Translations under genes and position numbers: made by a program | Shown: positions 1 through 64,000 of the stretch, piece by piece | Layout: every line of letters starts with the position of its first letter | Numbering within the stretch: position 1 is the stretch's first letter | Source: an uncultured Gammaproteobacteria bacterium | GTDB taxonomy: Bacteria > Cyanobacteriota > Vampirovibrionia > Gastranaerophilales > CAZEDP01 | Direction of reading: 5' to 3' | NCBI GenBank assembly: GCA_964643065.1 | Contig: CAZXPD010000005.1 | Location: forward strand, 8-64,007 | DNA length: 64,000 nucleotides | Notes under the pieces: model-generated | The model's database searches: none | What the model was told of the DNA's origin: nothing | What the model saw: the letters and a program-made list of their open reading frames with translations, nothing else

Positions 1-1
1 G

Positions 2-388
2 ACAATAGTAACCGAGGAATTTAAGAAAAATTCAAGTCAGGAAATTAACAAAGAACTCCAGCTTCTTGACAGTCAAATTATGCAGTTGGAACTTCAGAGT
101 AAACAAATGCAAGATCAGCTGGCAAATGATTTTTCGGTATCAGAAAATGCACCTCAAATAAGACAGGCTATTAATGAAATATCTCAGAGACTCACACAGT
201 ACGCAGGTGTAAAACAAGAACTTTTACAGCAGAGAGAAAATATCAATGGTCTTGAGCCGGGCAACTTGATAAACACGGGAAATTTGGAAAATTATGTTGA
301 AATATCAGTCGGCGATAACATATACGAGAAGTATAAAACAGCCAGTATTATTGTTAAAGACGGTATAATACAGGAAATTAGAGAATAA
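2..388 (+). CDS. YlqD-family protein, 5'-truncated by window edge
   Basis: Frame 2 is open from base 2 (TIVTEEFKKNSSQEINKELQLLDSQIMQLELQ...). Coiled-coil N-part and C-terminal ENYVEISVGDN...IIVKDGIIQEIR are typical of YlqD. Lies directly upstream of rimM-trmD. Confidence 0.8.
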   Translation, partial: TIVTEEFKKNSSQEINKELQLLDSQIMQLELQSKQMQDQLANDFSVSENAPQIRQAINEISQRLTQYAGVKQELLQQRENINGLEPGNLINTGNLENYVEISVGDNIYEKYKTASIIVKDGIIQEIRE

Positions 389-403
389 ATTTTATAAAAA
401 AAC

Positions 404-925
404 ATGACTGAGAATCAAAAACTTCTATCAATAGGGAAAATTCTTAACTTTTGCGGATTATCCGGTGAAGTTAAGGCAGGTTATTCGGCAGACAAAAAAA
501 AGCTTATTGAGCACCTTAAAGCCATAACTGCCGTACAAAATAACAAAGAAATAAATTTGACAATAAAAGCCGTCAGATTCTACAAACAGCATGTTTATAT
601 CAAGTTCAATGAAATCAACTCAATTGAAGAAGCAATTGCGCTGAAAAATGCTTATTTGAAGATTTCAAAATCTAAAATAGAGCGATATCTTGATAAAGAT
701 GAATTTTTAATTGACGATTTATTGGATAAAGAAGTATTTGACATTAACAATAATCTTTTAGGTGTTGTAACAAATATAATCAACATTAAAGAAGAAGATT
801 TGATAGAGATAAAAACCCCTGAAGGAAAAGAAATCCTGGTTCCTTTTGTAAAAGAACTGGTACCGGAGATAAATTTAAAAGAAAACAAAATTAAAATTAA
901 TAATATTCCCGGTCTTATAAATTAA
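404..925 (+). CDS. rimM: 16S rRNA processing protein RimM
   Basis: IGKILNFCGLSGEVK N-motif, PRC-barrel C-terminus (EILVPFVKELVPEINL), adjacent to trmD. Confidence 0.95.
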   Translation: MTENQKLLSIGKILNFCGLSGEVKAGYSADKKKLIEHLKAITAVQNNKEINLTIKAVRFYKQHVYIKFNEINSIEEAIALKNAYLKISKSKIERYLDKDEFLIDDLLDKEVFDINNNLLGVVTNIINIKEEDLIEIKTPEGKEILVPFVKELVPEINLKENKIKINNIPGLIN

Positions 926-939
926 AAGGCTTTTTAACT

Positions 940-1683
940 ATGCGCTATGATGTAATAACCCTTTTTCCTGAAATTATTAGCAACTATTGCTCTTATAGTA
1001 TTTTAGGAAGAGCCGCAAACAAAAAGATTATAAAAGTGAACACAATAAACCCCAGAGACTTTGCGAAAGACAAACATAAAAAAGTTGACGACACTCCATA
1101 TGGCGGTGGAGCAGGCATGGTCCTCAAATGCGAACCGTTTTTTTCAGCATATGAGTCAATAAAAATTTTACCCGACAGCGCAACCGTTTTATTAACTCCT
1201 CAAGGAAAAGTATTTAATCAGCAAATTGCCGGCGAATTGAGCAAAAAATCCCAACTAATACTAATATGCGGGCACTATGAAGGTTTTGACGAAAGAATTA
1301 GGACGGGTATAAATCTCATAGAGCTGTCTTTAGGAGATTTCGTTCTTACCGGAGGAGAAATAGCCGCGCTAAGTGTTATTGATTCAACTGCAAGGCTAAT
1401 TCCGTCAGTGCTTGGCAAAGACGAATCTTTTCAAGACGATACTTTTTCAAGCGGACTATTAGAATATCCCCATTATACAAAACCGGCAAAATATAAAAAC
1501 ATGGAAGTGCCGGAGGTTTTATTATCGGGAAATCATAAAGAGATTGAAAAATGGCGGCGAAAAGAAGCAATCAAAAGAACCTATCATAAACGTCCGGACT
1601 TATTTAAACTTTTTATCCTACAAAACTTATCTAAAGAAGACAAAGAATTTATTAAAGAACTAAATCTGCAAGAGGAGAAATAA
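940..1683 (+). CDS. trmD: tRNA (guanine-N1)-methyltransferase
   Basis: VDDTPYGGGAGMV, CGHYEGFDER, SLGDFVLTGGE, LLEYPHYTKP motifs. Confidence 0.98.
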   Translation: MRYDVITLFPEIISNYCSYSILGRAANKKIIKVNTINPRDFAKDKHKKVDDTPYGGGAGMVLKCEPFFSAYESIKILPDSATVLLTPQGKVFNQQIAGELSKKSQLILICGHYEGFDERIRTGINLIELSLGDFVLTGGEIAALSVIDSTARLIPSVLGKDESFQDDTFSSGLLEYPHYTKPAKYKNMEVPEVLLSGNHKEIEKWRRKEAIKRTYHKRPDLFKLFILQNLSKEDKEFIKELNLQEEK

Positions 1684-1684
1684 A

Positions 1685-2533
1685 TTGGAAGTTTTGCAAG
1701 CATCAATAACAGGATTAGTACAGGGATTAACCGAATTTTTACCGATAAGCAGTTCAGGTCACCTTGTTCTAACTTCTTCCATCTTTAAATTAATTACAGG
1801 TAAGCCAATGACATCAGGTGGAGATGAAGAAATTTTCTTCGATATTATGCTGCATGTAGCGACGCTAATTGCTGTCTTTATTTACTTTAGGAAAGATATC
1901 AAACATCTTTCCGGTATTTTTATAAAATCTCTACAAAACAAAACGCTTAAAAAAGATAAAGAAGCTCAATTCCCTATTTTTATAGGAGTGGGTACTATGG
2001 CATCCGTTGCGGTTGCATATCCTTTAAAAGATTTTTTTGAGTCTCTTGTCTATAATCCCTCAGCAGTCGGTTTAATTCTGATTTTAACCGGAATTGTATT
2101 GTACTCTTCAGAGATTTTGGCTGAAAAGATAAAAAACAAAACAAATGAGCTTGACTTAAAAAAATCGCTAATTATAGGAATTTTTCAAGGTCTTGCCGTT
2201 GCTCCGGGTTTATCCAGATCCGGTTCGACAATTGCTGCGGGTTTGGCATGCGGCTTAGACAGGGTTAAAAGCGCACGATATTCATTTTTGCTCAGCGTTC
2301 CGATAATTATTCTTGCAGCTTTGTTTAACGCTTTTGGAATGACCGGCATTTTTGAAGTTTTAAAATTTAACTGGACAGCCATCCTTGCCGGTTGTCTAAT
2401 TTCGGGAATTTCAGGATATTACTGCATTAAATACCTTTTAATTTTTCTCTCAAAATACAAACTCAATGTTTTTGCTTATTATTGTTGGGCAGTAGGAATA
2501 TTTATGTTCTTTTTCTTTTCCAAGGTTCATTGA
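1685..2533 (+). CDS. uppP: undecaprenyl-diphosphate phosphatase (BacA/UppP)
   Basis: GLVQGLTEFLPISSSGHL and PGLSRSGST motifs, multiple TM segments, TTG start. Confidence 0.96.
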   Translation: MEVLQASITGLVQGLTEFLPISSSGHLVLTSSIFKLITGKPMTSGGDEEIFFDIMLHVATLIAVFIYFRKDIKHLSGIFIKSLQNKTLKKDKEAQFPIFIGVGTMASVAVAYPLKDFFESLVYNPSAVGLILILTGIVLYSSEILAEKIKNKTNELDLKKSLIIGIFQGLAVAPGLSRSGSTIAAGLACGLDRVKSARYSFLLSVPIIILAALFNAFGMTGIFEVLKFNWTAILAGCLISGISGYYCIKYLLIFLSKYKLNVFAYYCWAVGIFMFFFFSKVH

Positions 2534-2594
2534 TTCTTAATCAAAATCTGATTTTTATGCTAAAATTCCGGTAAATCAGTTCAGGTAAGAGTTT

Positions 2595-2927
2595 GTGAAA
2601 ATAAGAACAATATCTTTTCCCAATGTTTCAATGAGAGGAAAATATACAGGTTCTAATGAGCTGAAAATCCTGAGGGAATTTGTTATTAAGGAACTACCCG
2701 ATAATATATCTCTTACAACCAATATTAAAAGGAAATGTACAAGGTTAATAATTGAACTGGAAACAAAAAACCCTGATTTGATTCATACTTGGGAAGTTCG
2801 GACAAGGCTAAAGAATCTCACAAACAGTCAATACCAAATTATAGACGAAGTGAAGATAATTTTTTCAAAAGAATTAGATAGAATATACAATGATTTACTT
2901 GAACAAAACTATCAAAAACCTTTTTAA
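2595..2927 (+). CDS. hypothetical protein (leader-motif class, MKIRTISF...)
   Basis: 110-aa ORF filling the gap between uppP and surE. No recognisable domain. Confidence 0.6.
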   Translation: MKIRTISFPNVSMRGKYTGSNELKILREFVIKELPDNISLTTNIKRKCTRLIIELETKNPDLIHTWEVRTRLKNLTNSQYQIIDEVKIIFSKELDRIYNDLLEQNYQKPF

Positions 2928-2932
2928 AAACA

Positions 2933-2958
2933 GCTTAAAAACCCGCTTTTTTGGGTAT
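2933..2958 (+). promoter_or_regulatory. candidate SigB/SigF-type promoter for surE
   Basis: GCTTAA(2933-2938)-N14-GGGTAT(2953-2958) versus the B. subtilis sigmaB consensus GTTTAA-N12-14-GGGTAT. Confidence 0.35.
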
Positions 2959-3021
2959 AAATATATTGGTGCATTGGGTTATACTTAAATTATTAACACT
3001 GTTTATTGAAGAAAGGATTCC

Positions 3022-3798
3022 ATGAGAATATTATTAGCTAACGATGACGGAATACATGCGGCAGGGATTAGAACACTCGCCGAAAGGCTGTCTTTTGAAC
3101 ACAAGGTTTATGTAATCGCTCCTGATAGAGAAAGAAGTGCTACAGGACACGCATTAACACTTCATAAACCGCTAAGAATTGAAGAAATACCTTTTGACAG
3201 CGATGTTGTGAAAGCCTGGGAAACCACAGGAACACCCGGGGACTGTATAAAAATCGGCTTGAGTTGTATTCTTGAAGAAAAGCCCGATTTAATTATTTCA
3301 GGCATAAACCATGGTCCGAATTTGGGAGCTGATGTTCTGTATTCCGGAACAGTTAGTGCTGCTATGGAAGGCGCAGTTTTAGGACTTCCCAGTATTGCGG
3401 TATCTCTTGCCAACGGCGGCTGTCAATCAACAGATTTTATGTATGCAGCTGATTTCATTGTTCACTTTTTGCCAAAGATTAAAAATATTAATTTTCCGAA
3501 AAAAACCATATTAAATATTAATGTTCCTTCAATTGCCGCAAACGACATAAACGGAATCCAGATAACCAGGCTGGGAACAAGAATGTATACCGATACCTAC
3601 GAAAAAAGAATAGACCCGAGAGGCAAAGTATACTATTGGCTTGCAGGCGAAATTATAGAAACAGCCGAAGAGGAAGGCACAGATATTATGGCTATTAGAA
3701 ACAACAAAATATCTATTACTCCTGTTACATTTGAAATGACGCACAGGAGCATTATGCCCGAACTCGAAAAAGCCTTTTGCGACGGTACTTGTTATTAA
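3022..3798 (+). CDS. surE: 5'/3'-nucleotidase SurE
   Basis: ILLANDDG, APDRERSATGHALT, GTPGDC, SGINHGPNLGADVLYSGTVSAAMEG. Confidence 0.97.
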   Translation: MRILLANDDGIHAAGIRTLAERLSFEHKVYVIAPDRERSATGHALTLHKPLRIEEIPFDSDVVKAWETTGTPGDCIKIGLSCILEEKPDLIISGINHGPNLGADVLYSGTVSAAMEGAVLGLPSIAVSLANGGCQSTDFMYAADFIVHFLPKIKNINFPKKTILNINVPSIAANDINGIQITRLGTRMYTDTYEKRIDPRGKVYYWLAGEIIETAEEEGTDIMAIRNNKISITPVTFEMTHRSIMPELEKAFCDGTCY

Positions 3799-4226
3799 CT
3801 TTCTTTATTTTTAGAAGATTTTCTGCCTCTGCGGGAAAGTTTAATTCTGTTTTCCTGCTGAATTTCCGGAGATATGTCCAGGGAAGTTGCTATATTGTTT
3901 ACATGTTCAATATACTTATCTTCGGAAACTTTTAACTGAGAGAGCAAATTAAATATAATTTTAATACCTGCAAGATTTATACCGAGTTCTCTTGTCAGAT
4001 ACTGAATAAATTTACCTCTTTCAACTTCGCTTAGCGAGTATAACCTTCTGTTTTTAGGTGATCTTGACGGAACGAGTATCTTTTCATCATCATAAATTCT
4101 AAGCGTTCTCTGATGAACTTTAAGAATATCAGCTACAACACTAATGGGGAACATTGGTTTTTCAGGATCCAGCCCTTGTACATCAGAACCCTGAATGGTA
4201 CTAATGATCAAATTTTCTTTTTTCAT
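3795..4226 (-). CDS. MerR-family (HspR-like) transcriptional regulator
   Basis: PMFPISVVADILKVHQRTLRIYD...RSPKNRRLYS HTH followed by LTRELGINLAGIKII. Confidence 0.9.
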   Translation of the reverse strand: MKKENLIISTIQGSDVQGLDPEKPMFPISVVADILKVHQRTLRIYDDEKILVPSRSPKNRRLYSLSEVERGKFIQYLTRELGINLAGIKIIFNLLSQLKVSEDKYIEHVNNIATSLDISPEIQQENRIKLSRRGRKSSKNKES

Positions 4227-4429
4227 GTTCTTTCTTCCTTCTTACCCTTAGAGTATCACGCAATAAAATATCTCTTTAAATCCAACTTTTACTATATATC
4301 GGGTTTTAAACAACTTCAAACTGCTTAAAAAAGTTTTTTCCTATAACATATAAACATAAAAAGGAAAAAATAAAACATTTTTTTAAGTAGAAATGTAAAA
4401 TTTTAAATTTTATACTTCTAAAATATTAA

Positions 4430-5338
4430 TTAATGCTTTTTGACTTTTGTTGGCGGGATTATTAACACAGGACACATTGAATTGTCCAAAACTCTTTTAC
4501 TTACGCTTCCAAGCAAAAATTCTGAAACTCCGCTTCTGCCATGTGAGCCCATTACAACCAAATCTTTAGGGTTTTTTTCAATATAATCGATAATCATATC
4601 AGCAGAATCGCCTTCCAGAGAAATTTTTTCGTCAGATTTAATTTCCATTTGATTAAGCAAGTCCTCAGTTTTCTGCAAAATTTCACCGGCAACTTCCTTT
4701 TGTCTTTCAATGCAATCCTTTAGCCATTCGGTATCCATCGTTATTTCAACCGGAAAAGAATCTATACCGGCTCTTACGGTTAAAATTTCCACTTCCGAAT
4801 CTTTGAGGTCAAAGATTTCAGGAGCTTTGGTTACGGCATTATAAGAACATTCTGAACCGTCAACAGCAAAAAGAACTTTTTTGCTTGATTTTTTAGGAAG
4901 ACCTATCAGGTTTTTTGGCGGTCTTGCTATAAAAACAGGAGCTTGGGATTTTGTAACCACTACCCGGCTAACGCTGCCAAGCCATTTCCCAACCCCTTTT
5001 TTGCCATGCGAACCTAAAACAGCCAGTTCATAACCTTCGCTCTTAATCAGTTCCAGTATTTCATCAGCGGGTCTTCCGCTAAAGTAATGGGAGTCAGATA
5101 CTTTATAACCCTTTGATTCTATTAAAGCCTTTGTTCTTTCGAGAATTAATTCAGCCGCATTTTTTCTTTCGGGATAACCTACTTCCTCTTCCTGAGGAAA
5201 AGTAACATAAGTCGGCAAGAATCCCCAGTCCATGACATTTACAAGGTATATTTGAGAATCTTTGCTTAGAAAATTTAATGCTTTTTCGATTGCATAAAGA
5301 GACGCATCAGAACCGTCTGTACAAAATAATGCTTTCAC
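4430..5338 (-). CDS. tandem-domain universal stress protein
   Basis: Two USP repeats (LFCTDGS...VLGSHGKKG; LFAVDGS...VMGSHGRSGVSEFLLGSVSKRVL...PVLII). Confidence 0.93.
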   Translation of the reverse strand: MKALFCTDGSDASLYAIEKALNFLSKDSQIYLVNVMDWGFLPTYVTFPQEEEVGYPERKNAAELILERTKALIESKGYKVSDSHYFSGRPADEILELIKSEGYELAVLGSHGKKGVGKWLGSVSRVVVTKSQAPVFIARPPKNLIGLPKKSSKKVLFAVDGSECSYNAVTKAPEIFDLKDSEVEILTVRAGIDSFPVEITMDTEWLKDCIERQKEVAGEILQKTEDLLNQMEIKSDEKISLEGDSADMIIDYIEKNPKDLVVMGSHGRSGVSEFLLGSVSKRVLDNSMCPVLIIPPTKVKKH

Positions 5339-5628
5339 GTCTTTCTCCTTTCCTTAAACGTTTACTCAACATGATTATGATATCCTTTTTTTTGATATTT
5401 TACTATCTGTGGGATATTACCCGACCGGGTAAAGTTATAAAAATAAGCAGCAATTCAAGGAAATCAAAATCAGCAATCCTTGAAGTTTTTATACCACTTT
5501 GCAATTAATAAAGTAAGATTAACAAAGGCTATAAAGTGGTATGGCGTCAGCGGGAGCGTTAAAAAAGTGAAACGATGAGTTTTACTTTTTTAAAAGCTCA
5601 TTCCCATTAAATAATCAAACTTGTATAA

Positions 5629-6492
5629 TTAACTGCGAGCTATATCTATATGGGCTTTTTCTTTCTTTAAGGCATCCAAAACCCACGCAGGAACAAAATT
5701 TTTGCCAAAATTCTTTTTGTTCTCTTTTGGTCCATGGAAATCAGAACCGCCTGTAACAATTAGCCCATATTTTTCAGCAAGTGAAGAATAATATTCTACC
5801 ATCGCAGGAGAATGTTTCTTATGATAAACTTCAATACCCCGTAAACCATAGTTGATAAACTCTTTTATCAGACTTTCTATAATTTCTTTATCTCCGGGAT
5901 GAGCCACCACAGGGATACCTCCCGCCTCGTAAATAATTTCTATTGCTTCATGAGGAGCAACAGTTTTTCGTTTGATATAAGTCGGGGCTTCATCGTTCAA
6001 ATATTTTATGTATGCTTCTATAACATTTTTTGTACTGCCGGTATTAGTTAAAGCTCTTGCAATATGAGGTCTGCCGATACTACCGTCTTTCATAACAAGA
6101 GAAGTAATATCTTCCATCCTTATTCTAATACCTGGTTCTTTATTAAGTCTGTCAACAATTTTGATTGTCTGCTCATAGCGTGCTTTCTGCTGGTGTTTTA
6201 AAAGATCAAGAAAGGACTTTGAATCAAGGTCCATATAATATCCCAAAATATGAACTTCTATGTCCTTCCAAATTGTATTTATTTCAACACCGGGAATAAT
6301 ATCCGCAAGACCGACACCGTCTTCTTTAAGCCGCTTTTCAGAATAAGCCGTTGCGAGGGAATATGACAATATATTGTCATGGTCAGTAATCGAGATGGCA
6401 GAAATACCTAGCTCGATTGCTGTATCTACTATCTCCTCAGGCGATAAACTACCGTCGGAATAGATACTGTGAATATGCAGATCCGTTTTCAC
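5629..6492 (-). CDS. PHP-domain metal-dependent phosphoesterase (TrpH/YciV-like)
   Basis: DLHIHSIYSDG, ITDHD, PGVEI, HILGY, VAHP, TGGSDFHG. Confidence 0.93.
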   Translation of the reverse strand: MKTDLHIHSIYSDGSLSPEEIVDTAIELGISAISITDHDNILSYSLATAYSEKRLKEDGVGLADIIPGVEINTIWKDIEVHILGYYMDLDSKSFLDLLKHQQKARYEQTIKIVDRLNKEPGIRIRMEDITSLVMKDGSIGRPHIARALTNTGSTKNVIEAYIKYLNDEAPTYIKRKTVAPHEAIEIIYEAGGIPVVAHPGDKEIIESLIKEFINYGLRGIEVYHKKHSPAMVEYYSSLAEKYGLIVTGGSDFHGPKENKKNFGKNFVPAWVLDALKKEKAHIDIARS

Positions 6493-6510
6493 CTTATTAT
6501 CCTTTCATAT

Positions 6511-7317
6511 TTAACTTTCTCCTTTAAAATCGTAAATATTTCTAATTCTTTCAATTCTGTTTGAACATCCGGTTTGCGTATTAATCAATATTTCTACAGC
6601 GTTTACTTCTGTTTTTTCGGACATAACCACATCATATCTTTCAGGCAAACCGGTTGTAAGTCTTTTTAACGAACTTTCGGTTTCCATGCCTATTACTCCG
6701 TCATAAATTCCGCAAAAGCCGGCATCTGTTATATATGCACAACCGTTACCAAGGATTCTTTCATCGGATGTTTGGATGTGTGTATGAGTACCGATAACGG
6801 CACTTACACCCAATCTGTCGGCAAAATAGCCCATGGAAATCTTTTCTGCGGTTGCTTCGGCATGAAAATCTATTATCACAATATTAGTTTTTTCTTTGAT
6901 TAATTTTATCACTTTTTCAAGGCTTTCCCATGGCGAATCAATAGGGTTCATAAAAACCCTTCCTAACAGATTAATAACGCAGATTAAACAGCCGTTAACT
7001 TCAAAAAAATCGTATCCCTTGCCCGGAACTGAGCAAGGGTAATTTAGAGGTCTGATTAGTTTATCTGCTTTATGTATATAATTAAAAATTTCTTTTTTAT
7101 CCCAAATATGATTACCGGAAGTTAAAACATCTATACCGTAACCAAGCAAATCAAAATAGTTTTTTTCGGTCAGTCCGAAACCATGTGAAGCATTTTCAGC
7201 ATTAGCAATGATGAAATCGGGTTTTTCACCGATTTCATCAAGGTATTTTGCTGCTGAGTGGCGTCCCGGCCGTCCTACTATATCACCTAAGAACAGGACT
7301 TTGAGAAAGTTGTTCAT
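6511..7317 (-). CDS. ymdB: YmdB-family metallophosphoesterase (TIGR00282-like)
   Basis: [46 protein letters not shown] overlap with the rny stop. Confidence 0.93.
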
Positions 7318-8858
7318 TTTGCAATTTCCGTAGTCCTTATTTCTCTAACTACCGTTACTCTTATTTGACCCGGATAATCAAGTTCTGTTTCTATACGTTT
7401 TGCAATATCTCTGGCAAGCTTACTTGAAGCGACATCATCAAAAACAGTAGGTTGAACCATAACCCGGATCTCACGACCGGCTTGCACCGCAAAAGATCGT
7501 TTTATCCCTTCATAGCTCATAGCAATTTCTTCAAGTTTTTGAATACGCTTAATATAAATTTCCAGAGTATCACGCCTTGCTCCCGGTCTTCCGGCGCTCA
7601 TTGAGTCTGCAATTTTAACGAGAACCGCTTCGACGGAATTAGCTGCCACATCGTCATGATGGGCTTCTATCGCATGTATTACCGCTTCATTCTCACCATA
7701 GCGTCTTGCATACTCAACACCAAGCTGTATATGAGTACCTTCATGTGTTTGATCAACGGCTTTACCGATGTCATGAAGTATTCCGGCTCTTTTCGCCAAA
7801 TTAATATTCACGCCCAGTTCAGTTGCAAGCATGCCGGCAAGATGTCCAACCTCAATAGAGTGTTTAAGAACATTTTGTCCGTAGCTTGTTCTGTAATACA
7901 ACCGCCCGAGCATTTTTATCAATTCAGGATGAATGTTTATTATGCCCATTTCGAGCATTGCGGATTCGCCTTCTTTAAACATTCTTTCTTCAACTTCTTC
8001 CCGGGCTTTGGTAACCATATCTTCGATTCTGACCGGATGAATTCTGCCGTCGGTAATCAATTTTTCCAAAGCAGTTTTGGCAACTTCCCTTTTAACAGGG
8101 TCAAAGCACGATAACACAACCGCTTCAGGAGTATCATCAATGATTAAATCAACTCCTGTAAGTGTTTCTAAAGCTCTTATATTTCTGCCTTCTCTGCCTA
8201 TAATTCTTCCTTTCATTTCATCATTCGGAAGATTGACAACTGATACCGTAGATTCAACAACCTGATCTATAACACATCTTTGCATTGATTCTGAAATAAT
8301 TTCGCGAGCCTTTGAATTAGAGGTTTCTTTAATATAGACTTCATTTTCGCGAATAAGCTGAGCTGCTTCCATCTTAAGCTCATCTTCAAGCTGCCTCAAA
8401 AGCAAAGCCTTTCCTTCTTCGGCAGTAATACCGGAAATTCTCTCAAGTTCTCTCAGCTGTTTTTCGACCAGTTCGGCAAGATAATCTTCTTTATCACAGA
8501 GTTCATCGAGTTTTTTTGCTAGGTCTTGTTCTTTTTGACTAACCGTATTGGATTTTAACTCAAGATTTTCCTCTTTTTGAAGAAGTCTCTGCTCTAGTCT
8601 TGCAAGTTCTGTTTTTCTTTCCCTGATTTCGTTTTCGAATTCCTGTCTTTGGTTATGAAGGGCTTCTTTGGCTGAAATCAGTGCTTCTTTACGTTGAAGC
8701 TTTATTTGTTCCTCTGCTTCTGCTGATTTTCTTGAAGCTTCGGCTCGAATTTGCTCTACCTGAGAACTTTTGACTTTTAATTGAAAGTGAAGATATATTA
8801 TATAGGTTATTAGTGCAACTACGGTTACTGATATTATTATTTGACCGATATTTTCGAT
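7314..8858 (-). CDS. rny: ribonuclease Y (514 aa from inferred non-canonical ATC start)
   Basis: KH ([13 protein letters not shown]) and HD (LHDIGK) domains. The frame stays open 151 codons upstream of the track's TTG at 8405 and encodes the coiled coil and N-terminal TM helix ([24 protein letters not shown]). The start position is less certain than the identity. Confidence 0.95.
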
Positions 8859-8880
8859 TGTCCTATACCTCGTATTTCTT

Positions 8881-8910
8881 ATTGTAACGACATTTGGTGC
8901 GGACAGTCAA
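8881..8910 (-). promoter_or_regulatory. sigma70-type promoter of rny-ymdB-PHP
   Basis: On the minus strand TTGACT(8910-8905)-N18-TACAAT(8886-8881), followed by SD GAGGT (8871-8867). Confidence 0.7.
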
Positions 8911-9030
8911 AAAGGACACTATCGATCCTAGCAATTACAATATTATCATATAATGTAATTTTTCACCAACCAATAAAATATTATTTGCCCGCTTTGTCGG
9001 TCATTTATTGATAATTGAGATAAATTGTTA

Positions 9031-10089
9031 TCATTCTTCGGATATTGTGTCGGATACAGCTGCTGACGTCGTTGAATTTATATTTTCTCTTATTTTAGTT
9101 TCAATTTCAGCTAATATATCAGGATTTGCGGTTAAAAATTCTTTTACTTTTTCTTTGCCTTGTCCGATTTTTGAATCACCGTAGCTGAACCATGCACCTG
9201 ACTTGTTAATGATATTCATAATCGTTGCTACATCAATAATGCAGCCGATTTTTGAAATACCTTCGCCGTATATAATATCAAATTCAGCCAATCTGAAAGG
9301 CGGAGCAACTTTATTTTTAACAACTTTAACTCTTGTTCTGTTGCCAAATTCCTGTCCGTCTTTCTTTAAGGTTTCTATTCTTCTGATATCAAGCCTTACG
9401 CTTGCATAATACTTAAGAGCATTTCCACCGGTAGTAGTTTCGGGGTTGCCGAACATAATGCCGATTTTTTGTCTGAGCTGATTTATAAATATTATTGTCG
9501 TTTTAGTTTTGCTGACAATGGCAGTCAGCTTTCTCAAAGCCTGACTCATAAGCCTTGCCTGAAGACCCATATGGCTGTCTCCCATTTCCCCTTCGATTTC
9601 TGCGCGGGGGACGAGAGCGGCAACTGAGTCTATTACTATAACGTCAATAGCACCGGATCTTACAAGCTCCTCAGCTATATCAAGAGCTTGTTCTCCTGTA
9701 TCAGGCTGGCTTATAAGAAGTTCATCAACTTTTACGCCCAGTTTTCTCGCATAATCAGGATCAAGGGCATGCTCTGCATCAATGAATGCACATATACCGC
9801 CTTGTTTTTGAGCTTCAGCTACGATATGCTGGGCAAGTGTTGTTTTGCCGCTGCTTTCAGGACCGTATATTTCGATAATTCTGCCTCTCGGCACTCCGCC
9901 TACGCCTAATGCGATGTCTAATGAAAGGGCTCCTGTTGGAATTGAATCTACGTTTAATGTGACTTTATCGCCAAGGCGCATAATAGAGCCTTTGCCGAAG
10001 TCTTTTTCTATTTTGTCTATCGCGTTTTCAAGAGCTTTTTTCCGTTCTTTGGAGGCTTCATCAACTTTTGATTTTTCTTCAACAACCAT
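9031..10089 (-). CDS. recA: recombinase RecA
   Basis: [51 protein letters not shown]. Confidence 0.99.
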
Positions 10090-10168
10090 TTTTTACCCCG
10101 AATATTAATTTCTTAATCCTTTATATTATAGCTTAAAGCAGTTAATAACCAAAAAGGAAGTTTTTAGT

Positions 10169-10558
10169 TTAAGCAAAAACATCCAAATGTCCAAGTCTAA
10201 CGATATCTTTAATCATTGTTTCTTTTTCATCATTATCCTGTTTCATAAAAATTCGGTTACCAGCACATTCACAACAAAGTTCTCGTAGATGAAGAGTACT
10301 AAATTTCTTTTTATTAGTTAGCTTTGTAAGATCAATACAATCGAATTCATACTCATCTAACATTGTATTAGTTACTTTAAAATTGGTAATTAAGCCCACA
10401 GTAGACCGATTATCGTCAATGTTTATTTGAATTGTGTCGCCGCTTTTCATATCTTCCCAAATACTTTCCAAATTCTCATAATTCCCTTGAGGCTTAACTT
10501 CAAGCTTGCTGTAACTTAACGGTTCACTTCCGTAAAAACTTATTCCATTCGCTTTCAT
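10169..10558 (-). CDS. hypothetical protein (leader-motif class, MKANGISFYG...)
   Basis: 129-aa ORF with upstream GGAG SD. No recognisable domain. Confidence 0.7.
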   Translation of the reverse strand: MKANGISFYGSEPLSYSKLEVKPQGNYENLESIWEDMKSGDTIQINIDDNRSTVGLITNFKVTNTMLDEYEFDCIDLTKLTNKKKFSTLHLRELCCECAGNRIFMKQDNDEKETMIKDIVRLGHLDVFA

Positions 10559-10583
10559 TTCTATCTCTCCAATTTATAACTAA

Positions 10584-10667
10584 TTTATTTAAAACCCGCA
10601 CGTGAAAAAAATTGACAGTAATTGTAATTTTTTTGGCAAAAAATTTTTTCAGCGGGTTTTAATAAAA
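10584..10667. repeat. imperfect inverted repeat across a divergent promoter region
   Basis: Left arm TTTATTTAAAACCCGCACGTGAAAAAAATT, right arm AATTTTTTCAGCGGGTTTTAATAAA (about 25-30 bp arms). Confidence 0.7.
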
Positions 10668-10696
10668 TATAGGAAAAGTTTTTTAAAAGGTCTGGG

Positions 10697-12307
10697 ATGA
10701 TAAAAGCAATAATACAATCAAATATTACAAGCGTTATATTAAAACTCTCCGAAACAAAAGAGAATTTTTTACAAAAGATTCATGTAAGAATAGGCGGAGA
10801 TTCATTTGTAAAACAGGACAATTCTGAGGAAATAAAAACCAAAAAACTTTTTGAAGCAAGAATAGACAAATTAAAAAATAATTATCCTCAAGACTATCAA
10901 TATCTGAAAGAAATTGCCACAAGTCTAAATCAAGCAGGGATTGAATTAAAAGAAAACGAGCTGTACAAGCTGGCTCCGCTTGTTGGTGAACAGGAATTTA
11001 AAGATATCTTATACGAATTGAAACCTGAAGAATTTAATACCGGAAAAAACTTTGATAATGTAAATAAGGGAACTTTCAGAGCGAATATGCACATACATAC
11101 AACTTTTTCAGACGGTAAAATGTCCGTGGAAGAGGTATTAGATCAAGCATCGAGATATTCTCAAAAAATTGCCGCTCTGCAAATGAAAAACGGAATTGCC
11201 GAAGAAGAAGTTAAACCGTTTGTATTTGCGATTACAGACCATGACAGGTTTGACGGTACAAGAAAGGCAATTATTGAAATTATAAAAAACCCGACAAAGT
11301 ATAAAAACATAAGATTTGTTCCTGCAGGTGAATTGACCGCACTTTACATGAATAAAGAATTTTTGGAAACACCTGTACCTTTTGATTTTGAGGCATACTG
11401 CGTAAACCCTTTCGATAAAGAGCTGAATAAATTTTTAGAATCCGTAATTAGCAGCAGATTCGATGCATTTTATGAAATTTTGGATAAAATTAACGCGAAA
11501 ACAGGCAAGGGCTTGAGCTTAACAGAGGCAATCAAAAGATATCCCGATATAAAAAGTTTTAAAGACGAGAAATTTAAAATTTACGTTGCTGAAAAACTGA
11601 CGGAAAATAATCTCAAAAAATTAATCCCTGAATGCGATGAAATCTTTTGTGTGTACGATAACGGCCAAAAAGGCAATAACGAAACAAACCGTAAAATCAT
11701 GCTGAAAATAATTAATGATATTAATAATTTAGAAGGAAATCCCGGTTTAAGTTTTGAAAGAGTTCAGCAGAATCCTGAAATCAGCAAGCTTACAAGAATG
11801 GGAATTTCCAACAGCTCATTTAAAAACATGCAGCTTTATTTTGAAAAACGGACAGGGCTTGAGTTACAGGATATTTTTGACGGAAAACTTGAAGAAACAA
11901 CTCCGGACATAAACAAAGTTGTTGATGCGGTTAATAAAAGCGGTTGCGGAATAACGGGCTTTGCGCATCCAGCAAGGATACCCATTGAAAAACATATTAA
12001 TAAAGATGCTCCGCTTTTGAAGAACATACCCGATAAGAGCAAAAATGCCGAAGCAATCGGTCTGCTTCTTGAAATCGCGCAAAAAGAAATAGGTATTAAA
12101 ACTGCCGAGTTAAATTACCAGTACGATAAGAATTATCAGGGATGCAAAAACAGAAAAAACATAGAAGGTATTGTGGGAGACATTAATAAATATTGTGAAA
12201 TATTGGGATTATTCCCGACAGGCGGTTCTGACGCTCACGGGAATAATATATTCACCGGACATGAAGAGATTAGCAAACTTAAAATGGATAATCTGCTGAG
12301 CTGCTGA
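10697..12307 (+). CDS. enlarged PHP-domain phosphoesterase with N-terminal extension
   Basis: ANMHIHTTFSDG, AITDHD, FAHPARI, TGGSDAHG. About 130-aa N-extension plus internal insertions (536 aa). Confidence 0.85.
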   Translation: MIKAIIQSNITSVILKLSETKENFLQKIHVRIGGDSFVKQDNSEEIKTKKLFEARIDKLKNNYPQDYQYLKEIATSLNQAGIELKENELYKLAPLVGEQEFKDILYELKPEEFNTGKNFDNVNKGTFRANMHIHTTFSDGKMSVEEVLDQASRYSQKIAALQMKNGIAEEEVKPFVFAITDHDRFDGTRKAIIEIIKNPTKYKNIRFVPAGELTALYMNKEFLETPVPFDFEAYCVNPFDKELNKFLESVISSRFDAFYEILDKINAKTGKGLSLTEAIKRYPDIKSFKDEKFKIYVAEKLTENNLKKLIPECDEIFCVYDNGQKGNNETNRKIMLKIINDINNLEGNPGLSFERVQQNPEISKLTRMGISNSSFKNMQLYFEKRTGLELQDIFDGKLEETTPDINKVVDAVNKSGCGITGFAHPARIPIEKHINKDAPLLKNIPDKSKNAEAIGLLLEIAQKEIGIKTAELNYQYDKNYQGCKNRKNIEGIVGDINKYCEILGLFPTGGSDAHGNNIFTGHEEISKLKMDNLLSC

Positions 12308-12395
12308 TTTATTACTTATCCAAGATAAGAACTTAACATATTTTGAAATAATTGTTAAAATTGTAATAATGGGGAATTTTTTAAAGGGTTAATCA

Positions 12396-13442
12396 TTGAG
12401 AAACGAAAAATTATTAAGCATAGTTAACCAAAGTATAAAACAATTCAAACTCGACCTTTCCGGTTACGGAATTTTTATACCTGCTTTTTCTTATGAACCT
12501 GTTCTATTTCCTTTAATTGCAGCTATGGCTTCAGCAAAAAATGTTTTTGTACAAGGGGCTCAATGTAGTGTTATCGAAAAACTTAAATCATTTGAAAACC
12601 AGCCCGAAATCAAAACAAATTTTATATTTGTCGATAGAGAAAGCCCTCATGTGCTTTCCAACACGGATATTTTGATTAAAAACGAAGGCATGCCTTATAT
12701 TGATGCAAAAATAACGGCTGCCCTAAAGCGAAACTCCGTTATATCAGTTTTTCCGAATGATTTGGATTTTCTTCACATTAAGGATATTAACCTTGAAGAT
12801 TGCTCTAAAAATGGAATATCCGTAATATCAGTTGATCCGAGTGACAATAATCTGTCTCTGTACAAATATTTTGCAAATATTGTTTTAAAACGCTGCTATA
12901 AATCAGGTCTCAATGTTTTTAAATCCAAGATTATCATTTTAGGTACCGGAGAGCTTATGGAAAATATAATAAGCCTCCTGAATTCATGTGGTGCGCAGGT
13001 TTATGCGGCTCATGCAGATAGCCCCGACAGCCAAAATTATGTTATCAAGCATTTAAAAGAAGCTGACGGTCTTATCATTGCTGATTATCCTCCTAAATCC
13101 GGCTTGCTTATCGGAAACGAAGGTTTGATAAAAATTATAGATCTTGTTGATTTAAACCCTGATATTAAAATTATTCATATCTCGGGCAAGCTTCAAACCC
13201 ATTCATTAACTTTGAGTAATATCAGACTTATGCCTGAAGTAATTACCCAAAGTTCACTAAATTTCGATATTTCAAAGACTGATATAAGAACACTCAGTAA
13301 CTGTATTGCTGCTGTGATGAAAGTAGCGGAAGAAAAACTCGGCTTGATTCACAAATCCGGTTGCTCATCTGCCGTACCTTCAGTAAAATATAATACTTTA
13401 AATGCAATCAAACCCTTATTGACCGAACAAATGTATATTTAA
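12396..13442 (+). CDS. hypothetical protein, possible Rossmann-like fold, heading the ArnT operon
   Basis: 348-aa ORF with an IIILGTG-type segment. Family assignment uncertain. Confidence 0.6.
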   Translation: MRNEKLLSIVNQSIKQFKLDLSGYGIFIPAFSYEPVLFPLIAAMASAKNVFVQGAQCSVIEKLKSFENQPEIKTNFIFVDRESPHVLSNTDILIKNEGMPYIDAKITAALKRNSVISVFPNDLDFLHIKDINLEDCSKNGISVISVDPSDNNLSLYKYFANIVLKRCYKSGLNVFKSKIIILGTGELMENIISLLNSCGAQVYAAHADSPDSQNYVIKHLKEADGLIIADYPPKSGLLIGNEGLIKIIDLVDLNPDIKIIHISGKLQTHSLTLSNIRLMPEVITQSSLNFDISKTDIRTLSNCIAAVMKVAEEKLGLIHKSGCSSAVPSVKYNTLNAIKPLLTEQMYI

Positions 13443-13556
13443 GCAGTATAATGATTGTTTTTTCACTATTTTAAACATAATTTAACCGGTTTTTTGGATA
13501 AAAGTTTTATTTCAGTTAAAATCTAGTTGATACAATTAAAAATCAACAGGTTTATT

Positions 13557-15272
13557 ATGAAGTTTTTGAAAAAAGAAAATTTGCTTTTCTTGATACTTAT
13601 CGCATTATGCGGCTTATTCTTTTTTTTAATGCTCGGTTCTTATCGTCTTATTGATGTGGACGAACCGAGATATGCCGAAGCAGCAAGAGAGATGTTATCA
13701 TCGGGAAATTGGATAACTCCGTATTTTAATTACGAACTAAGATTTGACAAGCCGGTTTTCTTTTACTGGCTAATAGCCTTATCATACATTGTTTTTGGTG
13801 TAACGGAATTTGCGGCAAGATTTCCTTCGGCATTGCTTGCAACTTTAACCGTTTTATTCACATATTTTTACGGCAAAACTGTTATTTCTAAAACCTTCGG
13901 ATTTATTTCATCCGTAGTTCTTATTACTATGCTTGAGTTTATTGCTCTTTCCAGAATGTCAATAACAGATATGACGCTATCTTCCTTTATCTGTGCAACA
14001 ATATTTTCGGGTATTTTAGGGGATTATTTTGCAAGAAAACAGCCGGACAGCCGCAAAGGTTTTATTTTATGGCTGTGCGCATATATATTCAGTGCGTTTG
14101 CGGTACTTACCAAAGGTCCGGTCGGATTTGTTCTTCCGGCATTAATATTCGGAATCTATTTCCTGCTGAAAGGAAGATTAAAAGAAAACTTAAAACCTGT
14201 TTACGTACTGCCTGGCATAGTTATTTTTTCCGTTATTGCAATCCCTTGGTATTATTTGATGATTAAAATACACGGGAACAGTTTTATTGACTATTTCTTC
14301 TTAAAACATAACTTGAAGAGATTTGCTTCGAGCGGATTTCATCAGCACAGACAGCCGTTTTATTTTTACTTGCCGGTAGTTCTTGTAGGAGTTTTTCCTT
14401 GGACTGCTTATTTTGTTGCTTCATTGATTAAGTATGCAAAAACCGTAATTAAATATGTTAAAGAAACAGCCCTCAAAACAACCGGAAAAATTAACATCGC
14501 AATCTTCAAAGACTCAGACGAAAAGATCGATGTCATTTTATTAAATTTAATCTGGTTTTTGATTGTTTTAGTTTTCTTTAGTTCTTCATTGGCAAAATTG
14601 GTAACTTATATTCTGCCGTTATTTCCTCCTTGCGCGCTTATAACAGGTTTGTATCTTTATGAATTTTTTACCGAAAACAAGAACAAACGAGGCATGATAA
14701 TTTCGTCGGCAGTATTTTTATTAATTTGCTTAGGGCTTTCATTAGTACTTATTTTTTCTTTTAATTCAATTCTTCCGCGAGACGAAAAACTTGTTTTCTC
14801 AATATCAAATTACTTACCGGCAGCAATATTATTGTTAACGTCAGTTTTATCGTTTTTATTTTTATTGAAGGGGAAAAAATTCTATGCCTTTGGTGTTAAT
14901 GTTGTTTTGATGTTTTTAATTTCCGTAATTGCGGTTACAACGGTATTACCTGCCGTTTATAATTCAGGACAGAAAGATTTGATAGAGTTTATAGGTATTT
15001 ATAAAAATTCCGGAATAAAGAACAGCGAGCTTTACACCTTTTCTCTTGTTAAACCCAGTATCGTATTTTACTCAAGAGAAAGAATTCCGTGGATAAAGAA
15101 TAGAAACTATTCAGGTCTTTCAGAAACAATATCGAAAGAAACCCCTGTATTTCTAATAATAAAAAACAAAGATATCGTAAATATTCCGAAAAACATTAAA
15201 TATAATTTAGTCAAAAAAGGCGTGCGATACAGCTTTATTTCAAACAGAAAAATACAAACGAAGGAAGAATAA
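13557..15272 (+). CDS. ArnT/PMT-like polyprenyl-phospho-sugar glycosyltransferase (GT-C fold)
   Basis: DVDEPRYAEAAREM, FDKPVFFYW, ARFPSA, LTKGPVG, many TM helices. ATG at 13557 preferred over TTG at 13527. Confidence 0.9.
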   Translation: MKFLKKENLLFLILIALCGLFFFLMLGSYRLIDVDEPRYAEAAREMLSSGNWITPYFNYELRFDKPVFFYWLIALSYIVFGVTEFAARFPSALLATLTVLFTYFYGKTVISKTFGFISSVVLITMLEFIALSRMSITDMTLSSFICATIFSGILGDYFARKQPDSRKGFILWLCAYIFSAFAVLTKGPVGFVLPALIFGIYFLLKGRLKENLKPVYVLPGIVIFSVIAIPWYYLMIKIHGNSFIDYFFLKHNLKRFASSGFHQHRQPFYFYLPVVLVGVFPWTAYFVASLIKYAKTVIKYVKETALKTTGKINIAIFKDSDEKIDVILLNLIWFLIVLVFFSSSLAKLVTYILPLFPPCALITGLYLYEFFTENKNKRGMIISSAVFLLICLGLSLVLIFSFNSILPRDEKLVFSISNYLPAAILLLTSVLSFLFLLKGKKFYAFGVNVVLMFLISVIAVTTVLPAVYNSGQKDLIEFIGIYKNSGIKNSELYTFSLVKPSIVFYSRERIPWIKNRNYSGLSETISKETPVFLIIKNKDIVNIPKNIKYNLVKKGVRYSFISNRKIQTKEE

Positions 15273-16268
15273 ATGAACGAATTATTAATGGAAAAAGACC
15301 GGTGTAACACTTGTTATAAACCTGAAATATCAATAATAATTCCCGTATTTAACGAGTCCGAAAACGTTGAGCTTCTCGCTGAAAAAATTACCGGAGCTTT
15401 TGAAAAATTAAACAAAACTTACGAAATAATTTTTATTGATGACGGTTCATCTGATGATACTCCCAAAATTTTAGAACGGCTCTCAACAGCTAATCCTAAA
15501 ATAAAAGCGGTTATTTTCCGGCGTAATTTTGGGCAAACAGCAGGTTTATCAGCCGGGTTTGATTATGCGAAAGGCAATACGATAATTACAATGGACGGAG
15601 ATATGCAAAATGACCCCGATGATATTTCGCGTTTATTGGAAAAACTGGACGAGGGTTATGATGTTGTCAGCGGATGGAGAAAAGATAGAAAAGACAAACT
15701 TTTCAGCCGTAAAATCCCTTCAATGATAGCTAATAAAATAATTAGCAAACTTACCGGCGTTTATTTACATGATTACGGCTGTGCGCTTAAAGCCTATAAA
15801 GCCGAAATTGCCAAGGAAATACCTCTTTATGGCGAATTACACAGATTTATACCGGCTCTTGCCAGTATAGAAGGAGCTAAAATCATTGAGATACCGGTGA
15901 ATCATTATGCAAGAAAATTCGGCAAAAGTAAGTACAACATTCTCAGAACATTTAAGGTAGTTCTTGATCTTATTACCGTTGTATTTTTAAGAAAGTTTAT
16001 AACGCGTCCGCTTCATATGTTTGGCAGACCGGGACTTTTTTCTCTTGCAGCAGGCATATTAATATGCGCTTATTTAGCGTTTGAAAAAATATTTTATCAT
16101 ATGGAAATAGGTAACAGACCGCTGCTTTTGCTCGGTGCACTGCTTATAATAACAGGCATTCAATTCATAAACAGCGGTATTATTGCAGAAATTCAAATTA
16201 GAACGTATTATGAATCACAGAATAAAAACATATACAAAGTAAGAAAAACATACGGACTTAAGGATTAG
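15273..16268 (+). CDS. GT2 undecaprenyl-phosphate glycosyltransferase (ArnC-like)
   Basis: IIIPVFNE, FIDDGSSD, RNFGQTAG, MDGDMQNDP, HDYGCALKAY, two C-terminal TMs. Confidence 0.92.
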   Translation: MNELLMEKDRCNTCYKPEISIIIPVFNESENVELLAEKITGAFEKLNKTYEIIFIDDGSSDDTPKILERLSTANPKIKAVIFRRNFGQTAGLSAGFDYAKGNTIITMDGDMQNDPDDISRLLEKLDEGYDVVSGWRKDRKDKLFSRKIPSMIANKIISKLTGVYLHDYGCALKAYKAEIAKEIPLYGELHRFIPALASIEGAKIIEIPVNHYARKFGKSKYNILRTFKVVLDLITVVFLRKFITRPLHMFGRPGLFSLAAGILICAYLAFEKIFYHMEIGNRPLLLLGALLIITGIQFINSGIIAEIQIRTYYESQNKNIYKVRKTYGLKD

Positions 16269-16271
16269 GTT

Positions 16272-17288
16272 TTGGGCAGGAAAAAAGCATTAAAACTTCT
16301 CATAAGAATTACAATAAGCGTCATTTTTATTTCGCTGCTGCTTCATAATGCGGATGCCGTACAAACCATAAAGTCTTTGCTCAAAACAGACATAAGAGTG
16401 TGGGTTTCGGGGATTTTTCTGTATATATTGGGACAATTCATCAGTGCATACAAATGGAAGCTCCTTGCAAATGCGGCAGGTTATCAAAAAAAATTCAAAG
16501 ATTATATGAATTTTTATTTTATGGGCATGTTCTTTAATCTTTTTTTACCGACAACGGTTGGAGGAGATGTAGTTAAAGGCTATTATCTTTCTAAAGGCGA
16601 TGTTGAAGGAAGAAAAGCCCCTGCTATTTACTCAATTTTGGCTGACAGATTTACCGGTGTTGCAGTTATAGTCTGGATAGCAACGATAGCATCTTTATCT
16701 CAGGCTGGAAACCCTGTACCCTTAATTTTCAAGATTTTTTTGGTCTCTCTTTCCCTTGGCATAATTATTTTAACTCCGGCCTTTCCGCTTATTCTTCACA
16801 AATATTTCAAAAGAAAGAAACTTGCAAGAAGTATCCTTAAAGATACAAAAACCTATTGGACAAACCCTAAATTAATGGCAACAATTTTTATGTGGTCATT
16901 AATTTTCCATATAACAGTTGTTATAATTCACGTTATTATTGGGCATGCTCTTAAATTAAATATACCTTTCGGATACTATTTTATCGTTTATCCTATTTCT
17001 GCCATTGCAGGATTTATTCCGTTTACTTTCAACGGAATAGGACCGAGAGAAGCTGCTTATGTTTTATTTTTACATTTTATAGGAATAACCAAAGCGGAGG
17101 CGGTTGCTTTCGGATTATTATGGCTGGGAATTGTTATCTGCTCAAGTTTATTCGGCGGAATATTTTATATCAAAGGCAAGCATGTGCCTCCTCCCGAAGA
17201 GCTTGAAGAAGAAGAGGAAGAATTCAATCTTTTACAAAAAGCATATGAAGATGATGATGAAACAACTGAAGCTCCAGATAATGTTTAA
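16272..17288 (+). CDS. lysylphosphatidylglycerol-synthase TM region / flippase-like protein (UPF0104)
   Basis: FFNLFLPTTVGGDVVK, SILADRFTG, PFTFNGIGPRE. Acidic C-terminal tail. Confidence 0.85.
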   Translation: MGRKKALKLLIRITISVIFISLLLHNADAVQTIKSLLKTDIRVWVSGIFLYILGQFISAYKWKLLANAAGYQKKFKDYMNFYFMGMFFNLFLPTTVGGDVVKGYYLSKGDVEGRKAPAIYSILADRFTGVAVIVWIATIASLSQAGNPVPLIFKIFLVSLSLGIIILTPAFPLILHKYFKRKKLARSILKDTKTYWTNPKLMATIFMWSLIFHITVVIIHVIIGHALKLNIPFGYYFIVYPISAIAGFIPFTFNGIGPREAAYVLFLHFIGITKAEAVAFGLLWLGIVICSSLFGGIFYIKGKHVPPPEELEEEEEEFNLLQKAYEDDDETTEAPDNV

Positions 17289-17376
17289 CTGAACAAATTC
17301 AGATAAAACAACATATATTGATAACTTTGCCTGATTGTGAAAAAGTGTAACTATATTACTCTGAGAGTTTTTTAAA

Positions 17377-19800
17377 ATGACCGTTTCCGATGTGCTGCCT
17401 GAAAGCATTGATATGATAAAAAAGGCTGTTGATGTTGAAATAAAACATCATTATATAGATATTTACGGTAAAAAATGCAAGTTTTCCCGATTTGTTCTGG
17501 AAGAACTATATAAACTTTCTAAAGCTGATAAAAAAAACGATAAATGGCAGTATCTTTACAATGTTTTTGAAAGTTATGCCGTAAATGATCTTTCCAATCG
17601 AATGAAATCAGTAAAACAGCTTTTGCGGTATCTTCAACCTGCCGATAAAAAAGAAATTCCGGCAGGGAAAAAAGTTTTTGACGATAAAAGACCTCTTGAC
17701 GAAATTGATGTTGCTTATATAAAGGGAGTAGGACCAAAGGTTGCCTTGTTGTTCAATAAACTCGGCATTTATACCGTGGATGACCTTTTATCTTATTATC
17801 CGAGAAAGCATCTTGATTATGCCTCACGAACTCTCATTAAAGATTTAGAACCCGGCAGAGAAGTTACTATTTTTGGAAATATCAAAAATATAGGCATTTT
17901 TAACAGTAAAAGACGTCAAAATTTAACTATAATTACTGTAACTATTGCTGATGAATCAGGCACTCTTCCCATTAATTGGTTTTACGGAAAGTCAAATAAA
18001 TTTATGACGGACAGGCTAAGAGCTCAATTCCCTTTAGGGGCTGATATTATTGTTTCCGGCATGGTAAAAATTGATAATTATACCGGAAAGCTAACGATTG
18101 ATAAGCCGCAATTTGAAATTATTAAAGGAAAACATGAAGATTCTGCCGAAGATTCTTTGCATGTCGGACGTATTGTTCCGGTTTATTCTCTTACTGAAAA
18201 TCTCAATGTCAAAACTCTAAGAAAAGCGGTTCACAATGCTTTGGAAACTTACGGTTCAAAAATACGGGACTTTTTGCCGGAAAAATTAATAAAAAAATTT
18301 CAATTTTTAGACAAAGAAAATGCGGTCAGGCAAATTCATTTTCCCGATTCAACAGAAAATCTTGAGCAGGCAAGGAAAAGAATTGTATTTGACGAACTTT
18401 TCCTCTTACAGCTAAGGCTTGCTTTAATGAGAAAACGTTATAAAACCGAATCCGAAGGATTTGCTCTCAAAACCCAAAAAGACGGGTATATTGAAAAATT
18501 TAAAAATTCCCTGCCGTTTGAACTCACAAAAGCTCAAGAAAACGCTTTTAAAGAAATCCTTGCGGATTTAGGCAAATCTGAGCCTATGCAAAGGTTGCTT
18601 CAGGGCGATGTCGGGAGCGGGAAAACGGTTGTTGCCTGCATGGCTCTTTTAGCCGCAGTCGAGAACGGCTTTCAGTCAGCGATTATGGCGCCGACAGAAA
18701 TACTTGCGGAACAACATTACCGTAATTTCGTTCAATGGCTAACGCCTCTTGGATTGAGCGTAGGGTTGTTTGTAGGCAAACACGGGCAAAAGATAAGAAA
18801 AGAACAGAAACAAAATTTAAGAAACGGACAAATCAATGTTGCAATAGGAACTCATGCTCTTATTCAGGAAGGGGTGGAGTTTAATAATCTCGGACTTATA
18901 GTTATTGATGAACAGCACAGGTTTGGTGTTAAACAAAGGTCTATGCTGAAAGGAAAAGGGCACAATCCTGAAATGCTGACCATGACAGCTACGCCTATTC
19001 CCCGAACATTGGCACTGACAGTTCACGGAGATTTGGATTTAACAATAATAAACGAACTTCCGCCCGGAAGAAAGCCTGTAAAAACTGCCTTTATCGGCTC
19101 AAAAGACAGACATAAAGCGTATTCTCTTATAACAAAGGAAATAGACAAAGGACATCAGGCTTATATTGTATTTCCTCTTATTGATGAATCCGAAGCTCTA
19201 TCGGCAAAAGCGGCAACGAACGAAGCTGAAAGGCTTAAGAAAACAGTTTTCCCAAATTTAAATATCGGACTTGTTCACGGGAAACTTCCTCCGGCAGAGA
19301 AAGATACGGTCATGGAGGACTTCAGAGCAGGTAAATATCATATTCTTGTTAGCACAACAGTTATAGAGGTGGGAGTTGACGTTCCGAATGCAACGATTAT
19401 GGTTATTGAAAATGCTGAAAGATTTGGTTTATCCCAGCTTCATCAGCTGCGCGGACGTGTCGGGAGAAGCGATGAGCAGTCCTACTGTGTATTGATTGCA
19501 GATTCTTCTTCGCAGGAAACCAGAGAAAGACTTTCCGTAATGACACAAACAAATAACGGATTTATAATAGCAGAGAGCGATTTAAGATTAAGAGGTCCGG
19601 GAGAATTTATGGGAACTAAACAAAGCGGCATACCGGATTTAATCCTTGCAGATATAGTAAATGATGCTGATATACTTGAAATTGCAAGAGAAAGTGCGTT
19701 TGATTTTGCAGAAAATGAAGATATAACAAAATATCCTGTTTTAAATGCTAAAATAAGCCAAAAAATCGAGGAAGGGCTTGAATTAATCGGGGCAGGATAA
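17377..19800 (+). CDS. recG: ATP-dependent DNA helicase RecG with cyanobacterial-type N-terminal extension
   Basis: LLQGDVGSGKT, DEQHRFG, MTATPIPRT, QLHQLRGRVGR. Extra N-terminal segment AVDVEIKHHYIDIYGKKCKFSRF. Confidence 0.97.
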   Translation: MTVSDVLPESIDMIKKAVDVEIKHHYIDIYGKKCKFSRFVLEELYKLSKADKKNDKWQYLYNVFESYAVNDLSNRMKSVKQLLRYLQPADKKEIPAGKKVFDDKRPLDEIDVAYIKGVGPKVALLFNKLGIYTVDDLLSYYPRKHLDYASRTLIKDLEPGREVTIFGNIKNIGIFNSKRRQNLTIITVTIADESGTLPINWFYGKSNKFMTDRLRAQFPLGADIIVSGMVKIDNYTGKLTIDKPQFEIIKGKHEDSAEDSLHVGRIVPVYSLTENLNVKTLRKAVHNALETYGSKIRDFLPEKLIKKFQFLDKENAVRQIHFPDSTENLEQARKRIVFDELFLLQLRLALMRKRYKTESEGFALKTQKDGYIEKFKNSLPFELTKAQENAFKEILADLGKSEPMQRLLQGDVGSGKTVVACMALLAAVENGFQSAIMAPTEILAEQHYRNFVQWLTPLGLSVGLFVGKHGQKIRKEQKQNLRNGQINVAIGTHALIQEGVEFNNLGLIVIDEQHRFGVKQRSMLKGKGHNPEMLTMTATPIPRTLALTVHGDLDLTIINELPPGRKPVKTAFIGSKDRHKAYSLITKEIDKGHQAYIVFPLIDESEALSAKAATNEAERLKKTVFPNLNIGLVHGKLPPAEKDTVMEDFRAGKYHILVSTTVIEVGVDVPNATIMVIENAERFGLSQLHQLRGRVGRSDEQSYCVLIADSSSQETRERLSVMTQTNNGFIIAESDLRLRGPGEFMGTKQSGIPDLILADIVNDADILEIARESAFDFAENEDITKYPVLNAKISQKIEEGLELIGAG

Positions 19801-19810
19801 AATATCCACG

Positions 19811-20617
19811 CTAATTTGCAACCAGTTTTAATTTAGTACACTTTTGCTTTATGACTTTTTTCTCTGTTTTTAGTTCTTTCATTCGTTGAATAATATAACT
19901 TACATTCGCAGAATTAGGCTTTAGATTTAAGTATTTTTTATAATATCTTAAAGCGTCAGACGGACAGAACATCCTGTCAAAAGTTATTGCAATTCCCAAA
20001 TATGCTCTTGAAAATTCCTTATTAGCTTTAATTGCCTGCCGAAAAATTCTTAAAGCCATTGAGAAGTGTTCTACCCGCAAATATAAACTTCCCAGATTGT
20101 TATATGCAGAAAGGTAATCAGGATTTGTTTCAATCACCTTATTATAAATTTTGACCGCCATCTCGGTTTCACCGATAAGTTCGTGAACAAGAGCAAGATT
20201 ATTTTGTGCATCCACAAAGTCGGGATCGAGTTTAATAACTCTTTTAAACTCTTTTAAAGCCTCATTTAAATTATTGTTTTGATAATACGAACTTGCAAGT
20301 TCGTATCTTATTGTTTTATCAAACGGAGCAAGTTTGACGGCTTTTTCAAAAGCAACAATCGCGTTTTGAATTTTGCCGAGCTGTTTGTAGGATAACCCTA
20401 AGCCCCTATACGCATCCTTATTATTTTCATCATAAGAAATAGCAAGGAGATATTCACTTATTGATTCCAAAAAATAATTTCTTATCCGAAGCGCATCTGC
20501 TTTAACGCAGTGTTCATATGAGTGTTTGCGTTCTTTATCGAGGTTCTCGTTGATAATTGCCTTATTCAGAAATCCTTGAATTTTATCTGTCACAAGATTA
20601 TTGATAATAATAACCAT
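19811..20617 (-). CDS. tetratricopeptide-repeat protein
   Basis: Repeated TPR signatures (AYRGLG, AQNNLA, AYNNLG, AYLGIA). Confidence 0.9.
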   Translation of the reverse strand: MVIIINNLVTDKIQGFLNKAIINENLDKERKHSYEHCVKADALRIRNYFLESISEYLLAISYDENNKDAYRGLGLSYKQLGKIQNAIVAFEKAVKLAPFDKTIRYELASSYYQNNNLNEALKEFKRVIKLDPDFVDAQNNLALVHELIGETEMAVKIYNKVIETNPDYLSAYNNLGSLYLRVEHFSMALRIFRQAIKANKEFSRAYLGIAITFDRMFCPSDALRYYKKYLNLKPNSANVSYIIQRMKELKTEKKVIKQKCTKLKLVAN

Positions 20618-20821
20618 TTATAACTTACCCCTGTCTATATCTCCTCAAGTGTTATGAATAACTGTTCTAATGTATTGTATCCTTTTTTTTTACACAAGAA
20701 ATCATCCTGTGGATTTAAATATCCTGAATGATATATTTTTTAAAATGGCACACTTTAACAGCTGAAAAAAAACTTTATTAGTGCTTAAATCCTTTATATA
20801 AGACTTAAATGAGTATTATAA

Positions 20822-21130
20822 ATGCTTATAAGTAATAAAAGCAGTCATATTAAATTCGGAATTTCGTGCTCCAATTGGCAGCTAAAATTAAGAGAGTACA
20901 AATCGGTATCGGAAAAACTCAAACTGATTGAAGAAATTTTCCGAAGAACGAAAGAATTTATTGATGAAGGCGACAAATTTACTTCACAGCAAACAATTAC
21001 TCAGGATGACAAATTAAAAGCAGTTAAAAATTATGAAGCCGCCGTGGGCAATCTTCGCTTTCTGAAGTACTTAATTGACCAAATTATTACCAAACTGGAA
21101 GATAAAATAAAACAAATAAAACCGGAATAA
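20822..21130 (+). CDS. hypothetical helical protein (leader-motif class, MLISNKSSHIKFG)
   Basis: 102-aa ORF, amphipathic helices, no known domain. Confidence 0.65.
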   Translation: MLISNKSSHIKFGISCSNWQLKLREYKSVSEKLKLIEEIFRRTKEFIDEGDKFTSQQTITQDDKLKAVKNYEAAVGNLRFLKYLIDQIITKLEDKIKQIKPE

Positions 21131-21231
21131 TCGCGCCGAATGATTATGAATAATGAAAAAGCTTGATTTTCCCGCATCTCCCGTGTAAATAATCACTTTA
21201 GGCAACTTACTGCAATATATAATTAATTTCA

Positions 21232-21240
21232 TGCTAAAAT
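21232..21240 (+). promoter_or_regulatory. extended -10 promoter of SRP RNA
   Basis: TG-c-TAAAAT, ending 7 nt before the predicted RNA 5' end. Confidence 0.65.
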
Positions 21241-21246
21241 AATTAA

Positions 21247-21514
21247 GATCGCGCTACACGGGGAACTAGCGATGCCCTGTACCTGCAATCGCTCCAGCAG
21301 GGTGGACAGCCCGCAGTGAGGCTTGATTGGTTGCAGAAGGCGGTTATGTAAAATTGTTGAGCAAAGGCTCCGATGCGGCGAAAGCCGGTGAACCTTGTCA
21401 GGTCGGGAACGAAGCAGCAATAAATCGTTACTTTCGGGTGCAAGCGGGTTTGCCTTTAGGAGATTTTACAGAACAATTCCTTGCAGCAAATCTTGTCGAA
21501 TGCGGGGCGCGGTC
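21247..21514 (+). ncRNA. ffs: large (Alu-domain) bacterial SRP RNA
   Basis: 5' Alu region GGGGAACTAGCGATGCCCTGTACCTGCAATCGCTCCAGCAGGG closely matches B. subtilis scRNA as I recall it. Helix 8 is GTCAGGTCG-GGAA-CGAAGCAGC. Terminal helix GATCGCGC/GCGCGGTC. Confidence 0.95.
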
Positions 21515-21540
21515 AGTTTTTATAACAAGTGTTATTCATA

Positions 21541-21966
21541 ATGAAACATGAGAATATTATAAAAATTTATCATAAAGATACTGATTGTTACGGTGTTGTG
21601 TGGCACGGGGCATATATTCAATGGTTTGAAATCGGTCGTGTAGAGCTTTCAAACATGGTAGGAATAGACTTCATTTCTCTTCAGGAAAACGAAATATTAA
21701 TGCCCGTGGTGGAGCTTAATTGCCGGTACAAACACCCCGCGAGGCTTTTTGACAGGCTGTTGGTAACAACCGAGTTAAAAGAATTAAAACCGATAAGCAT
21801 CACTTTCAGCCAAACCATTAAAAACGCCGATACCGGAAATCTCATTTTGTCTGCAGTTGTAACAGTTGTTACAACAAACAAACAAGGTAAAATGCTCAGA
21901 AAAATGCCGGATGATATTTTTGAAAAATATAAAAAGCTTTTGCCTGTTTTAGTAAGTAAAATTTAA
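21541..21966 (+). CDS. acyl-CoA thioesterase, YbgC/4HBT family
   Basis: DTDCYGVVWHGAYIQWFEIGR hot-dog-fold motif. ATG 21541 preferred over GTG 21529. Confidence 0.9.
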   Translation: MKHENIIKIYHKDTDCYGVVWHGAYIQWFEIGRVELSNMVGIDFISLQENEILMPVVELNCRYKHPARLFDRLLVTTELKELKPISITFSQTIKNADTGNLILSAVVTVVTTNKQGKMLRKMPDDIFEKYKKLLPVLVSKI

Positions 21967-21967
21967 A

Positions 21968-23086
21968 TTATACGCTTACAAGTGACACATTTTGTTTTCT
22001 TCTGCGCATCAAGTCAACAAAGGCTTCAAGTCTGGTAATATAACCGGCTCTACCTGTTTGCTCGTCAAGAACAATAGACAACAGAGGAACGGAACCGTCT
22101 TCTCTGATTGACGGAAATATATTTTGAGACATTATTTCAGGCATGCATGTGAAAGGACTGATATGTATAATGCCGTCAATACCGGTCTTTTTTGCGTTTG
22201 CAACGTCGCTTACACATTCAATAGCATCACCGCCTATATCTCTTGTCAAATAAGGTTTTGCAAATTTATAGGCTTTTTCAAGATGAGTTTCTTCTTTACG
22301 AAAAATATCCGGCACCATAGCGGTTTTAATCCATCCGCCGAGTGTAAGGCTTCTTCTTGTTTCAACTCCCAGCCTTCCGAGCTCTCTTTCCAAATTTTGA
22401 TTTGAAAACGCATCAAGCACCATAAAAATTTCACCAGTGAGATCCACTCTTAAAACCTCTTTTTTGTCATTAATGGAAGTTTTTTTGATTTCATTTAAAG
22501 CTTCCGATTTTGCTTCTTTAAGTTCTTTTTTATTGGAAGCCGAATCAACCCATTTCAATCCTCTCAAGTATGCTTTTTCCGCATCACCCTGTGTATATTC
22601 GCGTGCGCGGTAATATGAAAGTGTTTTATCAAGACTGTCCAGAATAAAAATCTTGTTTATTGCCAGATGCAGCGCTTTTATAACTTCGATAATATTGTTG
22701 TTGCCCGTAACACTTTTAAGACATTCGAACATTTCCGTAAATTTGCCCTTATATAGGTCTAAATCGATATATTTAATGTTATATCCCAAATCATCAAGAG
22801 CATTTTTAATTGTTTTACTGTATTCTCCGAGTCGGCAAATACCGGGACTGCTAATCATAATCACGGCTTGAGCGCCGGATTCAATAGCTTCAATATAATT
22901 GCCCAATAAGAGTTTATACGGCAGACACATTGCTTCAGGACTGTATTTAGTTCCGATAGACAGAGTTTTTTTGCTTGTGAAAGGCGGAATGATAACTTCT
23001 CCTCCTAAAGATCTTATCAGAGAAGCAACAACAATATAAATAGTTCCCATATGGGGAAAAGAAACTTTTATTTTAACTTCTTTCAT
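21968..23086 (-). CDS. 2-hydroxyacyl-CoA dehydratase-like Fe-S protein (often annotated CoA protein activase)
   Basis: FPHMG, PEAMCLPYK, GICRLG, PFTCMPE and C-terminal DEQTGRAGYITRLEAFVD. Confidence 0.8.
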   Translation of the reverse strand: MKEVKIKVSFPHMGTIYIVVASLIRSLGGEVIIPPFTSKKTLSIGTKYSPEAMCLPYKLLLGNYIEAIESGAQAVIMISSPGICRLGEYSKTIKNALDDLGYNIKYIDLDLYKGKFTEMFECLKSVTGNNNIIEVIKALHLAINKIFILDSLDKTLSYYRAREYTQGDAEKAYLRGLKWVDSASNKKELKEAKSEALNEIKKTSINDKKEVLRVDLTGEIFMVLDAFSNQNLERELGRLGVETRRSLTLGGWIKTAMVPDIFRKEETHLEKAYKFAKPYLTRDIGGDAIECVSDVANAKKTGIDGIIHISPFTCMPEIMSQNIFPSIREDGSVPLLSIVLDEQTGRAGYITRLEAFVDLMRRRKQNVSLVSV

Positions 23087-23189
23087 TAACTGCCTCTATG
23101 CCAAATCTAAAAACTCTTCATCCAAGCCTGGCGTCTTATTTATCAAATATAGGGTAACAAGAATAATCTTACAATAAAATCGCCTTAAT

Positions 23190-23546
23190 TTAGCGGTAAA
23201 GATTTTCAAATTTTCTCTGCATATCCTGATTGGTTGATTTGCTGCCTTCTATTGCGCCCTTTGCCAAAAACACGGTTAACGGTATAAAAACAGCAATCAA
23301 AAAGGCTATAATAGCCCCCTTAAGGGCTAAATCCAAATATTGTGAAGGAATTAGGTTTTTAAAACCGGTTGTTTTGTACTTAACTAAAAGCTCGTTAACA
23401 ATATCATGGCGTTCTTGAAATGAAAGCGATTCAACATACTTCACGTTTTCGGGATAAATATGAAAAACAAATTTCTTTGCTTTTGGCACAATATCCTCTT
23501 CGGAAAATTTCTGGCGTTTCTCGCCTGGTTTAAATATTTTTGGCAT
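23190..23546 (-). CDS. hypothetical single-TM protein
   Basis: 118 aa, hydrophobic stretch GAIIAFLIAVFIPLTVFLA. Confidence 0.65.
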   Translation of the reverse strand: MPKIFKPGEKRQKFSEEDIVPKAKKFVFHIYPENVKYVESLSFQERHDIVNELLVKYKTTGFKNLIPSQYLDLALKGAIIAFLIAVFIPLTVFLAKGAIEGSKSTNQDMQRKFENLYR

Positions 23547-23651
23547 TTTGCCACCTGCAATTATTAAGTACTAAACAAACTTGTAAATAAATCCATTTTA
23601 GGCTTATAATTTAATGTTTTCAAGAATTTTTACAATGGGGGTTAATAGTTC

Positions 23652-24692
23652 GTGTCCGTTACTAAAAACGCATTAGATAAATTAATTAAAAATCTTAACA
23701 AAGGCAGAGTTCTTGTTATAGGTGATTTTGCCATCGATGAAATGATATACGGACAAACGTACAGGATCTCAAGAGAAGCTCCTGTTCTAATTTTGAAACA
23801 TGCTCATACAAATATAATTCTTGGCGGTGCGGCTAACGCTGCTCATAACATAGCGTCGCTCAGTAAAGGAAAAGTTACAGGCATCGGTGTATACGGCAAC
23901 GACTATCATGGACCCGTTTTAATCGAAGCGATGAAAAAAGCAGGCATTGATTATTCACATATGATAGCCGATTCCGAAAGAGTTACCACAACAAAAACAA
24001 GAATATCCGGTATGTCAACCCAGTCCGTTACCCAACAGATTGTCAGAATTGACCGCGAAGTTAATGAAGCTGTCAGCGTTTCAACCGAAAACAAAATTAT
24101 TGACACGATTAATAAAATAGCGGGAAATTATGATGCCGTTTTACTTTCGGATTACAGAATAGGGGCGGTAACGGATACTGTTATAGACGCTGCTGCCAAA
24201 GCTGCAAAAAAACACGGTTTATTTTTGGCTGTTGATGCCCAGAGCGACTTAAGACGCTTTAAAGGCGCTGATATTATTACTCCAAATCAGCCGGAAGCCG
24301 AAAGGACGCTCGGGTATGAAATAAAAGACAAAAAAACCCTCATAAAGGGAGGCAGGGAACTTTTAGAGCAAACCGGAGCAAAGTCTATTTTAATTACCAG
24401 AGGCAGCGACGGAATGGTTTTATTTGAAAAATCAGGTAATATTTGGAATATACCTGCATTTAACAAAACAGACGTATTTGATGTTACCGGAGCAGGAGAT
24501 ACGGTAGTGGGAACTATTTTGCTTGGTTTGTGCGCAGGAGCATGTTCGTTGGAATCAGCGGTAATCGGTAATTTAGCAGCCAGTATTGTTGTGAGACATT
24601 TTGGCTGTGCTACAACAACCATAGAAGAGCTTTCTGCAACCCTTCACAAACTTAAGCTGGAGAATTTCGATATCAAAAAGGAGCATAGATAA
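23652..24692 (+). CDS. PfkB-family kinase, RfaE/HldE heptose-7-phosphate kinase domain only
   Basis: GDFAIDE...RISREAPV, GGAANAAHN, TTTKTR, ITPNQPE, DVTGAGDT. Confidence 0.88.
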   Translation: MSVTKNALDKLIKNLNKGRVLVIGDFAIDEMIYGQTYRISREAPVLILKHAHTNIILGGAANAAHNIASLSKGKVTGIGVYGNDYHGPVLIEAMKKAGIDYSHMIADSERVTTTKTRISGMSTQSVTQQIVRIDREVNEAVSVSTENKIIDTINKIAGNYDAVLLSDYRIGAVTDTVIDAAAKAAKKHGLFLAVDAQSDLRRFKGADIITPNQPEAERTLGYEIKDKKTLIKGGRELLEQTGAKSILITRGSDGMVLFEKSGNIWNIPAFNKTDVFDVTGAGDTVVGTILLGLCAGACSLESAVIGNLAASIVVRHFGCATTTIEELSATLHKLKLENFDIKKEHR

Positions 24693-24703
24693 GGAGTTTA
24701 TTG

Positions 24704-25219
24704 ATGACAAAAAAGGCAAAAAGACTTAGAATTTTCAATTTAATTGATTTGTTTATAATATTTTTTATAATTTTAGGTTTATTAGGCATATATTTGGTTA
24801 AATCGGGAAAATTTAAAACCTCTTCAGGTGTTATAAAGAAAGAAGCGGTTATTGAGTTTGATACTGTAATAAGGGGGCAAAAACTTTCCGGAAAAGAAAA
24901 TCTTTTTAAAGCGGGAGAAAAAACTTTTATTACCATAAGAAACGTTCCATATACCTCGCTGAAAATCATAAAATCTGAAAAAACAAATTGGCAGACAGCA
25001 ATTCCCGATCCCAAAAATCCTTCAAAGGCTATTGCAGTTAATGATCCCAGTGAAAATTATACATATAATTTTCTTGTAACGGTTGAGGATAAAGCTCTTC
25101 TTACTGATGACGGTCCTGTTATCGGGGGAAACAAAATTAAAATAGGCTTGCCTGTAAGTCTGGAAGGTTATAATTACAGAGCTTACGGCGTTGTATCAGA
25201 TGTAAGAGTTAAGAACTGA
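24704..25219 (+). CDS. DUF4330-family protein
   Basis: FNLID N-motif, TM anchor, IGGNKIKIGLPVSLEGYNY. SD AAGGAG 7 nt before ATG 24704. Confidence 0.75.
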   Translation: MTKKAKRLRIFNLIDLFIIFFIILGLLGIYLVKSGKFKTSSGVIKKEAVIEFDTVIRGQKLSGKENLFKAGEKTFITIRNVPYTSLKIIKSEKTNWQTAIPDPKNPSKAIAVNDPSENYTYNFLVTVEDKALLTDDGPVIGGNKIKIGLPVSLEGYNYRAYGVVSDVRVKN

Positions 25220-25221
25220 GC

Positions 25222-26667
25222 ATGAATTTTTTAACTTCGTCATTTTTTATCAAATTACTAAATAAACTGGATGTTCAAAAGGATTCTTATATTGCAAAAG
25301 CAGTAGAAGAAAGCTTTTTTGTCAGAAATTTTAATAAAAACCTTGAAAATGTTCAAAATATATTCTCATCTGTCACTGACAAAAGTCTTTTTATACAAAA
25401 TATTGACACTTTTATTTTGTTGATTATCTCATTTTTGATTATTTCAATAAATTTTGTTTCTACGGGCATTATAGGACTTTTAACCACTGTTGCTTTTTTG
25501 TGTTTTCTGTTAAAACTTTTTTTGAAAAAAGGCGAAAAATATACTTTTAACTCTTTTGACATACCTGTATTTCTTTATTTTATTCTTGCAGGTTTAAGCG
25601 TTACTTATTCATCTTTTTTCATGCCCAGCCTAAAGGGTTATGCCAAAATGATAGTTTATCTGGGAGGCTATCTGACTTTTTTTAATATTCTGAAAGATAA
25701 CCCGAAAAGAGTGCTTTACATAATGGGGTTGTTAGCTTTAAATGTCAGTTTTGAAGCATTTCTTGCAATTAAACAACAAATTTTCGGTATCGAACCTTTG
25801 GCAAGCTGGCAGGATATTGAAAACACAAATCCCGAACAGCTGATGAACAGAGTATACGGTACACTTCAGCCGTACAATCCAAATCTTCTGGCAGGATATC
25901 TTGTTGCAGGTTTTTCATCGGTTATAGGATGCGCATTTGTATTCCTTAACAGAAGAAAATTCCTGGCAAGTGCCGGATTTTTAACTTGTTCTTTGGCTGT
26001 TTTAGCCGCAATAGTTTTTACGGGCTCAAGAGGAGCATATATTGCAACTTTTGCAATGATGTTGCTTTTTACTCTAATTTCGGGACATTTTGTATGGAAC
26101 GAATTTAAACATATTAAATGGCTGAAAAAACTGTGGATAATATTAATAATACTGGCAATAGCTGCAGTTGCACTTTTAATTGTCAGCTCACCCGCAATAC
26201 AGCATAGAATAGTCTCAATATTTGCCGCAAGAGAAGACAGCAGCAATTCGTACAGATTTAATGTTTACGCTTCCTGCCTGCACATGATAAAAGACAATTT
26301 TTGGACAGGAATTGGACCGGGAAATACAACATTCAGACTGGTTTACGGCTTATATATGGTAACAGGCTTTGATGCGTTGGGAGCATACAGCGTTCCCTTG
26401 GAAGTTGCCGTCGAAAGCGGAATATTTGGTTTTTTAGCTTTCCTGTGGATAATATTGCTCATCTTTTTAAAAGGGATTAAATCAATTTATTCAAACATGC
26501 AAATTGAAGATAAAATCATCATTGCCGGTTGTATAACAGGTGTTATAGGCATAATGTTTCACGGGCTTGTAGACACTGTATTTTACAGACCTCAAATACA
26601 GATTGTTTTTTGGCTTCTTGTAGCTGTTCTTGCGGTCAAAACAAGGCTTCTTAAAAAGGACTGGTGA
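25222..26667 (+). CDS. IctB-like / O-antigen ligase-family membrane protein
   Basis: EPLASWQD, RVYGTLQPYNPNLLAGYL, TGSRG, REDSSNSYRFNV, GIGPGN, GAYSVPLE. Confidence 0.88.
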   Translation: MNFLTSSFFIKLLNKLDVQKDSYIAKAVEESFFVRNFNKNLENVQNIFSSVTDKSLFIQNIDTFILLIISFLIISINFVSTGIIGLLTTVAFLCFLLKLFLKKGEKYTFNSFDIPVFLYFILAGLSVTYSSFFMPSLKGYAKMIVYLGGYLTFFNILKDNPKRVLYIMGLLALNVSFEAFLAIKQQIFGIEPLASWQDIENTNPEQLMNRVYGTLQPYNPNLLAGYLVAGFSSVIGCAFVFLNRRKFLASAGFLTCSLAVLAAIVFTGSRGAYIATFAMMLLFTLISGHFVWNEFKHIKWLKKLWIILIILAIAAVALLIVSSPAIQHRIVSIFAAREDSSNSYRFNVYASCLHMIKDNFWTGIGPGNTTFRLVYGLYMVTGFDALGAYSVPLEVAVESGIFGFLAFLWIILLIFLKGIKSIYSNMQIEDKIIIAGCITGVIGIMFHGLVDTVFYRPQIQIVFWLLVAVLAVKTRLLKKDW

Positions 26668-26727
26668 TAAACAGAAAAAATGAGCTTTTTAACTATGCAT
26701 CATCATTTCCTAAAAATGGATAATAAA

Positions 26728-26757
26728 GTAAAACCGCTGTATCAACAGCGGTTTTAC
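26728..26757. terminator. bidirectional intrinsic terminator
   Basis: Perfect 13-bp stem GTAAAACCGCTGT-atca-ACAGCGGTTTTAC between convergent genes. Confidence 0.85.
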
Positions 26758-26779
26758 GATAATTATTAGATTTTTGAAA

Positions 26780-29700
26780 TTATAAATCAGCCCATGTCTT
26801 TTTGTAATCAGGTATCTGGAACGGCTTTGTAGGAAGACCGTTCATTGCCCATTCGTTATAGAGAGACATTTCAGTATCTTTAATATCATTGTAGAATTGA
26901 CTGCCTTTAAATGTTTTGTCGATATGAGTTGCATTACCGTTCTCATCGAAAACTCGCAGATTATTAATAGTATAATCTCTGTCAATAAGCTGTTTATGCA
27001 TATCTGTTCTGTTTCCGCTGAAATATCCCATTGTCTGAGCAAACTTCAAACATTTTGCTTTGTCGCTGCCCGCTGCATAGGCTTTAGTTTTGGCATCCGT
27101 TCCCGAAGGTCTAATTTCAACATACTGGGTGAGTTTACCGTTAGGGTCTCCGCCGTCAGTAAATTTCAAATAGGTGCCGTCACCGACAAACTTAATTTCC
27201 GCAAGATCGCTGAAATCAAGTTTTGGATATTTGTTGTTGAGCTTAGTTACCGCATCTTCAAGTTTAACATCGTCATTAAGAACTTTATTAAACATAACTT
27301 TTAGGTCGTTGATTTGATCTATGTCGAGTATTCTGAAGTCATTCTTAACATTATTTGTGCTTTTGATATTACTATTAAGAATTTCTGCCGAGTACTGCTG
27401 TTCCTTATCATCAAAATCGTATATTGCTTTATCTATCGTACTGCGTTCGTTTTGAATGGTAATTTTATCAAAAATAGCACCTATTTCAGACGGAAATTTT
27501 GTTGTATCTTTTAGCATATCTTTAGCATCGTCAAGCGATGCTATCTTATTAAAATACTTATCTGTAAGGATTGCCCTTATGTCGGTGAGTTGTTCAGTGC
27601 TTAATTTCTCAAAGACTTCTCTGCTGCCAAAATTAGCCGCAAATATTTCTACCGTTTCTTCTTTACTTAGTTTTTTAGCATCGATTTCTTTAATAGTTTT
27701 AATCATTGTCTCTTTTGTTAAACCCGAGAAATCGATACCCTTAAATGTATCTTCAAGAACTTCCTTGGCCTGAGCCTGAGTCATTGTTCCTAATTTAAGA
27801 GCAATTGCCATACTCAAATAGAATGAATCATTCTTTGTCCGTTTGTATTCACCTCTTTTTTTGGCGGCATCTCTAATGTTTGGATTTGTTTCACTTTCGT
27901 TATAGTAAAGAATATCTTCTCTGACATCGTATCTGCCTTGAATTTTATTTTCTTCAAAAACTTTGGCAAGATGGTCGGAAATACTCATTCCTTTAGGCAA
28001 ACTTGCAGCAAGAGCGGCTGAAACAATAATGGATTCGGTAGCACTTTTTTCTCTCATTGCAATGGCGACTCTGCCTGCTTTACTTTCAACAAGTTTCTCG
28101 GGTCCTATAATCATGCCTCCGCTTTCTTCGCCTGCAAAAACCATTCTCGGCTCTTCGAGCTGAATTTTTCCGTCAACTTCCTTTTTGCCCTTGCTGAGTT
28201 CTATTATGTTTCCATAGATATCTTCGATTTCAATCGGTTTAATTTTGTCATAGTTGTTATTTTGGAAGGCATTTCTGTTTTCTACAATCTGCTTTTCAAC
28301 TTTCTTCATTATATTGGCAATTTCTTTGAAACCTACAGGAACGTTAACAACGTTAACCCCGTTTGCATTTGCCCATTCATCCCATGACATTGCTGAAGCT
28401 GTTGTTTTAATAATAAATCTCGGGTGATTATCCCACAGGTCATCTTTTTTAAGCTGCTTCATCCAAAAGTCCATATTAAGCATAAAGCTTTGATTAGGGG
28501 TATATGATGCTAAAATCTTGCCTGTTCCCTGTAAAGACTTATTGGTATCACAAACATAGTCTATTCCGAGTTTATCGAGCTTTGCCCTGTTTTCAGGAGT
28601 ATCCTGTTCAACCTGCGCTATACAGAGCCTGTCATGATCAGGGTCGGTAATAAGTATGGTAGTTCCTACCGGTTTATTTGCTACATCAAATTCTACAAGT
28701 TCTTTGCCTTTATTGTCATACATTTTAGTATTGGCAAAATCAATGGTATCCAATACAGGGAAAGATTTTTTGCCGTCTTTTACGATAACTAATGAGCTGT
28801 CAACGGTATAATCATAAAACTTGCCGTCTTTTTCCCCCGTACCGATATTATGGAAGAAGGGATCTTCCTGAGGATGAAGCCAACGGAAATTTTTGCCGAT
28901 TTCCAAATTATCAAGCACTTTACTGAGGTTTCTAAAGGCAACACCACCGACGTTTTCGATTATCATAGGATTTTCCGTATTTTTTATGGCGTTAATGTTT
29001 GCAGGTGTTGCGATGCCGTCTCTAAGATATTGAGTATAAAGGTCTAAGCCGTTGTTAATTTTTTTCATTAATTGGGTATCAATGTGTTTATCGTCTCTGG
29101 CGGCGATTTCAATATCAACATAACCGTTGGGGTTGCTTTTAAGCTTATTCATTACGTTATTTTCAATTTGAGCAACGAATTTATTAGACTCTTCCGGAAT
29201 GTATTGGCTGCCCTGATCGTTAATATCTTTTGTAGCAGTCTTGAGCCTGATGGCGTGACTTGATGTTACATATTCGGCGCCAAGCATGTCTAATTTAAAG
29301 GCAAGGAAGGATGTAAGCCATACAGGCAGAGTAGTTCTTTGGCCGTCTTCATAAGGCGATTCATGAGTATAAATTCCGTTTGCTGCCTGAACTCTCTTGA
29401 TAAGATCAATATATGTGTCAGTATTGTATCTGACTTCACCGGTAGCAATTTTGTGAAGTTCTTCATTCGGATGGTCTGCTTTTGCTACCTGAGATTTACC
29501 CCAAGTTGCAAGGATAATGCCTATTGCATTAATAAAGTTCCTTGTATCCCAGGGATAAAGAGCGCTTTGATTTCCTCTAATGCCTGCTGTCGAAATATTT
29601 GCTTCTCTTTTATATGTATCAAACCATCTTTCTAAAGAAACTCCGAATTTATCTTCTTTTTTATCCCCTGCTTTATAATCTTCAAGATATTTACTGCTGA

Positions 29701-30109
29701 TTCTTAATGTATAGCCTTTATCAAGTTTTAAAATTTCGCTGAAAGGCATTGAAACAAATTGGTTTGTTCCGCTGATTTTGACATCATATTTAAGATTTTT
29801 GATATCGTTGGGTGTATTCTTATCAAGATTACTGAATAAGGTTCTTTCTGTCTCGCAGGAAAAATCTCTGCCGACTCTCTCTCTGTATCTGTCTTCAAGT
29901 GTCATCTCAACATCTTGAGCTTTAAAAGATACATTTTTATTCATATTGGTTACATTTACCAATTGTTTATTTAATTCACTCATTAATTGCAAGCCTCTAA
30001 GATCTGTACAGTTTTGGTTAACATTAACGGTATTTTTATTTTCGCAGTTTGCTTGTTTGTCCAAAGACACATTGGGTTTTGTTGATAAAATCAGATTTTG
30101 AAGTTTCAT
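26780..30109 (-). CDS. giant alpha-D-phosphohexomutase (phosphoglucomutase-like), 1109 aa
   Basis: STAGIRG, catalytic-Ser loop TSSH, metal loop DPDHDR, VGFK, GEESGG, RPSGT, all in the canonical order. Confidence 0.88.
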   Translation of the reverse strand: MKLQNLILSTKPNVSLDKQANCENKNTVNVNQNCTDLRGLQLMSELNKQLVNVTNMNKNVSFKAQDVEMTLEDRYRERVGRDFSCETERTLFSNLDKNTPNDIKNLKYDVKISGTNQFVSMPFSEILKLDKGYTLRISSKYLEDYKAGDKKEDKFGVSLERWFDTYKREANISTAGIRGNQSALYPWDTRNFINAIGIILATWGKSQVAKADHPNEELHKIATGEVRYNTDTYIDLIKRVQAANGIYTHESPYEDGQRTTLPVWLTSFLAFKLDMLGAEYVTSSHAIRLKTATKDINDQGSQYIPEESNKFVAQIENNVMNKLKSNPNGYVDIEIAARDDKHIDTQLMKKINNGLDLYTQYLRDGIATPANINAIKNTENPMIIENVGGVAFRNLSKVLDNLEIGKNFRWLHPQEDPFFHNIGTGEKDGKFYDYTVDSSLVIVKDGKKSFPVLDTIDFANTKMYDNKGKELVEFDVANKPVGTTILITDPDHDRLCIAQVEQDTPENRAKLDKLGIDYVCDTNKSLQGTGKILASYTPNQSFMLNMDFWMKQLKKDDLWDNHPRFIIKTTASAMSWDEWANANGVNVVNVPVGFKEIANIMKKVEKQIVENRNAFQNNNYDKIKPIEIEDIYGNIIELSKGKKEVDGKIQLEEPRMVFAGEESGGMIIGPEKLVESKAGRVAIAMREKSATESIIVSAALAASLPKGMSISDHLAKVFEENKIQGRYDVREDILYYNESETNPNIRDAAKKRGEYKRTKNDSFYLSMAIALKLGTMTQAQAKEVLEDTFKGIDFSGLTKETMIKTIKEIDAKKLSKEETVEIFAANFGSREVFEKLSTEQLTDIRAILTDKYFNKIASLDDAKDMLKDTTKFPSEIGAIFDKITIQNERSTIDKAIYDFDDKEQQYSAEILNSNIKSTNNVKNDFRILDIDQINDLKVMFNKVLNDDVKLEDAVTKLNNKYPKLDFSDLAEIKFVGDGTYLKFTDGGDPNGKLTQYVEIRPSGTDAKTKAYAAGSDKAKCLKFAQTMGYFSGNRTDMHKQLIDRDYTINNLRVFDENGNATHIDKTFKGSQFYNDIKDTEMSLYNEWAMNGLPTKPFQIPDYKKTWADL

Positions 30110-30369
30110 TTTAATTATCCTTCTTTATTTTACATAAAACTATTACTTGTAAATTCACACGAAATACTCGCAATCATGTATAAACTGCTGAAGATTGAAA
30201 ATTGTCATTCAAAAGAGCAAATGTTTAGAAAAATTTACATAAAAAATTTCAAAACGTAATAATTTTTAATTTTTTTGTTATTATTCAACATGTTTAAAGA
30301 AAAATTTTAAGCATATAAAACTTTTCTTAATTACTTGCAAGAAGTTAATTCAGGGATAAAAACAAGGAA

Positions 30370-31050
30370 ATGATATTTTCTGAAAGCAAAGCGCATGAAG
30401 TAACAGTCGACATAGTTATTTTTACGGTGCGAAAGAAAAAACTTGAAGTATTGCTTATCAAAAGAGGGCATGAACCTTTTAAAGACAAGTGGGCTATTCC
30501 CGGCGGATTCATAACCTTATCTGAAAATCTTGACGATGCTGCAAAAAGGGTTTTGTTTGAAAAAACGCAGGTCAGAGATGTTTATCTTGAGCAGCTTCAT
30601 ACATTCGGTGAACCTGAAAGATACCCCGGCACCAGGGTTATTACAGTCAGCTATTTTGCATTAATAAGGTCGGATGACTTAAAACCGGCAAAAGGAACTG
30701 ATACAAATGTTCAGCAGGTCAGTTGGCAGCCGGTTTATAATCTGCCTCCGTTAGCATTTGACCACAAAGACATTATCGAGCACGCCCTGAACAGGCTCAG
30801 AGACAGATTGGAATACACACCTGTTGCTTTCCAGCTACTCCCGAAAAAGTTCACCCTTACTGAACTGCAAAAAACTTATGAGCTCATTCTTAATAAATCT
30901 CTTGATAAGAGAAATTTCAGAAAGAAAATGGTTTCACTCGGAATCCTCAAAGAATCCGACGAATTTACAAAGATTTCCTCAAAACGCCCTGCAAGATTAT
31001 ATTCATTCAACAGTGAATACATTGATAACAAAAAGGGCATGATAGCTTAA
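30370..31050 (+). CDS. NrtR-like Nudix + winged-HTH regulator
   Basis: TVDIVIF, WAIPGGF, RVITVSY, LAFDH, FTLTELQKTYE, NFRKK, RPARLY. Confidence 0.9.
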   Translation: MIFSESKAHEVTVDIVIFTVRKKKLEVLLIKRGHEPFKDKWAIPGGFITLSENLDDAAKRVLFEKTQVRDVYLEQLHTFGEPERYPGTRVITVSYFALIRSDDLKPAKGTDTNVQQVSWQPVYNLPPLAFDHKDIIEHALNRLRDRLEYTPVAFQLLPKKFTLTELQKTYELILNKSLDKRNFRKKMVSLGILKESDEFTKISSKRPARLYSFNSEYIDNKKGMIA

Positions 31051-31184
31051 TACATAAGATTTCCGCATATTTTATTGTAAAGAAGTGTTGCAATTTTACA
31101 TAAAATTCAAAAAAATATGTAAATTAATTTTTCTTGCGTTTTTACATGTATATACGTTTATGCAGACTGTAGAATTTAAAAAAT

Positions 31185-31919
31185 ATGCGTGGAATTACAA
31201 ATCAAAGAAACAATTTCCTTTATACCAAGAATAATCAACAAAAAATAAAAACCGGTTCGAATTTTTCAATCAATCATAATAAAAATAATCTGTCCTTTAA
31301 AGGCGGTGCAGGGTTGGAATTTTGGATGGGATGGTGGCAAACTTTTTCTTCAGTGCTTGCGGTTGACATACTTTTGATTGTAGCCGCCTATTCAGCAAAA
31401 AAGAAACTTAGTCTCAATTCTGAACTTAAAAACGTCATCTGGCTTTTTAAAGACAGAGAAAAAGACTTCTGCAAAGAAATGAGCAGTGAAATCCAGTCAG
31501 TAATCTCATGTATGGATAATTGTCTGACTTCAAGAGCCAATTTAAAGCCGTCCGACAGGAAAAAAATACTGTCAATACAAGGTGCTCTGACCGAAACAAA
31601 TGATAAATATCTTATTTTATCTCCTGAAACTTCAATACAGGAAAAATTATCAAGGCGTTTATTTAACCCTGATAAAAGAGAAAGCCATACCCAAGAAGTT
31701 CTGCCGACGAAATTTCATCTTATTAACAAGCTGAACGATATCGAGACCAAATGGAAAAAATATTGGAACGGACAAAATATTGATGCAAAAGGGCAGACTT
31801 TAATTTATCAGCCTGTCGTGATGAAGTTGGAAAAAGCTATTGGAATTTTGAACTCTATTCACAGCGGCAATTTTGCAGCGGCTACGGATGCTGCATTTGA
31901 AACAGTTGCACATACTTAA
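31185..31919 (+). CDS. hypothetical protein with Asn-rich leader (..NLSFKG) and one hydrophobic segment
   Basis: 244-aa ORF, no known domain. Confidence 0.75.
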   Translation: MRGITNQRNNFLYTKNNQQKIKTGSNFSINHNKNNLSFKGGAGLEFWMGWWQTFSSVLAVDILLIVAAYSAKKKLSLNSELKNVIWLFKDREKDFCKEMSSEIQSVISCMDNCLTSRANLKPSDRKKILSIQGALTETNDKYLILSPETSIQEKLSRRLFNPDKRESHTQEVLPTKFHLINKLNDIETKWKKYWNGQNIDAKGQTLIYQPVVMKLEKAIGILNSIHSGNFAAATDAAFETVAHT

Positions 31920-32235
31920 TACTTTGTTTAAATTATCCTGCAATAGCAACGTCATACATTCGTATGATGGTTTAAACCCTTATTATCTAAGTAAATTCAC
32001 CCTATGGATGATGTTATGAACCAGGTAAATATGGCAAACTGTTTTTTAGAAAATGCTTTTATAAGAATGGAATCTTTAAATGAACTTAAACGAGGAATGT
32101 CTTTTACAATTTTTGAATAATCCGGAGCGGCTTGAATTTTTATCGGAAAAGTTAAAGAGCTTAATTTTTTGTTCCGAAAGTAATATTATTAAGTTTGAAA
32201 ATAAAATACAGCTGAGCAGCAATAAAGTTTTATAA

Positions 32236-34074
32236 ATGCGAAACAATAAAATCAAAACTTTCTTAAATGCAAAAGCAGGTGAGTACTTGCTTTATTTTAT
32301 GCTGATGGCGGTAACGGTTTTGTCGCTCTGGTTTATAATCAAATTTGTTGATCAGAACAACTTTTTTGAAGTCATGGAGCATAAAACCCTTGATATAAGG
32401 TTTAACCTGACAAACGGAAAACTCAAACACAATTCTGACATAATTATTCTTGCAATTGACGATACAAGTCTCGATACTCTTCAAAATGAATACGGTATCT
32501 GGCCCCTTACCCGTGACATCTATGCCAAAGCTATAAACTATCTTGAAAAAGATAGTGTTGATTCGATAATATTTGACCTAATGTTTGTAGGTTATCAAAA
32601 GAACAATAAAAAGCAGGATATTGAACTGGCAAAAACAATAAGCAGTTATAACAATGTTTTTACCGCAATGAATTTTACTAATACCCAAAATAAAAACCCC
32701 CCGAAACTTCCCGACAAACTTAAACTTAATGTTAAATTACAGAGTAACAAATATAATTTTTCGGGATATGAATTTGACGATTGTCAGCTAATCCTTCCCG
32801 AAATCATTTCCTCAACTGAGAACATAGGTTTTACCAACATAGTCAGGAGCAAAGACGGAATTATCAGAAAAGTACCTCTTGTTCTTAAATACCAACGTGA
32901 TTTTTACCCTTATCTGGGTTTCAAAGCCGCTCTTGCCTACATTAACAAACATGAAAAAGCAAACATAAAAACGCTGACTTTTACTAAAGATAACACTTTA
33001 AAAATCGGCAAACGGACTATTTATGTTAATAATGACGGCACTATGATTCTCAATTGGTACGGACCCGGGAAAACCTTCCAATACGTTTCTTTCGGCGATG
33101 TAATTAAGTCCTACGAAAACGAAAAAAACGGTATTCCTCCAATTCTTCCGAAAGATACCTTTAAAAATAAAATAGTGTTTATCGGAATGACTGCAACATC
33201 TATGTTTGACATAAAAAGCGTACCGCTAAGCTCTGTTTATCCAGGTGTTGAAGTTCAGGCTACCACTCTTAACAACATTCTGGATGCAAATTCAGTGACG
33301 CCGATAAATAAAAAAATCGATATTATTACCTGTATTATATTAAGCATAATAACCGGCATACTGGTACTGCGAATTCCGTCTGTATTGGGTTCTCTTTTGG
33401 CTGTTCTTTTAACGACCATATTTTATATAGTTTTTGCGGGAATATTATTCCAAAAATATTTTATATGGATAGGTTTGGTTAACGAAATTATAACCGTGGC
33501 ATTAACAATAATAATAATGTACATTTACAAATACCTGCTTAAATCCCGCGATTTCGATTATACATACAAACTTGCAACAACGGACGGTTTAACGGCGCTT
33601 TATAACCACAGATATTTTCAGGACAGTCTTGCAGATCTGATTAAAAAATCCGAAAAACAAGCTCTGCCTTTTTCCTTATTGATTGTTGATATAGATTTCT
33701 TTAAAAAGTTCAATGACACATACGGTCATCAGGCAGGCGACGAAGTTCTCAGAAAAACAGCAGACTTGCTTAAAAAATCAGTCAAATCTATGGATGTTGT
33801 AGCAAGATACGGTGGCGAGGAAATGGTTATTATTCTTAAAAAAACCGGCAAGAAAGAAGCTGTTATTGCTGCGGAGAGAATTTGCCGCACGGTTGCCGCT
33901 AAAACATATGTTTTGGGTGAGGGAGTGGAAACAAATGTTACAATAAGCCTTGGAGTTGCAACATATCCCGAAGACGGAATATCCCCACAGGAATTAATTG
34001 AATTCGCCGACAAAGGGCTTTATCATGCTAAACAGAGCGGAAGAAACCGCGTAGGAATATACGAAAAACATTAA
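32236..34074 (+). CDS. CHASE2-domain diguanylate cyclase
   Basis: N-terminal TM, CHASE2 (IIILAIDD, WPLTR, IIFDLMF, DGIIRK, YPGVEVQA), three TMs, GGDEF domain (DGLT, DIDFFKKFNDTYGH, RYGGEEM). Confidence 0.92.
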   Translation: MRNNKIKTFLNAKAGEYLLYFMLMAVTVLSLWFIIKFVDQNNFFEVMEHKTLDIRFNLTNGKLKHNSDIIILAIDDTSLDTLQNEYGIWPLTRDIYAKAINYLEKDSVDSIIFDLMFVGYQKNNKKQDIELAKTISSYNNVFTAMNFTNTQNKNPPKLPDKLKLNVKLQSNKYNFSGYEFDDCQLILPEIISSTENIGFTNIVRSKDGIIRKVPLVLKYQRDFYPYLGFKAALAYINKHEKANIKTLTFTKDNTLKIGKRTIYVNNDGTMILNWYGPGKTFQYVSFGDVIKSYENEKNGIPPILPKDTFKNKIVFIGMTATSMFDIKSVPLSSVYPGVEVQATTLNNILDANSVTPINKKIDIITCIILSIITGILVLRIPSVLGSLLAVLLTTIFYIVFAGILFQKYFIWIGLVNEIITVALTIIIMYIYKYLLKSRDFDYTYKLATTDGLTALYNHRYFQDSLADLIKKSEKQALPFSLLIVDIDFFKKFNDTYGHQAGDEVLRKTADLLKKSVKSMDVVARYGGEEMVIILKKTGKKEAVIAAERICRTVAAKTYVLGEGVETNVTISLGVATYPEDGISPQELIEFADKGLYHAKQSGRNRVGIYEKH

Positions 34075-34077
34075 AAA

Positions 34078-34812
34078 ATGGCAGAAAATCACAAAAAATT
34101 GATAGGAATTTGGGGTTATCCTAACCCCGAAGTTTTAGAAGAAGTCAAAATAAAATATCCGAATCACGATTTTATTGATTTGGATATTAATTACGCCGCG
34201 CCTGCTTCTGACATGCTTCCCGATGCTTATTGCAAAATTATTAAAAACATTATCGATAACAGCCTGCATTATCGTAAATCGCTTGAGCTGATTGTTGCAT
34301 CAGTCGGCGAAGAAAAATGCAATTCCGCAAAAATTTCCGCAAAAATTTTACAAGATTTGGGCTTTAATGTTATTGAAACCGAATACGAAACTTACGGTAA
34401 GTCAAATCTAAAAACGCCGGTTTCACAAAGCACACTTCCTCTTAAGACAAAAATAACGTCAATTATGGACAATATTATTCAAAAAAAAGATATTAAAACA
34501 AAACAGTGCAGCCCCAAGTTCGGTTTTTGGGGTGTGCCGCCTAATGATGACCGTATTTTAGAACTTTTTCCCGACGAAACACATGTTTACGGATGGGTAC
34601 GCTGTGTTGAAGCTCAAAGACCGGCTGATCTAGAACTGGAAATGTTTGTTGACGAGCACGTTCCGACAGTATTTTTTGCTCAGACTTTTTGTTCCAAAAT
34701 GCAGCTTGCTAAATATCTTGCCAAAAAATACGACGGTATGTACGCAGATGCGGATGATTTAGCTTCAAATTCAGTTAAGGCAAAAATAACCGCATTTTTG
34801 AGGCTGGGTTAG
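34078..34812 (+). CDS. miniature 2-hydroxyacyl-CoA dehydratase (HgdA/B)-fold protein
   Basis: Two WG-P-led half domains, Cys at DAYC, EEKC, VRC, TFC, and C-terminal VKAKITAFLRL resembling the RIEAFLE end of the family. Sits before an activase. Confidence 0.55.
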   Translation: MAENHKKLIGIWGYPNPEVLEEVKIKYPNHDFIDLDINYAAPASDMLPDAYCKIIKNIIDNSLHYRKSLELIVASVGEEKCNSAKISAKILQDLGFNVIETEYETYGKSNLKTPVSQSTLPLKTKITSIMDNIIQKKDIKTKQCSPKFGFWGVPPNDDRILELFPDETHVYGWVRCVEAQRPADLELEMFVDEHVPTVFFAQTFCSKMQLAKYLAKKYDGMYADADDLASNSVKAKITAFLRLG

Positions 34813-34815
34813 TTT

Positions 34816-35571
34816 ATGCGGAAACTTTTCATTGATGCGGGAACAAGCTGGTGTAAGGTCTTAGAGCTTTTTGACGAAAAAAGTTCTTCAAAAATTCTTA
34901 TTAAAGAGACTTTAGCTAAATATAAAGCAAAAAACAGCCCTAAGAACTTTACGGACAGAGAAAACGATGTCTTTCACGGCAACTTATATCTTTTTCCCAC
35001 AACTGTTCTCAGTACCCTAAATCTTAAATTTGACGTCGGAACGGGGCATATGTCTAAGAATTTTATCAAGAAGCCCGATAATTATGAAAATGAGGTTGTA
35101 GCGCTTGCCTATGGCGCAAAAAAAATACTGAATAATCCGGAAAATGCGGTTATTGTTGATATCGGGAGCAGAGATATTAAGTGGGTAAGATTTGAAAACG
35201 GAAGATATAAAGATTTGGATTGGAATGCAACCTGCGGAAGCGCGACGGGAGCAACAGCCGAAATGCTTTGCAAGTTTTATGACGTTAATCCTAAAAAGCT
35301 CAAAGCGCTTAAAGAAAAAATTCCCGTTACTTGCGGTGTATTTGCCATGGAAAAGATAATGGATGCGATAGCAAATAAAACCCCTCCCGAGAAGGCAATT
35401 GCTCAGTATTTGCATGGGATTGCATACAACACATGGAATTTTGCCAAACGTCCCGAAAAGATTTATCTTTCGGGCGGGTTTTGCTTGAATCCGTGTTTTA
35501 TTGATTCACTCAAGTTTTATTGCGAAGTTGTTCCCCTTGGGAGGTTTGTAATCCTTGAGGGGTTGTATTAG
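34816..35571 (+). CDS. BcrAD/BadFG (HgdC-like) ASKHA ATPase activase
   Basis: IDAGTS, VDIGSRDIK, NATCGSATG, TCGVFA, LSGGFCLN. Both cluster-ligating Cys positions present. Confidence 0.85.
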   Translation: MRKLFIDAGTSWCKVLELFDEKSSSKILIKETLAKYKAKNSPKNFTDRENDVFHGNLYLFPTTVLSTLNLKFDVGTGHMSKNFIKKPDNYENEVVALAYGAKKILNNPENAVIVDIGSRDIKWVRFENGRYKDLDWNATCGSATGATAEMLCKFYDVNPKKLKALKEKIPVTCGVFAMEKIMDAIANKTPPEKAIAQYLHGIAYNTWNFAKRPEKIYLSGGFCLNPCFIDSLKFYCEVVPLGRFVILEGLY

Positions 35572-35596
35572 ACAATACAGCAATCCGACATAAACC

Positions 35597-35916
35597 GTTA
35601 TCCTGACCATAAAACCGTCTTTCTGAGTCGCAGCCGAAGAATCTCAATCCTGTTATGTCATTCTCAGCCACGCAGTGGCGTGAGAATCTGCCCCTGTCCT
35701 GCCCCGAACTGTCATTCTAAGCGCAAAACCGTCATCTTGAGCATAAGCGAAGGATCTCAAGGTCGTCATCACTCTGTCTTACCTCTTATGTCTTCCTGAA
35801 GCATCCTGCTATGCAAAATAACTATAATAGCTGATGTTCAGGATCTGACCATCGCTAATAACCACATAAAACCACTATTTGTCATCCTGAGAGAGCGAAG
35901 CGAACGTGAGGATCTG
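35597..35916 (+). repeat. tandem cluster of REP-like palindromic elements GTC(A/T)T(C/T)CTGA...(A/G)GATCT
   Basis: Five near-complete copies (35617-35645, 35657-35690, 35731-35758, 35790-35847, 35881-35916) and two stubs (35597, 35711), all in one orientation. Confidence 0.8.
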
Positions 35917-36171
35917 AAAAATCAATATTTCATCGGTACTTGTTCTTTCTATATGGTTGACAGCTTTAGATGTCGAAACAAATAAAGAACCGAAAGGACT
36001 TGTCTTTTCTGCAAACAAAAAGGTCAATAAACAATGTTTAAAACCCTCACCCAAAAATAATTTTTATATGTATAATTTTGTGTAATAAAAATCGCCGAAA
36101 ACCATACAGCAAAAAGAGGACGGCGACCTTAAATTTAAACCTTCAAACTGTGCAAAAATTTAAACGGGATA

Positions 36172-37638
36172 TTACCTGACATTAACCTGCATTCTTGCAA
36201 TACTGTGCTCTGCCAGATTGATGTAAGAAGTCGGGGCAATACCGATAAACAAAACAATCAACGCCATTGCAATGCAAACACCCTCTAATACCTTGGTTTC
36301 AACATCTTTGTTGATATCAGTTTCCTCAATGACAGCTGATTTTTCAAATATAACCTTTATAACCCTGAAGTAATAATAAAGCCCGACAACGGTGTTTATA
36401 AGGGCAATCAGCAGCAGCAGTATGAAATAACCCCCTCCGAAGAAAATTGATTTGAATAAGTAAAACTTACCTATGAAACCGGCAGTTAAAGGTATTCCTG
36501 CAAGCGAGAGGAAACATAATACCAAAGTCATGGCTGTTGCAGGTTCTTTATAAAGAAGTCCCCTGAAATCCTCCACAGTGCTCTTTCCTGTTTTGTTTAC
36601 CAAAGCCTCAATAGCTGCCCACGCTCCAAGGTTTGTAAAGATATAAGCTATTATGTAGAAGACGCTTCCCGAAAATCCTTCGGCTGAAATCACCGCAACG
36701 CCTGCTAGCAGGTAACCGCATTGTGCAACTGAACTGTAACCCATAAGCCTTTTTATATCGGTTTGTTTTATTGCGGCAAGGTTGCCTATTGACATACTGA
36801 CAGCGGCAATAAACCCGAGTATGAGACACCATAAAGGAGAATTTCCGAAAATAATACCCGTAAAAACTATTAATGCACCCAATCCTGCCGTTTTCGACAC
36901 AACCGAAATAAATGCCGCTACAGGTACCGGTGCGCCTTCATAAACGTCAGGCACCCAGAAATGAAAAGGGAAACTGCCCAGCTTGAATAAAAAACCGCCC
37001 ATAATAAGGACAAAGCTGATAGCCATAATAATATCAGGCTTTGCAAGTGATAATGACTTTGCAATTACTTCATAGTTTGTATCTCCTGCTGCACCATAGA
37101 GGAAAGACAGACCGTAAAGCATGACGGCTGAAGCAGTTGCACCGATAAGTAGGTATTTTAAACCGGCTTCGTTTGAAAGTTTATCGGACTTCGTGAAAGC
37201 GCAGAGCATGTAGCTTGAAATACTGACAGTTTCCAAAGATACAAAAAAGCTAATCAAATCCCTTGAGCTAACAAGAAGCAGGCCGCCTAAAGCTGCCGTC
37301 ATCAAAAGACTGTAAAATTCGCCTTCGCTCTTACCAAAACCGGAAGTGTAACTCTTTGACATCAAGACGGTTATTATCGTACCCGTCAAAATCAGAAATC
37401 CCATAAGGCAGGAGAACGGATTAGAGATAAAACTGCCGTTAAGCAATGTTATTTCGTTGTTCAACGGAACAAATCTGTATGAAAAAAGCGACAGGAACAA
37501 GCCCGTCAGCGATACATAAAATACTGTGCAGGGTTTTATCTTTTCCGACAAAAAAGACAGGGCAATACTTGTCAAAATTGTCATTAACAAAATCATTTCA
37601 GGTAAAAATGCAATCTGTTGGCTATAAAAAAAACTCAT
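36172..37638 (-). CDS. nuoN: NADH:quinone oxidoreductase subunit N (NdhB-like)
   Basis: FVSLETVSI, SNEAGLKY, FKLGSFPFHFWVPDVYEGAP, IKRLMGYSS, SLAGIP. Confidence 0.92.
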   Translation of the reverse strand: MSFFYSQQIAFLPEMILLMTILTSIALSFLSEKIKPCTVFYVSLTGLFLSLFSYRFVPLNNEITLLNGSFISNPFSCLMGFLILTGTIITVLMSKSYTSGFGKSEGEFYSLLMTAALGGLLLVSSRDLISFFVSLETVSISSYMLCAFTKSDKLSNEAGLKYLLIGATASAVMLYGLSFLYGAAGDTNYEVIAKSLSLAKPDIIMAISFVLIMGGFLFKLGSFPFHFWVPDVYEGAPVPVAAFISVVSKTAGLGALIVFTGIIFGNSPLWCLILGFIAAVSMSIGNLAAIKQTDIKRLMGYSSVAQCGYLLAGVAVISAEGFSGSVFYIIAYIFTNLGAWAAIEALVNKTGKSTVEDFRGLLYKEPATAMTLVLCFLSLAGIPLTAGFIGKFYLFKSIFFGGGYFILLLLIALINTVVGLYYYFRVIKVIFEKSAVIEETDINKDVETKVLEGVCIAMALIVLFIGIAPTSYINLAEHSIARMQVNVR

Positions 37639-37653
37639 TTTTTTCTCCGTCCC

Positions 37654-39192
37654 TTAAATAACAGCTAAAAAACCATTTACCGCAGTTTGAAACAAATTCG
37701 TAAGTCCGCTCGGAAATATTCCGAACAATACTGTAACCGCGGTTAAAGAAATCAGAACAACGGTTTCGTGAGGGGTTATATCATGAACTTTATTCCATTT
37801 TTCAAACATTGTGCCGAAAAATACTTTTTGGAGCATCCAAAGCAGGTACCCCGCCGTCAAAATAATTCCCGAAGCCCCGATAATAACCAGGACTTTAATT
37901 GAAAGAGGTGTAACAGACTTCAGGAAATATACCTTGCTTAGTGAATCAGATATAAAAGCGCCGTAAAACGAAAAAGTTTCGGCAGGGAAGCCGATTAATA
38001 ACGGCAATCCCAAACTTGCCAGAGCTATTATCATTGCAAAATAAGAAAGCCTTGGCATGACTTTTGCCAATCCTCCAAGTTGAGCCATTTCTCTTGTGTG
38101 TGTCCTTAAATAAACGATTCCTGCCACCATAAACAATCCGGCGCTGATGATTCCGTGTGCAAACATTTGAAATACCGCTCCCGACAGACCAAAAGGATTT
38201 AAAGCCCCGAGCCCCAGGAGTACGATTCCCATATGGCTGATACTGCTGTATGCCACAAGCTTTTTAATATCCGTCTGTGCAAGAGCGACAAAAGCACCGT
38301 ATATTAAATTTATTACTCCTAACAGTATGATTACCGAAGCAAAATATTGGGTAAAATCGGGCAAAAGCTGCAAATTCATTCTAATAAGCCCATATCCGCC
38401 CATCTTTAATAAAATACCCGCTAACAGCATACTTGTAGGAGTTGAAGCATCAACATGCGCATCGGGCAGCCAGGTATGGAACGGAACTATCGGTAGTTTG
38501 ACGGCAAAGCCGATAAAGAACCCCCAAAATGCCAAAGTTCCAAACCAAAGAGGATAATTATGATTGTTCAGCATAGAAAGAATACTGTGGTCGAACGTAA
38601 GAACCCCTGTCTGAACCCAGTTTTGATAACATACCGCAAGAATGGACAAAAGCATAAAGATACTTCCAAAGAAGGTATACAGGATAAATTTCGTTGCCGA
38701 ATATTCTTTTCTGCCGCTTCCCCAGATTGAAATCAGGAAAAACATCGGTATAAGTTCGATTTCCCAAAATAAAAAGAACAGAAATAAATCTCTTGAAGTA
38801 AAAACGCCTAATATTGCCGTTGTAAGAAGAAAAACCAATGAATAATAAAGTTTATGTCTTTTCGTTATGTTGCTTTTACTTGCTATTAAAGCCATTAATA
38901 CAAGAAAAGCCGTTAAAATAACCATTATTAAAGATAAACCATCAATCCCGAATGAAAAACTGATACCTAACGGCTTAATCCAATCATAACTCTGCGCAAA
39001 CTGATATCCATTTGCGGTATTGTCGAAAAATAACGCGAAAAGAAGCGAATAAATAAAAAGCAGTGTACCAAAGCCCTTTGCAAACCTTCTTATTTTAACT
39101 TCATTATTGGGGAAAAAAGGACATAATATAATAATTGAAGCTAAAACAGGCAGAAGAACCAATGCTATCGGTGATAAGAATTGAATATTCAT
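37654..39192 (-). CDS. nuoM: NADH:quinone oxidoreductase subunit M (NdhD-like)
   Basis: GIDGLS, LFFLFWEIELIPMF, VKLPIVPFHTWLPDAH, LLKMGGYG, AYSSISHMG. Confidence 0.93.
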   Translation of the reverse strand: MNIQFLSPIALVLLPVLASIIILCPFFPNNEVKIRRFAKGFGTLLFIYSLLFALFFDNTANGYQFAQSYDWIKPLGISFSFGIDGLSLIMVILTAFLVLMALIASKSNITKRHKLYYSLVFLLTTAILGVFTSRDLFLFFLFWEIELIPMFFLISIWGSGRKEYSATKFILYTFFGSIFMLLSILAVCYQNWVQTGVLTFDHSILSMLNNHNYPLWFGTLAFWGFFIGFAVKLPIVPFHTWLPDAHVDASTPTSMLLAGILLKMGGYGLIRMNLQLLPDFTQYFASVIILLGVINLIYGAFVALAQTDIKKLVAYSSISHMGIVLLGLGALNPFGLSGAVFQMFAHGIISAGLFMVAGIVYLRTHTREMAQLGGLAKVMPRLSYFAMIIALASLGLPLLIGFPAETFSFYGAFISDSLSKVYFLKSVTPLSIKVLVIIGASGIILTAGYLLWMLQKVFFGTMFEKWNKVHDITPHETVVLISLTAVTVLFGIFPSGLTNLFQTAVNGFLAVI

Positions 39193-39271
39193 AACTTAAA
39201 AACCTTTATAAACAAAAATCAAATTTCTTTTTACGAAACAAGTATAGCACGGTCATTACAGTTAGTTTTAT

Positions 39272-39302
39272 AAAAAAAGGAGAGAAGGATTTCCCTCTCT
39301 CC
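39272..39302 (-). terminator. intrinsic terminator after the peroxiredoxin gene
   Basis: Minus strand GGAGAGAGGG-AAAT-CCTTCTCTCC followed by a T run. Confidence 0.75.
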
Positions 39303-39320
39303 CTGGTGTTAAAATTAATA

Positions 39321-40004
39321 TTATACTTTTCTTTTGCATAAGAACCAGTCTACGCACTCTTCATGTTTTTCTTCCATTCTTTTTTCTGCGGCATCAACCG
39401 TATTTGGGGGCGGAACTATAACATTTTCGCCGGGTTTCCAGTTTGCAGGCGTAGCGATTTTTTCCTTATCACCAAGTTGAAGACAATCAAGAACTCGGAG
39501 AATTTCGTCCATATTCCTTCCGACACTTGCGGGATAAGTAACCATAAACCTGATTATTCCTTGCGGGTCAATAATAAAAACCGTTCTGACTGCATGAACT
39601 TCACTCATGGCAGGGTGAATCATACCGTATGTATGTGCCACTTCCATAGTCAAATCGGCAATTACCGGGAATTTTATTTTAACATTGAACTTTTTCTCTA
39701 TAAGCCTTACCCAGGCTATGTGGGAAAATACGCTGTCTATGCTCAGCCCCATTATTTTTGTGTTCCTTTTTTTGAATTCGTCATGAAGCTTGGCAAAAGC
39801 AACAAATTCAGTGGTGCATACCGGCGTAAAATCGGCAGGATGCGAAAAAAGGATTACCCAGCTGTCTTTTGCAAATTCCGAGAAAACTATTTTTCCCTGA
39901 GTGGTATCGGCTTCGAAATCAGGGGCTTCTTCTCCAAGTTTCGGGCATGTGCAGAGTTCCATATCATCATCGTATTCATCGCAGTATGTGCAGTTGTGTT
40001 CCAT
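39321..40004 (-). CDS. peroxiredoxin, Prx6/archaeal-type, with Cys-rich N-terminal extension
   Basis: HPADFTPVCTTEF, TPANW, C-terminal CVDWFLC. GGAGG SD places the start at ATG 40004 rather than TTG 40016. Confidence 0.92.
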   Translation of the reverse strand: MEHNCTYCDEYDDDMELCTCPKLGEEAPDFEADTTQGKIVFSEFAKDSWVILFSHPADFTPVCTTEFVAFAKLHDEFKKRNTKIMGLSIDSVFSHIAWVRLIEKKFNVKIKFPVIADLTMEVAHTYGMIHPAMSEVHAVRTVFIIDPQGIIRFMVTYPASVGRNMDEILRVLDCLQLGDKEKIATPANWKPGENVIVPPPNTVDAAEKRMEEKHEECVDWFLCKRKV

Positions 40005-40100
40005 GTTTTCCTCCAAGTTTATCTTACAAGAGCCTATATTAAACTAACTAATATTTTATTTCAATTAATGCTTTTATACGGCAATGTTAATAAATGAGGA

Positions 40101-40865
40101 CTATTCATTAAGGAAAGGTTTTTCAAAAAGATACTTTATCGGTTTGCTTCTGCTGTTAGGCACTTCTCTAAAACCGGCTTCTTGCAAACTGTCCATAATA
40201 TGAAGGCTTCCGTTTACGTTTTTGTTATATTCCAGTTCACCAACCACGAGGATACTTCCGGGCTGAAAATTATTATATAGGTCAAGAGCCAGTTCGCGAA
40301 CCTTATTTGGAGTTTTTAAATCTACCCATGCATTTCTGAAAAATAAAACAACCGGCTTTTTAAATTCTTTTTGAGCATCAACGGTTATATCCCCTTTTTC
40401 GAAAACAACTTTATTCCTGATTTTTTCTGATACCGCATAAGTGTTGTTTTTCTTATGTATGAAATAATCATCGAAAACCAGGTTTTTCAAAAGATTTCCA
40501 AATAGTCTTTTTTCATCTCCTTCAATTGTTAAAACACCGTAATCTGCAGCCTTAAGCATTTTTGAGGAAATATCTTTTGCTTTAATTTCAAAATATTTTT
40601 CGGCTCTTTTTTCTCCGAAAAAGTTGATAATTAAAAGAGCTATGCTGTATGGTTCAGAACCGTTTGAGCACCCGTAAGAGATTATTTCAGCGCCGTTTGG
40701 AAATCTTTTTGAAAGAATTTGGGGCAGTTCAACCGGCATTTCCCTCAAAATTGAAGTTGCATTATCGTGCATGACATGATCACTGCTTCTGCTTCTTTTA
40801 TAAGTTCGTTCAAAATTAGGGCTGAAAGCATGGGTTTTATATGTGTTTAATCCGCAAATTTGCAA
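40101..40865 (-). CDS. orphan CheR-like SAM-dependent methyltransferase
   Basis: SYGCSNGSEPYSIA, AKDIS, KVVFEKGDI, LFFRNAW, PGSILVVGE. CheR N-domain absent. Confidence 0.75.
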   Translation of the reverse strand: MQICGLNTYKTHAFSPNFERTYKRSRSSDHVMHDNATSILREMPVELPQILSKRFPNGAEIISYGCSNGSEPYSIALLIINFFGEKRAEKYFEIKAKDISSKMLKAADYGVLTIEGDEKRLFGNLLKNLVFDDYFIHKKNNTYAVSEKIRNKVVFEKGDITVDAQKEFKKPVVLFFRNAWVDLKTPNKVRELALDLYNNFQPGSILVVGELEYNKNVNGSLHIMDSLQEAGFREVPNSRSKPIKYLFEKPFLNE

Positions 40866-40987
40866 AATTCTCGAACCTTATTTCTATACATGGTTTAAAA
40901 AAAGAAACAAATTTTGTTGTTAGAAAAGAAAGGTTCAGGCACAAATTTTTTACAAAAATTAATGTTTTTAAACTGCCCTGCCGGAGT

Positions 40988-41383
40988 TCAAAGCTTGAAG
41001 GGGTAAGGCAAAAGTTCGGTTATGCTTTTTGCCGTGGGCTCACCGTTTTCATCTTCGAAAATAACAACCGCCGAATCTGAAAATTCATATATCCATTGCC
41101 TGCAAGCTCCGCAGGGATAGCAGAGTTTTGAGTTAGGACTGAAAACGGCTACTGCCAAGAGTCCGTTCTTTTTGCCTGCTGCTATGGCAGTGGATAAAGC
41201 GTTTCTTTCAGCGCAGATTGTTAAGCCGTAACTTGCATTTTCAACATTGCATCCGCAGAAAGTGCTGCCGTCATCAAACAAAATACAAGCTCCTACTTTA
41301 AAATTAGAATAGGGAGCATAGGCATTTTCGGCGGCTTTAGACGCCGACTCTATCAGCTGTTTGCAGTTTATTTCTTTCATCAT
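40988..41383 (-). CDS. cdd: cytidine deaminase
   Basis: [34 protein letters not shown]. Confidence 0.96.
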
Positions 41384-42986
41384 TTATTTCATTTTCCAAA
41401 GATGCTTTTACTAAGCCGTAGAAAAGAGGATGCGGATTTTCCGGTCTTGATTTAAATTCCGGATGGAACTGGGATGCCACAAACCATTTTTTATCCGGCA
41501 GTTCAATAATTTCAACAAGTTTGCCGTCGGGTGAAATCCCGGAAAATACAAGTCCGGCTTTATTAAGCCTTTCTCTGTATGAATTGTTAACTTCGTATCT
41601 GTGTCTGTGCCTTTCGGAGATAACATTTTTACCGTAAGCTCTTTGTGCTGCGGAATTCGGAATTAAATGACACTCATAAGCCCCAAGTCTCATTGTGCCC
41701 CCATATTCTGTAAAGCCCTCCTGATCCGGCATTAAATCTATTACCGGGTGAGGAGTTTCCGGCGCAAATTCCGAGCTGTTCGCATCTTTAAGTCCTGTTG
41801 CGTTTCTTGCAAACTCAATAACCGCGCACTGCATGCCCAAACAAAGCCCCAAAAACGGAATGTTATTTTCCCTTGCATATTTTATTACGTTAACTTTGCC
41901 TTCAATACCGCGGTATCCGAAGCCCCCCGGTATTACTATTCCCTGAACATCTGACAGAAGCTCTTTTGCCTTTTCGTTATCAATGCAGTCTTCCGAGGAA
42001 ATCCACTTTAATTCAATGGCGGTTCCTAAAGCGGCGCCGGCATGTTTTAATGCTTCAGCAACAGATATATAGGCATCCGACAGTTTTGTATATTTTCCGG
42101 CTATGGCTATTTTAACGCTTTTAGAAGGATTCTTGATTTTTTCAAGAAGCAGATTCCATGAATCTAAATTTGGCTGTGTATCTTCCATATTTAATCTTTT
42201 CAAAACTTCATGGGCTAAACCTTCATTTTCAAGAGCAATAGGAACTTCATAAATGGACTTTAAGTCCTTGCATTCAATTACCGCTTCCTGCGGAACACTT
42301 GTAAACAGCGCCAATTTCTTTCTTTCAGTTTTCGGTATACTTTTCTGACTTCTGCAAACCAGAATATCCGGCTGAATACCTATACTGCGCAGGGTAATAA
42401 CACTGTGCTGAGAAGGTTTAGTTTTTAATTCGCCTGCTGCATTGAGATAAGGCACGAGAGTAACATGAATGAATAACGCATTTCCATAACCTACATCGGT
42501 TTTAAATTGCCGAATAGCTTCCAAGAACGGCAAGCCTTCAATATCGCCGACAGTGCCGCCGATTTCGGCAATCAGGAAATCCGGTCTGGTCTTTGAGGCT
42601 TCTTTAATCCGGCTTTTAATTTCGTTTGTTACATGCGGAATGGTTTGAACCGTTGCACCGAGATAATCCCCGCGTCTTTCTTTTGTTATTACGTTTAAAT
42701 AAATGCTGCCTGCGGTTACATTATTTATTTTACCCAGATTTGTGTTGGTAAATCTTTCATAGTGCCCTAAATCCAGGTCTGTTTCGGCACCGTCATCCGT
42801 TACAAAAACTTCTCCGTGCTGAAAAGGGCTCATTGTCCCGGGGTCAACGTTTATGTAAGGGTCAAATTTTTGTATCGCAACGCTGTAGCCTCTTGCTCTG
42901 AGCAATTTTCCCAACGATGCCGCTACTATACCCTTGCCAAGCGAACTAACAACTCCACCCGTTACAAAAATGTATTTAGTTGCCAT
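41337..42986 (-). CDS. pyrG: CTP synthase
   Basis: [42 protein letters not shown]. Confidence 0.99.
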
Positions 42987-43014
42987 AGTATATTCCCTGC
43001 TAATTTACTTTTTA

Positions 43015-43302
43015 TTAATCTTCAGTGATTTTGGGTACTCTAAAATACCCGTTTTCTTCCTGAGGAGCATTGTTTAGAATTTCTTCACGCAAGTTTGCGT
43101 CAACGGCAATGTCTTCGCGCATTACGTTAACTATCGGCACCGAATGTGCCATAGGCTCAATCCCCTCTGTGTTAACTTCGTTCAATTGATTAAAGTAGCC
43201 GATTATCTTGTTTAGCTGTTCCAAAAATTGAGTCTTTTCATCTTCAGTCAGTTCTAATCTGGCTAATTTTGCTACATGCTCCACTTCTTTAATCGTAATC
43301 AA
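43015..43302 (-). CDS. gatC: Asp/Glu-tRNA amidotransferase subunit C
   Basis: EVEHVAKLARL, VNTEGIEP, MREDIA, YFRVPKI. Confidence 0.93.
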   Translation of the reverse strand: MITIKEVEHVAKLARLELTEDEKTQFLEQLNKIIGYFNQLNEVNTEGIEPMAHSVPIVNVMREDIAVDANLREEILNNAPQEENGYFRVPKITED

Positions 43303-43382
43303 ATTCTTGACTCCGCATACAAAAAATAACCATAAAATATTTTTGCATGAGAGAGGGTTAATTACCAGCGTTGATTTTTATT

Positions 43383-44867
43383 TCAAATTAATGTTTCAGC
43401 AATCTCTAGATTATAGTCATTTAAAACTTCTTGTGTTGAAATTACCGATAAACAGGGGAAAATTTCTTCAAAAAGTAAAAAAAGATTAAGCCGTATTTCA
43501 GGTTGAGCGATGATTACCGGATATTTGTTCTCAAGATTGGAATTTTTAATAAAATCGGATACTTTTTTAAGAACCTGCTTTAATTTTGGAGATTTTAATT
43601 TTTTTTGAATTGTTTCTTCCGGTAATTTAAAAAGCTTTTTCATAAATAAAGCAAATTCTTTATTTATGTCAATTGCTGTAATATTGCCGTTTTCATCACT
43701 TATATTGTCACAAATTTGTCTCGAGAGTTTTTTGCGGATAATTTCAAGGATTTCCTCGTTACTTTCAGCTTCCGGCGCAATGTCGTTGAGCTTTTCGAAA
43801 ATGTAAATTATATCTTTAACGGAAACTCTCTCTCTTATTAGTGAAGCAAGAATAAACCTGATATCTCCGACCGATAAATTATCGGGAATGAGGTTTTCAA
43901 TGAGATAAAGATTTTGTGTACCCACTATTTCGACATATCTGCTGATATCCGTGTAATCCATAATTTCATCAGCGTACTTTAAAACGATAAACTCTAAATT
44001 CCGTGTAATAACCTGAGCAGGATCCAGGCCCTTTTCCCAATAGTTTTTGGTTTTTGATTCTTCTATCCAGAACACTTTTTTTAAACTGATTAAATCAAGG
44101 TCTTCAATCGAATCTTTAGGTTTTTTTGTTATATTTGACTGACCTTCGTAGTATCTTAAATAGTTGGGATAAACAATTCCCGAATAAACCTTTACGCCTC
44201 GTACATCAATCCTGTATTCATTTGCGTTTAAGGTTTCAGAATTGGTAAATTTAATGGCGGGAATCACATAACCGAGTTCATCGGTAAGTTTTTGTCTTAA
44301 TTTCACCGTTTCGGTTATAAGCGGAGCGCCCTTTTTATTTTCTAGAAGCGAAATGAGCTCATCGCTTAGAACTATGGTAAGCCTTTCCTGATTAACTCTT
44401 TCGTACATTTTCTCAGGATTCAGCACGTCTGCCAGTTGACTTTTGAGGTTCTTAAGCTCATTAAGTTTTTTTGTTATCTCTTTGTTGAGCTTTTCATGTT
44501 CGACATCGCTGCTCACTGAATCGAGAAGGTTTTTGACTTTATCTGTTTCTTTCTGTTTAGAATCAATTTTTTCCAATAACTCTTTTGCCAGAGTATATGG
44601 TTCATCCTGCGGGTTAAACATTTTTTCCAGTCTGGATTTAAAATCCGGGACATCGACCATTTCGTCCGATTCAAGTCCTGTTTCGATTTCAGTTTCTCTG
44701 GTAAATATACAATTATATTGAATAGAGCCCTTCTTAGATTCTGCTTCATGAAGCATATAAAGCTCCCAGCCTTCTTCTGCCATTGAATTAAGCAAGGCTT
44801 CAAGCGTATCAGGTTCATTAACCGGGCATGTTTTGACACTGTATTCGTTGCGGGTATCTTTAATCAT
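43383..44867 (-). CDS. soluble FHIPEP protein: DUF4177-like N-domain + coiled coil + FlhA/SctV C-terminal domain, no TM region
   Basis: LEALLNSMAEEGWEL (DUF4177-like). LRQKLTDELGYVIPAIKF...NEYRIDVRG and DPAQVIT...LSVGDIRFILASLIRERVSVKDIIYIFE match FlhA-C patterns. Confidence 0.8.
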   Translation of the reverse strand: MIKDTRNEYSVKTCPVNEPDTLEALLNSMAEEGWELYMLHEAESKKGSIQYNCIFTRETEIETGLESDEMVDVPDFKSRLEKMFNPQDEPYTLAKELLEKIDSKQKETDKVKNLLDSVSSDVEHEKLNKEITKKLNELKNLKSQLADVLNPEKMYERVNQERLTIVLSDELISLLENKKGAPLITETVKLRQKLTDELGYVIPAIKFTNSETLNANEYRIDVRGVKVYSGIVYPNYLRYYEGQSNITKKPKDSIEDLDLISLKKVFWIEESKTKNYWEKGLDPAQVITRNLEFIVLKYADEIMDYTDISRYVEIVGTQNLYLIENLIPDNLSVGDIRFILASLIRERVSVKDIIYIFEKLNDIAPEAESNEEILEIIRKKLSRQICDNISDENGNITAIDINKEFALFMKKLFKLPEETIQKKLKSPKLKQVLKKVSDFIKNSNLENKYPVIIAQPEIRLNLFLLFEEIFPCLSVISTQEVLNDYNLEIAETLI

Positions 44868-44916
44868 TTAAAAGACTTTGTTGAATTTTAATTATTATAG
44901 CAGGAATTAGGGGTAA

Positions 44917-45900
44917 TTAATCAGCTCTTACAACTTTAAATCTTCTGCCGAGAGAAGGCAAAGTTATCACCCGCATAATTTTAATATAAATATTGCGCCT
45001 GATTTTGCCCCAAAATACCGATAAGCCGGTTGCAGCACCTTCTTTAACGGCTTTTTCGATGAATTCATATTCACTCATTGTCTGTTTATTTACCGTACAC
45101 CAATAATACTCGTTTATTAGCCATTTATAGCTTCTTGCAGTGAAAACTCTGCCGTTTTTCGTAAAAATACTGTCTCCCAAAATTTTGTGAAATGTTTTAT
45201 TCAAAGCAATAATTTGTTCTATAAAAGGACCCGACGTATTATCGCTGCTGTCCTGCCCTTCGTGAATTCCGCATTTTATGTATTTGTCTTTCATTACAAT
45301 AGAAGGACCAAAATATGCGGCATCCATCAAAAACGGTTTGTCCGCAATCTTACCGTAAATTGAGCATTTTGTTTTAATTTTTTTGAAAACTTCAGTTCTA
45401 TATATCGTTGAACAGTAGTCAAAACCTTTTCCGCAGTATAAATAAGCGGCAAAATCTTCAAGATTTTTACAGTAGCTTCCCGCTGCTCTGACTTTTTGCC
45501 AATTTTCATTAGAAGGCGGCTGTTCCTTAGCATTAAGTGTAGCGGCTATAAGTGAAATATCAGGGTATTTATTTATTAGTTTCAATGCATTTTCTATATA
45601 CTTCGGGTGCATCAAATCATCGTCATGAAAGACCATTGCCCATTTTTTTGAAGCCAGTTCCTGTGCTCTGTTGAAGTTACCTTCATGTCCGAGATTTTCA
45701 CTGCTTGGAATAAATTCAACCCCGTATTTTTCAAACTCCTTAACAATTTGTGTCGTATTATCAGTGCTTGCGTTATCAAGCACCGCAATTCTAAAGCCTT
45801 TTGCAGTCTGATTTACTATGCTGATTAAGGTTTCCTTTAGCAATTCAGCCCTGTTGTATGTGGTAACAAATATTTCAATATCTTCAGGCTTGTATTTCAT
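44917..45900 (-). CDS. GT2 family glycosyltransferase
   Basis: FVTTYNRA, VLDNASTD, NLGHEGNF, VFHDDD. Confidence 0.9.
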   Translation of the reverse strand: MKYKPEDIEIFVTTYNRAELLKETLISIVNQTAKGFRIAVLDNASTDNTTQIVKEFEKYGVEFIPSSENLGHEGNFNRAQELASKKWAMVFHDDDLMHPKYIENALKLINKYPDISLIAATLNAKEQPPSNENWQKVRAAGSYCKNLEDFAAYLYCGKGFDYCSTIYRTEVFKKIKTKCSIYGKIADKPFLMDAAYFGPSIVMKDKYIKCGIHEGQDSSDNTSGPFIEQIIALNKTFHKILGDSIFTKNGRVFTARSYKWLINEYYWCTVNKQTMSEYEFIEKAVKEGAATGLSVFWGKIRRNIYIKIMRVITLPSLGRRFKVVRAD

Positions 45901-47011
45901 TTAATTCTCTCCGTGCAATATCTTCAACACGCTTTGCAAATCCCTGAAAACTGTGCAGTTTCCCATTATTGCTGTTTAAAAAATCTCTTCCCGCCGAAAT
46001 TATTTTTAATGACTCATCTTCAGATAACGACTGCAAAAATTTATTTAATTCGCTGAAATTTTTAAAATCTCGCATGTCGATAAAAGTTTCTTCAGGTATA
46101 AATTTTTCTATATCTTCTGCACCCAAGTATATCGGAATAGTGCCCGCACAGAAACAGTCAATTATTTTTTCTGTAAAATACCCGGGATATGACGTGTTTT
46201 CAAAGCATATCGCAAATTTATAATCCGACATTGTTTTGATTTTGTCTTCACAAGTCTGAGGGTTAAGTTCTTTCAGAATTCCTCTAAGCCTGAAATGCCA
46301 TATTAAAGGGAGTCTGTTGAGTTTACCCCACCCTTCTCCGAATATATCAAGACTTTTGCGTTTTGCGAAATACTCAATTGCTTGGAGCCGTTTTGTCTGA
46401 AATTGGTTTTTGAGAGCATCAGAGAAACTTTTTGACGTTAACTGCATTAATCTTTTGAGGTATTTGTCTTTTTTAAATCCCAGATAAAAAACTCTTCTTT
46501 TTACGAATTTGTTTGAAGCTACAAGAACCGCAAATTTTCTTTCATTCCAGGGTTTTACGAGGTTGATGATATCGCCCTGCTCAAAATTAGGAAAGCGCAT
46601 TATATAATTAGTGCCGGTTTTCAATTTTGCATTATCAAAAGAGCCCGCAAACAAAAGGCGGTTAGGATAAATTTCTGCCAGTTCGGGAATTTTGTCATAA
46701 AAACGCCACGCATAAAGAGGCGATTCAAAGCATGTCAGAAGCAAAGCCTTTGCGCCTGCTTTTAATAGCTCATCGGAATGTAAGTTTTCGAGTTCCTGAA
46801 TAACATAAACATCTTCAGGTTTATATCTGCCGTCTTTAACTCCCTCAAGAGCCAAATCGCCGGTCATAACCTCAATGTTTTCTTTTGCCAGAGACTCTTT
46901 CAGATAATAACACCAAAGAGCCCCCGGAAAGTTTTTGGCATAGTCTTTATCAAAGATTTTGTTGCCGTTAAGCTTGTCGATATTTGTACATAGTGCGATG
47001 ATTTTTGACAA
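45884..47011 (-). CDS. GT10 (alpha-1,3-fucosyltransferase-like) glycosyltransferase
   Basis: YKFAICFENTSYPGYFTEKIIDCFCAGTIPIYLGA. GAGG SD favours TTG 47011 over 47083. Confidence 0.85.
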   Translation of the reverse strand: MSKIIALCTNIDKLNGNKIFDKDYAKNFPGALWCYYLKESLAKENIEVMTGDLALEGVKDGRYKPEDVYVIQELENLHSDELLKAGAKALLLTCFESPLYAWRFYDKIPELAEIYPNRLLFAGSFDNAKLKTGTNYIMRFPNFEQGDIINLVKPWNERKFAVLVASNKFVKRRVFYLGFKKDKYLKRLMQLTSKSFSDALKNQFQTKRLQAIEYFAKRKSLDIFGEGWGKLNRLPLIWHFRLRGILKELNPQTCEDKIKTMSDYKFAICFENTSYPGYFTEKIIDCFCAGTIPIYLGAEDIEKFIPEETFIDMRDFKNFSELNKFLQSLSEDESLKIISAGRDFLNSNNGKLHSFQGFAKRVEDIARRELNEIQA

Positions 47012-47139
47012 TTTGCAGCCTCTTCTTAATCTGCATGAGTCAAAGATATTACAAAATAATAAAAAATGTTTAAAAATTGGCAATTTTTAAACGCCTTTTG
47101 TTTTTATAATTTCAGTTAAAAAATTGGCATTTAAAATAT

Positions 47140-48417
47140 ATGAATATAGCCGGTTCAAATCCTTTTAAATCTTTTAATACGCTCAAAAAACATCCTCGGC
47201 AAAATGTCGGCAATGATAAACAAATATGCCGAAACAATAAAGATTCTTTTGAAAGAGTCAGCTTTAAAAATTTTCCGGTAGGAGCTGAGGGTTTTCTCTC
47301 AGCAAGCGTGTTAAAGGGTACCGGAAGAATTAACCCTGCTGATGTTGCCAGATTAAGCGAACTTATCGGGGAGGAAATGTCAGGTCTGATACAGAGAGCT
47401 ATTCAAAGTAATATTCCTTTAGACCCAACTCAACTTGAAATGATAAGCTCAATAGCTAATTTGAAGAAAGTGCTTGAAGAGCTCCAGTCAAAAGTGCCCT
47501 GCGGAGAGTATAGAGTTGAAAAAGACAAGCTTATTGTAACCTATTTTAAACCTGATTCCGCTACAAATAAGATAGTGCCTAAGACAACAGAAATTTGTAT
47601 CCAAAATCCCAGAGCAAAGAAACCGGTTAAAGTATTCGGACCAAACACCGATGCTCTGCAGTTTAAGGAACAGGCGTTTTCAGTCAAGCCTTATGTTACG
47701 GTAGGACCTGTGGGATGGACAAAACTAAAACCGGCTATTGTTGAAGCAAACGGATTTGATTTGTCATACTGGGGAGATGAAAAAGCGAAGGTAACGGCAT
47801 TGGCAAAAGCTTATGCAAAAGGCACCATGAAGTTGTTTACACCTGTTTATGATTATTTGCTGAAGGCGGACTGTAAACGTGAAAGAATAGCGTTTGTTAC
47901 AAGTGCCACGAATGAAGGTGTTGACGAAATATTTATGACCCTTTCAAAAAAACGAAAGGTTCCTACGGCAACCATAATCCCTTATCAATATGCAAGTTAT
48001 ATGGATAAAAACCACAGATTTCCACTTCTGATAACAAATAACATCCCCCGTTACGGAGATGCATTTTCTGATATTGCCGATATAACGCTTATAACCGGCG
48101 GAAGAGATCACGTTTGGCACGTTGATTTAAAAGATCAGCTTGTTGATAACAAAAAATGGGCTATTCCGGTGGATGTCCTGAAAGAATATCTGGGAATAGA
48201 AATCCCCGCGACAAACAGTCAGGGCGATTTGGAAAATTCCGCAAGACTTCTTTTGGATAGAGGATTTACTCCACCGTACAATCTTGATAAATTGTTTGGT
48301 GAACTTCCGGAAAATGAACTTAAATCAAAATTGACAACGGATTCCCAAAAGCTCTTAGCTGTTCAGATGTACAAAAAATACATTGCCGGTGAAAGAGCGG
48401 CCAGGATTGTTGCCTGA
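47140..48417 (+). CDS. hypothetical protein with leader (..DSFERVSFKN) and possible SLOG-like C-terminal domain
   Basis: TVGPVG...VTSATNEGVD...TIIP...ADITLITGG...WAIPVD echoes SLOG/LOG motifs. Family call tentative. Confidence 0.6.
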   Translation: MNIAGSNPFKSFNTLKKHPRQNVGNDKQICRNNKDSFERVSFKNFPVGAEGFLSASVLKGTGRINPADVARLSELIGEEMSGLIQRAIQSNIPLDPTQLEMISSIANLKKVLEELQSKVPCGEYRVEKDKLIVTYFKPDSATNKIVPKTTEICIQNPRAKKPVKVFGPNTDALQFKEQAFSVKPYVTVGPVGWTKLKPAIVEANGFDLSYWGDEKAKVTALAKAYAKGTMKLFTPVYDYLLKADCKRERIAFVTSATNEGVDEIFMTLSKKRKVPTATIIPYQYASYMDKNHRFPLLITNNIPRYGDAFSDIADITLITGGRDHVWHVDLKDQLVDNKKWAIPVDVLKEYLGIEIPATNSQGDLENSARLLLDRGFTPPYNLDKLFGELPENELKSKLTTDSQKLLAVQMYKKYIAGERAARIVA

Positions 48418-48439
48418 TGTAAATTAAATCAGCACAAGC

Positions 48440-50230
48440 CTAAATGTTGCAAATATTTCCTTTAAACTCTTCCCTGCTTAAAAAAGGAAACATGTCTTCA
48501 AGGGGCTTTGAGATGATTTTCCCGTCGGGAAGCTTCTCTGACGACAATTTCGGGCTGAAAGTATAATCGGTCTCAAGCATTACTTCGCAGACAACAGGTC
48601 CTTTTGTTGTCAGTACTTTTTCGATGTTTTCTTTCAGGTTTTTACTGCTTTCGATTTTTATTGAAGGCAAGTCGAAAGCCTTGGCAACCTTGACAAAATC
48701 AGGAATGCTGACGCCTGATTCTTTGCCCGAAGCAACGTATCTGCCTTCAAAAAACGCATCCTGAGTTTGTTTTATGGAAATATAACCCTCGTTATTTAAA
48801 ATGAAAAGTTTGATAGGAAGCTTGTAATGACGAACTGTTTGAAGCTCCTGAAGGTTCATCATAAGACTTCCGTCACCCGCAATGCAGACAACGTCTTTTT
48901 CTTGGTTTGCAAAACAGGCTCCTATTGCGGCAGGCAAATCATATCCCATAGACGCGCAGCCCGAGTTCCAAAAAATCCTCTGCCCCTTTTTAACCTTTCC
49001 GGCCTGAAAAAGACAGACACATGCCGTTCCGTTGCCCGCAACGGCAACATCTTTTTCTTTCATGCAGGAGGTTAAAACCTCGATAAAGTAATAAGGATTT
49101 ATCAGTCCTTCTTTTTTTCTGTATTCGGGAAGGACAACAGGGTATCGTTTTTTTCTTTCAATGCACCACTCAAGCCACGAATTGTATGAGGATAATTTGT
49201 CTTTTTTGAGGAGGGCTTTTAGCTCGTATAAAAAATCTTTTACATCAGCATTTATGGCGATATCGGGCTTTACGGTTGGCTTTTTAAGCTCGGCTTCGTC
49301 AATATCAACAATTATTTTTTTACCTTTTCTGACAAAGAACTCACTGTTGTAGCTGACCTGCCTTATGTTATTTCGTGTACCCACAAACAAAACAACATCA
49401 GCGTTTTGTAGAGCAAAATTCCCGGCTCTGTCTCCTACGGTTCCAATTCTGCCGACAAATAACGGACTATCGGATTCTATTAAATCAAACCCGTTAAAAG
49501 TTGAAACAACAGGAATTTGAAGTTTTTGAATCAGCTCTAAAAATAACTCTTGAGCTTTTCCGAGCCTTACGCCATGCCCTGCAACAATTAGAGGTCTTTT
49601 GGCATCTTTGAGCAGTTTATATGTTTCCCGAACTTTTTCTTTCAGGGAACTCTTATTATTCTCTTTATCAGGTTTAAACCCTTCAAGACTTTCTTCATCA
49701 ACAAAAGCCCCCTGAATATCTATCGGAACGTCAATCCAGACCGGACCGTGTCTCTTGTCGGTCATCAAAAAAAGAGCCTTATCCATTATGAATTTTATAT
49801 CTTCAGGCTTTTCAACAGTTACGGCATACTTTGTGAGAGGTTTTATAACAGTCGTTATATCGACTTCCTGATCGCCGAGCTGTCTTAATCCGATGTCGGG
49901 ATTAAATTTAACACAGGTTTGCCTTTTTACCTGTCCTGAAATGTATATCACAGGAACGCAATCCGTCCATTGTCCCATTAAACCCGTTAAGGTGTTTAAT
50001 CCTCCCGGACCCGTGGTTACTATAACAGCGGCGGGCTTGCCCGAAACTCTTGAATATCCCTCGGCGGCTATTGAGGAAGCCTGCTCATGATGGTTGCAAA
50101 TGTACTTAATGTCTTTACATTTGCCGACGGAGTCGTTTAAATGCATTGCCCCGCCGCCGGAAATCATAAAAACATGCTCAAACCCCTCTTTTACCAGTCT
50201 TTTTATAATATAGTCAGATACTTTTATCAT
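48440..50230 (-). CDS. ThDP-dependent acetolactate-synthase-like enzyme (polysaccharide-locus type)
   Basis: GGGAMHLND, HHEQA, TTGPGGLN, GDGSLMMNLQEL...LNNEGY. Confidence 0.9.
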   Translation of the reverse strand: MIKVSDYIIKRLVKEGFEHVFMISGGGAMHLNDSVGKCKDIKYICNHHEQASSIAAEGYSRVSGKPAAVIVTTGPGGLNTLTGLMGQWTDCVPVIYISGQVKRQTCVKFNPDIGLRQLGDQEVDITTVIKPLTKYAVTVEKPEDIKFIMDKALFLMTDKRHGPVWIDVPIDIQGAFVDEESLEGFKPDKENNKSSLKEKVRETYKLLKDAKRPLIVAGHGVRLGKAQELFLELIQKLQIPVVSTFNGFDLIESDSPLFVGRIGTVGDRAGNFALQNADVVLFVGTRNNIRQVSYNSEFFVRKGKKIIVDIDEAELKKPTVKPDIAINADVKDFLYELKALLKKDKLSSYNSWLEWCIERKKRYPVVLPEYRKKEGLINPYYFIEVLTSCMKEKDVAVAGNGTACVCLFQAGKVKKGQRIFWNSGCASMGYDLPAAIGACFANQEKDVVCIAGDGSLMMNLQELQTVRHYKLPIKLFILNNEGYISIKQTQDAFFEGRYVASGKESGVSIPDFVKVAKAFDLPSIKIESSKNLKENIEKVLTTKGPVVCEVMLETDYTFSPKLSSEKLPDGKIISKPLEDMFPFLSREEFKGNICNI

Positions 50231-50243
50231 AATAACTGCCTTT

Positions 50244-51263
50244 TTAATTTAGTATTTCGTCAAATTTTTCTTCAGGTACATTATCGATATTATCAGTTTT
50301 CGGCAAAACATCGGGCATTGTACAGTATTTACAGGACGGATTTTCGTGTCTTCTTCTTTGAAGATGCATAAGCCTCATCTCCCTTAGTTTTTCACCTTGC
50401 CAAATTTCAGACAGGCTTTGTTCTTTGAGGTTACCGACTATTGTGGCATTGTTCCAGTCAACGCAGCATAAGACAACATCTCCGCCGGACTTAACCGCAA
50501 GCGTAAAAAACGGATACGGACAGACTTCTTTTTTGTCTATCACTGCAAAATTCCAATCATCGCAATTGTTTTCAAAAGAGTTTTTTGTAATTTTGTTCCC
50601 TTCATAACCGTTCCAGTTCGTAAGAGGTTCAACCGCAATTTCATCGGCAATATCCTTATAAGTATTTAGAAAAGCCTCTGTTTCAATGTTATTAAGAGAA
50701 TCTATTGTTTTTATGTACAAAAACGGCTCTTTTTTATTTAATTCATTGCGTATTTTTTTAAAATTTACGATGTTATTATAAATATCTTTCACATCAAAAT
50801 CAGTTCCGGTTATTTGGGAATTCATTCTCTGATTGACTGAATAAATAGATATGCGTAAATGAGTTAAACCTGAGTAAATCAGCTTTTTAGACATTTCTTC
50901 CGTTAAAAGGACGGCGTTAGTATAGATTTCAATTCTATCTGCAATATTTGACTGCGAAGCCAGCTCAATCATTTCGGGTAAATTCCTGTTCAATAAAGGT
51001 TCTCCCTCATCAAACAGACGCAAACACTTTAGTTTTCCCATTGATTTTATGTCGCTTACAATTTTTTTATATAAATCCATATCCATGTTGCCTTTATATC
51101 CGGCAAACTGTTCATATTGGGAAAATGATTGGACACAGTGATAACATTTAAAATTGCATAAATTTGTCGGTTCGATATTTATACTTAGCGGCATTTTTAA
51201 CGGAAGAATGTCGCTAAGCGGACTTCTGTAATCTGCCCTGTTTTCATAATAAACCTGTTTCAC
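50244..51263 (-). CDS. radical SAM protein with SPASM/twitch domain
   Basis: CNFKCYHC (CxxxCxxC), GEPLL, CPYPF...GDVVLCC...CKYC. Confidence 0.92.
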   Translation of the reverse strand: MKQVYYENRADYRSPLSDILPLKMPLSINIEPTNLCNFKCYHCVQSFSQYEQFAGYKGNMDMDLYKKIVSDIKSMGKLKCLRLFDEGEPLLNRNLPEMIELASQSNIADRIEIYTNAVLLTEEMSKKLIYSGLTHLRISIYSVNQRMNSQITGTDFDVKDIYNNIVNFKKIRNELNKKEPFLYIKTIDSLNNIETEAFLNTYKDIADEIAVEPLTNWNGYEGNKITKNSFENNCDDWNFAVIDKKEVCPYPFFTLAVKSGGDVVLCCVDWNNATIVGNLKEQSLSEIWQGEKLREMRLMHLQRRRHENPSCKYCTMPDVLPKTDNIDNVPEEKFDEILN

Positions 51264-51286
51264 CCTAAATCTTCTTTCCTTCTTTT

Positions 51287-52063
51287 CTATTTTTGAGAAA
51301 AATATTTAAGTATTTCTTTTAAATCTTTGAAAACTAAAAAATTATCGTCAGATTTTTCTTTGTATAAATTATCACGGGAAATTAAAAAAGAGGCGCATCC
51401 AAACTTTTTAGCCATTTCTATATCACTGGAATAGCTGTCGCCGATAACCAATATTTCTTTATTTTTTAAGCCTGTATCATTTGATAATAATTCAATCATC
51501 AAAGTATTCGGCTTACCTGCTATATAATCGGCTTTTTTGCCGCCGGCGGCTTCAAGCGCGGCAACCAGAGCGCCGCAGCCGGGCAGTGTTTTGCAATCTC
51601 TGCCGGGATAATTAACGTCATAGTTGCAGGCAATGATTTCAGCTCCGTTTAAAACAACTGACGCGGCTTTAGAAAGCTTTTCATAATTGAAATTCAAATC
51701 CAGACCTACTACAACAGCCTCAGCTTGTTCTTCTTCGGTTATATTAATTCCCTGAGAAGATATTTCTTCCCTTAAACCCTTTTCTCCGAGAACAAAAACA
51801 TTTTTATAACCGTTTTGCTTCAGATAAAGCGAAACGGTAAAAGCCGATGTGTATAATTCTTTTACAGAGAGCTCAAAACCAACCGATAAAAGTTTATCGA
51901 CAACTCCCTGCCGTGTTTTGCTGGAGTTATTGGTCAAATAAAAAACTTTTAAGTTCTTTTTTTTAAAAAAATCTGTTAATTCAATTGCTCCGTCTATCGG
52001 AGTGCTTCCGTAGCATAGTGTTCCGTCAATGTCCAGAGCAACCGCTTTTATATCATTAATCAT
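51287..52063 (-). CDS. HAD-IIA (NagD-like) phosphatase
   Basis: DIDGT, LTNNSSK, GKPN, IGDSYSSDI. Confidence 0.92.
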   Translation of the reverse strand: MINDIKAVALDIDGTLCYGSTPIDGAIELTDFFKKKNLKVFYLTNNSSKTRQGVVDKLLSVGFELSVKELYTSAFTVSLYLKQNGYKNVFVLGEKGLREEISSQGINITEEEQAEAVVVGLDLNFNYEKLSKAASVVLNGAEIIACNYDVNYPGRDCKTLPGCGALVAALEAAGGKKADYIAGKPNTLMIELLSNDTGLKNKEILVIGDSYSSDIEMAKKFGCASFLISRDNLYKEKSDDNFLVFKDLKEILKYFSQK

Positions 52064-52078
52064 AGCTGTTCTCTAAAA

Positions 52079-52894
52079 TTAAACGCAAACTCCGCCCGCT
52101 TCGGCAATCAATTTTTCATACCTTGCTTCCAGATACTGGATTCTGTATTGGTCTTCCATGTGTATCATTCCGTAGAAATTACGTTTATTTTTCAGCCACA
52201 TGAGCTCAAAACCGACTGCTTTCAGAATTCCTTTATCAGGATCTTTTTTAAGAGCTTGCGGGCATTTAAATATTACTTTTCTGGTTTCGTAACGGTCAGT
52301 GAGACCTTCCGGCAGTTTGTTTATAAACCTGACCGTTTCTGCGGAAACCCCGCCTCCGATTGCACACTCCAGAGATTTTTCTTTTGCTTTTTGAAATATA
52401 ACATTTGTTATATCAAAGATTTCATCACAGTTAATGTCTTCTCTTGTTAATCCCATTGACTGCGTCATATCAACTCTTCCCAACACTATACCGTCGAGAT
52501 ATTTAACTTCTTCAATTGAAAGAATTTCGTCAAGGTTTTTAAAAGCTGTTATAGTTTCAATATTGACGAGGAAATCAACCGTATCGTATTCTTCTTCGGT
52601 AAAAACCAGTTTTGTTGCAGAAATAAATTTTTTCAAAGCATAAGCTGTTTCTATCATCGGGGCAACAATTCTTGAAACGCCTATAACTCTTGCTTCATAC
52701 ATATCTTTAATTGCTTCACATCCGCCTATTTTAATGGTTAAATCTAAATCGGCTCTCGAAACGACTTCTTTAAGCCTAAGAGCTTCTTCCAGTCTGGTTC
52801 CTTCAGCTTCAAATTCTGCTTTAACCCCTATAACTTCATGATTTTCCTTTAAGTCAATAAGCGTATCGACCATTCTTTGTTCGAGATTATTCAC
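52079..52894 (-). CDS. HpcH/HpaI aldolase / citrate lyase-family protein
   Basis: GVKAEFEAEG, IKIGGCEA, VAPMIET, VNIET, LGRVDM. Confidence 0.8.
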   Translation of the reverse strand: MNNLEQRMVDTLIDLKENHEVIGVKAEFEAEGTRLEEALRLKEVVSRADLDLTIKIGGCEAIKDMYEARVIGVSRIVAPMIETAYALKKFISATKLVFTEEEYDTVDFLVNIETITAFKNLDEILSIEEVKYLDGIVLGRVDMTQSMGLTREDINCDEIFDITNVIFQKAKEKSLECAIGGGVSAETVRFINKLPEGLTDRYETRKVIFKCPQALKKDPDKGILKAVGFELMWLKNKRNFYGMIHMEDQYRIQYLEARYEKLIAEAGGVCV

Positions 52895-53030
52895 AAATTA
52901 TCTCCTTGATTCAGCCTGTAAGTTATTAAAATAATTATAATCTGACAATTTTTTTTTTAATACAAAAAGCAAAAAATAAGCTGCCAGTTCAAAGATTTGT
53001 AACAAAATTTATAAAAACTAAATTAAAGAA

Positions 53031-53232
53031 GGAGGATACGGAAAAAGTCTGTTTTTTTGGAAACATCGGCTTTTTTCGTATCCGACCTTGGAAAGGTTTG
53101 CATAACTCATTCATGTGAGAGGCAATGGCGACGGCGAGGAGCCGTCGGTTTTGCCTCGACACTAGATCATGCAAGATGCGAGAAAAATGTAATTTTTCCG
53201 CATCTTCAAGCGGGTTTATAGCCCGCTTCTTT
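53031..53232 (+). ncRNA. unannotated structured RNA, ~200 nt (6S RNA-like candidate)
   Basis: About 46% GC (hand count) in an AT-rich intergenic gap, with five stem-loops and an alternative 176-nt rod. Upstream TTGTAA-N16-TAAATT, and a terminator-like hairpin AAGCGGG/CCCGCTT + CTTT. Confidence 0.6.
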
Positions 53233-53254
53233 AAAATCGCCTGTAAATGCCTAT

Positions 53255-54598
53255 TTAAGGGACAACATTTCCTGTTGATAAATCAACGGAGAGAGGATTT
53301 TGCAGTTTAATAAAGAGAGGTTCGCCGCTTGGCAAAATAATTGCTCCCCCTTGCTGTAATATTGCGCCCAGTGCACCGAGTCCTCCGCCGATAGCTGTCC
53401 CGTATATAGCGCCTTTGCCGGTTTTTCCGGTAATTGCACCGAGAGCTGTTCCTAATACGGCACCGGCACCTGCTCCGCCGGCAGTTTTAAGCAGTCCTCT
53501 TCCGAGAGTAGATTTCATTGAACCGGCTTGAATCATACCTGTTTCAGTTGCAACACTTGCCTGAAGCGGGAATGTTTGTCCGTTTGTCAGCTGAAGAGTG
53601 TTAAAAGTAATATTCATGCTGGCGTTTCTGTTTGCGTATTTAGCGGGTTCAACTAACGAAATTGTTCCGATTATTTTGCTGCCCGCGGGAATTAAAACAG
53701 TACCCTGACTCGTGCTGACGTTTTCGGATACTCTTACTATTACGGTATCGCCGACTTTTGCTAATTCACTGCTTATAGGGGTTTCAAGAATTGTCGGGAT
53801 AACACTGTTTTCCTGAATAGTTGCAATGTTGCCTTTCAGCACAACTTGATTAACTCCTCCTGTTGCAAGACTTTCCGTAACCTGCTGAACGTTAACCGGC
53901 TGCTGCTGATAACTTTGACTTTGTGAAGGCTGCATTGCTTGCTGTTGAGGCATGTATCCTATACCTAAATTGTTTCTTAAATTAAAAAGCATTTCGGCAA
54001 CTTCTGCTCTTGTTGCTCTTTTTTGAGGAGAAAGAAAATTTGGCTGGGGATAATTAACCGCAATATTTGCTCTTACTGCCTTTGCAACCGGGACTTTTGC
54101 CCATGAAGGAACTTTATACCCGTCATAGAAGCTTTTCAGTATCTCATCGGCTTGCGCATTAGTCATATAATCATTAGTCAAAGCAGATGAAAGAATTGCC
54201 AGAACTTCGGCTTTTGTAATATAGGCATTGGGACGGAAAGAACCGTCGGGAAAACCTTTTATTAAGCCGGCAGAATATGCTCTTTGAATATTATCGTAGC
54301 CCCAGAAATAATTTGACACATCATTAAAATCATACATGTTGGAAGGCGCAACATTATCTCTGCCAAGTGCTTTTACAATCATTGTTGCAAATTCCGCTCT
54401 GGTTACGGGATTATTAGGTTTAAAGGTCATATCCTGATAGCCTGTTAGAATATTTTGTTCCGATAATGCCTGAATAGAATTATAAGCCCAATATCCCGAA
54501 TTTAAGTCACTGAAATTTTGAGCATTTACCGAATTAAATACGCTAAAAGCGATGCCTGCAGAAACTAAATAACACACCAAATTCTTTTTGGTTAACAT
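53255..54598 (-). CDS. S-layer homology (SLH) domain protein with C-terminal TrbI/VirB10-like beta domain and glycine zipper
   Basis: Signal peptide, three SLH repeats (FKPNNPVTRAEF, FRPNAYITKAE, ATRAEVA), IPAGSKIIG, GAGAVLGTALGAI. Confidence 0.88.
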   Translation of the reverse strand: MLTKKNLVCYLVSAGIAFSVFNSVNAQNFSDLNSGYWAYNSIQALSEQNILTGYQDMTFKPNNPVTRAEFATMIVKALGRDNVAPSNMYDFNDVSNYFWGYDNIQRAYSAGLIKGFPDGSFRPNAYITKAEVLAILSSALTNDYMTNAQADEILKSFYDGYKVPSWAKVPVAKAVRANIAVNYPQPNFLSPQKRATRAEVAEMLFNLRNNLGIGYMPQQQAMQPSQSQSYQQQPVNVQQVTESLATGGVNQVVLKGNIATIQENSVIPTILETPISSELAKVGDTVIVRVSENVSTSQGTVLIPAGSKIIGTISLVEPAKYANRNASMNITFNTLQLTNGQTFPLQASVATETGMIQAGSMKSTLGRGLLKTAGGAGAGAVLGTALGAITGKTGKGAIYGTAIGGGLGALGAILQQGGAIILPSGEPLFIKLQNPLSVDLSTGNVVP

Positions 54599-54763
54599 TA
54601 TGAACCTCCTTTCAGTAAAACACTGTTTGTCAGGCAGTGCATTTTATTTGCGAACAATAAAACCTTATCATAATTACAAAATTTTCCAATTAGTCAATAC
54701 AGCAGATGTTGATGCATATAGAAGCATAAGATAAGATAATTTTATAAAAAGGATGAAATCCTG

Positions 54764-55300
54764 ATGAATTTTTTAAAAACATTTTTTTTGATTATTTCGG
54801 TTTTGTTCTTGTGCGGTTCGGGTTATGTGGGCGATTTACCCGAACTGGGAAAGGTTTCAAGGAACATTGATCCTAAACGTCCTGAAAAAACTTTGCCGGT
54901 TGAACCTTTGGCTCCGAAAAATTATACGGAATTTAAAAAACCGGTTAAGAGCAAAGGAAATTATTCGGAATATATTGCGAAAACAAAAGACTATTTGCTG
55001 TCGTTAAAAAATGTCAGGGATTTTCTGGAAAATGAGGAAAACCCCAATTCCCAGCTTCTCAGTGCAAAAGCTGGCATCAGCCGTCTTTATCTGAATAGTC
55101 TTGTGGAAAGATATAAAGGTAAGCCGGAACTAAATTATAAGTCTTTTAAAAAAATTACGACTGTAAATGCAGATATGCAAGGCTTATTGCATTTAATAAA
55201 AATGCAGAATACTGACAAAAATCTGATAATACAAAAGAAAAAAGCACTGATTAAATCCATTGATGAAATTATCGAAGATTTTAAAAGCAGTGAAATTTAA
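54764..55300 (+). CDS. hypothetical exported protein
   Basis: Signal-peptide-like N-terminus MNFLKTFFLIISVLFLCG, helical body. Confidence 0.7.
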   Translation: MNFLKTFFLIISVLFLCGSGYVGDLPELGKVSRNIDPKRPEKTLPVEPLAPKNYTEFKKPVKSKGNYSEYIAKTKDYLLSLKNVRDFLENEENPNSQLLSAKAGISRLYLNSLVERYKGKPELNYKSFKKITTVNADMQGLLHLIKMQNTDKNLIIQKKKALIKSIDEIIEDFKSSEI

Positions 55301-55752
55301 ACCGGAACTGCCTCGGAAAGTTTAGAACGTAAATCTTCAACGCAGACGTGTATAATTTTGGAATTAGCATCCCTCTTTAAATATACATCAGTAATACCTG
55401 CCTGGACGATGAACCTTTCACAGAGAATGCAAATAAAATCATGCCCGTATACGTACAATACAGAACCTCTGCATTTTTCTTCACCGGCTTGTATAATGGC
55501 ATTTTGCTCCGCATGGATGCTTCTGCAAGTTTCGTATTGAGTGCCTGATTCAATGTTATTTTCTATTCTGTAACAAAATCCCTTCTCTTTACAGGATAAA
55601 ACCTTTGTCGGTACGCCGTTATATCCCGAAGCCTTAATTTTTTTAGCTTTATCCACCACAATGGCGCCGACTTGTTTTCTGATACAGTTCGACCGCAAAG
55701 AAACCGTTTTTGCTATTTCTAAAAAATAATCTGTCCAGTCAATTACAGTCAT
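55297..55752 (-). CDS. dCMP deaminase (ComEB-like)
   Basis: RSNCIRKQVGA, SGYNG, HAEQNA, CILC. Confidence 0.9.
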   Translation of the reverse strand: MTVIDWTDYFLEIAKTVSLRSNCIRKQVGAIVVDKAKKIKASGYNGVPTKVLSCKEKGFCYRIENNIESGTQYETCRSIHAEQNAIIQAGEEKCRGSVLYVYGHDFICILCERFIVQAGITDVYLKRDANSKIIHVCVEDLRSKLSEAVPV

Positions 55753-55756
55753 AATT

Positions 55757-56914
55757 TTATTTCTTTTCCGCTTTACCGCCTATTTCTATAACGGGAGCAT
55801 TTGATGCTGAAGAAGTCGGCGGTTGGGGTGTAACTTTCGCTTCTTGTTCTATCTTGTCAGGGTCGTAACTTGAATCAATATAGACAATTTTTGCAGATTT
55901 TTTTGAGCTTTCAATAATCTTTTGAAGAAGTTCCATTTTTTGTGTGTCAACCAGGTACTTGCTTATGTCGCTTTTTACTTCTTGAAAAGGCATGATACCC
56001 GAGGTTTTGCGGTCAGAAACTTTGATAATGTGAAAACCGTAATAAGTTGTAACTAAATCGCTTATTTTTCCGGGTGTTAATGAAAAAGCAACTTTTGAAA
56101 ATTCGGGAACCATGTCATTTTTGGAGAAAAATCCTAAATCCCCTCCTTTGGCAGCGCTTGAAGGATCATCGGAATATTTTTTGGCAAATTCCTCGAATTT
56201 TGAGGGATTTGCTTTAATCTGCTTCAAAATGCCTGAAGCTTTTTCTTTGGCTTTATTAATTTCTTGCATTGCTCTTTTTTCTTTTTGAGGATTGGAAAGC
56301 TTTTCGGATTTTAACTTTTCTTTAATATCGTCGAGATTTGCACCTATCAAAATATGAGAAGCTCTAATCTGTTCGGGATATGTAAATTGGGCTTTTTTAT
56401 TTTTATTATAAAAAGCCATAAGTTCTTTATCAGAAGGTTTAATATTGAGTGCAAGAGTGTCAAGAAGCTTCTTGGTAAGCAAATCAAGCTTGAGACTGTC
56501 AATAAATTCAGCTTTAGTTAAGCCATGGATTACAAGAGTAGCTTCCATTTTTGCTTTTCCGCCCATCTTGTCGATAATCTCATTGTAAGTTTTGTCAATT
56601 TCTGCTTTGCTGACTATAATATTTCTTTTTTCAGCTTCCTGCTTGATTAATTCCCTGATAATGAGCTCTCTTACGGTTCGGTCTTTAAACATAAGATATA
56701 CAAATTTATTTTCGGGACTTTTAATATTAAGATCGTTGGATGCCATAGGAGAACTTTTATAAACCATATCAAACATTTTATCAAACGATCTTTGGGTGAT
56801 TGTTCCGTTATTTATTTTTATCAAAGGCTTGGAATTATCTGCCTGATTCGGTTTGCCGCAGCCTGTCAGTATCAACAGTGATAAAGCAGCTATAGAAAGT
56901 GCAAGTTTTTTCAT
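55757..56914 (-). CDS. PrsA-like PpiC foldase lipoprotein
   Basis: Lipobox LTGC, IRASHILI, FEEFAKKYSDD, KGGDLGFF, YYGFHIIKV. Confidence 0.9.
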   Translation of the reverse strand: MKKLALSIAALSLLILTGCGKPNQADNSKPLIKINNGTITQRSFDKMFDMVYKSSPMASNDLNIKSPENKFVYLMFKDRTVRELIIRELIKQEAEKRNIIVSKAEIDKTYNEIIDKMGGKAKMEATLVIHGLTKAEFIDSLKLDLLTKKLLDTLALNIKPSDKELMAFYNKNKKAQFTYPEQIRASHILIGANLDDIKEKLKSEKLSNPQKEKRAMQEINKAKEKASGILKQIKANPSKFEEFAKKYSDDPSSAAKGGDLGFFSKNDMVPEFSKVAFSLTPGKISDLVTTYYGFHIIKVSDRKTSGIMPFQEVKSDISKYLVDTQKMELLQKIIESSKKSAKIVYIDSSYDPDKIEQEAKVTPQPPTSSASNAPVIEIGGKAEKK

Positions 56915-56928
56915 ATTTATCTCCTCAT

Positions 56929-59900
56929 TTAAGCTTTGTTAAATAATTTTGTCACACTAAGAAACAAATCTTCCAGTATATTTAACTTTTCATCTCCCGA
57001 AAATCCGATGCAGTTCAAATTTATTATAAGACTCCCGTTTTGGGAAGAAACCGGTGCGTTTGTCGCAGTCAGCCTTTTGATTAATTTTTCGGGGAATTTT
57101 GACTTAATTTCTCTCCACTCAAATATATCATAATCGGAAAAAATTCGTATATTATCTTCAATTTCTCTTATCAGGTTTACTTTTGCATCCAGTGCAAGCT
57201 GTCTTATTTTTACAACCTGAATCAGCCTCAAAACTTCCGGCGGAATTTTGCCGAACCGATCAGCCCATTCATCCTGTATTGCCTCAAGTTCTCTCAGGCT
57301 CATCACGTCGGCAAGACGTTTATATTCAATCATTTTTTGTTCTTTATTCTCAATCCAGCCGTCGGGAATATATGCAGTAATGTTTATATCAACAACGGGA
57401 GGCTCTTTTCGAGCAGTTTTTTGACCGCGCAGTTCATTAACGCTTTCTTCAAGCAAATTACAGTATAAATCAAACCCAACGGCCGCCATGTTTCCGTGCT
57501 GTTGAGCGCCTAAAATATTACCCACACCGCGAATTTCCAAATCCCTTAATGCTATTTGATATCCGCTGCCAAGTGAACTGAAATCCCTTACGGCTTCCAG
57601 CCTTTTTTGAGCTTCCGGCGATAATGTCAGGTCGGGTTTGTAAAAACAATACGCATAAGCCTGAACATCGCTTCTGCCCACTCTGCCTCTTAACTGATAA
57701 AGCTGTGCCAGCCCCATTTTGTCCGATGAGTCAATAATTATAGTATTTACATTCGGAATATCAAGCCCTGATTCGATTATAGTAGTGCAGACAAGTATGT
57801 CATATACTTTTTCGGAGAATTCCTCCATAATTCTTTCCAGCTCTTTTTCGTTAAGCTGACCGTGAGCCACGGCTATTTTTGCGTCAGGCAAAAGCCCCTG
57901 AAGCTCCTTTGCTTTAGAATATATTGACTGAACACGATTATGGACAAAATAAACCTGCCCTTCCCTTTCCAGCTCGTGATTTATTGCGGTTTTAATCAGA
58001 GAATCATTATAATGTCCGAGATATGTTTTTACCGGCGAACGGTTAACGGGCGGTGTGTTTATCAGGCTTAAATCCCTTGTACCGGACAAAGCCATATATA
58101 AAGTACGCGGAATTGGAGTTGCAGACATCGCAATAACATCAACTTCCGCCCTTAAATGTTTCATTTTTTCTTTATGAGCTACTCCGAAACGATGTTCTTC
58201 ATCTATTACAACCAATCCGAGATTTTTAAACTCGATATCCTTCGATAAAAGTCTGTGAGTTCCAATTACGCAATCGCATTCTCCTGTTAAGAGTCTTTTA
58301 ACGGTTCCTTTCTGCTCTTTAGAGCTTTTAAATCTCGACAGCAGCTCAACTTTAACCGGATATGCGTTAAATCTGCCGGTGAAAGTCAAAAAGTGCTGAT
58401 GCGCAAGAATTGTAGTCGGTGCAAGAACGGCAACCTGCTTTCCCGATAAAATTGCTTTAAAAACAGCCCTTAAAGCAACTTCGGTTTTGCCGAAACCCAC
58501 ATCCCCGCATATCAGCCTGTCCATTGGTTTATCCGATTCCATGTCGTTTTTAACATCATTTATGGCATTTAACTGGTCAGGAGTTTCGGTATAAGGAAAT
58601 GTTTCTTCCATTTCTATTTGCCACGGGGCATCCGGCTCGAAAGAAAACCCTTTTGATTTTGCCCGTTTGGCGTACAAGTTTAATAAATCCTGTGCAATAC
58701 TGCTTATAGATTTTTTTACCTTGCGTTTAACTCCTTCCCATTCAGTGCCGCCCATTTTTGACAATTTAGGTGCAGTTCCGGCTCCTCTGTACCTTGACAG
58801 AAAATTTATCTGTTCAGCGGGAATGTAGAGTTTGTCATTTCCTGCATATTCAATAGATAGGTAGTCTTTTTGCTCTTCTCCGACTGATTGTTTGCTCATG
58901 CCGATGAATTTTCCTATGCCGTGCCGTGCGTGAACGACAAAATCCCCTTCATTTATGTCGTTTATGGAAGTTAAAAAGTCTATATTCTCTTTCTTGGAGG
59001 TCATTTTTGAAATAGTGGGCTTTTTAACCTTCCTTTCATAAAGCTCTCCGTCCGTAATAATGCAAAGATTTGCATCAGGAAGAACAAATCCGCTTTGAAG
59101 TGGTTTTTTTATCAAAATAACTCCGGCTGAAATGTCTAAATCCTCTGTAATATCTTCCGAAAAAGCAACGGGACACTCTTTGTTTTTGAGCGTTTCTTGA
59201 ATTTGAATCGGGTACTGCGTAAAAATAAATATACTTTTCCCCGATGCTCTTTCCCGAATAATATAATCAACAGTTTTATCAAGGTTTGACATAAATTTTG
59301 GAACATAATCGCACTGTATATCTTCATAAATACAGCCTTCTTCTCCTATGAAACTGTCAAGATTCAGCTGATTATAACCTTTTAAATTTGCTGAAATTTC
59401 ATCTTCTCTAAAATGCAAAAGTTCCGGCAATATTAATGCAAGACCTTTTTCGGTATTTTCCTCATATTCTTTGCGGTATTTTTCATCGCAAACAAAGATT
59501 TTTTGACGGATTTCGTGAGACTCATGGTTTATAATCAACGCCTCTTCAGGAAAATAATCAAATACGGTTCCGCTTTTTGAAGATAAAAGGGGAGCAAAAT
59601 ATTCTATTCCCTCAAAATACCCGTCTTTTTCAATGTTTTCAAGAATATTTTCATATGTGATGTTCAAAGCGTCTGCAAAAGCTTTATTTATGGATTTTTC
59701 CTGTTTTTCTTTCAGTCCCTGCAATTTTTTCAGCAGAGTTTCTTTTTTATCTTCCGTGTAGATGACCTTATAGAGAGGTTCAATTGAAACTTCATTGACG
59801 TTGCCTATTGAACGCTGATTATCAATGCTGAAATTTCTTATATTTTCTATTTCATCGGCAAAAAAGACAATTCTTACGGGCTTTGCAGAAATCGGATAAA

Positions 59901-60492
59901 CATCAAGAATATCGCCTTTTTTGCTGAATTCTCCGGGATCCGCAACGGTGCTTGCTCTTTTATAGCCGATTTTGACGAGCTTCTCTACGGTTTCGTCTAT
60001 GTCATATTTACCTTTGACCGACAGCTTTACGGTGTTTTCTTCCTGTTCTTCCCGAGAAAGCAGCTTTGTACTCAGAGCTTTAGCGTTAACCACGAGGGCT
60101 TTAATTTTTCCGTCTCTGAATTCCTCAAGTATTTTTAACTGTTCCCCGAGAACAAAAACATCCGAAAACATTGCTTCGTAGGGTGATATTTCCTGCGAAG
60201 GAAGAAACTTAACACGGCTTGAGCTTAGTATATTAAGAGCCGACATATATTTTAAAGCTGTTGAAATATCAGGCGTTATGATGACAACGGGTTTTTTTAT
60301 ACTGCCGATAAGAAAAGAAGCCAAAAACTCTTTTGAAGGAGTATTTAATCCCGAAACCGAAAGATTTTTGTATTTGCCGATTTTTCTTAATAAGTCAAGA
60401 AATCGTGCCGATGAAGATATTATTTTATTAAAAATATCAGATATATTTTGATTTGCCACGGCAGAAAAAACCTTGAAAATTAATGCTTCCAA
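56929..60492 (-). CDS. mfd: transcription-repair coupling factor
   Basis: VVHARHGIG (CarD-like RID), CGDVGFGKT, DEEHRFG, QLRGRVGRS, DLEIRGVGNILG. Confidence 0.98.
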   Translation of the reverse strand: MEALIFKVFSAVANQNISDIFNKIISSSARFLDLLRKIGKYKNLSVSGLNTPSKEFLASFLIGSIKKPVVIITPDISTALKYMSALNILSSSRVKFLPSQEISPYEAMFSDVFVLGEQLKILEEFRDGKIKALVVNAKALSTKLLSREEQEENTVKLSVKGKYDIDETVEKLVKIGYKRASTVADPGEFSKKGDILDVYPISAKPVRIVFFADEIENIRNFSIDNQRSIGNVNEVSIEPLYKVIYTEDKKETLLKKLQGLKEKQEKSINKAFADALNITYENILENIEKDGYFEGIEYFAPLLSSKSGTVFDYFPEEALIINHESHEIRQKIFVCDEKYRKEYEENTEKGLALILPELLHFREDEISANLKGYNQLNLDSFIGEEGCIYEDIQCDYVPKFMSNLDKTVDYIIRERASGKSIFIFTQYPIQIQETLKNKECPVAFSEDITEDLDISAGVILIKKPLQSGFVLPDANLCIITDGELYERKVKKPTISKMTSKKENIDFLTSINDINEGDFVVHARHGIGKFIGMSKQSVGEEQKDYLSIEYAGNDKLYIPAEQINFLSRYRGAGTAPKLSKMGGTEWEGVKRKVKKSISSIAQDLLNLYAKRAKSKGFSFEPDAPWQIEMEETFPYTETPDQLNAINDVKNDMESDKPMDRLICGDVGFGKTEVALRAVFKAILSGKQVAVLAPTTILAHQHFLTFTGRFNAYPVKVELLSRFKSSKEQKGTVKRLLTGECDCVIGTHRLLSKDIEFKNLGLVVIDEEHRFGVAHKEKMKHLRAEVDVIAMSATPIPRTLYMALSGTRDLSLINTPPVNRSPVKTYLGHYNDSLIKTAINHELEREGQVYFVHNRVQSIYSKAKELQGLLPDAKIAVAHGQLNEKELERIMEEFSEKVYDILVCTTIIESGLDIPNVNTIIIDSSDKMGLAQLYQLRGRVGRSDVQAYAYCFYKPDLTLSPEAQKRLEAVRDFSSLGSGYQIALRDLEIRGVGNILGAQQHGNMAAVGFDLYCNLLEESVNELRGQKTARKEPPVVDINITAYIPDGWIENKEQKMIEYKRLADVMSLRELEAIQDEWADRFGKIPPEVLRLIQVVKIRQLALDAKVNLIREIEDNIRIFSDYDIFEWREIKSKFPEKLIKRLTATNAPVSSQNGSLIINLNCIGFSGDEKLNILEDLFLSVTKLFNKA

Positions 60493-60521
60493 TAAATCGT
60501 AGCACGTTCACAGATTAATTT

Positions 60522-61658
60522 TTAGGAAGCGGTAATTTTGGCGATTGTTTGTTCAATGAGACTGAGACTTTCTCTGTCACCCTGTTTTGAATAATATTTT
60601 CTTGCTATTTCAAAGTATTCTAACGCTTTGACCTTATTTCCCAATGTCAGATTACATTCTCCGAGTTCAACAACGGGGTCGATTTCATAATAAGGCATTA
60701 ATTCGTAAGATTTTTCAAAATCAGCAATGGCAGCGTGAATATCTCCGGCAGATTTATTGATAAAACCTCTTATATGGTAATAAACATGATTCTGTGAATT
60801 ACATTTAATGGCAGAATCCAAGTCTTTTAATGCTTCAGGATATCTTTCCAGACCCATGTAAGCTAAACCTCTTTGAAAAAACGCGCCTTCATTATTAGAA
60901 TCTTTGCTCAAGCACTTATTGCAAGTTGCGACTGCCAAGTCATAAACGTCCAGATTGACTTCACAGTTTGCTTTTTTTACCAGTATTTCCGTTATTTTGT
61001 TATTTGGGTTTTCTGTTTTGCCGTAGCATTCTAAAGAATTTTCGAAGCAATCATAGGCTTCATCAAGACGGCCTGTTTCTAATAATATTTTACCCTTTGT
61101 ATAATAACAATCAGAATCATAAGGAGCTAAATCTATTGCCTTATCAATAGTTTCTTCCGCTTTATCTAAATCATCAATGTCAATATATGCATTAGCCTTT
61201 ATGTAATAAAGAAAAGAACTTTCGGGATCAATTTCAAGTGCGTTGTCGCAGCATTTAATAGCGTCAGGGCTTCTGCCCTGACGTCTAAGGCTTTCAGCTA
61301 AAAAACCATGGGCAGTAGTGAGCTTAGGATTAATTACTGTTGCCATTGAGAAGTCTTCTTCAGCTTGTTCATAATTTTTTAAGTTTAAATAAGCCAAGCC
61401 TCTTCGAAAAAACGCCGTTTCATTATTAGGATTTAATTCAATAATGTCGTCCAGCACTGTAATTGCTTCAGTATATTTCTTTTTGGCGGACAATGCCCTA
61501 GCCTCTTCCAAAAGAGCATCTTCATCTAAATCTTTGTATCTGACTCCAAAACAAACAGTATCTGCTGACAGGACGTGTTTCTTCGTGAAAGAATCCCCGT
61601 TTTCTTTAAGAAAAACAGGAGGAGTAGAGTTTATAAATGGTATATGGAAAATTTTCAC
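60522..61658 (-). CDS. TPR protein with N-terminal leader (MKIF...DSFTK...DTVCFG)
   Basis: Multiple 34-aa TPRs. GTG start overlaps the upstream stop (GTGA). Confidence 0.9.
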   Translation of the reverse strand: MKIFHIPFINSTPPVFLKENGDSFTKKHVLSADTVCFGVRYKDLDEDALLEEARALSAKKKYTEAITVLDDIIELNPNNETAFFRRGLAYLNLKNYEQAEEDFSMATVINPKLTTAHGFLAESLRRQGRSPDAIKCCDNALEIDPESSFLYYIKANAYIDIDDLDKAEETIDKAIDLAPYDSDCYYTKGKILLETGRLDEAYDCFENSLECYGKTENPNNKITEILVKKANCEVNLDVYDLAVATCNKCLSKDSNNEGAFFQRGLAYMGLERYPEALKDLDSAIKCNSQNHVYYHIRGFINKSAGDIHAAIADFEKSYELMPYYEIDPVVELGECNLTLGNKVKALEYFEIARKYYSKQGDRESLSLIEQTIAKITAS

Positions 61659-63004
61659 TGTTTATAATTCCCTTCTTGCAATAAATCTTGGATTAAATTT
61701 TTAATTTGATCAATTTTTTTCGATTGTTTGCTTTGGATATAAATTTTCATAAGCCTTTTAGCATCTTCCAACGCACCTGAAATATTAGCTAATTTTCTTC
61801 TGCAGTCAAGCCTGTATAATAAGTAATGCTCATTGTCCGGTTCTTTTTTAAGCGCTTGTGAATAATCTTTCTCTGCACTCTTAAAATCCCCCGTTTTTTC
61901 TTTGTAAGTGCCTCTGGCAAAGTAATTTTGAGCATTATCGGGAGACAGACTGATTGCAGTGTTTATGTCTTCAAGAGCTCCTTTGATGTCATTCAATTTG
62001 AACTTTGAATATGATCTTATATAGTAAGCAACAGAATCCCCGGAATCCAACTTTAATGCTTTATCAGCTTCAGCAATTGCCAAATCATATTTATCTATGT
62101 GATTAAGACACATGGCTTTGTTTAATAATGCAAATTCGTTTTTGGGGTTTAAATTGAGACAGTTGCTATAGTCATCTATTGCGCTGTTGTAATCTTCCTT
62201 TTTTTGAAAGATAAAACCTCGGTACTGGAACCATTCGCTTTGTTTTGGATTAAGTTTAAGGGCTATAGACTGATCTTCCAGTGCTTCTTCAAAAAGACGT
62301 AAATTAGCTTTACACAAGCCTCTTTTCATATATGCTTCGGCATCTTTATCGTTAACGTCAATTGCATTATCAAAGCTGTTTATTGCTTCTTCAAACTGTC
62401 CTGTCGCAGAAAATATACAGCCTTGCGAAAAGTAATACTCACCTTGATTAGAATCTAATTCAATTGCTTTTTCAATATCCTTTAAAGCCGCATCGTATTC
62501 GCCCATATCAAAATAAAACGTAGAACGATTCGAAAACAGTTCGGGACTTTTTGGATCTAGTTCTATCGACCTGTCAAAACTTTCAAGCGCCTCAGCAAAT
62601 TTCCCCTGACAGGAAAGAACATTACCTAACATACCGTAATGAAAGGCATTCAAAGGATCAATCGCGGTTGCCATACTTGCATCTTCTTCAGCTTCCTCAT
62701 ATTTGCCCAAATTCAAATATGCATCGGCTCTGCAAATAAAAGCCTCATCATTGGAGGGATTTATTTCTAGTGCTCTGGAATATTGTTCTATTGCATCATC
62801 AAAATTACCGTCCCCGCATAATTTATGTCCTTTTTCCACAAAAGCAGCTTCCTCACCTGGAAGAGCAGATACATTCTGTCCGAAGCAAATGGTATCAGTA
62901 TTAAGGGGCTGTAAAAAAGGAACAGAATGACCGTAGTTTTTACTTTTTTGCTGCTGTTTCACACAATCAATATTACTAAATGCCGGTGCCGAAAAAATTT
63001 TCAT
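61655..63004 (-). CDS. TPR protein with N-terminal leader (MKIF...DTICFG)
   Basis: About 11 TPRs after a 42-aa leader. Confidence 0.9.
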   Translation of the reverse strand: MKIFSAPAFSNIDCVKQQQKSKNYGHSVPFLQPLNTDTICFGQNVSALPGEEAAFVEKGHKLCGDGNFDDAIEQYSRALEINPSNDEAFICRADAYLNLGKYEEAEEDASMATAIDPLNAFHYGMLGNVLSCQGKFAEALESFDRSIELDPKSPELFSNRSTFYFDMGEYDAALKDIEKAIELDSNQGEYYFSQGCIFSATGQFEEAINSFDNAIDVNDKDAEAYMKRGLCKANLRLFEEALEDQSIALKLNPKQSEWFQYRGFIFQKKEDYNSAIDDYSNCLNLNPKNEFALLNKAMCLNHIDKYDLAIAEADKALKLDSGDSVAYYIRSYSKFKLNDIKGALEDINTAISLSPDNAQNYFARGTYKEKTGDFKSAEKDYSQALKKEPDNEHYLLYRLDCRRKLANISGALEDAKRLMKIYIQSKQSKKIDQIKNLIQDLLQEGNYKQ

Positions 63005-63016
63005 AATATTTTTTCC

Positions 63017-64000
63017 CTATTTATTTGAACTTTGAGAGAATTCGTTTAACAAACTTTCAACTGATGACATACCAGTTGCATCGTTTTCTGAAGAGTATAA
63101 TTCCAGTGCTTTTTTGCAATCTTTAACTGCGCCTTCGTTATTTTTTAATTCTTTTCTGCATCCGGCTCTGTATAAATAGACATCACCGTCTTCAGAACCG
63201 GCTTCAACTAATTGCGTTAAGATTTTTTCTGCTTCTGCAAATGACTTTGCGTCCATAAGACAAAGTGCTTTTACGACAAAATTGCTCTTATCATCCGGAT
63301 CAAGGCTTATAGCTTTGTCAATATCAGCTATTGCACCTTTGTAATCATCCAGCTTGCTTTTGGCGCTTGCTCTAATCGAGTAAAGCATAGCATTTGAGGG
63401 GTCAACTTCGAGACCTTTACTTGAAGCATCAATTACTTCCTTATATTTACCGAGGTAATTAAGGCAAACAGCCTTATCTTCGTGAGCTTCGATACACTTA
63501 GAATTAAGTTTTATCACATTATTGTTATACTTTACGGCATCTTCGTATTGTCCTAAGTCTAACAAAACGGAAGCTGCATTATACCAATATTTTTCATTTT
63601 TTGGATTCAATTCGATTGCATTTCTAAAATCCTCAAAAGCTTTTTTCGGCTTATCCCCGATTTCAAGCCGGCAAAGCCCGCGGTAATTATAGGCTTCAGC
63701 ATTATCAGGGTTTATTTCGATTGATTTATTCAGATATATTAATGCTTCATCATATTTTTCATCATCAAGCAAAGCCGACCCCATATTTGTTAAAGCTTCA
63801 TAATCTTTAGGGTCTATATCCAAAGCATTCTCGTAGCACTCAATCGCTTTTTCATACTGCTCCTTTTCCTGAAAAATCTGACCTTTTAATATATAATACT
63901 GGCCGTTTCCTGGATCTCCGTCTATCGCAACGTCAATATCGGCTATTGCTTTATCATTTTCACCAAGCTTAAACAATAATTCAGACCGGTAATAATATAA
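63017..64000 (-). CDS. TPR protein, 5'-truncated by window edge
   Basis: Frame open to base 64000 (LYYYRSELLFKLGEND...). Track start 63976 is internal. Confidence 0.9.
   Translation of the reverse strand, partial: LYYYRSELLFKLGENDKAIADIDVAIDGDPGNGQYYILKGQIFQEKEQYEKAIECYENALDIDPKDYEALTNMGSALLDDEKYDEALIYLNKSIEINPDNAEAYNYRGLCRLEIGDKPKKAFEDFRNAIELNPKNEKYWYNAASVLLDLGQYEDAVKYNNNVIKLNSKCIEAHEDKAVCLNYLGKYKEVIDASSKGLEVDPSNAMLYSIRASAKSKLDDYKGAIADIDKAISLDPDDKSNFVVKALCLMDAKSFAEAEKILTQLVEAGSEDGDVYLYRAGCRKELKNNEGAVKDCKKALELYSSENDATGMSSVESLLNEFSQSSNK

Follow-up and report, generated by a model that had tools for sequence, protein, structure and literature searches.

Acyl-branched deoxysugars such as caryophyllose influence host perception of mycobacterial and plant-pathogen envelopes, and to our knowledge few of these sugars, and few of their pathways, have been described. 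In the yersiniose A pathway of Yersinia pseudotuberculosis O:VI (ddhABCD-yerE-yerF), a ThDP enzyme branches a CDP-4-keto-3,6-dideoxyhexose at C4 and ketoreduction follows; YerE takes pyruvate (PMC9306805), which gives a two-carbon branch. That keto acids made by an aldolase can serve YerE-like enzymes as donors was published in 2022 by Steitz et al., with a 'unifying scheme' for acyl-branched 3,6-dideoxyhexoses exemplified by erwiniose (ErwE/F/I/J) and gastriose (MyGE/MygI/MygF) (PMC9306805). For caryophyllose, MMAR_2331 is the aldolase, MMAR_2332 the ThDP enzyme and MMAR_2333 the glycosyltransferase (PMC9306805). ErwE, unlike YerE, refuses pyruvate and requires the aldolase product (PMC9306805), whereas JanthE, described as YerE-like, accepts pyruvate among other donors (PMC12188165).

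The four-gene operon described here is probably the side-chain half of an acyl-branched 3,6-dideoxyhexose pathway of the yersiniose/erwiniose/caryophyllose type. It lies within a window (the whole stretch of DNA analysed) of 64,000 nucleotides, as a minus-strand run of four ORFs with intergenic gaps of 15, 23 and 13 bp (ORF coordinates checked). Together with the three neighbouring genes, and counting Pfam matches when above gathering thresholds, the locus comprises:

52079-52894, minus strand: HpcH/HpaI-like class II aldolase-fold protein, 271 aa (PF03328)
51287-52063, minus strand: HAD-IIA phosphatase, 258 aa (Pfam Hydrolase_6; TIGR01460)
50244-51263, minus strand: BtrN-like radical SAM enzyme, 339 aa (Pfam Radical_SAM and SPASM)
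48440-50230, minus strand: YerE-like ThDP-dependent enzyme, predicted carboligase, 596 aa (TPP_enzyme_N, M and C)
47140-48417, plus strand: intervening ORF, 425 aa (no Pfam or NCBIfam match)
45884-47083, minus strand: GT10-family glycosyltransferase, 399 aa (PF00852)
44917-45900, minus strand: soluble GT2 glycosyltransferase, 327 aa (PF00535)

These ORFs and Pfam matches bear out the preliminary description, which had read the region as a tight minus-strand operon of aldolase, phosphatase, radical SAM and ThDP genes followed by an inserted gene, GT10 and GT2. Another genome in the genus (L001) repeats the entire gene order, with proteins 81-97% identical, so the arrangement is conserved rather than a chance juxtaposition. 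The absence of a nucleotidyltransferase and a 4,6-dehydratase from the window, reported earlier as well, holds for the whole contig that carries it (C5), on which genome-wide profile scans with PF00483 and PF16363 returned zero matches.

The YerE-like enzyme and the core sugar genes

The ThDP enzyme matches TPP_enzyme_N, TPP_enzyme_M and TPP_enzyme_C at 110, 122 and 141 bits, and its cofactor motif GDG...NN (GDGS...NNEGY) is seen when it is aligned to 8rph. This structure, JanthE, is also its best PDB match with 421 bits, whereas the highest-scoring AHAS reaches 256. AHAS models do match the protein over its full length, as they would if it were a genuine acetohydroxyacid synthase serving branched-chain amino acid synthesis, yet we consider this reading practically untenable. 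The score against the AHAS model TIGR00118 is 380 bits, under the cut-off of 538, while the genome has an AHAS of its own at G000:C29:16829-18517 that reaches 768 bits. In the tree the window enzyme falls within an HpcH-associated clade and the C29 AHAS forms a long-branch outgroup, and beside the window gene there is neither an AHAS small-subunit gene nor ilvC. Judged against JanthE, its best solved relative, the enzyme is YerE-like, and it is distinct from the housekeeping AHAS. The bit scores and the separate AHAS on C29 agree with the earlier proposal of a YerE-like enzyme and speak against the true AHAS that had been named as the counter-case.

ThDP genes of the YerE-like type are associated with CDP-3,6-dideoxyhexose genes in most of the HpcH-centred loci compared below, and in this genome the association is in trans, via contig C18. 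This contig is the home of the ddhA (nucleotidyltransferase), ddhB (4,6-dehydratase) and rfbH genes absent from the window, with TIGR02623 at 426 bits, TIGR02622 at 484 bits and RfbH at 678 bits, all above cut-offs. It also encodes an SDR of 293 aa that is 58-62% identical to the SDR whose gene immediately precedes the ThDP gene in other cassettes. The set of the Steitz scheme is split, the aldolase, ThDP enzyme and glycosyltransferases lying in the window and ddhA, ddhB, rfbH and the SDR on C18; no E3 reductase (DdhD, ddhD) was identified in this genome. RfbH occurs in 21 of 41 genomes of the same order, with or without this operon. Given how widespread RfbH is, and with the ddh genes placed on a different contig, their tie to the operon here depends on cassette orthology rather than adjacency.

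Like the published pathways, this genome combines a YerE-like ThDP enzyme with a pyruvate aldolase (an activity predicted here); it also has an SDR reductase, a glycosyltransferase, and ddhA, ddhB and rfbH to supply CDP-4-keto-3,6-dideoxyglucose as the acceptor. It departs from them in that its ddh genes are located away from the side-chain genes, and in that the window also encodes a HAD-IIA phosphatase and a radical SAM enzyme of the BtrN-like type, both outside the published schemes. Yersiniose A biosynthesis would share the ThDP-dependent C4 branching and the subsequent ketoreduction proposed here, but proceeds without an aldolase, phosphatase or radical SAM partner.

The HpcH-like protein, the phosphatase and the cassette in other genomes

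The HpcH-like protein matches HpcH_HpaI (PF03328) at 45.6 bits (cut-off 25) and does not reach the NCBIfam equivalogs HpaI, GarL and RhmA (22-26 bits against cut-offs of 368-441). Of its 5903 homologues, the top 120 share 66-97% identity with it, are nearly all 271 aa long and come from many phyla; it represents a separate, tightly conserved subfamily outside these equivalogs. The MMAR_2331 aldolase of the caryophyllose pathway likewise belongs to the HpcH/citrate-lyase superfamily, the level at which the two were compared. The AlphaFold model (pLDDT 92.8) has the TIM-barrel fold of the family and gave HpaI, HpcH and YfaU as top Foldseek folds, with TM scores of 0.52-0.57 at probability 1.0. 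The predicted metal ligands, E113 in IET and D142 in GRVD, line up with VES and aDL in HpaI/YfaU and are invariant in the family, and a profile alignment shows that the PMxE motif is kept. At the site of the catalytic arginine (HpaI R70, YfaU R74), the offset from PMxE points to the invariant K55/I56, in a low-confidence region of the alignment, and the canonical residue seems to be substituted, approximately by Lys55. Given this apparent replacement and a TM score of only about 0.55, the chemistry could differ from that of a plain pyruvate aldolase. We propose that the protein makes a 2-keto-3-deoxy acid donor.

The adjacent phosphatase scores 86.8 bits with Hydrolase_6 and 132 bits with TIGR01460 (HAD-SF-IIA, cut-off 100), and its HAD motifs DIDGT, TNNS, GKP and GDSxxxD are all intact.

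Gene neighbourhoods were compared in two sets of loci, 80 centred on the HpcH-like gene and 80 on the radical SAM gene, with neighbours typed by NCBIfam and GtrA by Pfam. The HpcH-like gene adjoins a ThDP gene (42-63% identity) in 69 of the 80 HpcH-centred loci, across many phyla, whereas the preliminary description had left room for genes that do not co-occur elsewhere. In most of these 80 loci the pair is embedded among ddh genes (CDP-glucose, 4,6-dehydratase, RfbH) and glycosyltransferase genes. Recurrent neighbours encode G1P cytidylyltransferase, RfbH, an E3-like reductase, FabG, TIGR04425 (AroB-related), HAD, a polyprenyl-phosphate GT2 and GtrA. RfbH adjoins the HpcH-like gene in three relatives of the same order (G010, G018 and G022), and two loci from Elusimicrobia, L132 and L143, likewise have all four operon functions on one strand. 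Among the carriers is a cultured bacterium, Gabonibacter massiliensis GM7 (locus L138). In about 22 of the 80 loci the gene after the HpcH-like one encodes a HAD of type IA or IIA; about 40 others have FabG and an AroB-like gene in that slot. This AroB-like/FabG variant (TIGR04425) has the same SDR/ThDP/HpcH-like core (HpcH-like proteins 62-71% identical, ThDP enzymes as above) and ddh neighbours; it differs in that a dehydroquinate-synthase-like phospholyase and a FabG-type reductase come after the aldolase, where the window has the phosphatase and the radical SAM enzyme.

The radical SAM enzyme and the glycosyltransferases

The radical SAM enzyme matches Radical_SAM at 56.7 bits and SPASM at 59.5 bits. 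The cysteines C36x3C40x2C43, together with C248, C266, C311 and C314, are invariant across 38 homologues. The full seven-cysteine SPASM motif with two auxiliary clusters is absent: the C-terminal part holds five cysteines (248, 266, 267, 311, 314), which fits one auxiliary cluster, as in BtrN. BtrN is 2-deoxy-scyllo-inosamine dehydrogenase and DesII is TDP-4-amino-4,6-dideoxyglucose deaminase/dehydrogenase, each acting on a carbinol carbon of a cyclitol or sugar. These two are the closest solved structures, BtrN being the best PDB sequence match and ranking first in fold comparison (TMt 0.73-0.80), with DesII second in both. The window enzyme shares with BtrN the CX3CX2C motif and a single four-cysteine auxiliary site; identity to BtrN and DesII is only 16-21%, and it is longer than BtrN, with a disordered insert at 218-241.

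Homologues of the enzyme (30-45% identity) have a YerE-like ThDP gene within 10 kb in 51 of the 80 radical SAM-centred loci, across phyla, and metagenome contigs again link the family to YerE-like ThDP genes. These loci contain HMGL-like (ErwI-type) or NeuB-like keto-acid synthases, a ThDP gene, SDR, HAD, GT2 and GtrA, so that three unrelated keto-acid-forming types (HpcH-like, HMGL-like and NeuB-like) adjoin YerE-like genes.

The GT10 protein scores 72.4 bits with Glyco_transf_10, and the motif FxxxFENSxxxxYxTEK is present as FAICFENTSYPGYFTEK. It is 399 aa long against 373 aa in L001, and its annotated TTG start may lie too far upstream. GT10-like genes adjoin the cassette in L121, L140, L142 and L186, and in L186 the same GT2 family adjoins GT10 straight after the cassette. 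The GT2 protein (Glycos_transf_2, 90.8 bits) has a DDD motif, and no TM segment was found in its sequence; its ORF shares a 17 bp overlap with that of GT10, to which it is predicted to be translationally coupled. Transfer of the sugar by the GT10/GT2 pair had been suggested before, but since Gmd and Fcl are encoded in the genome, with its GDP-fucose genes on contig C14, the GT10 enzyme could be no more than a fucosyltransferase.

The 425-aa intervening protein has no Pfam or NCBIfam match, and Atlas gave weak SLOG-like leads only (score <= 0.86). Among about 180 related loci a homologue occurs only in L001/L114, and the gene is kept with the locus in the sister genome; it is not part of the cassette outside the locus of this genus.

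Proposed pathway and alternative readings

DdhA, DdhB and RfbH from C18 would produce CDP-4-keto-3,6-dideoxy-D-glucose. The HpcH-like protein, acting as a metal aldolase, would condense pyruvate with a phosphorylated aldehyde into a phospho-2-keto-3-deoxy acid, with erythrose 4-phosphate as the most probable aldehyde, given that a dehydroquinate-synthase-like enzyme stands at that point in the sister variant. The HAD-IIA enzyme would strip the phosphate from the keto acid, leaving a chain that ends in CH2OH, where the AroB-like and FabG variant would be expected to give CH3. The ThDP enzyme would then decarboxylate the keto acid and join the resulting acyl carbanion to the CDP-keto sugar at C4, creating a tertiary alcohol, and the C18 SDR would reduce the side-chain ketone as YerF does. 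In the least certain step, the BtrN-like enzyme may abstract hydrogen, independently of O2, at a carbinol carbon of the sugar or side chain and yield a ketone or a diol dehydration. The soluble GT2, and perhaps GT10, would transfer the sugar onto a surface glycan. We infer the sequence in which aldolase, phosphatase and ThDP enzyme act, and likewise which aldehyde is used and which glycan receives the sugar.

The preliminary description had proposed that an HpcH aldolase, a YerE-like enzyme and a radical step build a branched or higher-carbon sugar. The JanthE match, the cassette context and the C18 genes support this idea, but the scheme itself is not new, having been published in 2022 (PMC9306805). 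The pathway type is widespread, and what sets the copy in this uncultured gut Melainabacterium apart is its separation from the core genes and its extra radical SAM enzyme. It is possible, though we think it doubtful, that this enzyme oxidises or deoxygenates the long side chain independently of O2, or creates a second keto acceptor on the sugar, and that gut Melainabacteria thus display an undescribed 12- or 13-carbon branched sugar, possibly attached by GT10 from a CDP donor rather than from GDP-fucose.

The ThDP enzyme might instead take plain pyruvate, as YerE does (PMC9306805) and as its nearest solved relative JanthE can, and form an acetyl-branched sugar of the yersiniose type; the other three operon products would then not supply the donor but act later on the branch, or on a separate substrate. 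The apparent lack of an arginine at the canonical catalytic position of the HpcH-like protein would suit this, and these data leave the step order free. We nevertheless find it unlikely: ErwE needs an aldolase product, and three unrelated types of keto-acid synthase beside YerE-like genes are more easily explained by donor supply than by three separate chemistries acting after branching. An operon making a free small molecule (an acyloin, cyclitol or keto acid) unrelated to glycans would agree with a window that has no sugar-nucleotide gene and with HAD-IIA enzymes, whose substrates are frequently small phospho-acids. This seems very improbable given the embedding of the HpcH-like and ThDP pair in ddh/glycosyltransferase clusters in most loci, the GT10 and GT2 genes directly after the operon here and in L186, and the cassette-type SDR together with ddh genes on C18.

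The radical SAM gene could also be a passenger or serve another pathway, the working unit being the aldolase, phosphatase and ThDP enzyme of an ordinary phosphatase variant. A homologue lies near the HpcH-like gene in only 3 of the 80 HpcH-centred loci, and among 41 relatives orthologues of the window enzyme are confined to its own genus. We rate a passenger role as distinctly unlikely, since the gene sits inside the operon between gaps of 23 and 13 bp, is kept at 82% identity in the sister genome, belongs to a family tied to YerE-like ThDP genes in its own set of loci and in metagenome contigs, and has sugar- and cyclitol-modifying enzymes as its nearest solved folds.

Taken as the side-chain half of an acyl-branched 3,6-dideoxyhexose pathway, the operon indicates that the logic leading from a keto-acid synthase through a YerE-like enzyme to a CDP-keto sugar is common among uncultured bacteria of the gut and the environment. 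Its parts appear interchangeable, with HpcH-like, HMGL-like or NeuB-like donor makers and with phosphate handling by a phosphatase or a dehydroquinate-synthase-like enzyme. The radical SAM partner represents an unassigned enzyme family whose biochemical context is clear; it could widen anaerobic sugar chemistry and provide new biocatalysts for producing tertiary alcohols.

Gene content of the operon and nature of its ThDP enzyme

The operon consists of four closely packed minus-strand genes, followed by a gene on the opposite strand and by two glycosyltransferase genes:

52079-52894, minus strand, HpcH-like aldolase gene (271 aa)
51287-52063, minus strand, HAD-IIA phosphatase gene (258 aa)
50244-51263, minus strand, radical SAM gene (339 aa)
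48440-50230, minus strand, ThDP gene (596 aa)
47140-48417, plus strand, 425-aa ORF converging on the ThDP gene
45884-47083, minus strand, GT10 gene
44917-45900, minus strand, GT2 gene

The four genes of the operon are separated by gaps of 15, 23 and 13 bp, and the two glycosyltransferase genes overlap by 17 bp. ORF calls bore out the gene positions of the preliminary description, and all of its domain assignments hold, with Pfam scores exceeding the gathering thresholds. A promoter scan yielded 29 matches against 27.7 in shuffles, i.e., no better than shuffled sequence, and the operon limits were set without it. All seven genes and a downstream FlhA-C paralogue are kept in order in a second genome of the genus (locus L001). 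The contig bearing that locus, CAZEDP010000041.1 (L001/L114), is fully syntenic with the window locus, with 81-97% protein identity, yet is labelled 'uncultured Gammaproteobacteria', and this label of the MAG is probably wrong.

The ThDP enzyme contains the three ThDP domains (Pfam) and the canonical GDG...NN motif. That it could be a true acetohydroxyacid synthase (AHAS) of branched-chain amino-acid synthesis is excluded: it scores 380 bits against the AHAS model TIGR00118, under the cut-off of 538; contig C29 of the same genome encodes a separate AHAS scoring 768 bits; and in the ThDP tree the window enzyme falls inside an HpcH-associated clade, with the C29 AHAS as a distant outgroup. Among solved structures, 8rph is clearly its closest relative (421 bits, against 256 bits for the runner-up, an AHAS). 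This entry is JanthE, for which PMC12188165 gives the description of an aldehyde-ketone carboligase similar to YerE. A phosphonate pathway relying on PEP mutase and phosphonopyruvate decarboxylase was also rejected, because the barrel does not have the character of a PEP mutase and the ThDP enzyme is YerE-like, with three domains.

The HpcH-like protein gives a weak Pfam match and reaches no named equivalog. The family counts 5903 homologues, the best 120 of which are nearly all 271 aa long, and is strikingly uniform, with 62-73% identity across Bacillota, Bacteroidota, Elusimicrobiota, Rickettsiales, Nitrospirota, Actinomycetota and others. HpcH homologues from metagenomes reach 73-89% identity. 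The first fold matches of its pLDDT-93 model are the class II aldolases HpaI, HpcH and YfaU, at a modest TM of 0.52-0.57. Profile alignment indicates that the metal ligands E113 and D142 and the PMxE motif are retained, while the catalytic Arg of the canonical enzymes has apparently been substituted, close to the invariant K55. The HAD protein passes the HAD-IIA subfamily cut-off and has its four catalytic motifs intact.

A recurring cassette and the CDP-sugar genes of the host

In 69 of the 80 related loci centred on the HpcH-like gene, this gene adjoins a ThDP gene 42-63% identical to that of the window. Neighbours recognized by NCBIfam include glucose-1-phosphate cytidylyltransferase, RfbH (E1 3-dehydrase, 718 bits), an E3-like flavin reductase, extended SDRs including CDP-glucose 4,6-dehydratase, a FabG-type reductase, HAD phosphatases, a polyprenyl-phosphate GT2 and TIGR04425, an AroB-related 'sugar phosphate phospholyase' family; with Pfam, a GtrA protein is recognized as well. 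Two forms of the cassette can be distinguished. SDR, ThDP, HpcH-like, FabG and AroB-like genes make up the first (approximately 40 of the 80 loci), and SDR, ThDP, HpcH-like and HAD genes the second (HAD-IA in 14 loci, HAD-IIA in 8). According to the gene maps, in which exceptions were not formally counted, the FabG and AroB-like pair and the HAD are alternatives after the aldolase. Other Gastranaerophilales (L170, L183, L187) show the order RfbH, SDR, HpcH-like, HAD-IA, ThDP. Outside the genus of the window, all four functions of the operon are united only in two Elusimicrobia loci (L132 and L143), on a single strand and in the order ThDP, HpcH-like, HAD-IA, one further gene, radical SAM, SDR. 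On the basis of these comparisons, the 425-aa gene was rejected as a pathway member, since it is absent from all other cassettes, and a flagellin-glycan link via the adjoining FlhA-C paralogue found no support, since that gene lies near no other HpcH-centred locus. The 425-aa gene, which is kept between the ThDP and GT10 genes in the sister genome, matches no Pfam or NCBIfam family, and the Atlas gave weak SLOG-like leads only.

The genome to which the window belongs encodes the following row of genes on another contig, C18 (L113):

first, glucose-1-phosphate cytidylyltransferase (426 bits, cut-off 300)
second, CDP-glucose 4,6-dehydratase (484 bits, cut-off 278)
third, G000:C18:13305-13871 (L113:10306-10872), 188-aa ORF between the 4,6-dehydratase and RfbH genes
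fourth, RfbH (678 bits, cut-off 423)
last, 293-aa SDR

The C18 SDR is 58-62% identical to the SDR found directly upstream of the ThDP gene in cassettes. Because it matches the cassette SDR and accompanies ddh-type genes (those of CDP-3,6-dideoxyhexose synthesis), the cassette is complete in this genome, with one part on C18 and the other in the window. The analysis identified no E3 reductase. The 188-aa ORF, which has no family match and no homologue in the 80 cassettes, occupies a position that could suit an E3-type partner. Of 41 genomes of the order, 21 encode RfbH and six a member of the tight HpcH-like family (at least 65% identity); five of these six carriers also possess RfbH, adjacent in three, and the sixth genome is only 73% complete.

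Proposed pathway and transfer of the sugar

In kind, the window operon belongs with the pathways for erwiniose, caryophyllose and gastriose. According to the 'unifying scheme' for ErwE, MMAR_2332 and MyGE, the donors are aldolase-made gamma-hydroxy-2-oxo acids, which are added to ketone acceptors, CDP-4-keto-3,6-dideoxyglucose being the proposed physiological acceptor (PMC9306805). MMAR_2331, an aldolase/citrate-lyase-family gene, is required for caryophyllose (PMC9306805; see also PMC5706390), for which Steitz et al. proposed 3,7-dideoxyheptulosonate as the donor (PMC9306805). A high-GC back-translated pattern of the HpcH-like family, meant to reach MMAR_2331 or the Rhodopseudomonas palustris aldolase, gave 31 matches, none from Mycobacterium or Rhodopseudomonas. 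Unlike these known pathways, the window operon has a phosphatase and includes a BtrN-like radical SAM gene, its side-chain genes stand apart from the ddh genes in the genome, and its host is a Melainabacterium.

In the scheme that we propose by analogy, the HpcH-like enzyme would condense pyruvate with an aldehyde phosphate and the HAD-IIA enzyme would remove the phosphate. The ThDP enzyme would then decarboxylate the acid and add the acyl unit to C4 of a CDP-keto sugar, and the C18 SDR would reduce the side-chain ketone. The step order is inferred, as are the identities of aldehyde, product and accepting glycan. If the aldehyde were erythrose 4-phosphate, the AroB-like and FabG variant would turn the DAHP-like product into 3,7-dideoxyheptulosonate, while the phosphatase variant would keep the terminal CH2OH; this view of chain length is our own and is based on known dehydroquinate-synthase chemistry. 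A different order, with pyruvate as the substrate of the ThDP enzyme and a later role for the aldolase, is unlikely; ErwE, for its part, does not accept pyruvate (PMC9306805). That the operon makes a free metabolite unconnected with glycans appears highly improbable, and its neighbours in the window are two glycosyltransferase genes.

Of these two glycosyltransferases, GT10 carries a FENS...YxTEK-type motif and GT2 is soluble with a DDD motif. Since the genome has no GtrA and merely a weak relative of the polyprenyl-phosphate GT2 of the cassette, direct transfer of the sugar by the adjoining soluble glycosyltransferases is plausible. A Bacteroidales cassette (L186) ends with the same GT2 family beside a GT10. 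GT10 may also be an ordinary fucosyltransferase, because Gmd and Fcl are encoded in the genome. Gmd, Fcl and an NTP-transferase occur twice with identical scores, on contigs C14 and C71, and this GDP-fucose locus was probably either duplicated recently or doubled by the assembly. Elsewhere in the window (13527-17288, plus strand), three consecutive genes specify a PMT-type GT-C of 581 aa, a 331-aa GT2 with 28% identity to the polyprenyl-phosphate GT2 of the cassette, and a 338-aa membrane protein of the LPG_synthase_TM family. Located 30 kb away from the sugar operon, they resemble a module for glycosylation via a lipid carrier.

The radical SAM enzyme and its relatives

The radical SAM protein contains a CX3CX2C motif and four invariant C-terminal cysteines, a set predicted to suffice for one auxiliary cluster and not for the two of a full SPASM domain. 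Its nearest solved relatives, both by sequence and by fold (pLDDT-88 model), are BtrN and DesII, both of which work on cyclitol or NDP-sugar substrates, at a carbinol carbon. Abstraction at such a carbon in the manner of BtrN or DesII, leading to a ketone or a dehydration, would fit these relatives and is what we propose, although it is the weakest part of the scheme. That the gene is a passenger in the operon is quite improbable. Among the 41 genomes of the order, its orthologues were seen only in the genus of the window. The closest metagenome homologues are 54% identical to it. In a separate set of 80 loci centred on radical SAM homologues, a gene for a YerE-like ThDP enzyme occurs no more than 10 kb away in 51, in the company of cytidylyltransferase, 4,6-dehydratase and DegT/RfbH genes; a short-chain reductase, HAD, GT2 and GtrA are often encoded there as well. 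A metagenome scan around radical SAM homologues gave the same picture.

In these loci, the gene beside the ThDP gene encodes either an HMGL-like aldolase, a member of the ErwI and BphI family, or, in 30 loci, a NeuB-like enzyme. HpcH-like, HMGL-like and NeuB-like enzymes are therefore three unrelated 2-keto-3-deoxy-acid-making types found beside YerE-like ThDP genes in different lineages. The idea that the radical SAM enzyme simply takes the place of the AroB-like one was rejected, as both are present together in Selenomonas and Lachnospiraceae loci. Loci from these bacteria (L081, L057, L069, L075, L077) represent a further type of cassette, with genes for an HMGL-like aldolase, a DHQS-like enzyme, an FGGY kinase, ThDP and SDR enzymes, a glyoxalase-fold protein and a radical SAM enzyme. 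The presence of a kinase points to deliberate phosphorylation of the aldehyde or acid ahead of phosphate elimination. Radical SAM-centred loci (L012-L090) often contain radical SAM paralogues in tandem, two or three in number, along with B12-radical SAM enzymes and C-methyltransferases. One such locus (L086), from the cultured marine cyanobacterium Prochlorococcus sp. MIT 9314 (NZ_CP138950.1), combines ThDP and NeuB-like genes with two tandem radical SAM homologues, and members of the radical SAM family could prove tractable in this strain.
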